From assembly GCA_963771885.1 (NCBI GenBank), contig CAVYVF010000007.1, positions 64,001 through 128,000 on the forward strand: a DNA stretch of 64,000 bases, in the 5' to 3' direction. The notes below the pieces were generated by a model. That model was not told where the DNA came from. It did no database searches and worked only from the letters and a program-made list of their open reading frames with translations. Made by a program: the position numbers and the translations under genes. Each line of letters begins with the position of its first letter. The stretch's first letter is position 1. This document shows positions 1 through 64,000 of this stretch, one piece after another. The DNA comes from Candidatus Bathyarchaeota archaeon. GTDB lineage: Archaea > Thermoproteota > Bathyarchaeia > TCS64.

Positions 1-406
1 AGTGACGTCGTACTCGAGGCTGTAGGCTCGGCGCACAGTGGTGTCGACGCACCAGTCGCTCTGGATGCCAGCTACTATTAGCTTGTTTATGCCCCTCTTA
101 TCAAGTTCATCCTTCAGGCTTGTGTGGTAGAAAGCGTCGGGAGTCGGCTTGTTGACGACGAGCTCGCCGGGCATCGGCGCGATGGCGGGGTTGATAGGCC
201 ACCCCTGCGTACCGGGCTCGAACGGTGACCCCTTCGGCGCCGTCGTGCTGGACGAATATTACAGGCACACACGCTTCTCTGGCTCGCGTAACGAGCCCCT
301 TCATACGTGCTAGGTACTCCTCACCATTGTATGCTAGGCGCTTTAGCTCAGGTATGAAGAACGCCATCTGGACGTCGATAATCAGGAGAGCCGCCTTTCC
401 GCCCAT
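1..406 (-). CDS. Isochorismatase-family cysteine hydrolase (frameshift near 225; runs off window start)
   Basis: N-term ALLIIDVQ and VIFVQH; alternate frame continues PGELVVNKPTPDAFY...VAGIQSDWCVDTTVRRAYSLEYDV. Confidence 0.85.
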
Positions 407-492
407 GTCCGCCTGTTATTCATCTGGGGATATAAGAGGCGCGGAGCGTCAAGTTAATATCGCTGGGAACGGAAGGGGTTCCGGAGTTCGGC

Positions 493-1099
493 ATGGGCTG
501 GCAGGATATTCAGGGCGCGACAACCGTAGGCATAATCTGCAAGGGCGGCGTGATTCTCGCCTCGGAGAAGCGCGTCACATGGGGCAACATGCTTACCAGC
601 AGGGGGGGCATGAAGGTCTTCAAGCTCAACGACAGGATAGGTCTCGCCTTCGCCGGCCTCATGAGCGACATGCAGGCACTGACGCGGGAGGTCTCAGCCT
701 ACGCCAAGCTCTACGAGCTTGATAATAATCACCCTATCGGCGTCAAGGCGATGGGCAAGCTCGTCAGCAACATGCTCTTCCAGCGCAGGATGTTCCCCCT
801 CTACATGGAGACCCTCGTAGGAGGAATGGACGATGAAGGTCCCCAGCTCTTCAGCATGGACCCGGTTGGCAGCCTGATCCCTGATCCTTTCATCACTGCC
901 GGCACCGGCGCTGCGATCGCTATGGGCGTGATCGAGGCGGAGTACAAGGAGGGCATGAGCATGAAGGAAGGCGCAGATCTCGTTCTCAAGTCGATTAAAG
1001 CCGCCGTGTCCCGCGACATCGCCAGCGGCGACGGCGTGGACATGCTCCTCATTACTAAGAGACGGTGTCGAGGAGCGCTATTTCAACCTCAGGAAGTAG
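493..1099 (+). CDS. psmB: Proteasome beta subunit, Thr1-less type (probable frameshift near 1058; likely C-term DGVEERYFNLRK*)
   Basis: GATTVG...ASEKR, GLMSD, GTGA, RDIASGDG motifs of the Ntn-hydrolase proteasome beta family. Confidence 0.9.
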
Positions 1100-1220
1100 C
1101 CTCGATCAGCTTTATCGATGGCAATTCGCTATAGCTGTGAATTTCTCCCCGTTACACGTGTTAACTGAAAATCGCGTTTTATCTCTAATAAGCCGAAGCC
1201 CTCCGCCTGGAGGCTTACAT

Positions 1221-1976
1221 TTAGGCGGTTGCGCCGCCGTCTATAACGAGTGTCGCGCCGTTCATGAAGCTTGAGTCGTCGCAGGCAAGGAATAACGCAC
1301 CTTTTGCGATCTCCTCTGGCCTCCCGAGCCTCTTGAGTGGGACATCCTGCTCGAGGCTCCTGCGCCTTAAGGCGGGGTCGGGTGACCTGTTCATGCCCTG
1401 CTCGAGCATGGGGGTGAGGGTGACTCCGGGGCATAAGCAGTTGACGCGTATGTTCCTGTCGCCGAACTCGATGGCGAGGGCACGCGTTATCTGGACTACG
1501 CCACCCTTGGCGGCGCAGTAGGCGGCGTAGTTGCGGGCACCTGTGATGCCTATCTCACTGGCGGTGTTTACGATGACGCCCCCACTCCTTTTTAGCATTT
1601 CAGGGATGACTCTTTTGCAGCCTAGGAAGACACTCTTCATATCGTTGTCAACGACAGCGTTCCAGTCCTCCTCACTCGTCTCGAGGAACGGGCGGTACAA
1701 ACCAATGCCCGCGTTATTGTAGAGGACGTCGACACCTCCGTAGGCGTCCACAGCGATCTTGACTGCCCTTTCCCAGTCACGTGCCATAGAGACGTCAGTC
1801 TTGACGAACACGGCGTCCGAGCCAATTTCGCACGCCATCTTTGCGACCTCCTCGCCTCTGTCGCTTCTCGAAATTAGCGTGAGCCTTGCGCCCTCGCCTG
1901 CGAATAGGAGCGCTGCGGCCTTGCCTATTCCCGATGATGCCCCTGTGATAATGACTGACTTTCCCTCTAGCTTCAT
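1221..1976 (-). CDS. Short-chain dehydrogenase/reductase
   Basis: TGASSGIG, NNAG, YCAAK, IDGG. Confidence 0.95.
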   Translation of the reverse strand: MKLEGKSVIITGASSGIGKAAALLFAGEGARLTLISRSDRGEEVAKMACEIGSDAVFVKTDVSMARDWERAVKIAVDAYGGVDVLYNNAGIGLYRPFLETSEEDWNAVVDNDMKSVFLGCKRVIPEMLKRSGGVIVNTASEIGITGARNYAAYCAAKGGVVQITRALAIEFGDRNIRVNCLCPGVTLTPMLEQGMNRSPDPALRRRSLEQDVPLKRLGRPEEIAKGALFLACDDSSFMNGATLVIDGGATA

Positions 1977-2112
1977 GGGTGATACGCCGCGGCAAGGCGC
2001 TTATCTCGTTTACCCCAGTGGGAAAGGATTTAGTGGGTATAGCACGCGACTGCTCTTCCGTTTCCACGTTGAAAAAGGCTTTTAACCTCGCTAGGAGTCT
2101 CAAGGGCGTTAG

Positions 2113-2187
2113 GGGCGCGTAGATTAGTAGTAGATTGCCTGCCTCGCACGCAGGAGGTCAGGGGTTCAATTCCCCTCGCGTCCACCA
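2113..2187 (+). tRNA. tRNA-Ala(CGC), intron-less, CCA encoded
   Basis: Acceptor GGGCGCG/CGCGTCC with G3:U70 Ala determinant; anticodon arm CCTGC-CT-CGC-AC-GCAGG; T arm AGGGG-TTCAATT-CCCCT. Confidence 0.95.
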
Positions 2188-2194
2188 CAACATT

Positions 2195-2469
2195 CTAGAG
2201 CTTGAATTCCGGGCTCTTCCTGTAGATTTCGAGGTACATCTCCCTGAAGGAGTCGAGGAAGACCCCCGCCTTCTCCGTGGTTTTATAGAGGTTGCTGCCC
2301 TCCTCCTCGTACCTCTTGAGGAACCCCCTCTTGAGCAGGAAGTCCATGTGCTCCTGCGCAATGTCGCTATTGAGGCTGCACCTGTGAACTATGCTTGTGA
2401 AGGTCCTCGGGCTGCGGCAGTAGGTGAGTACCTCCCAGTAGATTCGTAGAGGGTCCTCTTTCCGGTCAT
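2195..2469 (-). CDS. Small archaeal winged-helix transcriptional regulator (frameshift near 2443; not correctly captured by ORF track)
   Basis: Reconstructed MTGKRTLYE(I)YWEVLTYCRSPRTFTSIVHRCSLNS...HMDFLLKRGFL...YKTTEKAGVFLDSFREMYLEIYRKSPEFKL*; abuts upstream gene. Confidence 0.75.
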
Positions 2470-3093
2470 CTATGAGCCCTCTAGTAGCTTCCCTAGCCTC
2501 TCCTCAGCTTCACCTGAGCCCTCGACGCGGCTGTCCCATGTCGCCGTGAACCTCGTGATGAAGGTGGGTATCATCAGACCTAACACGCCGAAGGCCAGGC
2601 AGAGCGCAAGCCCCGCCACCGATAGCAGGATGTTTGCCTGCGTGGTAGATCCAAGAGTCCCTACTAAGTTGACGGCCTGCAGTGCCGCTGAGGCTAGGAA
2701 GAACATCCCCGTGACCCTGCTCCCGAGCTTGAGCTGACCGATATTCTCCTGCTTGTCCCTATACCACGCGATGCTCCTGACGATGAGCCTCGTCAGGGCG
2801 TCTCCACTCGCCTTTACGTTACTCACCTCGTCCTTGAGTTCGTCGAACCCGTCGAATACCTCGGCGCTCTTGACGAGCCAGCTTATCGCGAAGGCGCATC
2901 CGGCAAGGGCCAGCCCCGCGATCCCCAGATTAAGGATCTCTATAGGTTGCCCTGCGAAGATCGGCTGCACGTTGCCGACGCCCCACGCTACACCGAAGGC
3001 CATGCCTAGCCCTGCGCCGACTATGTTGAGGATTATGAGGGCGAAAAAACTCCTCATCTCCCTATTGAACCTCTCGAATGTATCGTTCTCCAT
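2470..3093 (-). CDS. Hypothetical membrane protein (~4 TM)
   Basis: 207-aa ORF with four hydrophobic segments; adjacent to the wHTH gene. Confidence 0.75.
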   Translation of the reverse strand: MENDTFERFNREMRSFFALIILNIVGAGLGMAFGVAWGVGNVQPIFAGQPIEILNLGIAGLALAGCAFAISWLVKSAEVFDGFDELKDEVSNVKASGDALTRLIVRSIAWYRDKQENIGQLKLGSRVTGMFFLASAALQAVNLVGTLGSTTQANILLSVAGLALCLAFGVLGLMIPTFITRFTATWDSRVEGSGEAEERLGKLLEGS

Positions 3094-3398
3094 TCTATTC
3101 TACCTCCAAATACACGAGACGAGTATAAATAATATAAGGCGGTATGAAAGAATGTTACATGCTTGAGTTATGTAGTGAATGCTATTATTCAACTAATTAA
3201 TTCACTATGATAAAATGAAGTTGGGTGCCTATATTTAGAGCCAATTATATTGACATTTACTATCCATACAATCTTTATCGAGAAAATAAACGTTTAAATA
3301 TCCTGCAATCCCCCTCAGACGAAATTAAAGGATTAACAGTTGGGATACATCCACGGGGAAAAACATTCTGCGGAGTTTTGTGGGTGGAATAACAGCAT

Positions 3399-5346
3399 TT
3401 GATTGAGTCACTCTACCAGATCGGCCTGCTCCTCCTGATCCTGAGCATCTTCTACCCCTTCGCTGTATTCATTAAGCGGAGCAGTGCCCCGCGGGCTCTC
3501 TCTAACACGTCCCTGATACTCTCCTCCCTACTGCTCACCGTGGCGTCCGTCCTACTCCTGCTCGACGGAAATGAGGTGGCTATCTTCAGCCACGTCTTCG
3601 CCCCGAGCCTCACCCTCTCCTTATCCGTCGACCGCCTCTCCGCATTCTTCGTTCTCGTGGTCTCCATCGTCTCCCTGAGCGTCGGGATATTCACGCCCGG
3701 TTACTTCCACCACGTCGAGTCCGAGGTACGCCGCAGCGTGGTCACATCCACAACAAGCATCTTCGTCGCCTCGATGCTCCTACTAGTCGTATCGCGTGAC
3801 ACTTTCTCGTTCCTCCTTTTCTGGGAGGCGATGAGCCTCTCCTCCTTCATGCTCGTCATGACGAGCTATGAGGCGAGGGAGGCGGGGAAGGCGGGGCTGT
3901 TCTACTTCGCGATGACGCAGCTGAGCACAATGTGCCTGATGGCGGGTTTCCTCGCCCTCTACGCGTTGACGGGTTCCTATTCGATCCCCTTCGCAGGCGT
4001 GATTGACCCGACTGTCCTCAGCATAATATTCGTAGTGCTCTTCATTGGCTTAGGCATCAAAGCGGGCGTCGTGCCGTTTCACAAGTGGCTTCCCTATGCC
4101 CACCCGGCGAGCCCCTCGAACGTCTCCGCTCTCATGTCAGGCGTCATGATAAAGGTCGCGATCTACGGCCTGATACGCTTCGTCTCCGGCGTCGCGTTCC
4201 CGCCGACATGGTGGGGTGGGCTCATTCTAGTCGCCGGCACCGTCTCCGCCGTCCTCGGCGTCGTCTACGCGATGAAGGAGCACGACGTCAAGCGCCTCCT
4301 CGCTTACCACAGTATCGAGAACGTCGGCATAATACTCGTCGCCTACGGGTTGAGCGTCAGTCTTCTCCAGCTACGGGCTCGCCGACCTAGCGAATCTCTG
4401 CCTCGTTGCCTCACTCTTCCACACCCTCAACCACGCCCTCTTCAAGAGCCTCCTCTTCATGACTGCGGGCTCGGTCATCAACGCGACTGGGCTGCGGAAC
4501 GTGGAGGAGCTTGGGGGGCTGATCAAGAGGATGCCCTACACGGCTGTTCTCTTCCTGATTGGGGCGGTCGCCATCTCGGGTCTGCCTCCCTTCAACGGCT
4601 TCGTGAGTGAGCTGATGATCTTCCAGGCGTTCTTCGCGGGGTGGCGCGTCGGAGGACCACTTGAGTCGGCGGTTATGCTTGCTTGCCTCGCCGTCTTTGC
4701 TCTAACGAGCGCCCTCGCCGCCGCTTGTTTCGTCAAGCTCTTCGGGACCATGTTTCTAGCAGCGCCGCGGAGCGAGGAGGCGGGTGAGGCACACGAGGTC
4801 AGGGGAGGGATGTTAGCCGGCCCCGCGATCCCGGCGGTGCTCTGCGTACTACTCGGGGTCTTCTCCTACCAGTTCCTCGCCCCCCTGGGGCTGGGCGCCT
4901 ACGTGCCAAACATGGCGGTCTTCGGGGTCGCCCTCCTCGTCTCTGGGGCCGCGGTCTTCGCCATCATCCGACTGTTCTCCAGCCGCGAGACACGCGTCTC
5001 TGAGACCTGGGGCTGCGGCATACATGAGCAGGACAGCCGCATGGAGTACACGCCTTCCGGCTTCTCCGAGCCCATCATGATAATCTTCAGGCAGATTTAC
5101 CGGACGCAGGAGCGCCTCGACCTCACCTACTATGACAGGAACCGCGTCATCCTACGCGGGGGTCTCGCCGAGGTGCGCCTCGTCAAGCTCTTTGAGGACC
5201 GGCTCTACCTCCCCGCGGCGAACGCGGCGCTCCGCGTCTCCGAGGCCTTTAACAGGGCGCAGGAGGAGCCACTCAGCGACTCCTACTTTCTCTACATCTT
5301 CGCGGCATGCCTCGCGCTTCTCATCGCCGGGGGGCTACTGCTATGA
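3399..5346 (+). CDS. hyfB: Ehr/hydrogenase-4 antiporter-like membrane subunit (HyfB/NuoL family), frameshift near 4365
   Basis: FWEAMSL, KAGVVPFHKWLPYAHPASPSNVSALMSG, LLAYHSIEN, GLPPFNGFVSE, TWGCG...MEYTPSGFSEP. Confidence 0.9.
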
Positions 5347-6284
5347 TAGAGCAACTAACCTACGTCGCCCTGAACACGCTCGTCTTCTTACTCGTCTCGC
5401 CGCTGTTCGTCAGCCTCGTGAAGAAGGTGAAGGCGTGGTGTCAGGGGAGGCGGGGGCCGCCGCTCCTACAGGGCTATTACAACGTCGCGAAGCTATTGCG
5501 TAAGGAGGTAGTCTACTCCTCGACATCCTCGTGGGTTATGCGGTTCACCCCTTATCTGAGCATGTCCGTCCTTGCTGTCGCGTCTCTGGCGGTGCCGCTC
5601 GTGCTCGTGCCCGGCGACCTCTGGGGCCTAGGCAACGTGATACTGCTCATCTACGCGCTGGCGCTCGCCAAGTTCTTCATGGCGCTCTCTGGCCTCGACG
5701 CGGGCAGCACCTTCGGCGGCATGGGAGCGAGCCGCGAGATGAGCCTCTCGGCCGTCTTCGAGCCCGTCGTCATAATGGTCTTCGCTGCCCTCAGTTACCT
5801 GCTCCACACTTCAGACGTGCCGCAGATGCTCGGCCTCGGGATCGGGGCACCTCTAATACTGATCCACCCGACGCTCATTCTGCTCCTAATCAGCCTTTTC
5901 ATAATTCTAATAGTCGAGACGGCGCGGGTGCCTGTGGACAATCCGGAGACCCACCTCGAGTTGACGATGATTCACGAGGCTATGATACTGGAGCAGTCGG
6001 GGCGCAACCTCGCACTGATGGAGTACAGCTACGCGCTGAAGAACACCCTCTTCATCGCCCTGCTAGTAAACCTCGCGTTTCCCTGGGGGCTGACGACTGA
6101 GCTGAGCCTCGTGCCCATCTGCGTAGGCGTCGCCTTATTCCTAGCTAAGGGCGTCTTGGCTTCCCTACTCATCGGGCTCGTCGAGTCGAGCCTCGCCAAG
6201 TACCGCCTCTTCAGGATGCCGAGCATGTTCACGGTGGTCCTGTTCTTCTCTTTCCTCACGATAATCCTGGAGGTGTTCAGTTAA
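5343..6284 (+). CDS. hyfC: Ehr/HyfC (NuoH-like) membrane subunit
   Basis: QGRRGPPLLQ, FGGMGASRE, ETARVPVDNPETHLELTMIHE. Confidence 0.92.
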   Translation: MIEQLTYVALNTLVFLLVSPLFVSLVKKVKAWCQGRRGPPLLQGYYNVAKLLRKEVVYSSTSSWVMRFTPYLSMSVLAVASLAVPLVLVPGDLWGLGNVILLIYALALAKFFMALSGLDAGSTFGGMGASREMSLSAVFEPVVIMVFAALSYLLHTSDVPQMLGLGIGAPLILIHPTLILLLISLFIILIVETARVPVDNPETHLELTMIHEAMILEQSGRNLALMEYSYALKNTLFIALLVNLAFPWGLTTELSLVPICVGVALFLAKGVLASLLIGLVESSLAKYRLFRMPSMFTVVLFFSFLTIILEVFS

Positions 6285-6967
6285 TGGACGCCACCTTCTA
6301 CGCCGAGGTGTTACGGGTGCTGCTGGTCCTCGTCGTCGTTACGGCGGCTGCTATAGTTGTCATGAGGGATATCCCCTTCCTCTTCGCGAGCTATGCCTTC
6401 CAGTCGCTGCTTCTCGCCCTTGTCGCCTTCGCCCTCTACGCGGAGACAGGTGAGCTCTCCCTCATCGGCGTGGGTGTGGCGACGATCGTGGGGAAGGTGC
6501 TGATAATCCCCCGCTTCATGGGCAAGATACAGGGCGACATGCGTGTGCGCCGCGACATAGAGTTCCGCATCTTAAGCCCAACGACGAGCGTGTTACTCTC
6601 CGTAGCCGTGCTCTTCATCGTCCACTACTCCTTCCAGCGCTTCGCCGCCGTGCTGGAGCTCGACACCGTCCACTACCTCGGCACAATCTTCGGGCTCCTC
6701 CTCGTCTTCATGGGGCTGCTAGTCATGTTCAGCAGGAGGAGGCCGATCACGAAGATAGTAGGCTACCTCACGATGGAGAACGGGGTTCTCCTCTTCAGCC
6801 TATTCTTCGCGGCGCTGCCCCTCGTCTTCGAGGTTATAGTGACCGTCGACCTGATCGTCGTCGTCCTGCTGGCGACTTTACTCGCCTTCGGGGAGTCCTC
6901 GGACGTTGACACCTTCCAGAGGCGTCTAGTTCCGTTCAAAACGTGGATACTGGAGGGGGACGAATGA
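6284..6967 (+). CDS. hyfE: Ehr/HyfE membrane subunit
   Basis: Hydrophobic; GYLTMENG motif; operon position. Confidence 0.85.
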   Translation: MDATFYAEVLRVLLVLVVVTAAAIVVMRDIPFLFASYAFQSLLLALVAFALYAETGELSLIGVGVATIVGKVLIIPRFMGKIQGDMRVRRDIEFRILSPTTSVLLSVAVLFIVHYSFQRFAAVLELDTVHYLGTIFGLLLVFMGLLVMFSRRRPITKIVGYLTMENGVLLFSLFFAALPLVFEVIVTVDLIVVVLLATLLAFGESSDVDTFQRRLVPFKTWILEGDE

Positions 6968-8400
6968 TAGAGTTTTACGTTCTCCTCTGCATGGCGGCGC
7001 TCGCAATCGTGGTTGCCTCGAAGAGCAGGGTGCAGATGAACTCGGTGACCGTGGTCTACGCCTTCGTCTGTCTCGCTCTCACCGTATACGGGCTCACAGT
7101 TCCCTTGCCCATCTACTACTTCGCCGACCACCTGTTCGCCTTGACGAACCTCGGGCTCTACTTGGTCGCCGGCGCCTCGGCGGTCTTCCTCCTCGCCGCC
7201 GTCTACAGCTACGGCTACGTCCAGGACCTGCTAGACGTGGAGGCGATGAAGAGGGAGAACCTTCGCCTCTTCTATATCTCTTTCAACCTGCTGCTGCTCT
7301 CCGTAGTACTCGCGTTCCTCTCGAACAGCGTTGCCCTCTTCTGGGTCTTCACGGAGCTGACGACGCTCTTCTCCTGCGTGCTGGTTGTGTCGGTTAGAGA
7401 CAGGGGCGCGATACACGCTGCGCTAAACTACGTCTTCGTCGCCTCGGCGGCGATGATTTTCAGCTTTATGGGGATACTTATGGCTTATGCTCTCACGACT
7501 GGTGGCACCGTCGCCCTCAACTGGGACAGCCTCGCCGCCGGTGCGTCCTCATTCAACGCCCATCTACTCGGGCTAGCGGCGGTCTTCATGTTCGTGGGCT
7601 TCGCCGCCAAGGCGGCCGTCGCGCCGTTCCACACGGGGCTCGCCCCCGTCTACGGGAGGGGTCCCGTCATATTCAGCGTGTTGTCGGGCTCGCTGCTGAC
7701 AGTCGGGGTGTACGGACTCATCCGAGTCAACTCGATTGTCTCCGGGACAGCCGCAGGCTCCGCCTTCTCGATGCTCCTCATAGGCTTCGGCGTGTTCACC
7801 ATCGCGGTGGCGGGCTTCACGATGCTCGCCCAGAGGAGGCTTCGCAGGCTCTTCGCCTTCTCAAGTGTAGAGAATATGGGTGTGGCGCTGATCGCAGTCG
7901 GCGTTGGGACGCCTGTGACGCTCCTCTGGGTGCTCTATCACCTCGTGGCGCACGGGTTCGCCAAGTCGCTGATCTTCTTCAGTCACGGCATTCTTCGCGT
8001 CCAGTACCGGAGCGTGGATGATGGGAAGGTGGTCAACCTGATCAGGCTTCAGCCGCTGGCGCTTGCTGGGCTCGTGGTGGGGAGCGCAGCTGTGATAGGG
8101 GCACCCCTCCTCCCCCTCTTCCTATCGAAGTTTTTCATACTATCAGAGCTAGCGAAGCTATCCCCTATCTTGCTGGGGCTAACGCTGCTCCTGCTCGCTA
8201 TAGTAGCGATCGCCGTGGGATATTCATTGATACACGTTGTGACACGTGTTGAGGAGGGTGGGCCGAAGCCCGTCTCGGTCACCCCTTCGATGTGGGCGCC
8301 GATCGCGGTGTTGATCCTTGTATTATTCGTTCTCGGCTTGGCAATGCCGGAGGGACTACATGCAGTCCTCGCCGGTGCCCTAGCCGAACTGGGGGTCTGA
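6964..8400 (+). CDS. hyfF: Ehr/HyfF antiporter-like membrane subunit
   Basis: WVFTELTT, KAAVAPFH, FAFSSVEN, HGFAKS, FLSKF. Confidence 0.88.
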   Translation: MIEFYVLLCMAALAIVVASKSRVQMNSVTVVYAFVCLALTVYGLTVPLPIYYFADHLFALTNLGLYLVAGASAVFLLAAVYSYGYVQDLLDVEAMKRENLRLFYISFNLLLLSVVLAFLSNSVALFWVFTELTTLFSCVLVVSVRDRGAIHAALNYVFVASAAMIFSFMGILMAYALTTGGTVALNWDSLAAGASSFNAHLLGLAAVFMFVGFAAKAAVAPFHTGLAPVYGRGPVIFSVLSGSLLTVGVYGLIRVNSIVSGTAAGSAFSMLLIGFGVFTIAVAGFTMLAQRRLRRLFAFSSVENMGVALIAVGVGTPVTLLWVLYHLVAHGFAKSLIFFSHGILRVQYRSVDDGKVVNLIRLQPLALAGLVVGSAAVIGAPLLPLFLSKFFILSELAKLSPILLGLTLLLLAIVAIAVGYSLIHVVTRVEEGGPKPVSVTPSMWAPIAVLILVLFVLGLAMPEGLHAVLAGALAELGV

Positions 8401-8404
8401 TGAA

Positions 8405-9952
8405 ATGACTACGATTCGCGAGTTAGCGCTAGGGCTCTTCGAGGGCATAGTGATGCACGAGGCGCATAACGAGTGCTACTTCTCAGTCGATGAGCCACAC
8501 TTCCACGATGCTATCAACGCACTATCAGGCGCCGGCTTCGGTCTCATGGGGCTCTTCTGCGTCGAGGGCTTCGAGGGCGAGGCGCTTAGCATCCTCTACG
8601 CCTTTGAGAAGAAGGACGCGGAGGGCATCCTCTTCATAGTCAGGGGCGTCGTGGGCGGCGTCGCCTCGATTGCCGACATCTACCCATCCGCCTCTTGGTA
8701 CGAGCGCGAGGCTGCCGACGGCTTCGGTATCCGCTTCGCCGACGCCTTCGACAGGCGCCGCCTTTTCCTGCACGAGGTCTACCCCGAGGGCTTCCACCCG
8801 CTCCAGAAGCTGTTCGTGAACGGCCCCATGAAGCTGGGCGGCGCGAGGGCTGAGGAGTACCGCTTCAAGCGCGTCTCCGGTGAAGGCGTCTACCAGATAC
8901 CCGTCGGCCCCGTCCACGCAGGCGTTATCGAGCCCGGCCACTTCCGCTTCAGCGTTATCGGCGAGTCCGTTTTCAGCCTCGAGCTCAGGATGTTCTGGAA
9001 GCATAGGGGCGTCGAGAAGCTCTCCGAGGGGCGCATGCCCGCCGACTGCGTTAGGATCGCCGAGTCGATAAGCGGTGACGAGTCCGCGTCGAACGCACTC
9101 GCCTACTGCATGGCGGTCGAGCGTATATCAGGAGCATCCGTCCCCGAGAGGGGGTGGGCCCTAAGGACGGTCTACGCGGAGCTAGAGCGCATCTACGCCC
9201 TTCTCGGCGATCTCGCCGGGATGGTTGTTGACGTAGCCTATCCTGTGGGCGCTAGCCCATTCTTCATCCTCAGGGAGGAGATTCTCAGGTGGAACGCCTC
9301 CCTGACCGGTTCACGCTTTCTTAAGAAGGCGGTGCGCCTCGGTGGTGCCGTCGACCCGGGGGATGAGAAGCTCGGCGAGCTAGTATTATATCTCGAGCGG
9401 TTTACGACACGCTTCTCGGAGACATGGAGGCACGTTGTAAACAACCCGAACGTTGTGGACAGGTTTGAGACGACGGGCGTGCTGAAGACGGAGCTCGTGT
9501 CTCTGCTGCACGTCACGGGGCCCGTAGCTCGGGCGTCTGGTGTCGCAGTCGATACGCGCGTTGATCATCCCTATGGTGTCTACCCGGAGGTCTTCAAGGA
9601 GATTGGACCGCAGAGCGGCGGCGACGTCATGGCGAGGTTCCAGCAGAAGTCGGGGGAGGTGCTGGCCTCGGCTACGATAATCAAAGGGATCGTGGAGAAG
9701 ATGCCACAAGGCGCGGCAAGGGTTGATGTGCCTGTCAGGGACGGCTTCGCCTGCGGGCTCGTCGAGTCGCCTCGCGGCCAGAACCTCCACTGGGTCCACA
9801 TACGCGGCGGGCGGGTGAGCCGGTATAAGGTGAGGACTGCCTCCTACTGCAACTGGCAGGCTATGGAGCATGCCGTCCCCGGTAACATCGTCCCCGATTT
9901 CCCGCTCGTCAACAAGAGCTTCAACCTCTCCTACGCGGGGACGGACCTCTAG
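8405..9952 (+). CDS. Ehr large subunit (NuoC-NuoD/HyfG-like), lacking NiFe-binding CxxC motifs
   Basis: GPVHAGVIEPGHFRF, HRGVEKL, ESPRG, NKSFNLSYAGTDL; ESISGD in place of RxCGxC and no DPCxxC. Confidence 0.9.
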   Translation: MTTIRELALGLFEGIVMHEAHNECYFSVDEPHFHDAINALSGAGFGLMGLFCVEGFEGEALSILYAFEKKDAEGILFIVRGVVGGVASIADIYPSASWYEREAADGFGIRFADAFDRRRLFLHEVYPEGFHPLQKLFVNGPMKLGGARAEEYRFKRVSGEGVYQIPVGPVHAGVIEPGHFRFSVIGESVFSLELRMFWKHRGVEKLSEGRMPADCVRIAESISGDESASNALAYCMAVERISGASVPERGWALRTVYAELERIYALLGDLAGMVVDVAYPVGASPFFILREEILRWNASLTGSRFLKKAVRLGGAVDPGDEKLGELVLYLERFTTRFSETWRHVVNNPNVVDRFETTGVLKTELVSLLHVTGPVARASGVAVDTRVDHPYGVYPEVFKEIGPQSGGDVMARFQQKSGEVLASATIIKGIVEKMPQGAARVDVPVRDGFACGLVESPRGQNLHWVHIRGGRVSRYKVRTASYCNWQAMEHAVPGNIVPDFPLVNKSFNLSYAGTDL

Positions 9953-9960
9953 GTGATTTC

Positions 9961-10483
9961 ATGGAGACTGTAAAGAGACTCATTGGGCGGAAGGCGACGG
10001 AGGATTTCGTGCTACGCGATGAGGAGTTTGAGGCTGCTCGGCGCACAGCTCAAGCGTCAAATAGACGCCGTCTTCGGGCGAAGCATCGCGATACGCGAGG
10101 TCGACACTGGCAGCGACAACTCACCCGAGATTGAGTTGAACAACCTCGCCACCCCCTACTATGATATAGAGCGCTTCGGTGTGAGCTTCGTCGCATCGCC
10201 CCGCCACGCGGATGTCCTCGCTGTAACCGGCCCAGTCACCCACAACATGGTGGAAGCGCTTCTGAAGACATACGAGGCGACGCCCAGTCCCAAATTCGTC
10301 GTCGCTGTGGGGGATGACGCTTGCGGCACAGGCGTGTTCAGCGAGTCTTATGCGGTTATCGGCTCCGTTGAGAAGGTGATACCCGTCGATCTGAAGATAC
10401 CTGGCGACCCACCGACGCCTACAGAGATAATGAAGGGATTGCTCGCCCTCATGAGGGTGGCGCGTGAAAGACGCGGGGCATAA
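9961..10483 (+). CDS. Ehr small subunit (NuoB/HyfI-like) with Cys ligands replaced; frameshift near 10028
   Basis: YYDIERFGVSFVASPRHADVLAVTGPVT; ATG at 9961 joins the listed ORF after a 1-nt shift in a T run. Confidence 0.88.
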
Positions 10484-10511
10484 CTGACCACCTTCAGCTG
10501 ATTGGAACCTA

Positions 10512-11057
10512 TCAGACCTTCTCCGGAGGTAGCAGCCTCCAGAACGGCACCCAGCGCCCCGTCTTCAGGTTATAGAACCAGGACTCGTCGACTTTCTTCA
10601 GAAGCCGCTCCGTTATAGCAGCAATCAATGGGTAGTATGTATTCTCCACCTCGACGCTCGCCGAATCCACGGGGACCAGCCCAGCCCCGTATTCCTCGGC
10701 ACGGTCCTTCAACGCTGTGCAGGTCATATCGAAGGTCTTCACAACCCTCAGCCCCTGACTCATCACGGGGACGAATGGGTAGGACCTACAGATGGCGGGG
10801 CGGTAAGCGTGCATGAAGCAGCCGCCGAGCCCCCTATGCGGGCATGAGCTCCGACGCATCTGATATGCTATTACCTCGAAGCTAGGGTCCTTCGGGTTCC
10901 TGCCTACCCCGTAGGCGGGTCTCACGTCCCCTTTCCTGAACAACTCGACCTCGCCGGGGAGGAGTGGCAGCCCCTTACGGACACCTTGCCTGTCTATGAG
11001 GAGCCTGTTGCAGCAGACGCCGCAGTTGGCGCAGCGGTACACTATCGGCTTCAGCAA
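10512..11057 (-). CDS. YkgJ/UPF0153-family Cys-cluster (Zn/Fe-binding) protein
   Basis: CANCGVCC...CPH...C.MH.YRPAICRSYPF. Confidence 0.85.
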   Translation of the reverse strand: MLKPIVYRCANCGVCCNRLLIDRQGVRKGLPLLPGEVELFRKGDVRPAYGVGRNPKDPSFEVIAYQMRRSSCPHRGLGGCFMHAYRPAICRSYPFVPVMSQGLRVVKTFDMTCTALKDRAEEYGAGLVPVDSASVEVENTYYPLIAAITERLLKKVDESWFYNLKTGRWVPFWRLLPPEKV

Positions 11058-11061
11058 TCCG

Positions 11062-11358
11062 CTAGAGCCTCTCCAACTTGAAGACCACTGGGCGCATCCC
11101 GTCGCTGCAGCAGCTTATCATGACACCCTTCTCACGTACCCATGGGAAGTCGCCGCCGAGGGCTAGGTGGGTAACGTCCCTGTGTATGTCTGCCCAAGCC
11201 CTCCCACAGAAACCTGCGGGCATCTGCATGTCCTTCGACATATATACGCCATCCATCTTCACGCACTCCGGCGTCAAAGTCGCCGAGGCGTACCTGTCGA
11301 AGACCTCACCCATTCTCACCTTTTGCAGCACTGAAATTCTGACGTCCCTTCCGACCAT
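11062..11358 (-). CDS. TIGR04076-like small protein
   Basis: PAGFCGRAW...ISCCSDGMRPVVFKLER pattern. Confidence 0.75.
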   Translation of the reverse strand: MVGRDVRISVLQKVRMGEVFDRYASATLTPECVKMDGVYMSKDMQMPAGFCGRAWADIHRDVTHLALGGDFPWVREKGVMISCCSDGMRPVVFKLERL

Positions 11359-11427
11359 ACAGGGAACACCGTTTCAACGCGTATTTTATGCTACCTAAGA
11401 ATGAGGTAGGAATCTATCACTGTTTGT

Positions 11428-11504
11428 TGGTGCCGCTGGTGTGATTTGAACACACAACCCCTCGGTCTTCAGCCGAGCGCTCTCCCAGGCTGAGCTACAG
11501 CGGC
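11428..11504 (-). tRNA. tRNA-Phe(GAA), intron-less, CCA encoded
   Basis: Reverse complement GCCGCTGTAGCTCAGCCTGGGAGAGCGCTCGGCTGAAGACCGAG...GTTCAAATCACACCAGCGGCACCA. Confidence 0.95.
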
Positions 11505-11611
11505 GCGACAAACCATAGGCTGGGGGATTTGATATAAAGATTTTCGTCAGGCTGGGCTGGCTGAGGGCTCCATGCAAAACAATAAAAGCCGTGGGGGGAA
11601 AGGGAGACAAA

Positions 11612-12112
11612 TTGGAACCCCCTTCACCGGATGCTAATAGGCTGGTCGATGACATCTACCCCAGCTACGCGGGCTACACCCCCATACAGAGTGCCCTGAT
11701 ACCCATCCTCCAGGAGATACAGAAGAAGGCGGGGTACCTCCCCCCTGCTTCTCTGGCGCGCGTAGCGGAGCTGCTACACATCCCCCCGAGCCAGGTCTAC
11801 GGCGTCGCCACATTCTATCACCAGTTCCGCCTCCGCCCCAAGGGGGAGCACCTAATCACGGTCTGTAGAGGGACCGCCTGCCATGTCAAGGGGTCGCAGG
11901 ACACCATCAACTACATCAACCAGCAGCTCGGCATCAAGGCGCCTCAGGACACGTCGCCGGACGGCGCCTTCACCGTCCAGCAGGTCAGGTGCCTCGGTGC
12001 ATGCGGACTCGCCCCTGTGATAAAGGTCGATGAAACCGTCTACGGGAAGGTCGACCACGCGAAGATCAGGGGCATCCTGAAGGCGATCAGGAAGGGAGGT
12101 AAACCGGAGTGA
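11612..12112 (+). CDS. NuoE/HydC-like [2Fe-2S] diaphorase subunit
   Basis: VYGVATFYHQF, VCRGTACHVKG, RCLGACGLAP. Confidence 0.93.
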   Translation: MEPPSPDANRLVDDIYPSYAGYTPIQSALIPILQEIQKKAGYLPPASLARVAELLHIPPSQVYGVATFYHQFRLRPKGEHLITVCRGTACHVKGSQDTINYINQQLGIKAPQDTSPDGAFTVQQVRCLGACGLAPVIKVDETVYGKVDHAKIRGILKAIRKGGKPE

Positions 12113-13959
12113 ACGGGCTGATGGACCGCTGCGACAAGGATGATACGCTATACGGGGCTGGAGGCATCAGGGTCACCGTCGGGATGAGCACGTGCGGGCT
12201 CGCCTCGGGCGCTCAGGCCGTTTACGACGCGCTCCACGGGGAGTTTGCCCGGAGAGGACTGCACGCGAAGCTTGTCCCCGTTGGGTGCATGGGCTCCTGC
12301 TACGCTGAGGTCATCGTCGAGGTGACCCGGAAGGGCTACCCCACAGCGATATACAGCGACGTGACGCCCACGAAAGTGCCGGATATCCTCGACTCCTATC
12401 TATCGGGGGACGTATCCGGCGCACTTGCACTCAGATCCAAGACCGGGAAGATGAGGGGCGAGGAGACGGTTCCGCTCATAGAAGAGCTGCCCTTCTTTAG
12501 GCACCAGACGAGGAGGGTGCTAAAGAACTGCGGGGTCATCGACCCCGAGTCAATCGACGAGTACATCATCGCAGGCGGCTACCGCGCCCTCTCAAGGGTC
12601 CTCAAGGAGATGACCCCGGAGCAGGTGATAGCAGAGGTCTCCGCCTCCGGGCTCAGGGGGCGCGGAGGGGCGGGCTTCCCCGCGGGGCTCAAATGGAAGT
12701 TCTGCAGGCAGGTCCCCGGCGAGACCAAATACATGATCTGCAACGCGGACGAGGGCGACCCCGGGGCATTCATGAACCGCCTTACGGTCGAGGGCGATCC
12801 CCACAAGGTGCTTGAGGGACTGATAATCGCGGGCTATGCCATCGGTGCACACGAGGGCTACATATTCGTACGCGCCGAGAAGCCTCTCATGGCTGAGCGC
12901 CTTGAGACCGCCATCGCGCAGGCGAGGAAGAACGATCTACTAGGGAACAACATCCTCGGCTCGGGCTTCGGCTTCGACGTTAAGATAATGCTGAGTGCGG
13001 GTGCCTTCGTATGCGGTGAGGAGACGGCGCTCATCGCGGCGATCGAGGGCAAGAGGGCGATGCCCCGGGCGCGCCCGCCGTTCCCCGCCACGCAGGGGCT
13101 GTGGGACAAGCCCACCACGATAAACAATGTCGAGACGCTCGCACACGTCCCTCTCATACTCGCCGAAGGCGCGAAGGAGTATGCTGGCGTCGGCTCTGAG
13201 AAGAGCAAGGGAACCAAGGTCTACTGCCTCGCCGGCGACGTGGAGCGCACCGGCGCCGCCGAGGTCCCTATAGGGACAACCATCAGGAGGCTCGTCTTCG
13301 ATATCGGAGGTGGCGTCCCATTCGGGAAGAAGTTCAAGGCGATACAGATCGGCGGACCCAGCGGCGGCTGCCTCCCCGAGAAGTTCCTCGACCTCCCCCT
13401 CGACTACGAGTCGCTGCAGTCGGCGGGCGCCATCATGGGCTCCGGCGGCATCGTCATAATCGACGAGGACACGTGCATCGTCGACCTCGCCAAGTACTTC
13501 CTCAACTTCACCACCGCCGAGTCCTGCGGGAAGTGCTCCCCGTGCAGGATAGGGCTGCAGAGGATGCTCGAAACCATCACCAGAATCACCGAAGGTAACG
13601 GTACTGATGCGGACCTCGCCGCGCTGCGCGACATATCCGTCGCCGTGGCAGACTCGAGCCTCTGCGCCTTAGGGCGCACGGCGCCTAATCCAGTACTCAG
13701 CACCATGAAGTACTTCCCCGAGGAGTACCAGGCACACGTCGAGGAGAAGCGCTGCCCCGCCCACGCCTGCGTAGCGATGAACAAGGGCTACGCGGTCGAT
13801 GAGGCGGAGTGCAAGGGCTGCGGGCTCTGCGCCAGTAAATGCCCGACGAACTCGATAAACGTCGAAGCCATGAAGGCGAGCATAGACGCCGCCAAGTGCA
13901 TCAGATGCGGGCAATGCGTAAACGAGTGTCCCTTCGGGGCGATTAAGGAGGTGTGGTGA
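12109..13959 (+). CDS. NuoF/HydB-like FMN/NAD(H)-binding subunit with N-terminal [2Fe-2S] domain and C-terminal 2x[4Fe-4S]
   Basis: SGLRGRGGAGFP, CNADEGDPGAF, GAFVCGEETAL, ESCGKCSPCR, two CxxCxxCxxxCP at C-term. Confidence 0.95.
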   Translation: MNGLMDRCDKDDTLYGAGGIRVTVGMSTCGLASGAQAVYDALHGEFARRGLHAKLVPVGCMGSCYAEVIVEVTRKGYPTAIYSDVTPTKVPDILDSYLSGDVSGALALRSKTGKMRGEETVPLIEELPFFRHQTRRVLKNCGVIDPESIDEYIIAGGYRALSRVLKEMTPEQVIAEVSASGLRGRGGAGFPAGLKWKFCRQVPGETKYMICNADEGDPGAFMNRLTVEGDPHKVLEGLIIAGYAIGAHEGYIFVRAEKPLMAERLETAIAQARKNDLLGNNILGSGFGFDVKIMLSAGAFVCGEETALIAAIEGKRAMPRARPPFPATQGLWDKPTTINNVETLAHVPLILAEGAKEYAGVGSEKSKGTKVYCLAGDVERTGAAEVPIGTTIRRLVFDIGGGVPFGKKFKAIQIGGPSGGCLPEKFLDLPLDYESLQSAGAIMGSGGIVIIDEDTCIVDLAKYFLNFTTAESCGKCSPCRIGLQRMLETITRITEGNGTDADLAALRDISVAVADSSLCALGRTAPNPVLSTMKYFPEEYQAHVEEKRCPAHACVAMNKGYAVDEAECKGCGLCASKCPTNSINVEAMKASIDAAKCIRCGQCVNECPFGAIKEVW

Positions 13960-14790
13960 TTGAGCATCGAGATAACCATAGACGGGCGCAAGGTCAAGTG
14001 CGAGCCGAACCAGTCGATCCTCGACGTCGCTGAGGCGAATGGGATACACATCCCGACGCTCTGCCACCACCCTCACCTCAGAGCCACTGGCGCGTGCAGG
14101 ATGTGTGTCATCGATCTCGGGCGCCCCGACAGGCTCGAAGCAGCCTGCACGACCCCGGTCGCCCCTAACATGGTCGTCAACACAGCAAACGACAGGGTCA
14201 CGAGGGCGAGGAAGACGACCCTCGAACTCATCCTCTCCAACCTCGGCGTCGAACCAGAGGCGCTAAAAAAGAGCGACGGGAACAAGCTGCTGGAGCTAGC
14301 AAAGGAGCTTGGCGTCGACACGCAAGCCCTCAGGTTCAAGCCGCCGAAGGCGGAGCCGAGACAGGTCGACAGCCGTAACCCCGTCATCATCAGGGACAGG
14401 GACAGGTGTATACTCTGCGGGCGCTGCGTGAGTGCATGCAACGAGCTTCGCCACTACGGCGTCCTCAACTTCGAGGGGCGCGGGTACAACACGGACGTGG
14501 TCTCAGGCCTCGTCGAGCCGCTCCTAGAGTCTGGCTGCGCCTCGTGCGGCGAGTGCGTCGAGGTCTGCCCTACGGGTGCCTTCAAGACGCTGGCGAAGGA
14601 GCTAGTGCAAGGCGAGGTCGACACCCTCATCGAGACGGGTTTGGCCTTGCCCTCCTCGGCTGCGACGCAGTCGGCGAGGAGCAGGCTCGGGTTACCACCC
14701 ATCGATAACAGTGGCGCAGGTGACCTGCCCAAGATCGCGCGTAAAACTAGGCTTCAATGCAAGACCGTTAAGGAGGCTGAAACGCAGTGA
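13960..14790 (+). CDS. NuoG/HydA-N-like Fe-S subunit ([2Fe-2S] + 2x[4Fe-4S]) with HdrC-like C-terminal tail; no catalytic domain
   Basis: IPTLC...GACRMC...ACTT; CILCGRCVSAC; CASCGECVEVCPTGA. Confidence 0.9.
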   Translation: MSIEITIDGRKVKCEPNQSILDVAEANGIHIPTLCHHPHLRATGACRMCVIDLGRPDRLEAACTTPVAPNMVVNTANDRVTRARKTTLELILSNLGVEPEALKKSDGNKLLELAKELGVDTQALRFKPPKAEPRQVDSRNPVIIRDRDRCILCGRCVSACNELRHYGVLNFEGRGYNTDVVSGLVEPLLESGCASCGECVEVCPTGAFKTLAKELVQGEVDTLIETGLALPSSAATQSARSRLGLPPIDNSGAGDLPKIARKTRLQCKTVKEAETQ

Positions 14791-15674
14791 CACACAGCTA
14801 CGCCTTCTTCACAGGGTGCCAGATGCCCATCCGCCAGCCCCACATCGAGTACGTCACGAGGAAGATAATGCCAGAGCTCGGCGTCGAGCTGGTCGACGTC
14901 AAGGGCTTCACATGCTGCCCCGAGCCCGTCGCCGTGGGTCTCCAGGACAGATTCGCCTCGACCGCCATCGCGGCGCGGAACATCGCCGTCGCCGAGGAGC
15001 AGGGAGCAGACCTCATGACAGCCTGCAACGGCTGCTACTTCACGCTCAGGCACGCGGTCGAGGAGCTCCGTGACGCGGGGACGAGGGTTAAGGTGAACGA
15101 GGCACTCGCCGAGACCGGGCACACATACCGAGGAACCGCTTCCGTCAAGCACTTCGCACAGGTTCTCAGGGACGACGTGGGCATCGAGGCGATCAGGCGC
15201 GCGTCAAAGCACCAGCTAACCGGGCTGAACGTCGCTGCGCACACGGGGTGCCACTTCTCAAACCGCATGGGCGAGGACGCCAAGCTCCTCGACACGCTCA
15301 TAGAGGCGACGGGGGCAAAATCGATAGCTTACGAGGATAAGAACCTCTGCTGCGGCTGGACGCTCGGCACCTACGGGAAGCCCGAGGAGGGCTACGCGTG
15401 GCTCAAGAAGAGGCTCGACTCCATGAAGGCGGGAGGAGCAGAATGCATCGCCGTAATCTGTCCCCAGTGCCTGCAGCAGTTCGACATGGGGCAGCTCATA
15501 GCGTCGAGGAAGGTCCAGTTAGCATACAAGCTACCCGCCCTCTTCTACCTGCAACTACTCGGGGTCGCCATGGGGCACACGCCGGAGGAGATGCAACTCA
15601 GTGCTGACAGGGTCAAGGAACCCGCCCTCGACGAGAAACTGAGGAAACTGCGGCGCCTGAGTCCCCGCAAGTGA
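14787..15674 (+). CDS. hdrB: Heterodisulfide reductase subunit B (two CCG domains)
   Basis: FFTGC...TCCPEP...ACNGCY and HTGCH...LCCG...ICPQCLQQFD. Confidence 0.92.
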   Translation: MTHSYAFFTGCQMPIRQPHIEYVTRKIMPELGVELVDVKGFTCCPEPVAVGLQDRFASTAIAARNIAVAEEQGADLMTACNGCYFTLRHAVEELRDAGTRVKVNEALAETGHTYRGTASVKHFAQVLRDDVGIEAIRRASKHQLTGLNVAAHTGCHFSNRMGEDAKLLDTLIEATGAKSIAYEDKNLCCGWTLGTYGKPEEGYAWLKKRLDSMKAGGAECIAVICPQCLQQFDMGQLIASRKVQLAYKLPALFYLQLLGVAMGHTPEEMQLSADRVKEPALDEKLRKLRRLSPRK

Positions 15675-15702
15675 TTTCAGGGGTCACCGGCACCATTCTA
15701 CC

Positions 15703-17720
15703 ATGTTCAAGAGGGTCTACGAGGAGCTGAGCCGCGAGGTCTCTGGCGAGATAGCATTCAATCACGTCGCCGAGGTCTCGCGCCACCACAGGATTCAGGT
15801 CAGCCCCGGCATCAGGGCGGCGGTCAACTACGCGACGGAGACGCTGAAGGGCTACGGCCTCGGCGTCGAGATAAGGCGCTACAAGTCAGACGGTAAGGCT
15901 CTCGCTTGGAGCAGCCCCATGTTCAAGGAGTGGAGCTGCGACGGCGCGGAGCTGAAACTCATCGAGCCCGCGGGGGAGGCGCGGTTCCTCGCCCGCTTCA
16001 GCGAGAACAAGATGAGTATAATCCAGCGCAGCCTGCCGACTCCCAAGGGAGGCGTCGACGCTGAGGTCGTCATCCTCAGGAAGGGCGAGGAGGAGTCCGA
16101 CTACAAGGGGCTCGACCTCAAGGGGAAGGTCGTCCTCACGGACGGCGACGTGTCACGCGTCAGAGACCTCGCCGTCGGTCGCCACGGAGCCCTGGGCATC
16201 CTCTACGACGGTATGTGGCTCAGGGAGCCCAACCTCAGGGAAGGCGAGCTCGACGACGCGATGAAGTACACGAGCTTCTGGTGGTACGGCGACGAGGCGC
16301 CGTGCTGGGGCTTCGTCCTCACGCCCCGGACGGGGCGCTGGCTGCGTAGGCTCGTCGAGAAGAGCAAGACTCCAGTCAAGGTCCACGCGGAGGTCGACTC
16401 GAGGCTCTACCCCGGGGAGATGGAGAACTGCGTAGCGACCATCCCTGGCGAGTCGAAGGAGCTGGTCGTCGTCATCGCCCACATCTGCCACCCACAGCCG
16501 AGCGCGAACGATAACGCCTCGGGTACAGGCGCCGCGATGGAGGCGGCGAGGGCGCTGCAGAGGCTGGTCGCTTCGGGGAAGCTGGCGAAGCCCAGGAGGA
16601 GCATAGTGTTCACCCTCGTCCCCGAGATGTCAGGCACCTACCCGTACCTCGCAGAGAACGAGGCGCGGATATCCGACATGGTCGCGGCTCTCAACCTCGA
16701 TATGGTGGGTGAGAACCAGAACCTATGCGGAGGCCCCCTCATCGTGGAGAGGACGCCTGAGTCGTGCCCCAGCTACGTGAACAGCCTCATGGAGTCCATC
16801 TACGACTCGGTGAAGAATGAGGCGAAGAACCTCGGAGGCACAAGCAGCTACGCTCTATTCAAGCACGCGGTGACGCCCTTCAGCGGCGGGAGCGACCACT
16901 ACGTCTACAGCGACCCTACCGTCGGCGTCGCCTGCCCCATGATGATACAGTGGCCTGACAAGTTCTACCACACTAGCGCCGACACCATTGACAAGGTTGA
17001 CCCCGAGATGCTCAGGAAGGTGGCGTTGATGACGGCGACCTACGCATACTTCATCGCCGATGCAGGAGCGGAAGAGGCGCTCTGGCTAGCCTCGGAGACC
17101 GCGTCGCGTGAGAAGCGCGCCATCATGCAGAGGATACAAGACGCTGTGACGACCGCGTCAAACGGCGATGTGGAAGAGTGCGTCCGAGGAGCTTCTAAAA
17201 CTGAGGGACCGAGTTGACTACTGGACTGGGCGAGCCGCTGAGGCGGTGATGTCCACCAAGCGTCTCGCGCTAAAGGACAAACGCCTAGACTCAGTCATCA
17301 CAGAGCTGGTCGCTAACCTCGAATCATCAACCAAGGCTGAGAGGAGAAACGCCGAGGCGGCGATCAGGAGGCTCGCCGAGGCGAAGGGCTGGACGCTCAA
17401 GCCGAGGAGTAAGAGGCTAACCAAGCTAGAGAAGGAAGCCACAGACGATCATTCCCGTGAGAAAGTTCAAGGGCCCCGTGTCGACGCGCCAGTGGGTGCG
17501 CAAGCTCTCCCCCGAGGACCGCGAAGCCTTCTACAGGTTCGGGAAGCAGCACAAGGAGGCTTCGGGCATGGAGACCCTTGCCGTCTACTGGGCTGATGGG
17601 AAGAGAAGCCTACTTGAGATCGCGCGCCTTGTTGAGCTGGAGTCGGGGAGGAGCGATCTTCCTTACCTCGTCGGCTACTTCGGATTCATTGAGAAGATGG
17701 GGCTCGTCTCCCTCCGGTAA
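15703..17720 (+). CDS. DUF4910/M28-like metallopeptidase with PA-like insert and C-terminal wHTH (two frameshifts near 17185 and 17445)
   Basis: AHICHPQPSANDNASG, VPEMSG, NLDMVG, GGSDH, YHTSADT; C-term WADGKRSLLEIA. Confidence 0.82.
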
Positions 17721-17757
17721 CCTTTATACGATCCATCCGAGGTATGGATGCTTGGTC

Positions 17758-17833
17758 GGGCCGGTGGTCTAGTGGTTATGACATCGCCTTGACATGGCGG
17801 GGGTCGCAGGTCCGACTCCTGCCCGGCCCACCA
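17758..17833 (+). tRNA. tRNA-Val(GAC), intron-less, CCA encoded
   Basis: Acceptor GGGCCGG/CCGGCCC-A-CCA; anticodon arm TCGCC-TT-GAC-AT-GGCGG; TTTATA box upstream. Confidence 0.95.
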
Positions 17834-17924
17834 CCCATTTTTCTATTATCTCAGTGTTAGTATCTAGAAAATTTGGAATATTAAACCCCTCTAATCACAC
17901 ACGCGAACCGTAAATATATTATAC

Positions 17925-17944
17925 GTCAACCCATATACGTTGAC
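17925..17944. promoter_or_regulatory. Inverted repeat GTCAAC-N8-GTTGAC, putative operator
   Basis: Perfect 6-bp arms between a TATA-like tract (~17911) and the ATG at 17947 of an HTH gene. Confidence 0.55.
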
Positions 17945-17946
17945 AT

Positions 17947-18420
17947 ATGAGCTTCTCATCAGCCTACCTCACACCGCGTGAAACGGGCATATGGGACCTA
18001 AGACGGAGAAGCAATACCCAGTCCGAGATAGGGCGATTGCTCGGTATCAGCAGGCAGGCGGCTCATAAGTCGCTGCGGGAGATCGATGAGAAGGTTGAGA
18101 AGGCATTCAATGAGGCTGCAAAGACCAATAACCTCGAAGTTAGAAAAATCGACCTCATCCATGGACTGATGGAAGCATATAGTCCAACCCATAAGCTACC
18201 TGTCTTCGTGAGCTTATCGAAGGCCAATGGTCTGAGGGTCTGGTATATGCATGAGGGGAACTGCAGCTCATGTGGGTATGAACGGGACTGTAGGATGTTC
18301 CTGGAAAAGGAAGCTGATGAGCGAAGCGTGTCTCTAAACTCGGAAGAGCGAGCTATGCCACCTACTCTGCTGGCTCTCAGAGTCTTCCCAGTCAGCAAGG
18401 AGGAGACGAAGGTTGGCTAA
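17947..18420 (+). CDS. HTH DNA-binding protein with C-terminal Cys/His motif
   Basis: TQSEIGRLLGISRQAAHK helix-turn-helix; HEGNCSSC...C. Confidence 0.8.
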   Translation: MSFSSAYLTPRETGIWDLRRRSNTQSEIGRLLGISRQAAHKSLREIDEKVEKAFNEAAKTNNLEVRKIDLIHGLMEAYSPTHKLPVFVSLSKANGLRVWYMHEGNCSSCGYERDCRMFLEKEADERSVSLNSEERAMPPTLLALRVFPVSKEETKVG

Positions 18421-20123
18421 GAAGAGGCAGGCGAGACCAGATGACGCCTGCCCGTTCCCGCCTGGAGTGGACTTGCCTGGGAAACCCCGATCATCAATTA
18501 TCTCAGCTTCTATATTCGCTGATCCGAGGTTCGTCACATCAGCCCTAGTAGTGGCGGGAATAATCTTCATCCTCGGATTTACGCTGGTCCCGCCACCAGT
18601 CATCAAGCTACCTGGTGAACCAAGCATCTGGAGCTCCGCAACACCCGTCGGAGAGGGGACAGACTCTGCTGAGAGGCCAGAGCAGTGGATACCCAAGCAT
18701 CAGAACGTCACGACGATCAATGACGACATCATCCTTAGCGGCGAGGAGACATATACCATTGAAAACGGATCATACTATCTTCTCGGATCAATATTCGTTA
18801 AAGACAATGCGAAGCTGATCATCAGAAATGCCGACATCTCGATAAGATATAAAAGCGGATACTCGCAGGAAAACCCAATTCAAACAGCTTACAACGGGTT
18901 ACTTATCGGAAACGCGACGCTAGAAGTCCTCAACTCAACCATCTATTACCCTAAACCCGGTGAGGCAATAATTGGCCTCTACGAAAACAGCAGCTGCAAA
19001 ATCGTGGACTCTGACCTACCACTATTAAACATCAACCAGATGCGGAACTCAAACCTGGAGCTGGACGGATCAAGGGTTAGGTACATTGTCAGTGGGGAGA
19101 ACGCTAAGACTAGATTAAACTCAAGCGACGTGTATGCTATGTGGCCTGTTCAATTTGACTTTGGCGGAGTATACGATGACAGGGAGCCGAAGCTCGGGGA
19201 ATTAAAGCTCGATGCCCAGGACACGAGGATAATCTGGCTTACAACCTTCAACCGCAACTCGACAATTAACGTTAGTAAGTCCCTCAGCGGATATCGCGAT
19301 AGCTGGAGCAGCTGAGAAATTGCCTCCAGTGGGACTGGGCTCGACATCAATCTGACTCGGTGTAACGTTTCGCATTATCAGATCTGGGTAGAGAGGAGGC
19401 AACGTTACCGTCACTAACGTCGATGATCTGTACAGTGTTTTGGTGCGGTGGGGTAACCTCAAGATTTCCAATTGCTCGTTAGTACATTTATCAGCGGGTG
19501 GACAGGGAACCATCTATAACTGCCTAGTTCAGGTTTTGAACATGTTTCAGGGAGAATTTCAGGTATCAGACTGCAAGGTAAATGACCTCTACCTCAACTC
19601 CCTCCACGGAGTATTGACGCTTAACCGCGTCATGACCAACAAGCTAACTGGCCACGACTTCAACTGCACGATAACTGGAGGTTTTGTTATTGAGAATACG
19701 ACCAGTCCCTGGCTTCAAGGCCACTCGCAGGTGACGCGGAGCTACCCCATACAGGTGTTGAATGCTGAGAGGGCGGCCCCCAATGTGGAGCTTGAGATAT
19801 TCAATTCAACTGGGCAAACGCTCTGGAAGGGATCGACAGATAACCTCGGCTCCGCTACGGCGTCAATTACCTATTATCAAAATCTTCGGATCAACGACCT
19901 GCCTGAGAAGCCGGGCCTCAAGGATACGTTGAGGCTTGTAGTTAAGAATGGATTAGAGTCTAGGGAAACTGAGATTGGCCTGATGAGTGATACGCCTGTC
20001 GTTGTGACGTTCCCTGAGGCGGAGGCTCCGTTTTGGTCTCAGGGGTGGTTCATTCAAGGGCTTTCCATTATCTTGGCTGTATCAGTGGTCGCTCTTTTTT
20101 TGGTGAAGAGAAGGTTGAACTGA
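18413..20123 (+). CDS. Membrane-anchored surface protein, beta-helix-like (in-frame TGA at 19313 and frameshift near 19395; possibly a pseudogene)
   Basis: N-terminal TM, Asn/Ile/Ser-rich body, C-terminal TM followed by KRR. Confidence 0.6.
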
Positions 20124-20131
20124 TGTGTGGT

Positions 20132-20327
20132 CTATCTGGAGGCTGGAGCCATTTTCTCCACCATCTCCAAGTAGATTTCAGTGGCGGTCTTGGCGCGTCT
20201 GAGAACAGCTTCATCAAACCGTCCGTCTGTCTCAATTAAGGTCTCAATATAATCATCGAAAACGCCCTTGTTACAGAGCATATCTATGATCTCATCCTCG
20301 TTGCGCGCACTAACTCTTCCTCTCCAT
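20132..20327 (-). CDS. Possible small acidic hypothetical protein (start uncertain)
   Basis: Stop-free frame ...NEDEIIDMLCNKGVFDDYIETLIETDGRFDEAVLRRAKTATEIYLEMVEKMAPASR*; nearest upstream ATG out of frame. Confidence 0.3.
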
Positions 20328-20458
20328 GCTCTTTCACTACCCCGCGTTCGTGTAAGAGATAACCAACTGATTCATTAGTTGCCGCAGTATAGAAGATGAG
20401 GCCACAGTTTCGCTTTATAAAGTACTAGGGAAACAATCCGACAAGAACGGGTGATGAC

Positions 20459-21109
20459 ATGAAAATACGTGCGCTGCTTTTCGATATGGATGGAACTCTC
20501 ACCGACTCGGAGCCCGCATGGTTCGACGCGTGCAATGATATGCTAATGCATTACAGGGAAAACAAGATCGGAAAAGAGGCGTATGAGCGCGACTTCGTCG
20601 GGACCACAGTAATTAAAAACATCGAAAAACTGTTCCCAGATTTTTCTCCGGAGGAACTGAAGCAGGCTGAGGAGAGGTACAAGGATGAATTCGAAAAGAG
20701 ACTTGACCAGATCCAGATAAAGGAGAACTCCATCGATGTGCTTGAACTCGTGAAGAAGAAAAACCTAAAGTGCGGGCTTGTAACGAACACGCCACGCAGA
20801 ATCGTGAACAAGGTTCTAAAGAAATTCGGCATCGACAGATTCTTTCAAGCAATCGTTTGCGAAGGCGATACCACGAGGGCAAAGCCTTTTCCAGACCCGG
20901 TTCTAAGAGGTTGCGAACTGTTATCGGTTCTTCCGGATGAAACCATCCTAATTGAGGACAGCGTGACTGGAGTCACAGCCGGAAAGGCGGCGGGTTGCTT
21001 TACGGTCGCGGTGACCGCAGTGATGAGAAAAGAGTTGTTGAAGGAAGCAGGCGCCGATATTGTGCTTGACGACATCGGCCAACTCTCCCAAATTTTAGCA
21101 GATGTGTAA
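20459..21109 (+). CDS. HAD-superfamily phosphatase
   Basis: FDMDGTL, LVTN, KPFPD, IEDS..GV.AG.AAG. Confidence 0.93.
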   Translation: MKIRALLFDMDGTLTDSEPAWFDACNDMLMHYRENKIGKEAYERDFVGTTVIKNIEKLFPDFSPEELKQAEERYKDEFEKRLDQIQIKENSIDVLELVKKKNLKCGLVTNTPRRIVNKVLKKFGIDRFFQAIVCEGDTTRAKPFPDPVLRGCELLSVLPDETILIEDSVTGVTAGKAAGCFTVAVTAVMRKELLKEAGADIVLDDIGQLSQILADV

Positions 21110-21427
21110 ACACGCGTTAGTGTGCTAATATATGCGTGTGAGATTCTTGGGGGCCCACGTGAACGTTGTGGTTCGACCTCGTGGTGTGTGGAGAAATGAC
21201 CGGCCTTTAGCGCCGCCACATTCACAGTCCTTCTCGGACGCACCCCACTCTCGAATCGAACATAGATCGTTAACACATATAAGATTCACGTAACAGTTAT
21301 CAGAACCAATTATCAGAATAATACCAACTACCACTGCATCGAGGCAAGATTCCCACGCTCGTAGTTCAATAGGCTTCGCCCGCAAAGGCTACATGTAATT
21401 TAATAAACATGAATCCTAAGAGACACT

Positions 21428-23188
21428 ATGAAAAAACCTGTCTGCAAAGGACTACGTGACGAAACCATAAACATCCTAATTGGAGGAGAAGCCGGACAGG
21501 GGATCACCAGAAGCGGGAACCTCCTAAGCCATGCATTGCTAAAGTCTGGATTGCACATTTTTGGAACAAACGAGTACCCTTCACTCATACGAGGAGGCCA
21601 TAACTATTACCAACTTAGAACATCAACAAGACCAGTCTACGCCCAAACCGAAAACATTGACATCCTCATTGCCCTCAACAAAGAAACAATCACCCTCCAC
21701 GAGCCCGAGATTAACCCCGGTGGAGACCTCTTAATCGATGAAACAATCAATATTACTCCTGAAGAGTTGGGGCGGAAAGACCTCCACATCTACAAGGTAC
21801 CGATGACCTCCACGGTCAAAGAACTTGGAGGCCCCGAAATTATGAGAAACACGGTCGCCTTAGGTGCAATTTTCTGTCTGTTGAACTTGGATAAAGTCAA
21901 TCTAGACGAGGTGGTAACAAGCACATTCTCCAAACCAGAGGTTCGCGATATGAACCTCAAGGCGGTAGACCGAGGTTACCAATGTGTAAAAAACGAGTCA
22001 AACAACTTTAACTGCGTCATCAATACCCCAAACAAATCTAATAGAATAATTGTGACTGGGAACGAGGCACTCTCCCTCGGAGCAGTATCAGCTGGACTCA
22101 GGTTCTTCGCCGCTTACCCAATGACCCCTGCTAGCCCCATTTTGGACTGGATGGTTGCGAATGGCCCTAAATCGGGAGTGATAGCGATTCAAGCTGAAAG
22201 CGAGATAGCCGTCATCAACATGGTTGTTGGGGCAAGCTATGCAGGAGTTCGAGCAATGACGGCTACTAGCGGAGGTGGCTTTAGCCTCATGACTGAGGGG
22301 CTCGGATTCGCTGCTATGTCGGAGAACCCCATAGTGATCAACATAGGGCAACGCCCCGGGCCAAGTACAGGTCTAGCGACGCACAGCAGTCAAGGTGACC
22401 TATTATTTGCTATTCATGCAAGCCAAGGCGAGTTTCCGAGAATTGTGCTCGCCCCCGGCGACATAGAGGAGTGCTTTACATTGACAAAACAAGCATTCAA
22501 TCTTTCAGAGAAGTACCAAATACCCGCAATTATATTGACCGACAAGTATCTGGCCGAGAGCGAACGAGACGTAGAACAATTCGATGAGACCTCGGTTCCA
22601 ATAGATAGAGGAAAAATGTACAACGTCCAAGAATGGAGTGGGGAATACAAGAGATATCTCGTTACCGATGACGGCGTCTCACCTAGGCTCATCCCAGGCA
22701 CCAGTGGCGCATTAATCAACTCGACCTCAAATGAACATAAAGAATCAGGCTTCTCAACATCTGCCCCCCGCGAGGTCACTGCTATGGTGAACAAGAGGCT
22801 CAGAAAGACGCCATTCATCGCTGAAGACGTCAACAAGCTTAACCCTGTAAAAAACATGGGAGATGAAGACGCCGAGGCCACGGTCTATAGTTGGGGAGGA
22901 AATAAGGGGCCTATCCTCGAAGCGATGAGATTATTAAGAGACGAAGGAGTGAAAATCAGATACACTCAAGTCGTTTACCTTGAACCCTTCCCAACTAAGA
23001 TAATGCAAGAGGACCTCCAAAAAACCACGAAAAACATACTTTTCGAATGTAACGCCACCGCCCAACTAGGGCAACTCGTAAAGATGCACACAGGCTATAC
23101 ATTCCAACACATTGGTCTTAGATACGACGGCAGACCCTTCAACCCCTCTGACATAGTCAAGAAAGTTAAGGAGGTAGTCAACAGATGA
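21428..23188 (+). CDS. korA: 2-oxoacid:ferredoxin oxidoreductase alpha subunit (gamma-alpha fusion)
   Basis: GGEAGQGI, YPSLIRGGH, YPMTPAS, ATSGGGFSLM, QRPGPSTG. Confidence 0.93.
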   Translation: MKKPVCKGLRDETINILIGGEAGQGITRSGNLLSHALLKSGLHIFGTNEYPSLIRGGHNYYQLRTSTRPVYAQTENIDILIALNKETITLHEPEINPGGDLLIDETINITPEELGRKDLHIYKVPMTSTVKELGGPEIMRNTVALGAIFCLLNLDKVNLDEVVTSTFSKPEVRDMNLKAVDRGYQCVKNESNNFNCVINTPNKSNRIIVTGNEALSLGAVSAGLRFFAAYPMTPASPILDWMVANGPKSGVIAIQAESEIAVINMVVGASYAGVRAMTATSGGGFSLMTEGLGFAAMSENPIVINIGQRPGPSTGLATHSSQGDLLFAIHASQGEFPRIVLAPGDIEECFTLTKQAFNLSEKYQIPAIILTDKYLAESERDVEQFDETSVPIDRGKMYNVQEWSGEYKRYLVTDDGVSPRLIPGTSGALINSTSNEHKESGFSTSAPREVTAMVNKRLRKTPFIAEDVNKLNPVKNMGDEDAEATVYSWGGNKGPILEAMRLLRDEGVKIRYTQVVYLEPFPTKIMQEDLQKTTKNILFECNATAQLGQLVKMHTGYTFQHIGLRYDGRPFNPSDIVKKVKEVVNR

Positions 23189-24036
23189 GCACCTCTGAGT
23201 TTGACACAGGAGAAAAAATCACCTGGTGCCCTGGCTGTGGCAACTTCGGTATACTAAACGCTGTGAAACAGGCTCTCCAGCAACTCGGTCTTCCCCAGGA
23301 AAAAGTTGTAGAGGTCTCAGGGATTGGCTGCCACGGGAAAATTACTGATTATGTCAAAGTAAACACGCTACATGTTATCCATGGTAGGGTGCTACCAGCG
23401 GCAACTGCGATAAAATTAGTTAACCACGAACTAACAGTCATCGGAAACGCGGGAGACGGCGATGCGTTTGGGATAGGGCTCGGACACTTTGCCCACGCTG
23501 CGCGAAGAAACATCCCCATCACATACTTAACACATGATAACATGGTCTACGGGTTGACTACCGGACAAACGAGCCCAACTAGTCAACCAGGTTTTAAAAC
23601 GAAGACATCGCCGCAAGGTGTATTCGAGGAAGCAATCAACCCCATTGCGCAGGCCCTCGCAGCTAACACAAGCTTTGTGGCAAGGGGCTACGCTGGTGAC
23701 TTGAAACAGCTTGTAGAAATCTTGAAACAAGCGCTAACCTGGAGGGGTTTCAGCTTCATAGACATCCTTCAACCCTGCGTCACCTTCAACAAGTTAAACA
23801 CATACGAGTATTATCAGAAACGCGTATACCGGCTGGAGGAAATTGATTATGACCCAACAGATATTGAATCTGCAATAAAAAAGTCCTATGAGTGGAGTGA
23901 CAAGATACCCTTAGGAATCATATACAAACAGGAAAGGCCAACTTACCTCGAAGCATTTCCCCAACTAAAAGAAGGCGCTTTAACATTCCAACAATTGAGA
24001 CCTTCCATCAAGGACTTGTTAGAAGAGTACAGATAG
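23185..24036 (+). CDS. korB: 2-oxoacid:ferredoxin oxidoreductase beta subunit
   Basis: WCPGCGNFG, SGIGC, GDGD, YGLTTGQTSPT, QPCVTFN. Confidence 0.94.
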   Translation: MSTSEFDTGEKITWCPGCGNFGILNAVKQALQQLGLPQEKVVEVSGIGCHGKITDYVKVNTLHVIHGRVLPAATAIKLVNHELTVIGNAGDGDAFGIGLGHFAHAARRNIPITYLTHDNMVYGLTTGQTSPTSQPGFKTKTSPQGVFEEAINPIAQALAANTSFVARGYAGDLKQLVEILKQALTWRGFSFIDILQPCVTFNKLNTYEYYQKRVYRLEEIDYDPTDIESAIKKSYEWSDKIPLGIIYKQERPTYLEAFPQLKEGALTFQQLRPSIKDLLEEYR

Positions 24037-24177
24037 AAAGTGTGACCCATAGGAAACGCAAGCAGTCATCCATGCGCGCGATTAGAAGGTTTGACCTTGT
24101 GACCCGCGAGCACGTGTTAGGGTCTAGTTACTTCTTAACGTTTAATAACGTTCCTCCGGAATAGTACTCGATCAAGT

Positions 24178-24480
24178 ATGAGGGTCTACGAGGAAGTTAT
24201 GAGTAAGATCATCGTTGACGCGATGGGAAACGAGATCGGGAAGGTAGATGACGTCGAAATCGATCTTGAATCTAAGAAGGTCGAGGCCATAATAGTAAAG
24301 GGCAAGGGTATGCTAACTAAGCAATTTCAAGCCGAGAAGCTCGCCTCCATCATGAAGAGGCTAAGGATCTCCAAGACCGAGGATCTTCTCATTCCTTTCG
24401 ACGAGGTCCAAGCCATAGGTAAATACATCGTGCTAAAGAGCACTATCGAGGACGCGGGCACGCCTCCGACCACTGAGTAA
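24178..24480 (+). CDS. PRC-barrel domain protein
   Basis: GNEIGKVDDVEID...LIPFDEVQAIGKYIVL. Confidence 0.85.
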   Translation: MRVYEEVMSKIIVDAMGNEIGKVDDVEIDLESKKVEAIIVKGKGMLTKQFQAEKLASIMKRLRISKTEDLLIPFDEVQAIGKYIVLKSTIEDAGTPPTTE

Positions 24481-24602
24481 CCATGCGCGTGCGCAGGCCA
24501 GACTCTTGTCCCTGTCCCCATTAACCTAATTCTATATACTGTAATACGCGTCACGTATCTAGTTTAAAAAAGGGTAGAACCAATTCATACCGGTCTCCCC
24601 CG

Positions 24603-25973
24603 ATGCATGCATCCGAGAAGACGTACGACGTCGTCATAATAGGTGGCGGCCCGGCTGGTTACATCGCCGCGAATAAGGCAGCGCAACGCGGCGCAAGCGT
24701 GGCGCTCATCGAGAAGGACATTCTCGGCGGCACATGCGTCAACCGGGGTTGCGTCCCTACCAAGGCTTTGGTTAACATAGTCAAGTGGAAGGGTACCTCC
24801 GAGAAGCTGACGCGATTCGGCATCTCCGCTGACGCGTCGAACCTCAGCCTCGGCAAAGTTATGGACGAGGCGAGGCGCGTCTCCTCGGAGATTCGCAGCC
24901 AGATTCAGGAGATGATCGAGCACAACGGTGTTATAGTCTATAATGGCGTCGGGCGTCTCGTCGGAGAGCGCCTCGTCGAGGTGGAGTCGGGGAGCGCCAA
25001 GACCCGCCTCTCGGCGAAGGCAGTCATAATCGCCACTGGTTCTAGCCCCTTCATACCTCCGATCCCCGGCGCAGACTCGCCTGGAGTCTATACCAGCGAC
25101 AACGTCTACGTCCTCAACGACCTCCCCAAGCGCCTCACCGTCATCGGCGCGGGCGCCGTCGGCCTCGAGTGGGCCTCCATCTTCCACGGACTCGGCTCCG
25201 AGGTCAATATCATCGAGATGCTTGGCGACATCCTTCCTCGTGAGTCTGGTGACGAGGTCAAGATAATGCTAAGGGAGATGATGGAGGAGTCCGGCGTCAC
25301 CATCCTCACCGCCACGAAGGTCAACAAGATAGAGAAAACGGCGGACGGGCTGCGTGCCGTCCTCACGAGCGGGGTGAGCGTCGACTCAGACATCATCCTC
25401 ATGGCCGGCGGCAGGGCGACAAACAACAAGGGGCTGGGAATAGAGAACTACGCCGATATGGAGAGGGGCTTCGTCAAGGTCGACGGTGGGATGAGGACAC
25501 GTTCCCCGTGGCTATACGCTATCGGCGACTCCGTGGGGAAGTGGATGCTCGCCCACGTTGCAATGCACGAGGGGCTCATAGCGGGGGAGAACGCCACGGG
25601 AGGCGACGCGCAGATTAGCTACACAGCGGTGCCCCGCTGCGTCTTCACGGCGCCCGAGATAGCCTTCGTTGGAGTAGATGAGGATGAGGCGGAGAAGCTC
25701 GGCTTCGAGCCACGCTCTGTCCTCTATCCGATGAGGATTAACTGTAGGGCCCTGACGCTTGGGGAGAACAGGGGAATGATAAAGCTCGTCTACGGAGCCA
25801 AGGATAGAGTGGTGGTTGGTGCCCAGATGCTTGGTCCTGATGTCAGCGAGCTGGCGGCCGAGGTCTCACTCGCGATAGTCAAGCGAGCCACACTCGATGA
25901 CCTGCGTAAGACTATTCATGCACATCCAACGCTCGGCGAGGCTATCTGGGAGTCTAGTCTTAGAGCCCCATGA
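24603..25973 (+). CDS. lpdA: Dihydrolipoamide dehydrogenase
   Basis: GGGPAG, GGTCVNRGCVP redox disulfide, GAGAVGLE, HAHPTLGE. Confidence 0.88.
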   Translation: MHASEKTYDVVIIGGGPAGYIAANKAAQRGASVALIEKDILGGTCVNRGCVPTKALVNIVKWKGTSEKLTRFGISADASNLSLGKVMDEARRVSSEIRSQIQEMIEHNGVIVYNGVGRLVGERLVEVESGSAKTRLSAKAVIIATGSSPFIPPIPGADSPGVYTSDNVYVLNDLPKRLTVIGAGAVGLEWASIFHGLGSEVNIIEMLGDILPRESGDEVKIMLREMMEESGVTILTATKVNKIEKTADGLRAVLTSGVSVDSDIILMAGGRATNNKGLGIENYADMERGFVKVDGGMRTRSPWLYAIGDSVGKWMLAHVAMHEGLIAGENATGGDAQISYTAVPRCVFTAPEIAFVGVDEDEAEKLGFEPRSVLYPMRINCRALTLGENRGMIKLVYGAKDRVVVGAQMLGPDVSELAAEVSLAIVKRATLDDLRKTIHAHPTLGEAIWESSLRAP

Positions 25974-26133
25974 CGCGAAACCCGCTCTTTTCACTCATTT
26001 TGCCTCGTTCCCTGCATCTTGTTCCATATTTATTGAAAGGACTTGAAGTGCGTGCTGCAACCATAGGCGCATGAATCGCGCACTAAACATAAGGATAAAA
26101 TAACAGTCCACATTCATTTTAAAATGACCACAT

Positions 26134-26235
26134 ATGCCGTGTAAATGCAAAGATTGTGGCGAAGTCTTCCCGAGTGCTAAGAAAAGAGATGAACACATAG
26201 CTAAAGCACACCCGGAGAAGAAAAAGCCAAAATAG
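26134..26235 (+). CDS. 33-aa single C2H2 zinc-finger microprotein (below ORF-track cutoff)
   Basis: MPCKCKDCGEVFPSAKKRDEHIAKAHPEKKKPK*: C-x2-C-x3-F-x8-H-x4-H; AT-rich upstream, hairpin and T-run downstream. Confidence 0.75.
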   Translation: MPCKCKDCGEVFPSAKKRDEHIAKAHPEKKKPK

Positions 26236-26399
26236 AACCCTACATATAGCCCACTTCAGAAGCTGGGGCTGAAATTTTTTCAATTACTCACCTAAATTAT
26301 GCAAAGGAGGTCTTATAACCCGCTGATTTATTCTCAGCGACGCGCGCTCGAGAGCCTCTTATTAGCCTCCTAAGCATAGTTCAGGTTGGGTGGACCAAG

Positions 26400-27566
26400 T
26401 TACCCACGAACCTCCCACCGCTGGCGAAGGAGAAGTGGAACGAGGTCACCCTCACACGCAACCCCGAGGAACGTCTACGCCTCATGGAGGAGTTCCTCCG
26501 ACTTGTACCCAAACACCACGGAACCGACCGGATGATAAGCCAGGTCAAGAAGCAGATGGCGATCCTCCGAGAGGACATTGACAAGAAGAAGAAACAGCAG
26601 AAGACAGGGAGCGCTTCCTCCTACTTCGTCCCAAAGGCTGGGGCGGCGCAAGTCGCCGTAGTCGGGCCGACGAACGTGGGGCGAAGCAGCCTACTGCGGG
26701 CCGTCACGAACGCCCAGGTAGAGGTCACCCCATACCCCTATGGGACGAAAGCACCCGTACCCGGTATGCTTCCCTTCGAGGACATACAGTTCCAGCTCGT
26801 CGAGGTCCCAGCTCTAGTCGAGGGGAGCAGCGAGGGGCGCGCTGATGGCTTCATGAAGCTCAGCGTCGCCCGAAACGCGGATGCGGTAATAATCGTCGTT
26901 GACGTGCGTGATGACCCCGCCGGCAACTTCCTCATGATCGCGGGGGAACTGGCGAACAGCAGGATACTCGTCGCTCCCCCGGAGGGTGAGGTGGAGATAG
27001 AGAAGAGATCCGGAACTCAGATTCAGTTCCTATGGGAGGGTGAGCTCGTCGACTGTTCCACCGAGGAGGTGATCGCTCTGCTCAACGGATACAAGATTCG
27101 CAGCGCCCTCGTCAAGATCAAGGGAAGGGTAAACATGGAGGCCGTCGAGGACGCGATCTTCGGCAACACAGTCTACCGCCCCACCCTCGTACTCGCCAAT
27201 AAGTCGGACCTCCGCCCCGACCGCCAGTTGATGGAGCAGCTAAGGGTGGCAGCTGAGCCCCTCGAGGTAATAGTCGCTTCTGCCGAGCACACCTCCGGCT
27301 TGGCGAAGATACTGGGCGAAAAGCTCTTCAAGCTCCTCAACGTGACGCGCATCTACACAAGGGAGCCGGGAAAGGAGCCCGCGAAGGTCCCTATGGTCTT
27401 CAAGGGGGCAGTCACCGTCGGGGAGCTAGCTCTCACAATCCACAACGACTTTTACAGGAACTTCAAGTACGCTCGCATATCTGGCCCCGCTGCCAAGTTT
27501 CCAAATGAGAAGGTTGGGCTAGACCGGAAGCTTACCGACGGAACGATCATTCAGCTGCGTGCCTGA
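26400..27566 (+). CDS. DRG/OBG-family GTPase-like protein with TGS domain (conserved N-term begins at a TTA codon)
   Basis: PTNLPP, VPKHHGT, GPTNVGRSS, NKSD, TGS-like C-term (IHNDFYRNFKYARI). Confidence 0.88.
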   Translation, partial: LPTNLPPLAKEKWNEVTLTRNPEERLRLMEEFLRLVPKHHGTDRMISQVKKQMAILREDIDKKKKQQKTGSASSYFVPKAGAAQVAVVGPTNVGRSSLLRAVTNAQVEVTPYPYGTKAPVPGMLPFEDIQFQLVEVPALVEGSSEGRADGFMKLSVARNADAVIIVVDVRDDPAGNFLMIAGELANSRILVAPPEGEVEIEKRSGTQIQFLWEGELVDCSTEEVIALLNGYKIRSALVKIKGRVNMEAVEDAIFGNTVYRPTLVLANKSDLRPDRQLMEQLRVAAEPLEVIVASAEHTSGLAKILGEKLFKLLNVTRIYTREPGKEPAKVPMVFKGAVTVGELALTIHNDFYRNFKYARISGPAAKFPNEKVGLDRKLTDGTIIQLRA

Positions 27567-27601
27567 AGCCCGTTAAATATCGACACCGTCACAGTTACAC
27601 C

Positions 27602-27961
27602 ATGGTCAACCTCGGACTCGACCACGTACACCTCTACGTCAAGGACTTGGAAGAGGCGCTTACATTCTATCGGATGATTGGGCTGGAGTTCGTCGAGTAC
27701 ACGAGCCACGGCGGTAAGGCGGCTATGATGAGGGTGCCTGGCTCGCCCGTCCAGTTTGAGATACAGGAGACACGTGTCATTGAGAACCCGGGGCTCAACC
27801 ACCTTGCCTTCCTAGTCGATGATCTCGATGACCTCTGCGACAGCTACAAGGCAAACGGTGTCGATGTGGACGGTCCCCTCGATAACAAGGCTACGGGGCG
27901 ACGCCTCGCCACCATTAGGGATCCTCACGGGTTCCTAATACAGCTCGTTCAGAGGGCGTGA
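27602..27961 (+). CDS. VOC/glyoxalase family protein
   Basis: LDHVHLYV, LNHLAFLV, RDPHG. Confidence 0.9.
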   Translation: MVNLGLDHVHLYVKDLEEALTFYRMIGLEFVEYTSHGGKAAMMRVPGSPVQFEIQETRVIENPGLNHLAFLVDDLDDLCDSYKANGVDVDGPLDNKATGRRLATIRDPHGFLIQLVQRA

Positions 27962-28879
27962 CTACCTCCGCCTTAGGCGTGCCATGCGCCTCTCGTAGAC
28001 ATTCACGGCGCTGATTTTTCCCTTCTTGTCCGTGGCGAAGACAACCTCGTAGGTCCCGAAGTCACCAAACGTGAAGGCGTCGACACCACAAGGCTTTAGA
28101 GGCAACTCCTTACTGCCGCTTGTCGCCAACGCGATGTGTAGCCGTCCTTCCTTAACGTAGACCTCGGCGGAGTTCTCCTTCGAGGTATACTGCCCCACGT
28201 ACTTTTCGGGTTGTTTCGGCGCAGGTGTCTCGGCATAGCTGAACCGCTCTGGCTAAGCATCCACTTGTACAGCCTCTCGTTAAGGTAGGTTTCGCTCCAG
28301 CTGTCATGGTCCGCTTCTGGGTAGACCGTGTACTTGACGTTCCCATACTTCCTCAGAGCCTTCTTCATGTCGTCGGAGTGCTTGATGGGCACGACGCTGT
28401 CCTTCGCGCCGTGGAATATCCAGGTGGGCATATGGCGCAGCTTCCACGCCGAAGCGGGGTCGCCCCGCCCACAGATGGGGGCGATGGCCGCGAATAGTTC
28501 GGGGTACCTCGAAGCGGTCTCCCAGGTACCATAGCCTCCCATACTCAGCCCAGTGAGATAGACACGCTCCGGGTCGACCCTCAAGGAGGAGATAAGCTCC
28601 CTCGTTAACCCGGCGACCATGTCCGGTGACCACCATTCACCGAGGGCGAGTTGGGGCGACGCGACTATGAATGGGTACTTCTTCCCCGCCTGGATGAGCT
28701 TCGGTGGTCCATGTACCTTGACGAGTTCGAGGTCGTTGCCTCGTTCACCCGCGCCATGCAGGAAGATGAGTGAGAGGCCAAACCCCTCCGTTCGGCTCGT
28801 AACCCTCGGGGAGGTAGAGTAGGTACCTCATTTCCCTCGAAAAGGTTCGCTTCGCCTGCTTCGTGGATGTTTTTACCAT
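27962..28879 (-). CDS. Alpha/beta-hydrolase (phospholipase/carboxylesterase-like), several frameshifts
   Basis: YLLYLP, FLHGAGERG, GLSMGG nucleophile elbow, FHGAKD, H.SW across joined frames. Confidence 0.8.
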
Positions 28880-29126
28880 TGCATAAATGTCTATTCAACT
28901 TAGCATAAGTGTTGCCACGAAGGAATTTGCGTGAGATACTTGACGAAGAAAAACAGTCTAATCTGTTTGATTTCGGATTTAGTTGGTAATGATTTCATAG
29001 AGTAATTAAGTGAAGCCTAGCAATTCTTTGACATTTTCATATGAACCACACAGAAATCTTATTATTAAATCCCTTAATAATAACCAACACCATCCAATAC
29101 CGTACTAAAGACCAGCTGGACTCCTT

Positions 29127-31025
29127 ATGGATCTGAAGCGGTTACGAGATATTATTATCGGCGCACCACTTAGAACCCTAGAATACGGGGAGCGACAGCT
29201 GAATAAGCTGCGAGCGCTAGCGGCACTTTCGCCTGATTCACTCTCCTCAATCGCTTACGCAAACCAGGAGATATACATCGCGTTAGCGGCTGCCGGAGCA
29301 ATCGGGTTATCGATGTCTTTTACGATAACTCTAGCCATTATAGCCATACTCATAATACTAACCCTCTCCTACTACCAGACTATCCACGGGTACCCATCAG
29401 GAGGGGGATCATACACAGTTGCCCGTGAAAACCTCGGCGAGAAAGCAGGCCTAGTCGCAGCTATGGCTCTAGTTATAGACTACATACTAGTGGTAGCCGT
29501 TAGCCTTACTGCGGGGGTTGAAGCCATCGGGTCAGCATTCCCCGCGTTACTTCCACATCGCATTGAGGTTTCACTGTTAATCCTCATCGTGCTTGTGATC
29601 ATAAACTTACGAGGTGCACGCGAAGCTGGTACTGTAATGGCTGTTCCTGTTTACCTATTCTTATTCACATACATCCCCATGCTCGCATACGGGGCTTGGA
29701 TCGCCATGATTGAGGGTCCGGGTAACCTCGCAGCCGTTGCTCCCCCCGCGCTAGAACCACTTACCCTCGTACTGCTATTACACGCCTTCTCCTCCGGGTG
29801 CACAGCTTTAACCGGGGTCGAGGCGATAAGCAATGCTGTCCCAGCATTCGAGGAACCCAAATCGAAGAATGCAGGTAAAACTCTAATTGTTATGTCTTTT
29901 ATCGTAGGATTGCTCTTCATAGGCAGCACGGGGCTCACACAATATCTTGCAGTCATCCCCATGGGCCATGAGACCATCCTATCAGCACTATCACACCGCA
30001 TCCTCGGAGAAGGACCGCTGTATATCCTAATTCAAATATCTACATTGCTAATACTTGCGGTAGCGGCAAACACGAGTTTCACAGATTTTCCACGTGTTGC
30101 AGCTCTGCTAGCAAAAGACAGCTACATTGCCCGACAGCTATCAAATCTTGGTGACAGACTCGTATTCTCAAATGGGATCTTACTGCTCTCAGCCATAGCC
30201 GCCATCCTAATAATCGCTTTCAACGGTCAATCTCACCCGCTCGTTCCCCTCTTCGCAGTAGGTGCATTCCTCTCCTTCACTCTTTCACAGGCGGGTATGG
30301 TCGTTCACTGGTGGAGGATCAGGGGACGATACTGGCAATGGAAATCCATAATCAATGGAGTGGGCTCCTTCACTACCCTATCTGCACTCACAATTATAGG
30401 AGTAAGCAAATTCGTCGACGGTGCCTGGATGACGTTCATCATCATTCCAATAGGCGTCATCGCGTTCCTGCGTATACGCCAGTACTATAGAGAATTCGAC
30501 ATCCAGATGTCGCCAATTGCCATCGAGCACCTCCCGAGGCTTGGTAGATCTCTTGAGCGTGCTGCAATACCCGTTTCGCACATCAACCAGGGGACCGTCG
30601 ATGCTGTCGTCTTAGCCAGCAGGATAGCGGGAGAAGTCATAGGCGTACACATTGAAGTCACTGAGGGGAGTGGTGCCCCACTAGAAGCTGAGTGGAAGAG
30701 TCTTTGGCCAAAAATACCATTCTTCATCGTCCCCTCACCTTACCGATCAGTGACCGAACCACTGATCGAATTCCTTGAAAAAAGCGACATGATGAATAGC
30801 TGGGAGCCGACCGCAGTCGTGTTACCCGCATTTGTTACTGAGAAGTGGTGGCAAGCAGTTCTTCATAACCAGACGACATGGTGGATCAGGCAGGCAGTCC
30901 TCGAAGCTAATCGAATCTCAGGAGTTGAGCGTGCAATAATCGAGGTGCCTCATCTTCTACAGCACAGAGAATTTAATCCAACACAGTTATTTGACAATGG
31001 GAAGCATTCAGAATCCCCAAATTAA
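29127..31025 (+). CDS. APC-superfamily KimA/YdaO-like K+ transporter
   Basis: DSLSSIAYA, YPSGGGSY, GCTALTGVEAISN, LFAVG.FLSFTLSQ, SPYRSV, WWQ.VLHNQT. Confidence 0.88.
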   Translation: MDLKRLRDIIIGAPLRTLEYGERQLNKLRALAALSPDSLSSIAYANQEIYIALAAAGAIGLSMSFTITLAIIAILIILTLSYYQTIHGYPSGGGSYTVARENLGEKAGLVAAMALVIDYILVVAVSLTAGVEAIGSAFPALLPHRIEVSLLILIVLVIINLRGAREAGTVMAVPVYLFLFTYIPMLAYGAWIAMIEGPGNLAAVAPPALEPLTLVLLLHAFSSGCTALTGVEAISNAVPAFEEPKSKNAGKTLIVMSFIVGLLFIGSTGLTQYLAVIPMGHETILSALSHRILGEGPLYILIQISTLLILAVAANTSFTDFPRVAALLAKDSYIARQLSNLGDRLVFSNGILLLSAIAAILIIAFNGQSHPLVPLFAVGAFLSFTLSQAGMVVHWWRIRGRYWQWKSIINGVGSFTTLSALTIIGVSKFVDGAWMTFIIIPIGVIAFLRIRQYYREFDIQMSPIAIEHLPRLGRSLERAAIPVSHINQGTVDAVVLASRIAGEVIGVHIEVTEGSGAPLEAEWKSLWPKIPFFIVPSPYRSVTEPLIEFLEKSDMMNSWEPTAVVLPAFVTEKWWQAVLHNQTTWWIRQAVLEANRISGVERAIIEVPHLLQHREFNPTQLFDNGKHSESPN

Positions 31026-31119
31026 GTATTATTTCAAGTTTAGTTTAGTTACTTAGAATTATATGAGGTTGCGAAAACCCTTATATTAAACGAGCCTATG
31101 GTAAATCCGTAACTCAACT

Positions 31120-31347
31120 TTGTTTGAGTGGCTTAGAAGAGTCTTCGGAAAGGCAAAATTTAGTAAAGACGGGTTAAAGCGCCGCACCACCTGTCGAATT
31201 TGCACATTCCTCGACGGGTTAACGCCAAATACGCAGATAACTCTTTGCAAAGCATGCGACGAGTTTCTCGGAAGTAATGTGCTTGAGTTTTCAAACTCAT
31301 TAAGGTACAGGCTGTTACTCGATGCAAGCTCCGTAACGCGTGAATAG
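31120..31347 (+). CDS. Possible small double-CxxC zinc-binding protein
   Basis: 75-aa ORF with CRIC and CKAC; TTATATTAAA upstream. Confidence 0.35.
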   Translation: MFEWLRRVFGKAKFSKDGLKRRTTCRICTFLDGLTPNTQITLCKACDEFLGSNVLEFSNSLRYRLLLDASSVTRE

Positions 31348-31872
31348 AACGGTGGAGTCGTGCGCATACGCCAAAAAATGCAGCTATCATGGAACTCTAT
31401 TTTTTTAAATCACTCATAGTGAAACATCTGAGACAAAATATCCAAACTAGAGTAAGAGGCGGTTTTTCATGCGTTTACGCTTGCGCAAATACTCCTGTTT
31501 GCCCCACATGCGCTATCAACAGAGCAATCTTAATCTAGCTTATTTTCATGCCTAATCGTTTACTAATTGACCAATTAAAATAAATATACATCCCAATAAA
31601 TAGCATGGTTACACCCGCTCCAAATAGGGCTAGTTTTATCTGATTATCCATACTAAATCAATTACTATCTTTTCCCCCCTTATTTATCCCTTTTTTCAAT
31701 TTATATAGCTTCAAATCTTTTCATTTAACTACTTTCAGGCAAAGTCAGGCAAACCTGCCTTTTTCAAAAATATTTAGACTAATATTGCCTAAATTAACTA
31801 AATACCGTTACTATGTGTTAAAAACAACATAAATAAGTTAGGAAACCGTTCTTAAAATCGAGGCGGGACGAC

Positions 31873-33154
31873 TTGGAGCAGACAACACTATTCAGAGCCG
31901 TCGTAGACATCTGCATCCTAATCATTCTCGCGGAACTCACCTCAACAATCGCCGCAAAACTCAATCTACCTCGAATACTCGGGCCACTCTTCGCAGGCAT
32001 CCTATTCGGACCCTACATGATAGGTGGATCGAATCGGAGATACCCCCTTCCTAGAGATAACTGACTGATTCCTCATCTTCTCAGAGATCGGTGCAGTCTG
32101 CTCCTATTCCAGGCGGGGCTCCACATGAAGTTCTCCGACCTGCTAAAAGCGGGACGGCCAAGCCTAACAGTCGCGATCTTGGGAGTAATTTGCCATTCCC
32201 ATCGGCATTAGCGCATCGAGTTGCTTGGATACGATCTGATCGTCGGAATGATCATAGGAGGATCACTTTCGGCGACAAGCATAGCGATCAGCCTAAAGTG
32301 TCTCGGAGAATTCGAGCAGCTCGGGAACCCCAGAAGCTAAGCTAATAATCGGCGCAGCGGTCATCGACGATGTCCTCGCACTCAGCATAGCCTCAGTTAT
32401 ACTTAGCGTATTTCCGATCCCCTTAGCTCAGGTTCACCTCAGTCCTTCGCTCGGTAGGCTTCACACTCATACTGTGGTTCGTCCTCTCAGCGGTCACAAG
32501 CGAGTGGTGCCGTGGTTTACGGAGTGGTTCAACCGACTGGAGAGGCTAGACCCAGTGAGGCAGAACATCGTGCCACTCGCGTCTATCATGCTCTGCTTCG
32601 GCTTCGCAGGAGCCTCAGGTCTACTCGGGCTCAGCCCACTCGTCGGAGCCTTCATGGCTGGCATGGCAGTAGCAGGAAGCAGGTTCCATAGGGATGTCTC
32701 AGAGTTCACAGAGAATCTTTCAGTCCTATTCGTTCCCCTTTTCTTCATAGTGGCTGGTGCTAACGTTAACCCCTATGCGATGTTGAGTGGCGACTTTCTA
32801 CTGATTGGGATTCTCAGCCTCGGAGCGGTAGTAACTAAGCTGGTTGGCTGTGGTATCCCGGCGCAATACTTCCTTAAGAATAAAGAGAAGGGGTTGCGTG
32901 TCGGCTATGGGATGATCAGTCGGGGTGAGATAGGGTTAGTTATTGCTAGTATAGGGAAGAACTATGGAATAATCACTGATGAGGTGTACGTTGCGTTAAT
33001 CGTTGTGATCTTCATCACGACAATTTTACCCCCGATTTTGCTTGGGAATAGCTTCCTCAATGATCCGAGCTGTATGTTGCCTGACTACATTAAAGAACGT
33101 GCAAACCATCACAAACTAAGACAAAAAAATGAGGATGATTCTCGTATCCCGTGA
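31873..33154 (+). pseudogene. CPA2 cation:proton antiporter, many frameshifts in 5' half (pseudogene or low-quality sequence)
   Basis: PRILGPLFAGILFGP, ATSIAIS, AAVIDDV, GAFMAG, FVPLFF, GMISRGE spread over several frames. Confidence 0.75.
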
Positions 33155-33319
33155 AAAATCATCTTAAAAATTTAAAAATTATGCGGTTTGGTGCGGTGGG
33201 TGTGTAGAGAGGGAGCGTGGAGAGAAGACGTAGGGAAATGCGGGAGTCAGTCGGAGAACAAAGAGAGGGGTTTTGGGTAAAACAATTTACCCTCAACGAC
33301 CATATCTCTATGATAAAGT

Positions 33320-34354
33320 ATGTTGGGAGAGGAAAGCGTCGAGAAGAGCATCGAGTGGCTTCTTGAGAACGGCTCGGCGCCGGTCCGGTACATGACGCTC
33401 CTCAGGATCGTGGGTGAAGATCCTGCGTCGCCGGAGATGCACGAGCTCTGGAGGGAGGCGCAGCGCCACCCCGACAACATCGAGGCGTTCACGAAGCAGA
33501 AACCCGACGGCTCCTGGTGCACGGGAGGTTCCTGGGCACCAAAGCCAAGCTACGTGCCCCTAGGAGGCTGTACACCAGTCAGTCCCAAGTACGTCACTAC
33601 ATCGTGGCTCCTCAACATACTTGGCGACGCGGGCTACACAGCCGCCGACCCGCGTATCTCAAAGGCTGTGGAGTATGTCCTCAAGTTCCAGCGCCCAAAC
33701 GGGGTGCTCGTCGAGCACCAAAAGCCATTATCCGATGAGGATCACGATGAGAATCCCCGGAACGTCCCCTGCAGGATGAGCATACAGCTCACGGGGCTCG
33801 CCAAGGTCGGCGCAGCAGACGACCCACGCGTGCGCAAGGGATTTGACGTCCTCCTACACTGGCAACGCGAGGACGGCGGCTGGGTACAGGAAGGACACAG
33901 GGACGGGACGGTAGCCCCCTACAAACTCTGGACGCGCAGTTGCCCCTGGGTCACCTTCTTCACCTGCAACGCCCTCCATGCGAGCCGCTTACCTGTGTAC
34001 CGCGAACCCCTCCGCAGAGGCCTCAACTTCATACTTTGGCATCTGAACCAGAAACGAAGAACGGACATTCGACGCTTCTTTTGGCATGGGCACGAACCCA
34101 TCCGCGAGCTAGTCATGCTCGCAGAGAACGGCTTCGGTAGAGACGAGCCCGCAATTGAGAACTTGCTAGAATGGCTCGAAAAGATGTACGACCCCGAGAC
34201 CGGCTCATACAGGTACAACGGGAAACCAATCTCAAAGATGTCATTACGTGAGGACGGTGGAGACCCACGTGTCATGAAGTATCGCCTCTACCACCTCATC
34301 GAGGAAGACTGGCTCACCTACTGGATGACCAGGATCGAGAAGTGCTTCCTTTAG
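33320..34354 (+). CDS. Prenyltransferase/squalene-cyclase-repeat (alpha/alpha barrel) hypothetical protein
   Basis: QW-like motifs QKPDGSW, QRPNG, QREDGGW; no DxDD. Confidence 0.65.
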   Translation: MLGEESVEKSIEWLLENGSAPVRYMTLLRIVGEDPASPEMHELWREAQRHPDNIEAFTKQKPDGSWCTGGSWAPKPSYVPLGGCTPVSPKYVTTSWLLNILGDAGYTAADPRISKAVEYVLKFQRPNGVLVEHQKPLSDEDHDENPRNVPCRMSIQLTGLAKVGAADDPRVRKGFDVLLHWQREDGGWVQEGHRDGTVAPYKLWTRSCPWVTFFTCNALHASRLPVYREPLRRGLNFILWHLNQKRRTDIRRFFWHGHEPIRELVMLAENGFGRDEPAIENLLEWLEKMYDPETGSYRYNGKPISKMSLREDGGDPRVMKYRLYHLIEEDWLTYWMTRIEKCFL

Positions 34355-34497
34355 AAGTGACGCCTACTTAATCCAGTGATCCTCGAACACCTCATACTGA
34401 GTTATGGGTCATGGGATACTACGGGCAGTATGTCGTTCTATCCCTAATTTAACTCACAAGTTATTTCACCTCAAACAGCCAATCTAAGCCGATCACA

Positions 34498-35556
34498 TTG
34501 AGTCTGTCAGGTTTGGACGGCGACCTCTCGGGGCTACCCATATTGAGGAACGCCAAGAGGAGGCGCTCCAGCAGCTACGACCGTACCGGCGGCAACAAGG
34601 ACTTTATTACAGTCCGCGCGGGGGAGACCGCGACCCTCGCCGAGATGGAGGGAGCAGGAGTTGTCAAACACATCTGGGTAACGATACGTACACGCGACGA
34701 GTTCTTCCTACGTAAGCTTGTGCTCCGGGCATACTGGGATGGCGAGAAAAGCCCGAGCATCGAGGTCCCCATCGGCGACTTCTTCGGCATAGGCCACGCC
34801 ATCAGTAAGAACTACGTCTCCGCTCCCCTACAGATGAGTCCCGAGGACGGGAAAGGCTTCAACTGCTGGTTCCCCATGCCCTACGCGAAGGGCGCCAAGA
34901 TCACGGTTGAGAACCAGGGCTCATGGGACTGCGAGTCCTTCTACTACTACGTCGACTACGAGGAACACAAGGCGTTGCAGGATGGGCTCGGGAGGTTCCA
35001 CGCCACATGGAACCGCGAGAACCCCACAGAGGGCGACAACTCAGACGAGTGGGACAACCCAACATGGCTCTTCCGCGGCGAGAACAAGGAGGGCAAGGAG
35101 AACTACGTCATCCTCGAAGCCGAGGGAAAAGGCCACTACGTCGGCTGCAACATGAACGTCCACAACCTACGCCCCACGGCGCGCTTCAACTGGTACGGCG
35201 AGGGAGACGACATGATCTACATAGACGGAGAGAAGACCCCGAGCCTCATCGGAACGGGAACCGAGGACTTCTACGGGATGAGCTGGTGCCCGACGCAGGA
35301 GTACTGCGCCCCATACCACGGGCTACCCCTCCCCGGCTCCGACAAGAACTGGAACGGCAAAATCACGTGGTACCGATACCACATCCTCGACCCTATCTAC
35401 TTCGAGAAATCCATCAAGGTCACCATCGAGCACGGACACGCCAACAAGCGCAGTGACGACTACAGCAGCACCGCCTACTGGTACCAGACCGAGCCACACA
35501 AGAAGTTTAAGCCCCTCCCACCCGTACAGGAGCGTCTACCGAGGGAGAAGCCATGA
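34498..35556 (+). CDS. Glycoside hydrolase family 172 (DUF2961), no signal peptide
   Basis: SSYDRTGGNKD, PIGDFFG, YGEGDD, GTGTEDF, YRYHILDPIYF, IEHGHAN, SSTAYWYQ. Confidence 0.9.
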   Translation: MSLSGLDGDLSGLPILRNAKRRRSSSYDRTGGNKDFITVRAGETATLAEMEGAGVVKHIWVTIRTRDEFFLRKLVLRAYWDGEKSPSIEVPIGDFFGIGHAISKNYVSAPLQMSPEDGKGFNCWFPMPYAKGAKITVENQGSWDCESFYYYVDYEEHKALQDGLGRFHATWNRENPTEGDNSDEWDNPTWLFRGENKEGKENYVILEAEGKGHYVGCNMNVHNLRPTARFNWYGEGDDMIYIDGEKTPSLIGTGTEDFYGMSWCPTQEYCAPYHGLPLPGSDKNWNGKITWYRYHILDPIYFEKSIKVTIEHGHANKRSDDYSSTAYWYQTEPHKKFKPLPPVQERLPREKP

Positions 35557-37097
35557 AAGTAGGAGTCTTCAGTCCGAACGACGCCCGCCCATGGGTCAGA
35601 GCGGACAACATCGACATGATGATCAACCAGGAGAAGCTACTCGTCGACGCCCTGAAGAAGGCGAAGGTCGAGGTTACCCGCGGCGGCGAAAAACATTCAA
35701 AGATGGACCAGATAGCCTGGAACACCAAGCTCGTCCAGGAGCACATAAAGCACATCGCCGCAGCGAAGCCCGAGACCCTCATCATAAACCAAGGTAGTTG
35801 GACGTTCCCCTGGGACAGCGTAGACGCCGTTAAACGATACGCCGCCGAGACAGGCGACATACCCCGCGTCGTCATGTTCAGCCACAAGGACCCGACCGTC
35901 CCCGGCCTAGTTGCTGGGATGGCGGCGGGCGGGGGACTCACACGCATTGGCGTACCATTCAACCACATCTTCGGCGACATCAAATCCGATAAGACCGTTA
36001 TCAAGCGCCTATTAGCAATACTCGGGTTCAACGAGCGCAGAGCAGCCGAGGCGGAGACTGCGAAGAGGGTCATAGTAGACCTCAAGGCTCAGAAGTACCT
36101 AGCCCTCGGAGGCATGAGCCTCAAGATGCCGACGACGACAGCGGACGTTGACCAGTGGCAAAAGCTCTTCGGAATCAGCTACGAGGCCCTCGACCAGAGC
36201 GAGCTGCTGCGCAAGGCTCTCACCATGGTGGAGTGGAGCGGAAAGCCCGGCGAGGGCAAGTACAAGATACTCGACCCCCGCCTCAAGAAGGCCGCCGACC
36301 ACATCCAGAAACACGGCAAGATCAGCTACGAGCGCCCCAAGCTCAAAGAGTTCGCAAAGATGCTCCTACAGCTCAGCCTCTACTACGCGGGCGAGGACAT
36401 CGTCGACGAATACAGCGTCACGTTCGCGGGCATAAAATGCCAGGACGAGCTGAGCGCGCAGCATTGCACGGCTTGTCTCATGGCCGCCTACCTGAGCAAC
36501 GACGTCGGACCAGACGGCAAGCCTAAGAAGGTGATTCCCATCGCCTGCGAGAACGATATGGACTCCGCCCTCACACAATTAATAATGCACCTAGCATCGG
36601 GCAAGCCGGCTGGCTTCGGAGACTTCCGCGACGTCGAGAACGGCCTCCTCTACATAGTCAACTGCGGGCAACACCCACCCTACTTCTTCGGCGGACCCGA
36701 GATGGACTCGGCGAAGAAACTCGACGAGGTCGAGTACATGGGCCAGGAGATTTTCTATGACGCGGGAGGCAGCAGCGTAAGAGGCAGGACCCCCGGCGGC
36801 CACGTTATGACTGTAGCGCGCCTCGGGAGGGAGAACCTACGCTACCGCCTCGTCGCCAGTGTCATCGAGACACAGCCTGTAGAGCCCGAAGAACATGAGA
36901 AGTACAACCCGAGCTGGCCCATCATCAAGGGTAAGATACCCATGACCGATGAGGAGATCATCAGTGTCTGGCCCTGCAACCACCTAGGCTTCGCCTACGG
37001 CGATCTAACCCCCGCCCTCGCTGAGATCGCTCACCGCCTCGACATCGGCTACACCATCTACGACGCCGACGGCAACAAGTACCACAAACCGACGTGA
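35553..37097 (+). CDS. L-fucose/D-arabinose isomerase (FucI) family protein
   Basis: PGLVA, KCQDEL, ACENDMDS, FGDFRD, NCG, CNHLG metal-ligand pattern. Confidence 0.8.
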   Translation: MKVGVFSPNDARPWVRADNIDMMINQEKLLVDALKKAKVEVTRGGEKHSKMDQIAWNTKLVQEHIKHIAAAKPETLIINQGSWTFPWDSVDAVKRYAAETGDIPRVVMFSHKDPTVPGLVAGMAAGGGLTRIGVPFNHIFGDIKSDKTVIKRLLAILGFNERRAAEAETAKRVIVDLKAQKYLALGGMSLKMPTTTADVDQWQKLFGISYEALDQSELLRKALTMVEWSGKPGEGKYKILDPRLKKAADHIQKHGKISYERPKLKEFAKMLLQLSLYYAGEDIVDEYSVTFAGIKCQDELSAQHCTACLMAAYLSNDVGPDGKPKKVIPIACENDMDSALTQLIMHLASGKPAGFGDFRDVENGLLYIVNCGQHPPYFFGGPEMDSAKKLDEVEYMGQEIFYDAGGSSVRGRTPGGHVMTVARLGRENLRYRLVASVIETQPVEPEEHEKYNPSWPIIKGKIPMTDEEIISVWPCNHLGFAYGDLTPALAEIAHRLDIGYTIYDADGNKYHKPT

Positions 37098-38634
37098 CCG
37101 AGTTGACCTACCTAGTCGGAACGGACATAGGAACCCTCGGGACGAAGACAGTCGTCGTCGACGCCGAGGGACATATCAAGGGAAGCTCATTCCTCGAATA
37201 CGGCGTGTTGACGCCGAAGCAAGGATGGGCAGAGCAGTGGCCCGACGTCTGGGAGAAGGCGGCGCAGGCATCCATCAAGTCAGCGATCGAGAAGGCGAAG
37301 ATAGACCCGAAGGAGATCTCAGGCGCTGCTATAAGTAGCCTCTACGGCGGCAGCGGAATCCCCCTCGACGGGGATATGAAGCCGATCCGCCCCTGCCTAA
37401 TCTGGGCGGACAGGCGCGCCACGGAGGAGTGCAGGTGGCTCAGAGACAACATCGGCGCAGAGGCGCTCTTCAAGGTGACCGGCAACGTCATCGACCCCTA
37501 CTACGGCTACACGAAGATGCTCTGGATCAGGGGAAGGAGCCGGAGAACTGGGCGCGGATACACCGACTCGAGACGCCTAACGCCTACGTCATCAGGGGAC
37601 TCACCGGCATGGAGAGCGTCGACTACAGCAGCGCCGGCAACTACGGCGGATTATTCGACATCCACAAGCGCGACTGGTCTGAGAAAACCATGGACGAGCT
37701 CGGCGTCCCCCGGAGCTTCTTCCCCGAGAAAATCCTCAGCTCAGAGGACATCGTGGGTGAGGTGACCGCGAATGGCTCGAAGGCAACCGGCCTCCCCAAG
37801 GGCACACCCATATGCGCCGGGGGGATAGACGCGAGCGTCAGCGCCCTCGCGGGGGGAGCGATAGCAGACGGTGACCTCGCCTCGATGCTCGGTACCAGCA
37901 TGTGCAACGGCTTCATCAGTCACACCCCCCGCCTCTCCCCGAGAATGATAAACTTCCCCTACGTCGTTAAGGGACGCCAGTACACCTACAGCTTCACCGG
38001 GATCGCGACGGCTGGCTTCAGCGTCCGCTGGTTCAGAGACGAACTCGGACAGAAAGAGAAAGAGGCACAAAAGGAGACGGGCGTCGACGCCTACAAGCAG
38101 CTGGACGAGTTAGCCGCCAATGTGCCGATAGGCAGCGACAACCTAGTCTTCCTCCCTCACCTCATGGTTGGTGAACGCGCCCCCTACTGGGACGAGCACC
38201 TACGCGGCGGATTCCTAGGGCTCGGCGTCTACCACACAAGGGCGCACATGTTCCGCAGCATCCTCGAGGGGGTCGCCTACGCTATGAGATATAGCCTCGA
38301 AGCGGCGTGGGAGGTAGGCATTAAGGTGAACAGGGCGACGCTCGTCGACGGCGGGGCGCGCAGTCCGCTCTGGAGACAGATAGTCGCCGACGTGACCGGA
38401 GTGCCGATGAGCTACATCCCCGGAGCACAAGGCGCACCGCTCGGAGATGCGATACTTGCTGGACTCGGAACCGGAACTATAAGGGATCATAAAGTCATTG
38501 AGAAGTGGATACCCGAAAAGGTACCGATGAAGCCGGTCCCTGAGAACGTCAAAGCTTACCAACGCTTCTATAACCTCTACAAGATGAGCCTCGTGGCGAT
38601 CCGCCCACTCTTCCGGGAGATGGCGGAGGGATAG
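37094..38634 (+). CDS. FGGY carbohydrate kinase (frameshift in G run near 37530)
   Basis: GTDIGT.GTK, WAEQWP, IWADRRA, GGIDA, GERAPYWD, DGGARS.LW.QI.ADV. Confidence 0.9.
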
Positions 38635-38780
38635 TCCGGAAGGAACCGGCTATCAATTCGACTAGATAGAGAATACGAAGCGGGCTGATGAGTTGGCCTT
38701 CTTGCCTCTTAGTTTGATTCGGCGAGCAGCCGATAATTTTGATAAGAGGCCTAACAGAGGCCAAGGCGAAAATTGTATAA
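38631..38780. other. Structured intergenic element (small hairpin plus ~75-nt imperfect hairpin) between convergent genes
   Basis: Nested pairings TTGGCCT/AGGCCAA, GCCTCTTA/TAAGAGGC, TCGGC/GCCGA; separate hairpin CCGG/CCGG at 38636-38649. Confidence 0.55.
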
Positions 38781-38804
38781 TAAATAGAGAAATCGGGTAG
38801 AATT

Positions 38805-39503
38805 CTAGAGGATGATACGCGCATCGACTGCGCGTGCACCCTTCTCGTAGACGAGGAGTGGGTTCATGTCGAGCTCCTTTATCTCGGGGCACTCCATGAG
38901 CATCTGGCTGACGGCGAGGAGCGTGTTCACGATGGTTTCCTTGTCCGCCTTGGCGGTCCCGCGGGGGCCGTCGAGCATCTTCTTTGCCTTGATCTCATCG
39001 ATCATCTCCCACGCGTCCTCCTTGGTTATGGGGGCGAGGCGGAAGCTGACGTCCTTGAGTATCTCGACGAAGATGCCTCCGAGTCCGAACATGATCGTTG
39101 GGCCGAAGGTCGGGTCGACGGTGGAGCCGATGATGATCTCGGTTCCCTTCGGCGCCATCTCTTGGACGAGTATGCCGTCGATGACCGCCGTTGGTACGTT
39201 CTTCTGGATGTTGGCGATGATCTTCTGATAGCCCTCCCTGATGCCCTTCTCGTCGTTAACTCCCACGACGACGCCGCCTGCGTCGCTCTTGTGGAGGACC
39301 TGGGCGGAGACTATCTTGAGGACTATTGGGAAGCCGATCTTGTTCGCAGCGGCGACTGCTGCGTCCTCGGTCTTCGTCACCTCAATCTTCGTGATTGGTA
39401 CGCCGTAGAGACTGCAGAGCATCTTCGCTTCATGCTCGTACAGGAACTTCCTGTTCTCAGCCTTGGCGACGTTAAAGATCTGGTCGACTTTTGGGTCCCT
39501 CAT
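38805..39503 (-). CDS. ADP-forming acetate/acyl-CoA synthetase beta subunit (ATP-grasp)
   Basis: VLKIVS..VLHKSDAGGV, FGPTIMFGLGGIFVE, ELDMNP. Confidence 0.92.
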   Translation of the reverse strand: MRDPKVDQIFNVAKAENRKFLYEHEAKMLCSLYGVPITKIEVTKTEDAAVAAANKIGFPIVLKIVSAQVLHKSDAGGVVVGVNDEKGIREGYQKIIANIQKNVPTAVIDGILVQEMAPKGTEIIIGSTVDPTFGPTIMFGLGGIFVEILKDVSFRLAPITKEDAWEMIDEIKAKKMLDGPRGTAKADKETIVNTLLAVSQMLMECPEIKELDMNPLLVYEKGARAVDARIIL

Positions 39504-39565
39504 GTGGGCAACCTTCCTGAACTCTAGTTAGGGATACTGTTTCGGCTTTTAAAAATATGGGGTAA

Positions 39566-40888
39566 TCAGCGTACAATCTTTTCAGCGGCCTTAAGCCCCT
39601 GCTCAAAGAGGGCTATAATCTCGTCTATCTCCTCGTGCGTAGCGCAGAGAGGAGGGCCTATCTGTATGTGGTCTCCACGGGTTCCGTCGATGGTGCCTGC
39701 GCCTGGGTAGACAATGAGTCCCCTGTCCCAGCACTCCCTGAAGACCCGCTGGTTGAAGCCTAACTTGGGGTCGAGAGGCTCCTTGGTCGCCTTATCTTTT
39801 ACGAACTCGACGCCGGCGAAGAGACCAAGCCCGCGTACGTCACCGACGGTAGGATGGTCATATAACTCCTTGAGCCTCTTCATGAGGTACTTGCCCTGCT
39901 TTGCGGATTTCTCGACGAGATTGTGTTTCTGGACGTAGTCAAGGCAAGCTGAGCCTGCGGCGCAGCAGAGGGCGTGGTTCCCGTATGTGTGTCCGTGGGC
40001 GAACGGACCCTTGAATGCCTCGAAGACTTTGTTGCTGGCAATGACGGCTCCTAGTGGGAGGTAGCCGCTGCTGATTCCCTTGGCTGCGGTTATTATGTCA
40101 GGCTCGACTTCCCAGTGCTCGATGCCCCAGTTCTTTCCAGTGCGACCGCAGCCCGTCATGACCTCGTCTGCTATGAAGAGGACGCCATGCTGGGTGCATA
40201 TCTCGCGTATGAGCTGGAAGTAGCCCTTTGGGGCTGGGACGGTGCCGAGGGTTGCGCCGACGACTGGTTCGGCTATGAAGGCGCTGACGTATTCGGGCCC
40301 CGTAGCACGTATCATCGTGTCGAGGGCACGTGCGCATTCGAGGTCGCATCTGTCGGGGTTCTTGTTGTACGGGCACCTGTAGCAATAGGCTGGGGGTATG
40401 TGTGGGTAATCGATGAGCATTGGCGCGAAGCGGCGTCTCCTGCCAATGTGCCCGCTCATGCTGAGGGCTCCAAGAGTGTTGCCGTGGTAGCTCTGCCAGC
40501 GAGCGATGACCTTGTAACGGGTCTTGTCCCCCTTCTCGAGGTGGTACTGGCGCGCCATCTTAGCAGCCGCCTCTGTCGCCTCGCTTCCACCGTTGCAGAA
40601 GAAGTTGTGCTTGAGCGTCCCGGGACTGAAGGCGGCGAGCTTCTCGCTGAGTTCCTTGACAGCATCAGCGACGAAAAATCCACTGTAGGCGAAGCTGACG
40701 GCGTCCATCTGGCGCTTTATCGAGGCGTTGACCTCGTCAACCCCGTAGCCTATGTTGACGCATAGGGGTCCCCCACTCCCGTCGAGGTACTTCTTACCGT
40801 CTGAGTCCCATATGTAGACGCCCTTACCCTTGACGAGGGTCGGGGTTTCACCGGCTGCACGTGAGAAGAGGTTGTGGTCGCTCGGCAT
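39566..40888 (-). CDS. Class III PLP-dependent aminotransferase
   Basis: GSEATE, SYHGNT, FIADEVMTGCGRTG, AKGISSGYLP, HGHTY. Confidence 0.93.
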   Translation of the reverse strand: MPSDHNLFSRAAGETPTLVKGKGVYIWDSDGKKYLDGSGGPLCVNIGYGVDEVNASIKRQMDAVSFAYSGFFVADAVKELSEKLAAFSPGTLKHNFFCNGGSEATEAAAKMARQYHLEKGDKTRYKVIARWQSYHGNTLGALSMSGHIGRRRRFAPMLIDYPHIPPAYCYRCPYNKNPDRCDLECARALDTMIRATGPEYVSAFIAEPVVGATLGTVPAPKGYFQLIREICTQHGVLFIADEVMTGCGRTGKNWGIEHWEVEPDIITAAKGISSGYLPLGAVIASNKVFEAFKGPFAHGHTYGNHALCCAAGSACLDYVQKHNLVEKSAKQGKYLMKRLKELYDHPTVGDVRGLGLFAGVEFVKDKATKEPLDPKLGFNQRVFRECWDRGLIVYPGAGTIDGTRGDHIQIGPPLCATHEEIDEIIALFEQGLKAAEKIVR

Positions 40889-41042
40889 ATTGATCAGTAT
40901 TGACTGTGTGGATGTTGGTTTAACACTAACGCCGCGGACTCGTGATGTGCTCAGACGAAGAAAAAATTACAATGCATCTCTTCGTGGGATAAGTTGATAG
41001 GTGGGAGACTGTTTTCCTGAGAGTCATTGCGCTGGGTCGAGT

Positions 41043-42407
41043 ATGCAACCAACGGCTATGATCTCGATTGCTATCTTTGTCTTTACATTGATTCTCATGA
41101 TTAAGCAGCCTAAGGGGATTAACCTAGGTACAGCCGCGGGGATCGGTGCCGTGGCTTCGCTGCTCCTCGGGACAGTCACTCTGGAGGACGCGGTTCTTGC
41201 CTTCGACGATATATGGAACGCTGCCCTCGCCTTCGTCGGAATCGTGACTCTCTCTGTGACCCTTGACGTGATGGGCTTCTTTAAGTGGGCAGCGCTCAGA
41301 GTGGCGAGGCTGGCGAAGGGGAGCGGAGTCAGGCTCTATCTATACGTGGCGCTCCTGGCCGCGGCTGTCAGCATACTATTCGCGAACGACAGCGCCGTCC
41401 TCATTCTCACACCACTCGTGCTGGAGATCGTCCAGCAGCTCAAGTTGGAGATGAACGGCAAGCTGGCGTACCTCTTCGCCGCGGGGCTAATAGCCGACAC
41501 CGCCGCCATGCCCCTGATAACGAGCAACCCCGTGAACATCGTGAGCGCCGACTTCTTCGGCTACACATTCATCGAGCACATGATATTCATGACCCCCGTG
41601 GCCGTGGTCACCATCGCCCTCAGCATGCTCGTAGTCTATCTCTACTTCCGCAGGGCTATACCCCGGAGCTTCGACCCTAACCTCATCGACACCCTCATAG
41701 TGAACGGGTCGGTCATACAGCCGCGTCAACTGAAGGTGAGCTTCGTGACGCTCATCGTCATAGACGTCCTCTACGTCGTGGCGAGCCTGAACGGCGTACC
41801 CGTGGGATTCGTCATCTTCGGCGGCGCCGTGTTCCTTCTGGGCTACTACGTCTTCACGATGAGCCACGGGCACTTGTTTGCTGAAGAAAAGAAAGGCGTT
41901 ATTTTCATCCTAAGGAGGGTGAACTGGGACATACTCGTCTTCATGGTGGGCATCCTACTCGTCGTCCAGGGGCTGAGGCATGCCGGAGCTATCCAATTCT
42001 ATGCCGACGCCTTCGCCTGGTGCCTGACTCTGCCCTCCATCCTACCTGCGCTCGTCCCGAGCCTCGTGGTGACTGTGAGCGCGAGCGCCATGAACAACTG
42101 GCCCATGACGATGCTCGGGCTCCTAAGCGTCGAGCAGTCGGCGGCGAGCTACGCCCTCAACGCGTCTGGGCAGACGGTGCTCATCTTCGCCAATATAATC
42201 GGGAACAATCTTGGTCCCCACTTCTTCCCCATCGGCAGCCTAGCAATACTCATGTGGCTCAACACAATGAAGAGCAAGGGCCTCAACATTCGCCTCGTCG
42301 ACTACCTTCGCGTTGGCTCTGTCCTCAGCATCGTTGAAGTCTTCGCCGCGGCGGTCATACTGTGGTTCGAGGTCTACGTTCTGAATTGGACACTCGCCCT
42401 CGGTTGA
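41043..42407 (+). CDS. arsB: ArsB/NhaD-family membrane transporter (arsenite efflux-like)
   Basis: FANDSAVLILTP, ADTAAMPLITSNPVN, MNNWP, GNNLGP...GSLAILMW. Confidence 0.8.
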   Translation: MQPTAMISIAIFVFTLILMIKQPKGINLGTAAGIGAVASLLLGTVTLEDAVLAFDDIWNAALAFVGIVTLSVTLDVMGFFKWAALRVARLAKGSGVRLYLYVALLAAAVSILFANDSAVLILTPLVLEIVQQLKLEMNGKLAYLFAAGLIADTAAMPLITSNPVNIVSADFFGYTFIEHMIFMTPVAVVTIALSMLVVYLYFRRAIPRSFDPNLIDTLIVNGSVIQPRQLKVSFVTLIVIDVLYVVASLNGVPVGFVIFGGAVFLLGYYVFTMSHGHLFAEEKKGVIFILRRVNWDILVFMVGILLVVQGLRHAGAIQFYADAFAWCLTLPSILPALVPSLVVTVSASAMNNWPMTMLGLLSVEQSAASYALNASGQTVLIFANIIGNNLGPHFFPIGSLAILMWLNTMKSKGLNIRLVDYLRVGSVLSIVEVFAAAVILWFEVYVLNWTLALG

Positions 42408-42481
42408 GCAACCGGTAAGCGGAAATAAACGTAAGCCCGAAGTGTACTCATGCGGGCACCCGTGGGAGAGGTTTTATCGCC

Positions 42482-43150
42482 GTGGGTGTAGCCGACGCTC
42501 TTCGCGGTCTCAAGGTGAAGTATGGGCCTCTTACATCGGATAAGCGGTTCATAGCCGGCGAGATTGCACTTGTCGTCGCCCTAAACCTCCTAAGGTGGAT
42601 TGAGCCCTTCGGCACACTCATCGTAGGTTGGGCCTCTCTCTGGCTCAGGGGCATGACTTGGAGGGACGTCGGCCTCGTAAATCCGAAGAGTTGGAAAAGG
42701 ACCCTCATCATCTCGGCGGTCCTTACCGTGGTCGTCCTCGTCTTCTCGTTAGCAGTCTCCAACATCATCTACGGGTTGACAGGCGAGCTGCCCGACACGA
42801 GTGTTTTCGAAATAGTCAAGGGCAACTACTACATACTTGCCTTCCTCGTCGTCGGGGTCATCTCGTGGGCGGGTTTCCCCGAGGAGCTTGCTTACAGGGG
42901 GTACTTCTTCAACAGGCTAACAGACCTCTTCGGTGGAAATCGCCTTGGCCTCGTCCTGAGCGCCGCCGCATCCTCGGTGATCTTCGGCTGGGGCCACTGG
43001 TACGAGGGAGTCAACGCCGTGATCACGACGAGCCTCATGGCGCTCGTCTTCGTCACAATCTACCTATTCAGCAAGAAAAACATCTGGTCGATGATAATCA
43101 TACACTCGGCGTACGACGTCATCGCAATACTCCTCTACTTCTACGCCTAG
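42482..43150 (+). CDS. CPBP (CAAX/Abi) intramembrane glutamic protease
   Basis: EELAYRG, FGWGH, H..YD. Confidence 0.88.
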   Translation: MGVADALRGLKVKYGPLTSDKRFIAGEIALVVALNLLRWIEPFGTLIVGWASLWLRGMTWRDVGLVNPKSWKRTLIISAVLTVVVLVFSLAVSNIIYGLTGELPDTSVFEIVKGNYYILAFLVVGVISWAGFPEELAYRGYFFNRLTDLFGGNRLGLVLSAAASSVIFGWGHWYEGVNAVITTSLMALVFVTIYLFSKKNIWSMIIIHSAYDVIAILLYFYA

Positions 43151-43455
43151 TGCTTCATCCAGAACCTTTCGTCGCTCATCGTCAGGAACCGTATCCCCTC
43201 GAAGAGGCCGAGCACGCCTGGTACTATAGTCCAGAAGAAGACAAGGTAGACGATGCCCTGCCAGTACTGCCTTAGGTAGAATTTATGGAAGCCCAGCAAG
43301 CCGAACATCACGGCGAGCAGCCCCGCCGTTACCCTGTCCTTGTGCTTCACGAAGAGGAGGTTGCGGGCTCCGCAGGCGGGGCAGAACCTCGTGTTGTTTG
43401 GGAAGCGGTGGCTGCAGTTGAGGCAGTAGACGAGTTCCTCACCTTCAGCCGCCAT
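43147..43455 (-). CDS. Zinc-ribbon + TM2 domain protein
   Basis: CLNC...FCPACG; AGLLAVMFGLLGFHKFYL. Confidence 0.88.
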   Translation of the reverse strand: MAAEGEELVYCLNCSHRFPNNTRFCPACGARNLLFVKHKDRVTAGLLAVMFGLLGFHKFYLRQYWQGIVYLVFFWTIVPGVLGLFEGIRFLTMSDERFWMKH

Positions 43456-43498
43456 GGTGGTTAATCATCGTCGATTATGAATAAAGCCATCGTAGGAT

Positions 43499-44572
43499 CT
43501 AGAAGTACCTCTTCGCCCTGAGGTACTCGGCCGACTGTACGGCTCCACCGCCTGCGCCTTTGTCGAGGTTGTCGCTTGTCACGATGTAAGCGAGGCCGTT
43601 CTTGAAGACGGGGTCTTTTCTGAGTCGCCCGACGAGGGTGACTTCTCCCCCGTACTTCCTGTGGAGTTTCGGCTGGGGCATCTCAGGCTCGTCGAAGACC
43701 TTTATTGTCTTCTCGGGCATCGAGGGGAGGTTGAGCTTCTGCGCCTCACTCATATACTCCTCCAGAACCTTCTTCGCCTCCTCGGCGCTGCACGGTTTCT
43801 TCGTGTCGACGTAGACTGCCTCCGTGTGGACAGTCTGGACGTCGACGCGCGTACAAGTGGCTCCCACGACTATCCCCGCGCTTTTCACGCCGTTCCCGGA
43901 CAACTTGCCGAGTATCTTGTTCGTCTCCTTCTCCACCTTACTCTCCTCGCCATCGATGTAGGGAAGCACGTTCCTCGTTGCACTCTCCCTGTAGGGCGAG
44001 TCGATGCGTAGCCCCTTCTCGCCCGCGCCGCTGAGCGATTGCTCCGAGACGACATGGATGGCTCTGACACCAAACGAGTCAATGAGGGGCTTGAGGCTCA
44101 CGACCAGGCCCACGGTTGTGCAGTTCGGCCCTGGACAGATGAATCCCTCCCAGCCCCGCTTATTCATCTGGAACTTCAGCAGTTTGGCGTGTTTCGGGTT
44201 CACATCGGGTAGAAAGATCGGCACGTCCGGCTCATACCGGTAGGCGGACGCGGTGCTGATGACGGGTATATTCTGGGCGTATCTCTGCTCCTGAACCTTC
44301 GCTATCTCGCTCGGCAGGGCGCTGAAGGCTAGGTCGTAGTCCTCCGGAGACGCCTTATCGACGTCCAGGACCTTCATGCCTAGAACCTTATCACACGGCG
44401 TCTTCTCGAAGAATGACGCCCCTTCGATTGCCTTCTCGTATGTCATCCCCGCCGACCTGCTCGATGCAGCGACAGCTACGAGATCGAACCAGGGATGGTT
44501 CACGAGGGACTCGACGACGTTCTGACCGGCTGCGCCGGTTGCACCAATGACAATAGCACTCTTCTTTCTCAT
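43499..44572 (-). CDS. asd: Aspartate-semialdehyde dehydrogenase (archaeal type)
   Basis: GATGAAGQ, PNCTT, QSLSGAG, YIDGEESK, CTRV. Confidence 0.9.
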   Translation of the reverse strand: MRKKSAIVIGATGAAGQNVVESLVNHPWFDLVAVAASSRSAGMTYEKAIEGASFFEKTPCDKVLGMKVLDVDKASPEDYDLAFSALPSEIAKVQEQRYAQNIPVISTASAYRYEPDVPIFLPDVNPKHAKLLKFQMNKRGWEGFICPGPNCTTVGLVVSLKPLIDSFGVRAIHVVSEQSLSGAGEKGLRIDSPYRESATRNVLPYIDGEESKVEKETNKILGKLSGNGVKSAGIVVGATCTRVDVQTVHTEAVYVDTKKPCSAEEAKKVLEEYMSEAQKLNLPSMPEKTIKVFDEPEMPQPKLHRKYGGEVTLVGRLRKDPVFKNGLAYIVTSDNLDKGAGGGAVQSAEYLRAKRYF

Positions 44573-44574
44573 GT

Positions 44575-45981
44575 CTATTCACCGAAGAACTCCTTGTAGA
44601 CGGCACCGACGGCGAGGGGTATGTCGTCGTCGGCGACGCTGAACCTGATGATGTTCTCGCTGTTTGGCTGGTTTGCCTGCTCGATGTTTACCCCCTGGCC
44701 GGCTAAGGCGCCTGTCAGCCTGCTGAAGAATCCCTTGACGCCACGCATCTCGGAGCCTATGACGCTCACGGTGCCCTTGCTGCCCTCGATCTGCTTAACC
44801 TCCATGACGCTGGGCAGGCCACCGAGAGCTCTGAGGGCGAGGTCCACGTCCTGCTTCTGGACGAGGAGGCTTATCTGCGACCCGGAGAGGGAAACGTAGC
44901 GGACGTCGACGCCAGCGCCGGCGAGTGCGCCGAATATCTCAGCGTGCACCTCCGTCGGCAGCACCGACTGGGTGGGAAGAAGCCGGACTCCGTAGAGGTT
45001 CCTCTGGAAGCTCACTGCCTTTGGATGGCCGCTTCCAGAGCCTCCGTTCTCGGGCCCGATCACAGTTCCCTCACCTGGGGACCCGATACTCTTGAGCTGC
45101 AGTTTAATGCCGCCTCGCATAAGCGGGTCGAGGACTTTGAAGTGGACGACCTTCGTCCTCTCCTCGCGTAGCAGTTCGGATGCCTCGACGTAACTCATGT
45201 AGGGAATTAGGCTTGGCCTCGGCACCGCGCCGATGCGGTTTTTGACCTCCGGCTTCTCCAACTCGGAGACGAACTTTGGGTCGAGGCTCATTATGCCCCC
45301 CTCGTCCACGAACTTGACGAGCTTCTTGACCCCTAGGCAGTAGGCGAGGCAGGCAGCCGTGTCGTCGGTGCCGCCTCGCCCGAAGATGGTAATAAGGCCA
45401 GAGCCGCTGCGCCCCGCGAAGCCGGCGATGACAGGCACGACGCCCTCCTCGATGCAGGGCATTAGCTGCTCCTCCACCCTGAGCCTCGTGCGCTCAAGGT
45501 TCACGGCGGCCTCCCTGCTGTTCTCGTCGGTAACCAGCAGGTCCTCCCCGTAGAAGCATCTGCTCCTGATGCCGCGCGCCTCGAGTTGCGCTGAGATGAG
45601 GCGCATCACGAAGTTCTCGCCTCTGCTCACCGTGTAGGCGTAGACTGAGTCGCCCAACTCGCCAGAGCTGCGCACGTAGCTGAGCACGTGCTCCAGCTTC
45701 TCGAATTCCCTACGCAGGGGCTCCGCATCCACACCGGCTGGGAGGGATGAGACATGCTCCTTAAGGAGCGACTCTGTGAAGGCGTGCGGCTCGAATCCCT
45801 CAACCCTGACCTGGCTGAGGGCCTGGATGATCCTGTCGGTGACGCCTTTCATGGCGGAGACGACGCATACGGGGACCTTACCCGCGTCCAGCTCGGATTG
45901 TGCGACGTCGACTATCCTGCCGAGGTCCTCGCTGCCGCGAAGTATGGAGCCGCCTAGCTTGTATACGACGATGTCCATCAA
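44575..45981 (-). CDS. lysC: Aspartate kinase with ACT domains (divergent)
   Basis: KLGGS, VVSAMKGVTD, SRGE, GRGGTD, MSYVEA; operon context. Confidence 0.82.
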   Translation of the reverse strand: MMDIVVYKLGGSILRGSEDLGRIVDVAQSELDAGKVPVCVVSAMKGVTDRIIQALSQVRVEGFEPHAFTESLLKEHVSSLPAGVDAEPLRREFEKLEHVLSYVRSSGELGDSVYAYTVSRGENFVMRLISAQLEARGIRSRCFYGEDLLVTDENSREAAVNLERTRLRVEEQLMPCIEEGVVPVIAGFAGRSGSGLITIFGRGGTDDTAACLAYCLGVKKLVKFVDEGGIMSLDPKFVSELEKPEVKNRIGAVPRPSLIPYMSYVEASELLREERTKVVHFKVLDPLMRGGIKLQLKSIGSPGEGTVIGPENGGSGSGHPKAVSFQRNLYGVRLLPTQSVLPTEVHAEIFGALAGAGVDVRYVSLSGSQISLLVQKQDVDLALRALGGLPSVMEVKQIEGSKGTVSVIGSEMRGVKGFFSRLTGALAGQGVNIEQANQPNSENIIRFSVADDDIPLAVGAVYKEFFGE

Positions 45982-45993
45982 ATCAGCTCCGGG

Positions 45994-47259
45994 TTACTTT
46001 AGTATCCTCCGGAGGGAGGTGGACACCGCCCCGTCCTCGAGGCGTGTCGGCGCGTTCGGGTGCTTCCCCGAGACGCCCTTCAGCTTGCCCGTGTGGTACC
46101 CGATAGTCGCGTCCGAGTCCTTCAATAGGTTCCCCGTAAGGATGCAGACGACATCATCGTCGGGTTTTATCACGCCCTTGGAGGCGAGCTTTCTTACGCC
46201 AGCAACGGAGGCGGCGGAGGCGGGCTCGCAGCCCACGCCACTCGCGTCGACGACGGCCTTCGCCTCCATTATCTCGGAGTCGGAGACGTAGTCGACGACA
46301 CCCTCGGTCTCCCTGATGACCCTGATCGCCTTCTCCCAGCTGACGGGGTTGCCTATCTTTATCGCGGTTGCTACGGTCTCGGGCTTCACCGACTCTAGGC
46401 TCGATGCGCCGCTCTCCCACATCTTGTAGAAAGGCGATGCACCTTCAGCCTGTATCGAAGCGATGCGCGGCACCTTCTCTATCCAGCCGAGCTCGACGAG
46501 CTCTAGTAGCGCCTTGCCGAAGGCCGAGGTATTGCCGAGATTCCCCGCGGGGACGACCACCCAGTCGGGTGACTCCCAGCCGCGCTGGTGGAGGAGCTCA
46601 AACATTATGCTCTTCTGCCCCTCGACGCGCCACGGGTTTATCGAGTTGAGTAGGTAGAGGCCGAGCTCCCGGCTCGCCTCCTGAACGATCCTCATCGCGT
46701 CGTCGAAGCTGCCGGGGACCTGCACGACCTTCGAGCCGTAAGCCATCGCCTGGCTGAGCTTTCCGTAGCTTATCTCCCCCTCGGGAATGAAGACGACTCC
46801 CTTAAGCCCCGCCTGCGCGGCGTAGGCTGCCATGGAGGCGCTCGTGTTGCCCGTAGAGGCGCAGGCGACCGCCTTTGCTCCTTGTCTGACGGCCTCGGAG
46901 ACTGCAACGGTCATCCCCCTGTCCTTGAAGCTGCCGGTGGGATTCTCCCCCTCGTGTTTCATGGCGAGGTTAGCCACACCGGCGAACTCGGACACTGATT
47001 TGCGGGTGTAGACGTTCGTGTTTCCCTCGGGGCGGGTGACTATCATGTTCTGGGCCAGCCCTGGGTGTATGAGCTCCTTGTAGCGCCATACGCCGCTGCT
47101 GTAGGGCACGCCCATCGGGCAGAGGCGGCTATCAACTACGCTCCTGTCCCACTTGATCGGCTCGTGGACGACCTCGAGGAGGCCGCCACACTCGCACCTG
47201 AAGACGCTACCGGGCTCGTATTCCCTGCTGCAACGTATGCATCTGAACTTGGAGGGCAT
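45994..47259 (-). CDS. thrC: Threonine synthase
   Basis: NPTGSFKDRG, ASTGNTS, NSINPWRVEGQK, PAGNLGN. Confidence 0.93.
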   Translation of the reverse strand: MPSKFRCIRCSREYEPGSVFRCECGGLLEVVHEPIKWDRSVVDSRLCPMGVPYSSGVWRYKELIHPGLAQNMIVTRPEGNTNVYTRKSVSEFAGVANLAMKHEGENPTGSFKDRGMTVAVSEAVRQGAKAVACASTGNTSASMAAYAAQAGLKGVVFIPEGEISYGKLSQAMAYGSKVVQVPGSFDDAMRIVQEASRELGLYLLNSINPWRVEGQKSIMFELLHQRGWESPDWVVVPAGNLGNTSAFGKALLELVELGWIEKVPRIASIQAEGASPFYKMWESGASSLESVKPETVATAIKIGNPVSWEKAIRVIRETEGVVDYVSDSEIMEAKAVVDASGVGCEPASAASVAGVRKLASKGVIKPDDDVVCILTGNLLKDSDATIGYHTGKLKGVSGKHPNAPTRLEDGAVSTSLRRILK

Positions 47260-48173
47260 TAGACCAGCCTCGCGCCGAAGTTGCTTGGTTTGGTAAGGTA
47301 GACCTGGGACTTGGTGTCACCGAAGGCCTCGACCATAGCTTTGCCTATCTCCACCGGGTTCTCCCCGACGGCGAAGACGCTAGGCCCGCCCCCTGAGATC
47401 GAGCAACCGTAGGCACCGGCTTGAAGTGCCGCCAGCTTCACGAGGTGGAAGTTGGGTATCATGCTCGCTCTGTGTGGCTCGATCATGCTGTCGCATATGC
47501 TTTTACCAAAGAGAATTGGGTCCTTCATCGCGACTGCGGCAGCCATGCGAGCCGCGAAGCCGATGTTGCGCACCGCGTCCTTAAGGACGACCGTCTTCGG
47601 CAGGAGCTCGCGGGCCATCTTCGTCTTGTTTGCGTACTTCACTTCCGGTACGACGACGACGAAGCCGATCTCCGGGGTCTCCATCCTGACGATGTCGTAT
47701 CCGTCGCCGACGAGTATGAAGCCGCCGAAGAGGCTAGCCGAGACGTTGTCGGCGTGCGCACTGCCTGCGACAGCCGCCTCGCCTTGGGCCGCTAGCTTCA
47801 CAAGCTCCCTCTGGGGGAGCATATAACCCATCAGCTTCTGAGCGGCTACTGCAGCCGCGGCGGCGGATGCCCCGGAGGAACCCATACCCGTGCCGGGGGG
47901 TATCCCCTTCTCGATCTCCATCTCGACGCCCACGGAGTCGCCGATCCTGTCGAGCGCCGCGTTCATAACGGCTCCGGCGCTGTTGAGCTGCGCCTTTACT
48001 GGAATCTGGTCCGCCTCGAATCCCTTAACCTTCACACGGACACCCGGCTCAGAGACCCTTCTGACCTTGACATAGTCGCCTAGGCCATCGAGGGCGATTC
48101 CGAAAACATCGAATCCGGGTCCGAGGTTAGCGATAGAAGCGGGAGCGTAAACTTTAATCTGTTTGATGGTCAC
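47259..48173 (-). CDS. thrB: Homoserine kinase
   Basis: PASIANLGPGFD, GMGSSGAS, HADN, SGGGPS. Confidence 0.94.
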   Translation of the reverse strand: MTIKQIKVYAPASIANLGPGFDVFGIALDGLGDYVKVRRVSEPGVRVKVKGFEADQIPVKAQLNSAGAVMNAALDRIGDSVGVEMEIEKGIPPGTGMGSSGASAAAAAVAAQKLMGYMLPQRELVKLAAQGEAAVAGSAHADNVSASLFGGFILVGDGYDIVRMETPEIGFVVVVPEVKYANKTKMARELLPKTVVLKDAVRNIGFAARMAAAVAMKDPILFGKSICDSMIEPHRASMIPNFHLVKLAALQAGAYGCSISGGGPSVFAVGENPVEIGKAMVEAFGDTKSQVYLTKPSNFGARLV

Positions 48174-48332
48174 CCATCACTCTTACACCTGGACAGCACA
48201 TTGGACGTGGCTCACCCTTTTTAACCTTTACGGGATATGCTCGGGTTACACACTGACGCGCCTTGGCCCGGGTGACCTGCCCACCAACGTTTTTAAGCCC
48301 CCTCGTACCCACACAGATGAAGGTGCAAGATT

Positions 48333-48554
48333 TTGGAGAAGGCAGAAGTACAGAAGGCACTCAACGATGTGCGCCCACAGCTCCAGATGGACGGCGGAGA
48401 CGTAGAGCTAGTAGACATAGTTGACGGCGTCGTCAAGGTTAAGCTCAAGGGCCACTGCGCAGGCTGCCCCATGAGCCAGATGACTATCAAGTGGGGCGTA
48501 GAGCAGTACCTAAAGAAGAAGGTCCCCGGCGTCAAGGCCGTCGAATCCGTATAG
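48333..48554 (+). CDS. NifU/NfuA C-terminal domain protein
   Basis: VRPQLQMDGGDVEL...GHCAGCPMS. Confidence 0.92.
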   Translation: MEKAEVQKALNDVRPQLQMDGGDVELVDIVDGVVKVKLKGHCAGCPMSQMTIKWGVEQYLKKKVPGVKAVESV

Positions 48555-48624
48555 AAGGGAGTAAACCAAAACGATAGCAAGTGACCTGGAATCCTGCAAG
48601 GACTACGGGGACATCTTCGCCCTC

Positions 48625-49035
48625 GTGAAGCGGAGCGTAAAGAAGACCCTAGGTCTGCATAGAGTCGGTTTGATGTTGCTTCTCGGTAACCTACCCATGA
48701 ACGTTGGGGCTTTTCACCCGATGGGGACAAACGAGATTGTTCTCAACAGGCGCCTCATCAAGGGGAAGACCGGTATGAGCGAGCGCAGTCACGTCTATGC
48801 TATACTGCTGCACGAGTACCTGCACAGCCTAGGGTACGAGGACGAGGCGCACGTCAGGAAGATGACCTACAAGGTATGCCTCGAGACCTTCGGCAGGGGC
48901 AGTCCGGTAGTCGATGCCGCCCTTACGGGGCCGTGGGCTGATCTTACAGAGGAAGATTTTGAGCAGATCGAGCCCGAGCTTAACCTCGAGTTAGTAAGAA
49001 ACTTCGAGAGACCCGATAGCGGCTACATCATCTAG
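48625..49035 (+). CDS. Small zincin-like (HExxH) hypothetical protein; start may lie ~50 nt upstream
   Basis: LLHEYLHSLG. Confidence 0.7.
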   Translation: MKRSVKKTLGLHRVGLMLLLGNLPMNVGAFHPMGTNEIVLNRRLIKGKTGMSERSHVYAILLHEYLHSLGYEDEAHVRKMTYKVCLETFGRGSPVVDAALTGPWADLTEEDFEQIEPELNLELVRNFERPDSGYII

Positions 49036-49183
49036 CCGTCTAAACCTCTTTTATAGGCACTTTAAGCGTTTCAGCTTTTGTCGAATCCCATAGGGTAGTT
49101 GAAGACCGTGTCGTGTGCGCTGACACGGTTACTCGGATACAAATTATATACCAAAAAGCGATTTTCGGAATCTTAAATTTTGA

Positions 49184-49633
49184 TCAAACCGGCACACTTA
49201 CAACTTTCGAGTCTATCACCCACACGCCCTCATCATGCAATAATTCATATGTTACAAACATATTCCAACCCTTATAATGACTGTTTAAAGATGTAGAAAT
49301 ACTAACGCGACAGCCTTCACCCCAGCCTCTGATTGATGCATAATCGAATTGAATCGCATAAATCGAGACCGATGTATCCCACGAACTAAGCTCATCCATA
49401 GTAATAAGCACCAGCGGAACACCGCTTACTGATTGAGGCAGGGTTAAACCAGTTATCTGCGGAGAGGATACAACCAGAAGACTTCCCTCAACTGGGTCGT
49501 CCCTCATCCTGTCTTCAAGTACAACCCTGATAGCTTCTGATTTGTTCACAATATTCAAATTATAGTCGAAAATAGCGATAGCGATAATTATGATGGCGAG
49601 GATGGCGGCTATGGACAGAATTGCCCGCCTCAT
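49184..49633 (-). CDS. Hypothetical exported protein
   Basis: N-terminal signal/TM segment. Confidence 0.6.
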   Translation of the reverse strand: MRRAILSIAAILAIIIIAIAIFDYNLNIVNKSEAIRVVLEDRMRDDPVEGSLLVVSSPQITGLTLPQSVSGVPLVLITMDELSSWDTSVSIYAIQFDYASIRGWGEGCRVSISTSLNSHYKGWNMFVTYELLHDEGVWVIDSKVVSVPV

Positions 49634-49706
49634 GTATCAGAATGAACTGAAGCCGGTGTATAATACTTCCCCTCATAGTTTAGCCAAAAAAACCAACGCA
49701 TTTCCT

Positions 49707-50291
49707 TCATCTTACCATGTTACGCACTCGTATTAGGAAAGGTGTCAGTGGCTCGCTCCTAATCGACAACTCAGACGAGTTCTGAGGATTCAAAGACGCA
49801 ACCGTGTAGACTCTTTCCTCATAGACCACGTATCTCGTATACTCGCCCCCGAGGCTGTAAACCACACCCGGACCCGGCTTCTGCTCATAATGCAGAGTTA
49901 CGAAGAACACACACTCATCCCCCGGCTGAACCACGGGGTTCCCCGCCTCACCTACTATTTGCAGGATAAGGATGAACTCGGAGCTAGTATCAACCGCCTT
50001 CAGGTAAGAGTGGACTTTAACCTCAAACACCGCACCATCAAGCAGGAGCCCTGACGGGGGCTCGGTCCGCCGAGTTACGATCCCATGTATTATTACGTCG
50101 GAATAATCGACGAGGTTGGGGAGGTCGCGTGGAATTGCCCACCATATTTGCTTTGAGTTGCTTTCTTTAAATCTGTCCGAGTAGGATGCGATTAGGGAAG
50201 AAGGATCAACATTCGGAGTAGCGTTAAGGGTGGCAATGATTGATATCACGATTAGAGCTACGGCTGATATGAGGTAGAGACGTCTTGGCAT
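49707..50291 (-). CDS. Hypothetical exported protein
   Basis: N-terminal signal/TM; LVDYSDVIIHG.V. Confidence 0.65.
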   Translation of the reverse strand: MPRRLYLISAVALIVISIIATLNATPNVDPSSLIASYSDRFKESNSKQIWWAIPRDLPNLVDYSDVIIHGIVTRRTEPPSGLLLDGAVFEVKVHSYLKAVDTSSEFILILQIVGEAGNPVVQPGDECVFFVTLHYEQKPGPGVVYSLGGEYTRYVVYEERVYTVASLNPQNSSELSIRSEPLTPFLIRVRNMVR

Positions 50292-50384
50292 CTAATCGGT
50301 TGTAGGGGGATGTTGGTTAAGGTATTTGCCATACTGAGAAATGGCGCCATTTCTATTAGGGACCTAGCAAAGTAGGTGTGTGTT

Positions 50385-51713
50385 TTACTTCACGATATTC
50401 CAGTTCATCCTATCTGTATCGGGCTCATAGAAACCCGCATAGTGCCTAGAGTCCTCAGAGTAGAACCAGACATCCATCGGAAGCGAAGCTCTATCACCAT
50501 TCCGATCAAGCCTACACCAACCACTAGCCCCATAGAGCCTACCACACACATCCGAAAATACGCCGTTAACCACCGAGGCGTTACCTGACCGAGTCTCCAA
50601 CACCGAGACAGCTATCGCCCAAGCGCTATCATACAGGAAGGCATCCTGTTCATCAATGGAGGTATACCTAGCTTTCAGACCCTCATAATGCGACGACCTG
50701 AAGGGCCTGGCAGCCGGAGTGAAAATCTTCAAGTGGTTTGCTTGGGGATTACCGAGGAACCCATCCATCTTTAGCCCAACGTGACTGTATCCGCTGAACA
50801 ACACGCAGTCGTAGAGAGGCAGGTAGTTCGCCATCTCTGTGACAATCGCCACATCCTCACCATAGGCTAGGAGCAGGATAGCTACTTGGTCGCCATCCGG
50901 ATTCAGCAGCTTGGCTGCCTCTGCCTGACGATTTGCGGATTGAAGGTAGCCGGAGAAGTCCGTCTCTTCGGCGGGGTAGCGGATCGCTTGCCCTGCGAGT
51001 GCGCCGCCCTTCGCATTCCAAGCGGTCTCAAACTGCTGAGCGACTCCGTCGCCCCACGAGTCGCCGCGTTGAATGATTATTACGGTCTTTACGCCGTAGC
51101 TCCACATGATACTGGCGAGTTGGCTTGGCAGCGTCGAGTCGGGTGGGTTCATGCGGTAAAGGCGATCATTCGGGATCGCTAGCCCATATGGGCTTGTGGA
51201 TGTTGTGCCAACTAGGAGCATGTTACGATCGTCGACATAGTTCTGGATTGTGCTCAGCATCGAGGACCAGCCCCCGCTTATGACGAGGTCTACTCCCTCC
51301 TTCTTCAACTCCTGAATCTTCGTCAGGTGTTCGCCGGGTTGTGTGCTTACTACGTCCGGGATTACGAATTGGAATGTGACGTTGTATCCCAGTTTACTCG
51401 CGTATGCGTTCAAGTCGGGTTGAACTATTTCGTTGATGAATGGTGTCGTTAGTTCTCTATCGGTCAGGGATGAGGCTAGGTATCCTATCTTTACTGTGCC
51501 TAGGTTGGAGGCGTTATGGAGGGCTCTGTCAAGTATCTGGTTCTGTCGTGTGACGTTGGCGTTGAGGTTGATCTGTTCCTGAAGTTGGGGTTCTAATGTT
51601 TTTCGTGAGTTGTCGTAGCCCGTCTGATATCCGAAGTATAGACCTCCTGCTATTGATACGGCTATTAGGATGATTATTACTCCGAATACAGTCGTTTTTA
51701 CTTGATTCATCAA
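50385..51713 (-). CDS. Membrane-anchored LivK-type (branched-chain amino acid) substrate-binding protein
   Basis: N-term TM; STSP, LYRMNPPD, GDSWGDG, YDSAW, LDRNGDR. Confidence 0.82.
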   Translation of the reverse strand: MMNQVKTTVFGVIIILIAVSIAGGLYFGYQTGYDNSRKTLEPQLQEQINLNANVTRQNQILDRALHNASNLGTVKIGYLASSLTDRELTTPFINEIVQPDLNAYASKLGYNVTFQFVIPDVVSTQPGEHLTKIQELKKEGVDLVISGGWSSMLSTIQNYVDDRNMLLVGTTSTSPYGLAIPNDRLYRMNPPDSTLPSQLASIMWSYGVKTVIIIQRGDSWGDGVAQQFETAWNAKGGALAGQAIRYPAEETDFSGYLQSANRQAEAAKLLNPDGDQVAILLLAYGEDVAIVTEMANYLPLYDCVLFSGYSHVGLKMDGFLGNPQANHLKIFTPAARPFRSSHYEGLKARYTSIDEQDAFLYDSAWAIAVSVLETRSGNASVVNGVFSDVCGRLYGASGWCRLDRNGDRASLPMDVWFYSEDSRHYAGFYEPDTDRMNWNIVK

Positions 51714-52106
51714 CTCACCAATGGGATCAAGTTTAACCGGGAAGGGGTATAACGTTTTTTGAAAAAGAAATTATACAAACGGGTAAAACATTGTCATTGG
51801 TTTGGCTTGATAGTTGTCGGCGCGTATGCGTCTAGTTCATTTTATATCAAGAAATGCCCCCATATGTGTTTGGGGTTATTGAATATTTAATGAAGAGAGT
51901 GTCAACATAGAAGTCATGGGTGTGAGGGAACTGGTCTTCAGGTCAGATTCCCGTTGGGAAAATTTACTGAAAAAGGGTAGCTTTGAGGGCGGCATCTTTC
52001 TAAGGCTAGACGTGAATCCAGTCAATGTCAGGGAGTATCCATTTTATTCCCGATAAAGTAGACAAGTAAATCTAACCTTTTTAACAGCAGCAACGTAGGG
52101 ATACCT

Positions 52107-52646
52107 ATGGTTGACAGAGTCAAGGTTGACACGTTCAAGTATGTACGCGAGATGAACATGCTCCTAAAGGACGGTGGATTACTCCTCGTCGCCGAGGGAA
52201 AGGATGGAAAGCCGAACGCGATGACGATCGGCTGGGGATTCCTCGGCACCATGTGGTCAAAGCCCGTCTTCATCACAGCCGTGCGCCACAGCAGGCACAC
52301 TTACAAGCTGATGGAGGAGGCGAAGAGCTGGACCATCTGTATACCCGCTAAGGGGATGGAGGCGGCGCTTACATTCTGCGGGACCAAGTCGGGCAGAGAC
52401 GTCGACAAGTTCAAGGAGTGCAAGTTCACCGCCAAGAAGGGAGATGTAGGCGCCCCCTACATCGAGGAGTGCCCCATACACATCGAGTGCACAACCGTCT
52501 TCAAGACGGACATGAAGCCCGGTCAGCTCGAGGGCGGCATGGAGAAGGAGCTCTATAAGACGAAGGACTTCCACATGCTCTACTTCGGCGAGGTCAAGGG
52601 CGTCTACGCCGTCAAGGACGCCGAAAAGAAGCTCAAGGTGGCGTAG
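52107..52646 (+). CDS. Flavin reductase-like (flavoredoxin) protein
   Basis: NAMTIGWG, CGTKSGRDVDK, IEEC..HIEC, H.LYFGEV. Confidence 0.88.
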   Translation: MVDRVKVDTFKYVREMNMLLKDGGLLLVAEGKDGKPNAMTIGWGFLGTMWSKPVFITAVRHSRHTYKLMEEAKSWTICIPAKGMEAALTFCGTKSGRDVDKFKECKFTAKKGDVGAPYIEECPIHIECTTVFKTDMKPGQLEGGMEKELYKTKDFHMLYFGEVKGVYAVKDAEKKLKVA

Positions 52647-53120
52647 ATGAAGGTCCTCATAGTATACGACACTAGCACAGGCAACACGGAGAAGATGGCG
52701 CACGCCGTCGAGGACGGCGTAAAGAAGGCGGGTGTAGAGGTCGTTTTCAAGCACGTCGACGATGCCTCGGTAGACGAGATACCCCAGTGCCAGGGCCTCA
52801 TACTCGGCTCACCGGTATATTATGGACTACCCTCGGGCAAGATCAAGAAGTTCATCGATGAGTCGATAAAATACCACGGCAAGCTCGACGGCACCGTTGG
52901 CGGGGCATTCGCCAGCGCCGGTGGCACGCACACAGGCGCAGAGACCACGATCATCGCCATCAACGAGATGCTCCTCGTCCACGGCATGATTATTCAAGGC
53001 AGCTCCGCAGGCAGCCACTACGGCGCATCATCCGTCGGCTCACCAAATGATGCCTCTCTCGAGGCGTGCAGGAAGCTAGGCGAACGCGTAGGAAAACTCG
53101 TCAAGCGGCTGAACAATTAG
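52647..53120 (+). CDS. Flavodoxin/WrbA-family protein
   Basis: YDTSTGNTEKMA, GSPVYYG, AFASAG. Confidence 0.9.
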   Translation: MKVLIVYDTSTGNTEKMAHAVEDGVKKAGVEVVFKHVDDASVDEIPQCQGLILGSPVYYGLPSGKIKKFIDESIKYHGKLDGTVGGAFASAGGTHTGAETTIIAINEMLLVHGMIIQGSSAGSHYGASSVGSPNDASLEACRKLGERVGKLVKRLNN

Positions 53121-53142
53121 AGCCAAACTCCGAGAATTAGGA

Positions 53143-53814
53143 GTGTCCATGTTGAGTAGCCAAATGAAGTTACACCGCCTCGACGACAACTACTCCCGGG
53201 AAATACTCACGAAGATCCGGAATAAGGAGACGGGACGCGAGGAGTTCCGTTGGGGCCTGAGGAGACTCGGCATGCTTACTGGGATAAGGATCGCGGCTAC
53301 TATGGGGTACAGCGACGTGGAGGTCGAGACTCCGCTCGGGGCTAAGGCGAGGGGCGTATCACTCACCGAGGCACGCGATGTCGTGATTATAAACGTCCTC
53401 CGGGCCGCCACCCCGCTCGTTGAGGGCCTACTCGAGGTCTTCACCGACGCGAGGATCGGCATCGTCAACGCCAAGCGCGTCGAAACGGGCAACCTCTTCC
53501 CGGAATTCGACTTCAAGATAGATGTGCCCTACTTCAATACCCCGAAGTTAACCAGCGGCGACACCCTGATCGTGGCGGACCCCATGATTGCCTCCGGGAG
53601 CACAAGCGTTGCTGTGCTTGACAAGTTACTGGAAAACGGGCGGCCCAAGCGCATTATCTTGGCGTCGGTCATCTCAGCGCCACTGGGGCTTGAGAGGGTG
53701 CACGCCCACTACCCCGGCGCGGATATATACACCGTGGCGGTGGATGAGGGGCTGAACGAGCACGGTTACATAGTGCCGGGTCTCGGCGACGCCGGCGACA
53801 GGGTCTGCGGATAA
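53143..53814 (+). CDS. upp: Uracil phosphoribosyltransferase
   Basis: VETPLG, VLRAA, ADPMIASGST, YIVPGLGDAGDR. Confidence 0.94.
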   Translation: MSMLSSQMKLHRLDDNYSREILTKIRNKETGREEFRWGLRRLGMLTGIRIAATMGYSDVEVETPLGAKARGVSLTEARDVVIINVLRAATPLVEGLLEVFTDARIGIVNAKRVETGNLFPEFDFKIDVPYFNTPKLTSGDTLIVADPMIASGSTSVAVLDKLLENGRPKRIILASVISAPLGLERVHAHYPGADIYTVAVDEGLNEHGYIVPGLGDAGDRVCG

Positions 53815-53871
53815 AACAGCCGGCAAACTCCTCCAAACAGCCTTATTTCCAATGCACCCTACAACTGGTGT

Positions 53872-54210
53872 ATGAAGAACAGTACATGGGACAATGTGCC
53901 AAGGGCAACCATCGCCCCCGGAGTCGACCTCCGACTGATCAACGGCGACAATTGTATGCTGACCTATGTGATCATGCAGCCTGGGGCGGTTGTGCCGGAT
54001 CATAAGCACCCGCACGAGCAGGTTGGAACCTGCATCAAAGGCGAAGGGGTCATGACGTGTGGTGGCAAACAGTTCAAGACGGTCCCCGGTGCCTGTTGGC
54101 TCATCCTAGGCGGGGAAAACCACAGCTGGCGCAACACGAGCGAGGGCGAGACTATCCTCCTCGAGGCTTTCAGCCCGCCGCGCGAGGATTATATTGCCAA
54201 GGCGAAGTAG
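53872..54210 (+). CDS. Cupin domain protein
   Basis: HKHPHEQ, FSPPREDY. Confidence 0.9.
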   Translation: MKNSTWDNVPRATIAPGVDLRLINGDNCMLTYVIMQPGAVVPDHKHPHEQVGTCIKGEGVMTCGGKQFKTVPGACWLILGGENHSWRNTSEGETILLEAFSPPREDYIAKAK

Positions 54211-54308
54211 CGCCACCATTGGCTCGAGGGGAAACCATATTCCCCAACCACACACAAAATTTTCGTGTTCGTGAATGATTAAATATTTATAATAAAATAT
54301 CATTACCG

Positions 54309-54774
54309 ATGCATCAAATCCGACGTGCAGTACTCGACGACGTTCCAGAGATAACTGCCTGCATTAAAGATGCGTATGCCCCTTACATTCAGAGAATAGG
54401 AAAGGCACCCGCACCAATGCTTGAAGATTATGCTGAAGCTGTTACCCAGAAGAACATCTGGGTCCTTGAAGGTCATAGGGTCTGAGTTGCTGGGAGTCCT
54501 AATTCTTGTACCTGAGACAGAATATTTGCTGATTGAAAACATTGCTATTAAACGGAGGTATCAGGGTCGAGGATTTGGCGGAAAGTTGATGGATTTCGCC
54601 GAGTCTGAGGCTTTGAAGTTAGGATATAAGGTAATGCGTCTTTACACCAATGTTAAGATGTTTGAGAATCAGATTATTTACGAGCATCTAGGTTGGAAGA
54701 ATATTGGACTTGTATCTGAAGAGGGATACGATAGAGTCTACATGGAAAAACGGATACTGGTTAGTGCTAATTAG
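54309..54774 (+). CDS. GNAT acetyltransferase (frameshift near 54470)
   Basis: IRRA...AYAPYIQRIGKAPAPMLEDY joined to ENIAI..RYQGRGFG...LYTNVKMFEN..IYEHLG. Confidence 0.85.
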
Positions 54775-54840
54775 TTGTGATCGTAAGCAAGTGTGTGTGG
54801 AGGGAAAGCATTTTCTCCCCAACCCGTGTCTTCTATCAGC

Positions 54841-55803
54841 ATGGCTCCAAAGGCCGTCGACAGCATACTAGACGTCATCGGGAACACGCCTCTTGTCAAG
54901 CTACAGAAGCTCGCGCCCAAGAACGGCGCTGACATATTCGTGAAGGCCGAGTACCTCAATCCAAGCGGCAGCTACAAAGACCGCATCGCCGTCGAGATGA
55001 TACGCACTGCTGAGAAGGAGGGCAAGCTCAAGCCCGGATACACGATCGTCGAGGCATCCACGGGCAACACGGGTACCGCCCTCAGCTTCGTCGGTACACG
55101 CCTTGGTTACAACGTCGAGATATACATGCCCGAGGGCATGACTCGCGAACGCATCAAGATCATGGAGAGCTACGGCGCCAAGGTCCACGAGATGAAGATC
55201 GCGGGCCTCGACGCCAAGGGCAGCGTCGCAGGAGCCGAGGTCGAGTTTATCCCCCGGCAAAAGTGCCTCGACCTGGAGAGGAGTAACCCCAAGGTATGGT
55301 GGGCGCGCCAGTTCAGCAACCCCGCAAACTGGAGGGCACACCTCACAACGGGCAACGAGATATATGAACAGATGAACGGAAAAGTCGACGCCTTCGTAGC
55401 CAGCATCGGCGTCGGAGGCACGCTCTACGGCGTCGCCAAGGCACTGAAGGCTAAGCTGCCGAAATGTCGGGTCATCGGGCTCGAGCCCGCCTCGGCAAAG
55501 CTCGCCATAAGCGACGGCATCATCTCCCCTCCCGGGATAAGCAAGGACATCGCCGGAGGAATAATCGAGGAGATGATGGAGAGTGGCCTCATCGACGAGG
55601 TCGTCAAGGTCAAGAACGAGGACGCCATCGCTACCTCGGATCGCCTCGTGAAGGAGGAGGGACTATTCTGCGGCATCTCCGCCGGAGCTAACGTCTACCA
55701 CTCGATCAAGATCGCGACTGAGTTGGGCAGAGGTAAGCGCGTAGCCACCGTCCTCCCCGACCACAGGGACCGATACCTTAGCGAGAAGAAGTACACCACT
55801 TAG
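54841..55803 (+). CDS. cysK: Cysteine synthase / CBS-family PLP enzyme
   Basis: IGNTPLV, NPSGSYKDR, ASTGNTG, QFSNPAN, GVGGT, GISAGA. Confidence 0.82.
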   Translation: MAPKAVDSILDVIGNTPLVKLQKLAPKNGADIFVKAEYLNPSGSYKDRIAVEMIRTAEKEGKLKPGYTIVEASTGNTGTALSFVGTRLGYNVEIYMPEGMTRERIKIMESYGAKVHEMKIAGLDAKGSVAGAEVEFIPRQKCLDLERSNPKVWWARQFSNPANWRAHLTTGNEIYEQMNGKVDAFVASIGVGGTLYGVAKALKAKLPKCRVIGLEPASAKLAISDGIISPPGISKDIAGGIIEEMMESGLIDEVVKVKNEDAIATSDRLVKEEGLFCGISAGANVYHSIKIATELGRGKRVATVLPDHRDRYLSEKKYTT

Positions 55804-55892
55804 CTCCGCTCAACATTTACTCGGTCGCGTTTCTTCGCCCGCAAGCGCTATTTTCTTGGAAATCGGGAATTGTTTGTTATTAATTTATAAAT

Positions 55893-56441
55893 TTAAGAAT
55901 TAATCTTGGCTAACCTCGCACCCGCCTTCTCGAGCATCTCGAGTTTGTGCCCTTTAGATACCTGGGTCACGGTCACAAGGTCGAATACTGTGAATCCGAC
56001 GCGGCGCAGATAGTCCTCGAGGTGGAGGAGCGCCTTTACACATCCGTTGCCTGTTCCCCCTGCGGAGGCTATGCCCAGCGCGTACCTCCCGTTCAGCGCC
56101 TTGAACTCACTCTTCACCTCGGTCCTGCGTAGCCTGTCGAGGAAGAGCTTGGCCGACTCGCTCAGGTCGCCCCAATAGACGGGGGTTGCGAAGACGAGCG
56201 CGTCTGCCGCGTGTATCTTGTCCCTCAGGGACTGGAACTCGTCGTCGATGACGCACGTTCCCTCCCTTCGGCACTGGCCCCAGCCACCATCGCAGGCCAT
56301 GCATGGCTTCACAATGACCTCGTTAAGGTTCACAAGCTCTACTGATGCGCCTTCCGTCTTCGCCCCCTCGATTACCGCCTTGGCAGTTTTCGCCGTCAGG
56401 CCGTCATCGTTCGGGCTGGACTGTATAGCAATTATCTTCAA
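55893..56441 (-). CDS. Iron-sulfur flavoprotein (NADPH-dependent FMN reductase family)
   Basis: PCMACDGGWGQC...C.IDD, ATPVYWG. Confidence 0.88.
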   Translation of the reverse strand: MKIIAIQSSPNDDGLTAKTAKAVIEGAKTEGASVELVNLNEVIVKPCMACDGGWGQCRREGTCVIDDEFQSLRDKIHAADALVFATPVYWGDLSESAKLFLDRLRRTEVKSEFKALNGRYALGIASAGGTGNGCVKALLHLEDYLRRVGFTVFDLVTVTQVSKGHKLEMLEKAGARLAKINS

Positions 56442-56521
56442 TAAACTGCACCCGTGTAGAGGGATGCGGTTCGGATGGCTTTAAATCTCGCCATCCTGTT
56501 CGAAAGGCACGTTTATATTAT

Positions 56522-56538
56522 AGTTATATGTTTTAACT
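56522..56538. promoter_or_regulatory. Inverted repeat AGTTA-N7-TAACT, putative MarR operator
   Basis: Directly after TTTATATTA and just upstream of the marR-like start. Confidence 0.45.
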
Positions 56539-56547
56539 GTTTATTCG

Positions 56548-57024
56548 GTGAACGAAAAAATGGTTGACGCCTCGCCCCGGGGGAAGATGGATCAGATGCT
56601 CGACGACATCTATAACGTGATTCCCCTCTTCCACCGCACATTCCTGAGGCCCGACGACCTCTCCCACAACCCAATGGGATCCGACTTCAAGGTCATGGGT
56701 ATACTCAGGAAGCATGGGCCCCTCCCCATGTCACGCATCGGGTTCTGGCTTGGAATCTCGAAGCCCAACATGACCGCCATAATAAACAAGCTGATAACTG
56801 ATGGAAGGGTCGAGAGGCGAGAGGATCCGAAAGATAGACGCATAGTCGAGGTCGCCCTAACCACCGAGGGCACGAAGTACATAGAGGAGTGCTGGAAAGA
56901 AGGACGGGAGACCGTGAGGGCGAAACTCTCGACACTATCCGACGAAGAGAAAGACACCCTCTACAAGGCGCTCGAAGACATCCGAATAACCATATCAAAA
57001 CTCAACGAGATGAAGAAGCAGTGA
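56548..57024 (+). CDS. MarR-family transcriptional regulator
   Basis: MSRIG..LGISKPNMTAIINKL...DRRIVEVALT.EG. Confidence 0.92.
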   Translation: MNEKMVDASPRGKMDQMLDDIYNVIPLFHRTFLRPDDLSHNPMGSDFKVMGILRKHGPLPMSRIGFWLGISKPNMTAIINKLITDGRVERREDPKDRRIVEVALTTEGTKYIEECWKEGRETVRAKLSTLSDEEKDTLYKALEDIRITISKLNEMKKQ

Positions 57025-57046
57025 AGATTACCCAAACATTGAGCCA

Positions 57047-58801
57047 GTGGGAGGCACATCTTTGACTAACTCCCTGATCAGGATACTATCCTACCTCAGG
57101 CCCTACTGGAAACCAGCGGTCCTGTCGATACTGATGCTCTCCGTCTCCGTCATAGCGGAACTGCAGATACCTCGGCTCCTACAGAGCATCATCGACACGG
57201 GCATACCGAACAAGGATCTTGCTTTCATCGCAGGAACCGCGGTCCTCATGGTGGTCATCGCCTTCATGGACGCGGGCATGGCGATCGGTAACACGTTTCT
57301 ATCCGTCCGCGCCGCGCAGGGGTTCGCCGCCGACGTGAGGAGCGCCATCTTCCGCCGCATACAGAGTTTCAGCTTCGGAAACCTCGACAAGTTCCAGACC
57401 GGCCAGCTCATCATCAGGATGACGAGCGACGTCAACATCATCCAGATGATGGTGATGATGGGGCTTCGCATGTTCATCAGGGCACCCCTAATGATTGTTG
57501 GCAGCGTCGCCCTCATGTACTCGATAAACACTGAACTCGCAAACATCATACTGCTCATCATGCCGCTTACACTCGTCTTCGCCGGCATTTTCGTCTGGAA
57601 GGGGCAGCCCATGTTCATGAAAGTCCAGACCAAACTCGACAGGCTCAACTCAGTACTGCAGGAGAACCTCTCTGGCGTGCGCGTCGTCAAGGCTTTCGTG
57701 CGCCAGAAGCACGAGTCAGAGAGGTTCGACGCCGCCAACACCGACCTGATGAACCAGGCCATAAGCGTCAACCGTTTCATGATGTTTCTAATGCCCGCCC
57801 TCTTCGTCCTTATCAACCTCGGTGTGCTAGCCGTACTCTACTTCGGCGGCTTGCAGGTCATCGCGGGGACGTTCACTGTGGGTGAGATACTGGCCTTCTC
57901 AAACTATCTCCTCTCAAGCATGTTCCCTCTCATCTTCCTCTCGATCATGGCGAGCCAAGCATCCGCCGCAATAGCCTCAGGGAACAGGATATACGAGGTC
58001 ATAGACTCGGAGCCGATGGTTCAGAATAAGCCCAACGCAACAGTGCTAAGCGACGTAACCGGACAGGTAGCGTTCGAAGACGTATCCTTCAGTTATGCTA
58101 AGGGTGGTGAACCAGTCTTAAATAATGTCAGTTTTACAGCCACCCCTGGACAGGTCGTCGCCTTACTCGGCGCAACGGGCAGCGGCAAGTCGACACTCAT
58201 CAACCTCATCCCCCGATTCTATGACGCAAACTCCGGCAGAGTGACGGTCGATGGTGTCGATGTAAAAGACGTGACCCTTGAGTCACTCCGCACACACATA
58301 GGAATCGCCCTGCAGGAGCCCGTGCTCTTCAGTGGGTTGATCCGTGACAACATAAAATATGGGAGACCAGACGCAACCGACGAAGACGTCGTCGAGGCTG
58401 CCAAGGCAGCTCAGGCACACGAGTTCATCTTGAGCCTTCCCAAGGGCTACGACACCGAAGTCGGCGAACGAGGCGTCGGCCTCAGCGGAGGCCAGAAGCA
58501 GCGCATAAGCATCGCCCGTGCCATACTCGTTAAGCCAAAGATACTCATACTCGACGACTCGACCAGCAGCGTTGACATCGAAACCGAGGCACTCATACAG
58601 CAGGCGCTAGAGACCGTGATGAAGGGACGCACAAGTTTCATCATCGCCCAGAGAATAAGCAGTGTGCTCAAGGCTGACAAGATACTCGTCCTAGACCGTG
58701 GCAAGATCGTGGCCGAGGGCCACCACAAGGAGCTGATGGAGAAGAGCCCGATATATCGTGAAATATTCAACTCCCAGCTCGGTGGAGGCATCAGGCAATG
58801 A
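57047..58801 (+). CDS. Heterodimeric ABC exporter subunit (TMD-NBD), degenerate site
   Basis: GATGSGKS, LSGGQKQR, Walker B ILDD and Q in place of switch His (IAQR). Confidence 0.93.
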   Translation: MGGTSLTNSLIRILSYLRPYWKPAVLSILMLSVSVIAELQIPRLLQSIIDTGIPNKDLAFIAGTAVLMVVIAFMDAGMAIGNTFLSVRAAQGFAADVRSAIFRRIQSFSFGNLDKFQTGQLIIRMTSDVNIIQMMVMMGLRMFIRAPLMIVGSVALMYSINTELANIILLIMPLTLVFAGIFVWKGQPMFMKVQTKLDRLNSVLQENLSGVRVVKAFVRQKHESERFDAANTDLMNQAISVNRFMMFLMPALFVLINLGVLAVLYFGGLQVIAGTFTVGEILAFSNYLLSSMFPLIFLSIMASQASAAIASGNRIYEVIDSEPMVQNKPNATVLSDVTGQVAFEDVSFSYAKGGEPVLNNVSFTATPGQVVALLGATGSGKSTLINLIPRFYDANSGRVTVDGVDVKDVTLESLRTHIGIALQEPVLFSGLIRDNIKYGRPDATDEDVVEAAKAAQAHEFILSLPKGYDTEVGERGVGLSGGQKQRISIARAILVKPKILILDDSTSSVDIETEALIQQALETVMKGRTSFIIAQRISSVLKADKILVLDRGKIVAEGHHKELMEKSPIYREIFNSQLGGGIRQ

Positions 58802-60648
58802 GCCACGGACCGATGGGCGGTGGCCCACGTGGCCCAGGCCCGGGTGGACCCGGCGGCGGCATGGGCAGGGGAATGGATCGCGCCAAGAAGCCAAGGGAGA
58901 CAATAGCCCGCCTCGCGAGTTACCTACTCGTCTACAAGCTGCAGCTTGTGCTGGTAGTGTTCAGTATAATCGCCGCTGGCGTGCTCCAGTTGCTCGGCCC
59001 CTACCTCATAGGCGTGACTATTGACCAGTATATTCTCAAGGGAGACGTCCCTGGGCTCGTCAGGATGGCGCTGTTACTTCTCGGCGTTTACCTCGCGGGG
59101 TGGGCGATGCAGGCGGCTCAGGGCTGGATCATGGCGACGATAAGCCAACGTGCTCTTCGCCAGATACGCAAGGACCTCTTCGAGCACATGCAGACACTCA
59201 GCCTCAGCTTCTTCGACAAGAGGAGCCAAGGCGACCTGATGAGTAGACTGACTAACGACATCGACGCCGTAAACCAGGCGATGACGATGAACGTCACCCA
59301 GATCATCAGCAGTGTACTCAGCCTCGTCGGGATACTCATCGCAATGTTTGCGCTCAACCTCTGGATGGCTCTTGGCAACCTCGCCGTCATCCCCTTCATG
59401 CTCTTCGTGACGCTCGTCATCGGCAAGCGGACGATGAGTGGGTTCCGCGGGCTTCAGTTCTCGATGGGGCGGCTCAACGGCAGGATTGAGGAGATAATCA
59501 GCGGCGAGCGCGTCGTGCAGGCCTTCAGCAGGCAAGACGCCATACTCGCAGACTTCGACAAGGACAACGAGGGGCTGCGCGTAGCCGCGACAAAGGCGAT
59601 GAGTTGGGGCTTCATAATCATGCCCCTAGTCAATGTCATGAGTTACATCGGCATCGCCGTCGTCTCCGGCCTCGGCGGATGGCTCGTCGTCATCGGGGCG
59701 GTCTCAGTTGGCCTCGTAGTCACCTTCATCAACTACGCCAGGAACTTCGTCCAGCCACTCCGCCAACTCGCCGACCTCTACAATAGTATACAGACCGCAC
59801 TCGCAGGCGCGGAGCGCGTATTCGAGATAATCGACACCAAGCCAGAGATCAACGATAAGCCCAATGCTGAGTCACTCCATGAGATACAGGGTGATATTGT
59901 CTTCGACCACGTCGGCTTCACGTACGACGGCAAGACCCCTATACTGACGGATGTGAGCTTCCACGCGGAGCCAGGCCAGACCATCGCCCTAGTCGGGCCA
60001 ACTGGCGCAGGAAAGACTACTATGGTTAACATCCTTAGCAGGTTTTACGACATCTGCTGCGGTGACATACTCATAGACGGCACGAGTATACGCGACGTAA
60101 CGAGGGAGAGCCTTCGCAGGCAGATCGGCACGGTGCTTCAGGACAACTTCCTCTTTGCTGACACGGTGATGGAGAACATACGCTACGGCAACCTCGAGGC
60201 AACCGACGAGGACTGCATAGCAGCAGCGAAACTCGCCAATGCGGACCAATTCATAGTACGCCTCCCAGATGGCTACAAGACGAAGCTGACAGAGAGGGGG
60301 AGCAACCTGAGCCAGGGGCAGAGGCAACTCCTCGCCATCGCGCGCGCCGTCGTAGCCGACCCGAAGATACTCATCCTCGACGAGGCAACAAGTAACGTAG
60401 ACACTAGAACCGAGATCCGGATACAGGAGGCGCTGCTTCGACTCATGGAGGGGAGGACGAGCTTCGTCATCGCCCACCGCCTCAGCACCATCAGGAACGC
60501 GGACCAAGTACTCGTGATAAACAACGGGCAGATAATCGAAAGGGGCACCCACGACACCCTGCTGGCTCAGAGGGGCTTCTACTTCAACCTCTACAACAGC
60601 CAGTTCAGGGGAACTAGCCCCTCCGCTGCGCCGGGTAAATCCCTATAA
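58798..60648 (+). CDS. Heterodimeric ABC exporter subunit (TMD-NBD), consensus site
   Basis: GPTGAGKT, LSQGQRQ, ILDEATS, IAHR. Confidence 0.93.
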   Translation: MSHGPMGGGPRGPGPGGPGGGMGRGMDRAKKPRETIARLASYLLVYKLQLVLVVFSIIAAGVLQLLGPYLIGVTIDQYILKGDVPGLVRMALLLLGVYLAGWAMQAAQGWIMATISQRALRQIRKDLFEHMQTLSLSFFDKRSQGDLMSRLTNDIDAVNQAMTMNVTQIISSVLSLVGILIAMFALNLWMALGNLAVIPFMLFVTLVIGKRTMSGFRGLQFSMGRLNGRIEEIISGERVVQAFSRQDAILADFDKDNEGLRVAATKAMSWGFIIMPLVNVMSYIGIAVVSGLGGWLVVIGAVSVGLVVTFINYARNFVQPLRQLADLYNSIQTALAGAERVFEIIDTKPEINDKPNAESLHEIQGDIVFDHVGFTYDGKTPILTDVSFHAEPGQTIALVGPTGAGKTTMVNILSRFYDICCGDILIDGTSIRDVTRESLRRQIGTVLQDNFLFADTVMENIRYGNLEATDEDCIAAAKLANADQFIVRLPDGYKTKLTERGSNLSQGQRQLLAIARAVVADPKILILDEATSNVDTRTEIRIQEALLRLMEGRTSFVIAHRLSTIRNADQVLVINNGQIIERGTHDTLLAQRGFYFNLYNSQFRGTSPSAAPGKSL

Positions 60649-60671
60649 CCGGGTAACCAACTTCTCTTCTG

Positions 60672-60989
60672 ATGCCCGCAGAGTACCTCTTCCTCCTCCT
60701 CTTCATACTGGGGTGCCTTCTATTCGCCCACTTCGTAGGCAACAGTCCCGTGAGCAAGGTAGTGGAAACCCGCTTGACGGGGAAGAGGGTGAAGTACCAA
60801 CAAAGCATCACCGCCTCCGGGAACACATACGTCCCGATAAAGCATGAGGTTTTCACCATCGACACCGAGGTAACCTTCGACGTCCCTGTCCGCAAGTCGC
60901 TCTGGGACAAGCTCGACACGAATGATAAAGTGCTCCTCAACAAGCACCTGAACGGTGAGTACAGCTTCAAGAAGCGGGTCACGGAATGA
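60672..60989 (+). CDS. Small membrane-anchored hypothetical protein
   Basis: N-terminal TM followed by beta-rich domain. Confidence 0.6.
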   Translation: MPAEYLFLLLFILGCLLFAHFVGNSPVSKVVETRLTGKRVKYQQSITASGNTYVPIKHEVFTIDTEVTFDVPVRKSLWDKLDTNDKVLLNKHLNGEYSFKKRVTE

Positions 60990-62065
60990 TCTCGCAGCCG
61001 TTGTTTATTCTCGGGTAGTCGAGCGCGTCCCCAGGTAGCGTTCCGTCCTTCATGAGTTTCCTCGTCGGTTCCACGAGTGTGCCAAGCTCCCTAATCATGT
61101 GGCGAGTCGAGGCGCAGACCCTGTCGAACCACCTCTGCCCCCAGAACATAGTCTTGTTTGAGAAGAGGCACCTGCCACCACAGACCCACTTGTCGGGGCA
61201 GAGACTACACGGTTCGCCGACAGGCATGATGTTACGCAGCGACTCTGGTGTGCTGTTCCTAATGTCCCCGACTGAGGAGTAGGGCATCTCTGGCGCGATG
61301 GGGCAGACATCTATCCTTCCGCTTGTCATGACGGCGAAACTATCCCTTCCAGAGCCACACCAGATGTGTGGCGTGGGCTTCACCGGTGATGAGGGTACGG
61401 AGGATGGGAATGAACGGCACAATACCGGGGACGAAGCCTTTTTGGAGGGAGTCGCCGAAGTCTCTCACAAGCTTCGTGATCCCCTCGTCGTATCTAGATA
61501 GCCACTCCTCCACCTCATGCTCGAACTTTATCTCGCTCCAGAAGACGTCGAGCTGCCAGTGTATGTGGTCGAAGGCGGGGTCTGTTAGTGAGACGAGGTG
61601 CGATACGTCTCTGTATATGTCACCCCTACGGCTGAATGCTATCCTCGCGACGAGATCGCCCTCGTAGCCCTTACGGCGGATGCTCTGGCAGTTTTTGATG
61701 ACCGTGTCGTAGACGCCTTCGTATCTATTTGCGTCGGTGACCTCCCTCCCACCGTCGATACTGACGAGAATGGCGTCGAGGCGCCTAAGGTATGAAGGAT
61801 TTACCTCGTCTAGGTGTGTGGCGTTTGTCTGTAGAGTAAATGCTTTAGCGGGAACACTGTCCATGATCTCGTACATCTTGTCTAAGGCGAGAAGCGGTTC
61901 ACCACCATAGAATCCAATGATCGCCTCATGGTCGCGACGAATAAAATGCTTCAACTCTCCCACGTCGTAAGCGACCTCAAGGGGTATTCCCTCTACGTGC
62001 CTCGTGCCCCCGCAGTAGCCGCAGCGCAGGTTACACCTCTCCGTGAGGACGACGTGGTACTGCAA
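60979..62065 (-). CDS. Radical SAM/SPASM protein, AF0577/TIGR04084-like (frameshift near 61380)
   Basis: CNLRCGYC, YGGEP, HWQLD, WCGSG...CPI...C..C....VCGGRC. Confidence 0.85.
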
Positions 62066-62180
62066 TTCAGGAAAGCGCGTCGAGGACCGATAAAAGGATG
62101 TGGGATGCGCAACCCGCGTTGCTCATTCCGCTTATTAACGATGGATAGCCTCATACCACAACCAAAAAGCCGGTGCGACT

Positions 62181-63722
62181 ATGCCAAGCAACGAGTTCTA
62201 TCTGAGCCAGTTCCAGGCAAGGAGCAAGATCAACCCCCCGAAGCGAGTAATCATCTTCGACACGTCGATGAGGGATGGAGAGCAGACCCCAGGCGTGACA
62301 TACACGAATGACGAGAAGATCGAGATAGCGCGCAAGCTCGACGAGCTCGGAGTGCCCAAGATCGAGGCGAGCTTCGCCATCTCGAGCGAGGGCGAGGCCG
62401 AGGCGACTAAGAAGATACAGAAGCTCGGCTTAACCAGCTTGATAACTACGCTCGCAAGACCCCTAAAGGAGGATATCGACAAAGCTCTCTGGTGTGACGT
62501 ACCTTATGTTCACATATTCATCAGCACGAGTGACTTGCACATCCAGACGATGATGAAGACGACCCGGGAGGAGGTTCTTAGACAGAGCGTCGAGGGCATC
62601 GAATACGCCCGAGACCACGGGCTTCGAGTCGAGTACAGTCCACAGGACGCGACGCGCACGGACATGGATTACTTGATCGAGATATGCAAGGCTGCGGAGG
62701 ACGCCGGAGCGGAGATGCTGAACATTCCCGACACAGTCGGCGTCATGACGCCCCGCATGACATTCGAATTCTTCAGCGAGCTGAAGAAGCACGTGAAGAC
62801 TCCCCTAAGCGCTCACGCTCACAACGACCTCGGGCAGGCGGTTGCGAACACACTCGCCGCCATCGAGGCGGGTGCCGAGCAGGCTCATGTCACAATCAAC
62901 GGTCTCGGCGAGCGCGCGGGCAACGCGAGTCTGGAGCAGGTCGCGGTCTGCCTTGAGAGCCAGTACAGGATACCCACGGGCATAAACTTCGGCAAGATCG
63001 CCGAGGTATCCGAGATGATACAGCACTACAGCGGCATCTACCTCCCGCCAACGACGCCCATCGTCGGCGACAACGCCTTCGCCCACGAGTCCGGCATCCA
63101 CGTCCACGGCCTCCTAGCACACAGCGGCAACTACGAGATACTGAGCCCCGAGTTTGTGGGCAAGAAGCGCCGTATCGTGGCTGGTAAGCACGCTGGGCGC
63201 CACGGTATCGGCAGCATGGTCGAGGGCATGGGCTTCCGCCCGAGCAAGGATCAGTTAAAGCTCATCGCGGAGGCTGTGAAGGCACTGGGTGACTCGGGTA
63301 AGAGTGTAACAGACACCGACCTCTACGCCATAACGAAGAATATCATGAACATCAAGGGCGAGGAACGCGTAAAGCTCAAGGAGCTAGTCGTGGTGACAGG
63401 AAACACGGTCACGCCGACCGCCTCGGCAATCCTAATCATCGACGGCAAGGAATACGCAGGCGCCAGTATTGGAAACGGCCCCATAGACGCCGCCGTAAAA
63501 GCCCTCACAAACGTCGAGAAGGGCTTCCGCGACATGAGCCTCGAGAAGTTCAACATGAAAGCCATCACGGGAGGCACAAACGCAGTTGCCGACGTCACTG
63601 TGAGCATGCGCCGCAACGGGCGCCACGTCACCGCGAGCAGCGTCAGCGGAGACACCGTCATGGCGAGCGTCGAAGCAATCCTCAAAGGCATGAACAGGCT
63701 GCTGGAGACCGAAGAAGAATGA
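62181..63722 (+). CDS. leuA: 2-isopropylmalate synthase / citramalate synthase family with C-terminal regulatory domain
   Basis: DTSMRDGEQ, HAHNDLG, GERAGNA, AFAHESGIH, GNGPIDA. Confidence 0.8.
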   Translation: MPSNEFYLSQFQARSKINPPKRVIIFDTSMRDGEQTPGVTYTNDEKIEIARKLDELGVPKIEASFAISSEGEAEATKKIQKLGLTSLITTLARPLKEDIDKALWCDVPYVHIFISTSDLHIQTMMKTTREEVLRQSVEGIEYARDHGLRVEYSPQDATRTDMDYLIEICKAAEDAGAEMLNIPDTVGVMTPRMTFEFFSELKKHVKTPLSAHAHNDLGQAVANTLAAIEAGAEQAHVTINGLGERAGNASLEQVAVCLESQYRIPTGINFGKIAEVSEMIQHYSGIYLPPTTPIVGDNAFAHESGIHVHGLLAHSGNYEILSPEFVGKKRRIVAGKHAGRHGIGSMVEGMGFRPSKDQLKLIAEAVKALGDSGKSVTDTDLYAITKNIMNIKGEERVKLKELVVVTGNTVTPTASAILIIDGKEYAGASIGNGPIDAAVKALTNVEKGFRDMSLEKFNMKAITGGTNAVADVTVSMRRNGRHVTASSVSGDTVMASVEAILKGMNRLLETEEE

Positions 63723-64000
63723 GCCAGACAGTAAGCCAAAAGATACTTGCTGACCACGCTGGATTGAAGAGCGTCGAACCCGGCGAGATAGTAAAAGCGA
63801 AGATAGATATTGCGATGGCCCCCGACCTCACCGCCGTCATCGCGTACCATGCGATGAAGGAGATGGGCCTCAAGAAGGTCTGGGATAAGAACAAGGTCGT
63901 CTTCCTTAACGACCATATCTCCCCCGCTACGAACGTGCAGAACGCGACGCTTCACAAGCAGTGCAGGGAGATAGCCAAAACGGAGGACTTTACATTCTTC
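63719..64000 (+). CDS. leuC: 3-isopropylmalate dehydratase/homoaconitase large subunit, 5' part (truncated by window)
   Basis: MSQTVSQKILADHAG...PGEIV...VWD...DHISPA; overlaps leuA stop. Confidence 0.8.
   Translation, partial: MSQTVSQKILADHAGLKSVEPGEIVKAKIDIAMAPDLTAVIAYHAMKEMGLKKVWDKNKVVFLNDHISPATNVQNATLHKQCREIAKTEDFTFF

Follow-up and report, generated by a model that had tools for sequence, protein, structure and literature searches.

Four adjoining genes of Candidatus Bathyarchaeota archaeon appear to encode a four-part enzyme, apparently of previously undescribed design, in which a bifurcating-type NADH/ferredoxin core (BfuB and BfuC) is joined directly to HdrB and which would add a new third-substrate type to the Bfu family. 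We call it Hdr-Bfu, and we give roughly even chances to the reading that it is one soluble enzyme in which NADH and reduced ferredoxin jointly reduce a disulfide other than CoM-S-S-CoB. The genes lie in a stretch of 64,000 nucleotides (assembly GCA_963771885.1, contig CAVYVF010000007.1, positions 64,001-128,000 of the forward strand), hereafter the window. The initial annotation had proposed a HydBC-type core wired straight to HdrB without HdrA, and synteny, a fused HdrC tail and a docking model all argue for this wiring.

All four open reading frames were recovered on the plus strand where that annotation had placed its four abutting or overlapping genes, with overlaps of 4, 0 and 4 bases at the junctions (Table 1). 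From the sequence, bfuC starts with a TTG at 11612 behind a GGGAGA-type site, an in-frame GTG at 11591 being the alternative. The reported absence of hdrA and mvh from the window was borne out, the genome's own HdrA, HdrC and MvhD/G/A giving no match there as queries, and no flx gene appeared among the 43 window reading frames scanned with Pfam. The reported absence of hdrC holds for a separate gene, but not for residues 209-276 of subunit 3, which are a C-terminal tail of HdrC.

Table 1. Features of the cassette and its 3' neighbor, in window coordinates
Feature	Position	Strand	Evidence and residues
BfuC (HydC/NuoE)	11612..12112	+	PF01257, E 8e-50; thioredoxin-like, [2Fe-2S] C1 cluster, four Cys
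BfuB (HydB/NuoF), 616 aa	12109..13959	+	PF01512, PF10589 and two Fer4 (Pfam)
FMN/NAD loop ADEGDPGAFMNR of BfuB	12745..12780	+	A220 and M222 of bifurcating type; D217; clade-specific N223 replacing Asp
Subunit 3 (BfuA::HdrC tail), 276 aa	13960..14790	+	Fer2_4 and Fer4 only (Pfam)
BfuA part of subunit 3, residues 1-208	13960..14583	+	[2Fe-2S] A1 (C35, C46, C49, C63); [4Fe-4S] C150-C160 and C193-C203
Decayed A3 site	14236..14283	+	His-x3-Cys-x2-Cys-x5-Cys ligands replaced (alignment with 8a6t_A, 7q4v_A)
HdrC-derived tail, residues 209-276, predicted HdrB clamp	14584..14790	+	HdrC similarity; most of the modelled interface
HdrB	14787..15674	+	CCG, two copies (Pfam)
M28-family peptidase gene	15703..17217	+	PF04389; 28 bases 3' of hdrB

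By sequence comparison, subunits 1 and 2 have the features published for Bfu proteins. Gene 1 is the NuoE/HydC first proposed, with PF01257 and the four C1 cysteines (Cys 92, 97, 134 and 138, numbered from the 11591 start), and gene 2 is the full NuoF/HydB, with an N-terminal thioredoxin domain, the FMN/NAD site, the B1 [4Fe-4S], the Zn/B2 site and the C-terminal 2x[4Fe-4S]. The latter carries the B1 four-helix bundle, the SLBB region and Cys 473/476/479/519 and 568-607, keeps ADEGDPGAFM and H543-x5-C549PAHAC554, and over its full length has as best solved matches the bifurcating BfuB chains 9bov_B, 7t2r_B, 8oh5_B, 9n5u_B and 7q4v_B. The signatures of bifurcating beta subunits (A/E232, M234, F367 and GGPSG; Losey 2020, PMC7311640) correspond to A220, M222, F300 and G415-G419, the semiquinone-stabilising Asp (D232 in T. 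kivui, D201 in A. woodii) aligns with D217, and F325, which sits where the NADP-using HydB of T. kivui has Arg340, would point to NAD rather than NADP as the cofactor. Among 10 aligned full-length cassette BfuB sequences the B2/Zn ligands C456, T494, H543, C549 and C554 are invariant, and GGPSG and all eight B3/B4 Cys positions are kept almost without exception. The clade-specific changes near the flavin, N223 and K258, are common to the sister formate dehydrogenase-type (Fdh-type) Bfu and so are older than the acquisition of HdrB. These two changes are a possible point against the enzyme reading favored here. The N-terminal B5 domain has three Cys (29, 60 and 64), the same three as in 9bov_B and 9n5u_B, a site that may bind either [2Fe-2S] or Zn.

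Subunit 3 is, judged from its sequence, a chimera of a BfuA/HydA-type Fe-S N-terminus and the HdrB-binding tail of HdrC. It resembles the N-termini of HydA, NfnA and WorA over residues 3-209 only, all 47 aligned relatives share its 12 Cys, and no H-cluster, molybdopterin or FAD domain was found in its 276 residues. The first description of gene 3, a HydA/NuoG N-terminal module lacking an H-cluster or Mo domain, was correct as to the missing domains but has to be amended for the loss of the A3 His-Cys3 ligands and for the fused HdrC tail. The His-Cys3 motif is missing from all chimera sequences tested, while most sister Fdh-type BfuA proteins have it. The tail is kept across the chimera family and matches the genome's own HdrC (E 5e-8, with no other match under E 1) and, in a profile-profile comparison, the HdrC family (probability 99.3%). 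HdrC is not among the top 50 Foldseek or the top 60 PDB sequence matches for subunit 3, so the link to solved HdrC goes via an intermediate family, the genome's HdrC family, which aligns with solved HdrC through the tail region. The locus has no free hdrC, and subunit 3 itself contains the HdrC-type tail and an equivalent 2x[4Fe-4S] pair. The layout, with A1, A2 and A4 only in BfuA and an extra subunit for the third substrate, is that of Bfu Type 2 (Schut et al. 2022, PMC9304861); the catalytic domain that Type 1 enzymes have inside BfuA was not found in subunit 3.

Structure modelling supports the docking of HdrB by subunit 3. An interface between the two proteins, which the initial annotation had anticipated, was obtained with a score of 0.83 against 0.00 for the best of three controls. 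Of 157 solved complexes 116 passed the score mark applied, as did 2 of 215 mismatched pairs; these are rough counts from runs on own alignments. The model runs share at least 80% of contacts, with a partner pLDDT of at least 80, and set tail residues 210-266 and cluster ligands 192-201 against the HdrB CCG loops 43-50 and 186-198. Because HdrBC is already a solved pair, the pass may reflect likeness to HdrBC. The single-chain model of subunit 3 is weak (pLDDT 61.7).

The fourth protein is an HdrB with all ten CCG Cys, as annotated; these and His156 align with solved HdrB, which the protein matches with E 8e-66, and it scores 247 bits, below the TIGR03288 cut-off of 345 bits. The ten Cys and the His ligand (His156 in the window's HdrB) are kept in 25 of 25 cassette HdrB rows, and the Cys are invariant in all 54 rows of a wider alignment. 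The pocket is altered, with CCPEP and CCGW-x4-YG motifs. The CoM/CoB contacts of methanogen HdrB are Gly46, Gly198, Arg201, Arg14, Arg240 and Phe233 (5ODR numbering, PMC13261682); Arg14 is kept (R in 24, K in 1), and in all 25 cassette sequences Gly46 is replaced by V/T/A/F, Gly198 by L/I/F, Arg201 by Y, Phe233 by Q and Arg240 by M/T. The Gly46 and Gly198 contacts are made by backbone NH, and 8rvu is also without Arg240, which makes these changes weaker evidence than those of Arg201 and Phe233. Trp191 and Tyr196 could block the pocket rather than reshape it, as in BamD. No mcrA was found in the 6 cassette genomes searched out of 7 (72-97% complete), and no comA in one cassette genome, in a search that likewise gave no match for the M. 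acetivorans control, other CoM routes being possible. The substrate of HdrB is probably a disulfide other than CoM-S-S-CoB, in keeping with the earlier suggestion that the thiols may not be CoM and CoB.

The four genes are a conserved cassette of one family of Bathyarchaeia, and the expectation that relatives would share nuoE-nuoF-nuoG(N)-hdrB synteny without hdrA/hdrC was confirmed. Among 31 distinct contigs (7 genome and 24 metagenome, some near-identical, most with short flanks), hdrB lies directly 3' of the chimera gene in all 31, bfuB directly 5' of it in 22 of the 23 with upstream sequence, and bfuC 5' of bfuB in the 9 that reach that far. The flanking genes differ between contigs, and no hdrA or mvh match was found in these mostly short-flanked loci. 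The HdrBs of the cassette group in a clade of their own (SH-aLRT 89), and the nearest relatives of subunits 1-3 belong to Type 1 Fdh-BfuABC within the same archaeal family (identity of 60-69% for BfuB and 49-57% for the BfuA N-terminus), with one bfuB per genome. Sequences and trees indicate that the cassette arose when Fdh-type BfuABC recombined with an hdrC-hdrB-fdhA operon that has no hdrA and is found in the same order. This HdrB subfamily also occurs with formate dehydrogenase, in 28 of 29 loci, and in contig L092 a GltD-domain gene, a probable NuoF-GltD fusion, precedes this type of subunit 3 and HdrB; the closest full-length relative of that gene has the GltD domain where the ferredoxin-binding domain would be. 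These pairings speak for the electron-sink reading set out below, with formate dehydrogenase, Bfu and probably NuoF-GltD as interchangeable donors on one HdrB acceptor module.

Our literature searches found no description of this architecture, which agrees with its initial annotation as a candidate new reductase, and an Hdr-type third reaction is absent from the main-text list and Table 1 of PMC9304861. Like Wor-BfuABCSL of Acetomicrobium mobile (PDB 9MQX), BamGHI and FdhFeFe-Bfu of Clostridium autoethanogenum (PMC9304861), Hdr-Bfu combines a complete BfuBC core with a short BfuA that lacks A3 and A5 and whose C-terminal extension would dock a separate partner beside A4; unlike those Type 2 enzymes, its partner is HdrB, its docking piece a captured HdrC tail and its third substrate would be high-potential, and it would derive from Type 1 Fdh-Bfu by A3 loss. 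The uncharacterised Type 1 Fdh-BfuABC of the family, with a BfuA of about 900 aa and a TIGR01591 domain, shares the N223/K258 signature; in Hdr-Bfu its molybdopterin domain is swapped, just past the second [4Fe-4S] motif, for the HdrC tail plus hdrB. As in methanogen HdrABC-MvhAGD and HdrABC-FdhAB (PDB 5ODC, 8RVU, 7BKB, 9SFI), HdrB has two CCG non-cubane sites and would be fed by a 2x[4Fe-4S] domain bearing the HdrC tail; unlike in those complexes, HdrA (the bifurcating FAD), MvhD and free HdrC are absent from the cassette, five of the six pocket contacts are replaced, and the host gave no mcrA/comA match. The class II benzoyl-CoA reductase Bam[(BC)2DEFGHI]2 also unites a confurcating Bfu module with an HdrBC-like subunit (BamD), but there HdrA-like BamE and MvhD-like BamF sit between them and the distal cluster of BamD is broken, whereas in Hdr-Bfu the link would be direct and both HdrB cluster sites are intact. 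FlxABCD-HdrABC is an NADH-linked Hdr complex of non-methanogens in which HdrA is the bifurcation site and the NADH module is unrelated. MetFV-HdrABC-MvhD (PMC5736913) is another such link between NADH and Hdr outside the methanogens; here too HdrA is the bifurcation site and the NADH module is unrelated.

We propose that BfuC, BfuB, the BfuA::HdrC-tail chimera and HdrB form one four-subunit assembly. BfuBC would accept hydride from NADH at its FMN, accept electrons one at a time from reduced ferredoxin at the C-terminal clusters and merge them (confurcation), and the electrons would leave through B1, A1, A2 and A4, the last being the only exit because A3 is gone. The HdrC tail would keep HdrB pressed to A4, the two [4Fe-4S] of subunit 3 would replace HdrC in function, and the two non-cubane clusters of HdrB would reduce the non-CoM-S-S-CoB disulfide, for a net NADH + 2 Fd(red) + 2 RS-SR' -> NAD+ + 2 Fd(ox) + 4 thiol. 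Strict NADH/ferredoxin coupling, the direction of the reaction and the disulfide chemistry are what we infer here. The enzyme would be an electron sink in a fermenting, non-methanogenic archaeon, having taken over from an ancestral Fdh-type Bfu by domain exchange. By calculation, confurcation would release 39-97 kJ with disulfides between -290 and -140 mV, and the absence of any genomic match above the RnfC cut-off is in keeping with it. WorA is also without A3 and has its partner docked by a C-terminal helix beside A4 (PMC12318220), and BamGHI has been presented as a confurcating input, although NADH alone reduced 68% of it (bioRxiv 10.64898/2026.04.10.717634). The BamGHI case suggests that coupling may leak in Hdr-Bfu when the exit is downhill. 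Bfu enzymes with a high-potential third substrate are so far predictions (Rub- and Nuo-Bfu), none of them characterised (PMC9304861). Ferredoxin spent on a high-potential disulfide is energy wasted, a point against confurcation. The genome encodes small CxxCxxCxxxC proteins, which are candidates for the cognate ferredoxin.

The initial annotation had NADH reduce the disulfide while driving ferredoxin reduction. In such a wiring NADH would be the mid-potential donor, sending one electron of each pair down BfuA to reduce the disulfide and pushing its counterpart onto ferredoxin, and the enzyme would stand in for HdrA and Rnf alike. In all characterised Bfu enzymes (PMC9304861, PMC12318220) the BfuA arm is the mid-potential, NAD(H) the high-potential and ferredoxin the low-potential partner; mid-potential NADH would depart from this wiring, so the direction is not supported, and we consider it unlikely. 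The cofactors of both arms are present, nothing in the genome exceeded the RnfC cut-off and such a reaction would be physiologically useful, but at best it is near equilibrium, being roughly thermoneutral with a disulfide at -140 mV (-15 to +15 kJ) and uphill by 4-44 kJ once the disulfide lies between -240 and -290 mV, and the substrate is probably not CoM-S-S-CoB. The flavin-loop changes could mark altered wiring, but their presence in the sister Fdh-type Bfu dates them before HdrB. It is also improbable that Hdr-Bfu is the first reverse-wired Bfu, with NADH split between an undescribed archaeal heterodisulfide at HdrB and ferredoxin, and with an HdrB subfamily that marks a new thiol coenzyme pair, the hub for formate, NADH/ferredoxin and NADPH modules; if true, it would perform HdrA's job without HdrA. 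A plain NADH:disulfide or ferredoxin:disulfide oxidoreductase, uncoupled or leaky and with its bifurcating-type core retained by descent, would agree with NADH reducing a -140 mV disulfide downhill by 27 kJ, with the reduction of most BamGHI clusters by NADH alone and with the L092 arrangement; the near-invariance of the Zn/B2 ligands, GGPSG and the eight B3/B4 Cys in the 10 cassette BfuBs and the strict coupling of Wor-Bfu, despite both its half-reactions being downhill, make it unlikely in our view.

A further reading is a split formate dehydrogenase in which FdhA-HdrC-HdrB and Hdr-Bfu are paired via a low-potential thiol shuttle or HdrB-HdrB contact, formate/CO2 being the third substrate and HdrB a relay. 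The hdrC-hdrB-fdhA operon occurs in 5 of 7 cassette genomes (the other two are 68-72% complete) and in 0 of 15 genomes with a close fused Fdh-type BfuA, a form found in 0 of the 7 cassette genomes (Fisher p 0.0006 overall and 0.01 within one genus, values overstated because the genomes are related); both HdrB types have the same pocket, and BamD is a non-catalytic HdrBC-like relay. We nonetheless find this reading quite unlikely: the cassette is absent from 24 of the 29 genomes in which this hdrC-hdrB locus occurs, two genomes (G101 and G010) carry the hdrCB locus together with a more distant Bfu, a linking thiol couple would have to lie below about -390 mV for ferredoxin reduction to proceed, and the 54-row invariance of the cluster Cys contrasts with the disrupted distal cluster of BamD. 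Very improbable, in our estimate, is that the genes do not encode one enzyme, HdrB joining the genome's HdrA/HdrC and BfuABC feeding a different partner, for instance the membrane complex encoded upstream. Other contigs of the genome do carry several hdrA and hdrC genes, mvh, further hdrB genes and one mvhGA-hdrA-hdrA cluster that has no hdrBC, and 1.1 kb upstream of the cassette lies an Ehr/Hyf-like membrane operon, but none of the six other listed contigs that extend past bfuC has that operon upstream, the cassette HdrBs are a separate clade, and the HdrC tail fused to subunit 3 across the family makes pairing with HdrA/HdrC encoded elsewhere unnecessary.

Single-FMN bifurcation in Bfu/HydABC is unsettled, and a core whose third substrate lies above NAD in potential has so far only been predicted (Rub- and Nuo-Bfu); Hdr-Bfu, being small, soluble and encoded by four genes, with FMN and Fe-S only and no Mo, W, Ni or H-cluster maturation, would make the question directly testable. 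The two best-known bifurcation lineages swap modules, visible here as a gene fusion. Together with the sister FdhA-HdrC-HdrB operon, Hdr-Bfu points to an as yet undescribed thiol/disulfide carrier. The archaea concerned are non-methanogens abundant in sediments, and their Hdr genes usually receive a CoM/CoB annotation.

An expression look-up gave RNA-library matches to short fragments only. The M28 peptidase gene comes after hdrB in no more than 3 of the 31 contigs, placing it outside the conserved cassette, and the window's copy is shorter than the 671-aa copy in another contig (L031), probably through a frameshift.

By every sequence criterion that we tested, the four-gene cassette (Hdr-Bfu) is a member of the BfuABC (HydABC-type) bifurcating family and not of HdrABC, and it appears to be a new variant of Type 2, in which the catalytic site of the partner lies on a separate subunit. 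The four abutting or overlapping genes described in the initial annotation are present (see table), with overlaps of 4, 0 and 4 bases at the three junctions; ORF 4 is nearest to the methanogen HdrB family, yet scores below the cut-off of that family (Pfam/NCBIfam). The main text and Table 1 of PMC9304861 contain no Hdr-type third reaction, and the 17 unassigned clades in its supplement of 1558 BfuB sequences may include such operons. Searches of the openly accessible literature, together with passages of PMC5736913, PMC11631310, PMC8407382 and PMC10321748, turned up neither bfuCBA-hdrB nor hdrC-hdrB-fdhA lacking hdrA. A bacterial promoter and terminator scan, applied here to an archaeal cassette, gave nothing above shuffled sequences. 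The RNA runs (three of five listed, 80% likeness) yielded only contigs of ~150 bases, 95-99% identical, on bfuB, hdrB and the peptidase gene, mixed with foreign nuoF pieces. The M28 peptidase, seemingly split by a frameshift, has 504 aa here and 671 aa in L031, another cassette locus.

Coordinates of the cassette and of the loci compared (L, compared locus; G000, source genome; C, its contigs)
Feature	Position	Strand	Basis or remark
ORF 1, NuoE-like (bfuC)	window 11612-12112	+	Pfam/NCBIfam
ORF 2, NuoF-like with two extra Fer4 (bfuB)	window 12109-13959	+	Pfam/NCBIfam
ORF 3, subunit 3, 276-aa Fe-S protein without catalytic domain	window 13960-14790	+	Pfam/NCBIfam
ORF 4, CCG protein (hdrB)	window 14787-15674	+	Pfam/NCBIfam
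BfuB start	window 12109-12145		no Cys/His-rich extension
BfuB N223	window 12775-12777		for Asp
BfuB K258	window 12880-12882		for Tyr
Hyf/Ehr-like membrane complex operon	window 3399-10483
First antiporter gene of that operon	window 3399-4610, 4459-5346		split, probably frameshift
M28 peptidase	window 15703-17596
hdrC-hdrB-fdhA	L179:6947-10328 (G000:C23:764946-768327); also L183-L211		HdrA-less conserved operon
hdrC-hdrB-frdB-like-frdA-like-hdrA	L180:6708-13959 (G000:C23:969707-976958)		divergent from fumarate hydratase genes
hdrCBAAA-mvhD-hdrCB-mvhGA, then GcvH-like gene and lipoate-protein ligase	L181 (G000:C23:983153-999080)		large cluster
mvhG-mvhA-hdrA-hdrA::mvhD	L182:8126-15124 (G000:C2:123125-130123)		without hdrB or hdrC
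Sister-type hdrC	L085:4711-5190		divergent, just upstream of cassette
Different hdrC-hdrB pair	L087:2025-3104		after cassette
Variant cassette with a GltD-type FAD domain	L092:2-2936		upstream of chimera and hdrB

Subunit 3 was found to be a chimera. Matches to HydA, NfnA and WorA cover only residues 3-209; the HydA/NuoG N-terminal Fe-S module without a catalytic domain proposed earlier is there, but the His-Cys3 ligands of cluster A3 are missing and an HdrC-like tail had been overlooked. This cysteine-poor tail matches the HdrC encoded at C23:764946-765428 of the source genome with an E value of 5e-8, the next match among 7974 ORFs being at 1.2, and a profile-profile comparison of the C-terminal half with 19 HdrC proteins of that type gave 99.3% probability through the tail. 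The profile of these 19 proteins in turn matches, tail included, each of the 5 distinct sequences of solved HdrC that the search gave; HdrC was not among the matches listed in direct PDB searches with the chimera, and the link of the tail to solved structures thus runs via the intermediate HdrC family. The single-chain AlphaFold model is weak, and the top 50 Foldseek matches are BfuA/NuoG-like chains only. The chimera forms ~58 clusters at 90% identity and one at 50%; in an alignment of 47 clusters, 12 cysteines are invariant and the A3 motif is in none, with vestiges of it in the chimera P0053. When 1.84 billion representatives were searched with a profile built on residues 138-267, the best 150 of 4616 matches included one full-length cluster (P0036), one fragment (P0165) and no independent chimera outside the family. 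Another hybrid adaptor, in P0059 and P0060, joins a BfuA-type N-terminus to extra Fe-S and MvhD-like (PF02662) domains.

Among the 168 loci examined, the chimera occurs in 31 distinct contigs (7 genome and 24 metagenome, duplicates removed, several near-identical). hdrB follows it directly in all 31, 22 of the 23 contigs that extend upstream have bfuB before it, bfuC lies ahead of bfuB in 9/9, and no HdrA or Mvh match was obtained in these contigs, which bears out the proposed nuoE-nuoF-nuoG(N)-hdrB synteny lacking hdrA. Within the source genome, which is 92% complete and carries the window at C7:64001-128000, its own HdrA, HdrC and Mvh proteins match contigs C2, C20 and C23 only; the reported absence of hdrA, hdrC and mvh from the window holds for these queries, except that an HdrC tail lies inside subunit 3. 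The flanks vary among the 20 loci listed, and a link to the upstream Hyf/Ehr-like operon was rejected because that operon is not conserved at other cassette loci; its large subunit has no obvious Ni-binding CxxC motifs. Seven of the order's 79 genomes carry the cassette, all from two genera of a single family, and samples of 400 class and 400 phylum genomes gave no further full-length match. A record titled Desulfaltia also carries it, and because its BfuB and HdrB fall within Bathyarchaeia clades, its label or bin is doubtful. The sole exception to an upstream bfuB is L092, where the upstream gene has a GltD-type FAD domain and is probably a NuoF-GltD fusion without the ferredoxin-binding domain, and this variant is possibly NADPH-linked. 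The nearest full-length relative of that gene is P0311 (78%), a NuoF-GltD fusion lacking a ferredoxin domain; P0311 is on a record from an 86,349-base contig, and a contig of that length is also given for P0053, to which the L092 chimera is most closely related.

The match of BfuB to structures of bifurcating BfuB is full-length, whereas that to non-bifurcating NuoF covers the centre only. BfuB has A220, M222, F300 and GGPSG, in line with the bifurcating beta-subunit signature in PMC7311640, and the Zn/B2 ligands C456, T494, H543, C549 and C554 as outlined in PMC9304861. By alignment offsets, D217 corresponds to the Asp for which a role in semiquinone stabilisation has been proposed (PMC10021017), and Phe325, as in NAD-using A. 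woodii, to the T. kivui Arg340 at the NADP site, which suggests that BfuB would use NAD. N223 and K258, near the flavin, are clade-wide in cassette BfuBs and shared with the Fdh-type sister clade, and are absent from the five solved BfuB compared. Most cassette BfuBs (L032, L034, L036, L072, L079, L081, L116) have a Cys/His-rich N-terminal extension of ~40 residues, missing in the window, L031 and L085. A further Bfu type of the same genus (L009, L010, L011, L029) has a 205-aa BfuA without A3 and a CDEGDPGSFMDR flavin loop, followed in L011 by a CODH-like gene.

BfuB and BfuA have their nearest relatives in operons where BfuA (~900 aa; 736 in L051) runs into a molybdopterin domain (7/7 scanned); the one long BfuA tested for TIGR01591 passes. 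Trees were quick IQ-TREE runs with SH-aLRT only (BfuB, HdrB) or FastTree (FdhA), all midpoint-rooted. Among 67 BfuB rows, the 13 from the cassette group with one row whose BfuA is cut by the contig edge in a clade (SH-aLRT 95) nested within the Fdh-type lineage (98); among 37 HdrB rows, the 24 from the cassette group together (89), and the HdrBs of hdrC-hdrB-fdhA are their sister group (99). That operon occurs in 29 of the order's 79 genomes. In 28 of them fdhA comes directly after hdrC-hdrB, the other locus stops at a contig edge, and none of the 29 loci has hdrA within 1.5 kb. It may encode a flavin-free formate:disulfide oxidoreductase; its HdrC has an unusual first cluster motif, CxxCxxCC-x5-6-C, and its HdrB the same remodelled pocket as the cassette HdrB. 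The operon is absent from the 15 genomes with the close fused Fdh-type BfuA, the two Fdh types form separate clades, and each of the 31 bfuB-bearing genomes has one bfuB copy. The simplest history, as read from these midpoint-rooted quick trees, would be a crossover between bfuA::fdh and hdrC at the second CxxCxxCxxxCP motif that brought hdrB along. The sister-type hdrC of L085 and the hdrC-hdrB pair after the cassette in L087 are possible traces of a recombination neighbourhood.

The ten CCG cysteines and the His are conserved without exception in 54/54 HdrB rows. Of the CoM/CoB contacts of 5ODR named in PMC13261682, Arg14 is kept in 24 of the 25 cassette rows and is Lys in the other, while in 25/25 Tyr replaces Arg201, Gln replaces Phe233, the GAGGG loop has become GW-x-(L/I/F)-G and Gly46 is V, T, A or F, the adjacent Ala44 being an invariant Glu; 29 sister rows show nearly the same pattern. 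With these changes, no mcrA match in 6/6 cassette genomes searched and no comA match in the source genome (the M. acetivorans control lacks one too), the earlier suggestion that the thiol substrate may not be CoM/CoB gains support. That the pocket is kept but remodelled, with both clusters intact, would speak for another disulfide more than for a dead site, but BamD is an example of an HdrB-type site that aromatic residues can close (bioRxiv 10.64898/2026.04.10.717634). DsrC as substrate and an acetogenic role were rejected, the source genome having no dsrC or cdhC match. Lipoyl-GcvH is a candidate: there are three GcvH-like genes, none linked to the cassette, and one lies with a lipoate ligase beside the Hdr-Mvh cluster of L181, recalling the lipoate-binding partners of sulfur-oxidising Hdr. 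Several genes of that cluster are broken by apparent assembly frameshifts.

Typical disulfide potentials are -240 and -290 mV. PMC9304861 puts NADH at -280, ferredoxin at -500 and heterodisulfide at -140 mV. In characterised Bfu (PMC9304861, PMC11829005, PMC12318220, PMC13689815), the electrons exchanged between BfuA and the core are of mid potential, and the core divides them between NAD+ and ferredoxin. Confurcation of NADH and reduced ferredoxin onto the disulfide would yield -97 to -39 kJ (computed, disulfides at -140, -240 and -290 mV), and thiol oxidation the same values with reverse sign. The precedent for BfuA wiring and these energies lead us to give confurcating disulfide reduction an even chance. 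The initial annotation had instead proposed that NADH reduces the disulfide while driving ferredoxin reduction; at the same potentials this would yield -15 to +44 kJ and it runs counter to the characterised wiring, and we consider it improbable.

A leaky NADH:disulfide reductase seems to us equally improbable, and a split formate relay a shade more so. The four proteins very probably form one complex, and their action as separate enzymes has only a slim chance. ESMFold2 scored HdrB with subunit 3 at 0.83 against 0.00 for the best control (the mark is reached by 116/157 solved complexes and 2/215 mismatched pairs, and is rough here as our own alignments were used); no fewer than 80% of the contacts recur between runs, the partner has a pLDDT of 80 or more, and the modelled interface sets the tail (210-266) and cluster ligands 192-201 of subunit 3 against the HdrB CCG loops. 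The anticipated interface is thus predicted, but since HdrBC is a solved pair the model shows likeness and not binding.

For confurcating disulfide reduction, the thiol could be re-oxidised by the hdrC-hdrB-frdB-frdA-hdrA cluster of L180, itself a candidate bifurcating thiol/fumarate reductase. Its HdrB falls in a subfamily other than that of the cassette HdrB, and its Fe-S subunit is found in 65 of the 79 genomes of the order.
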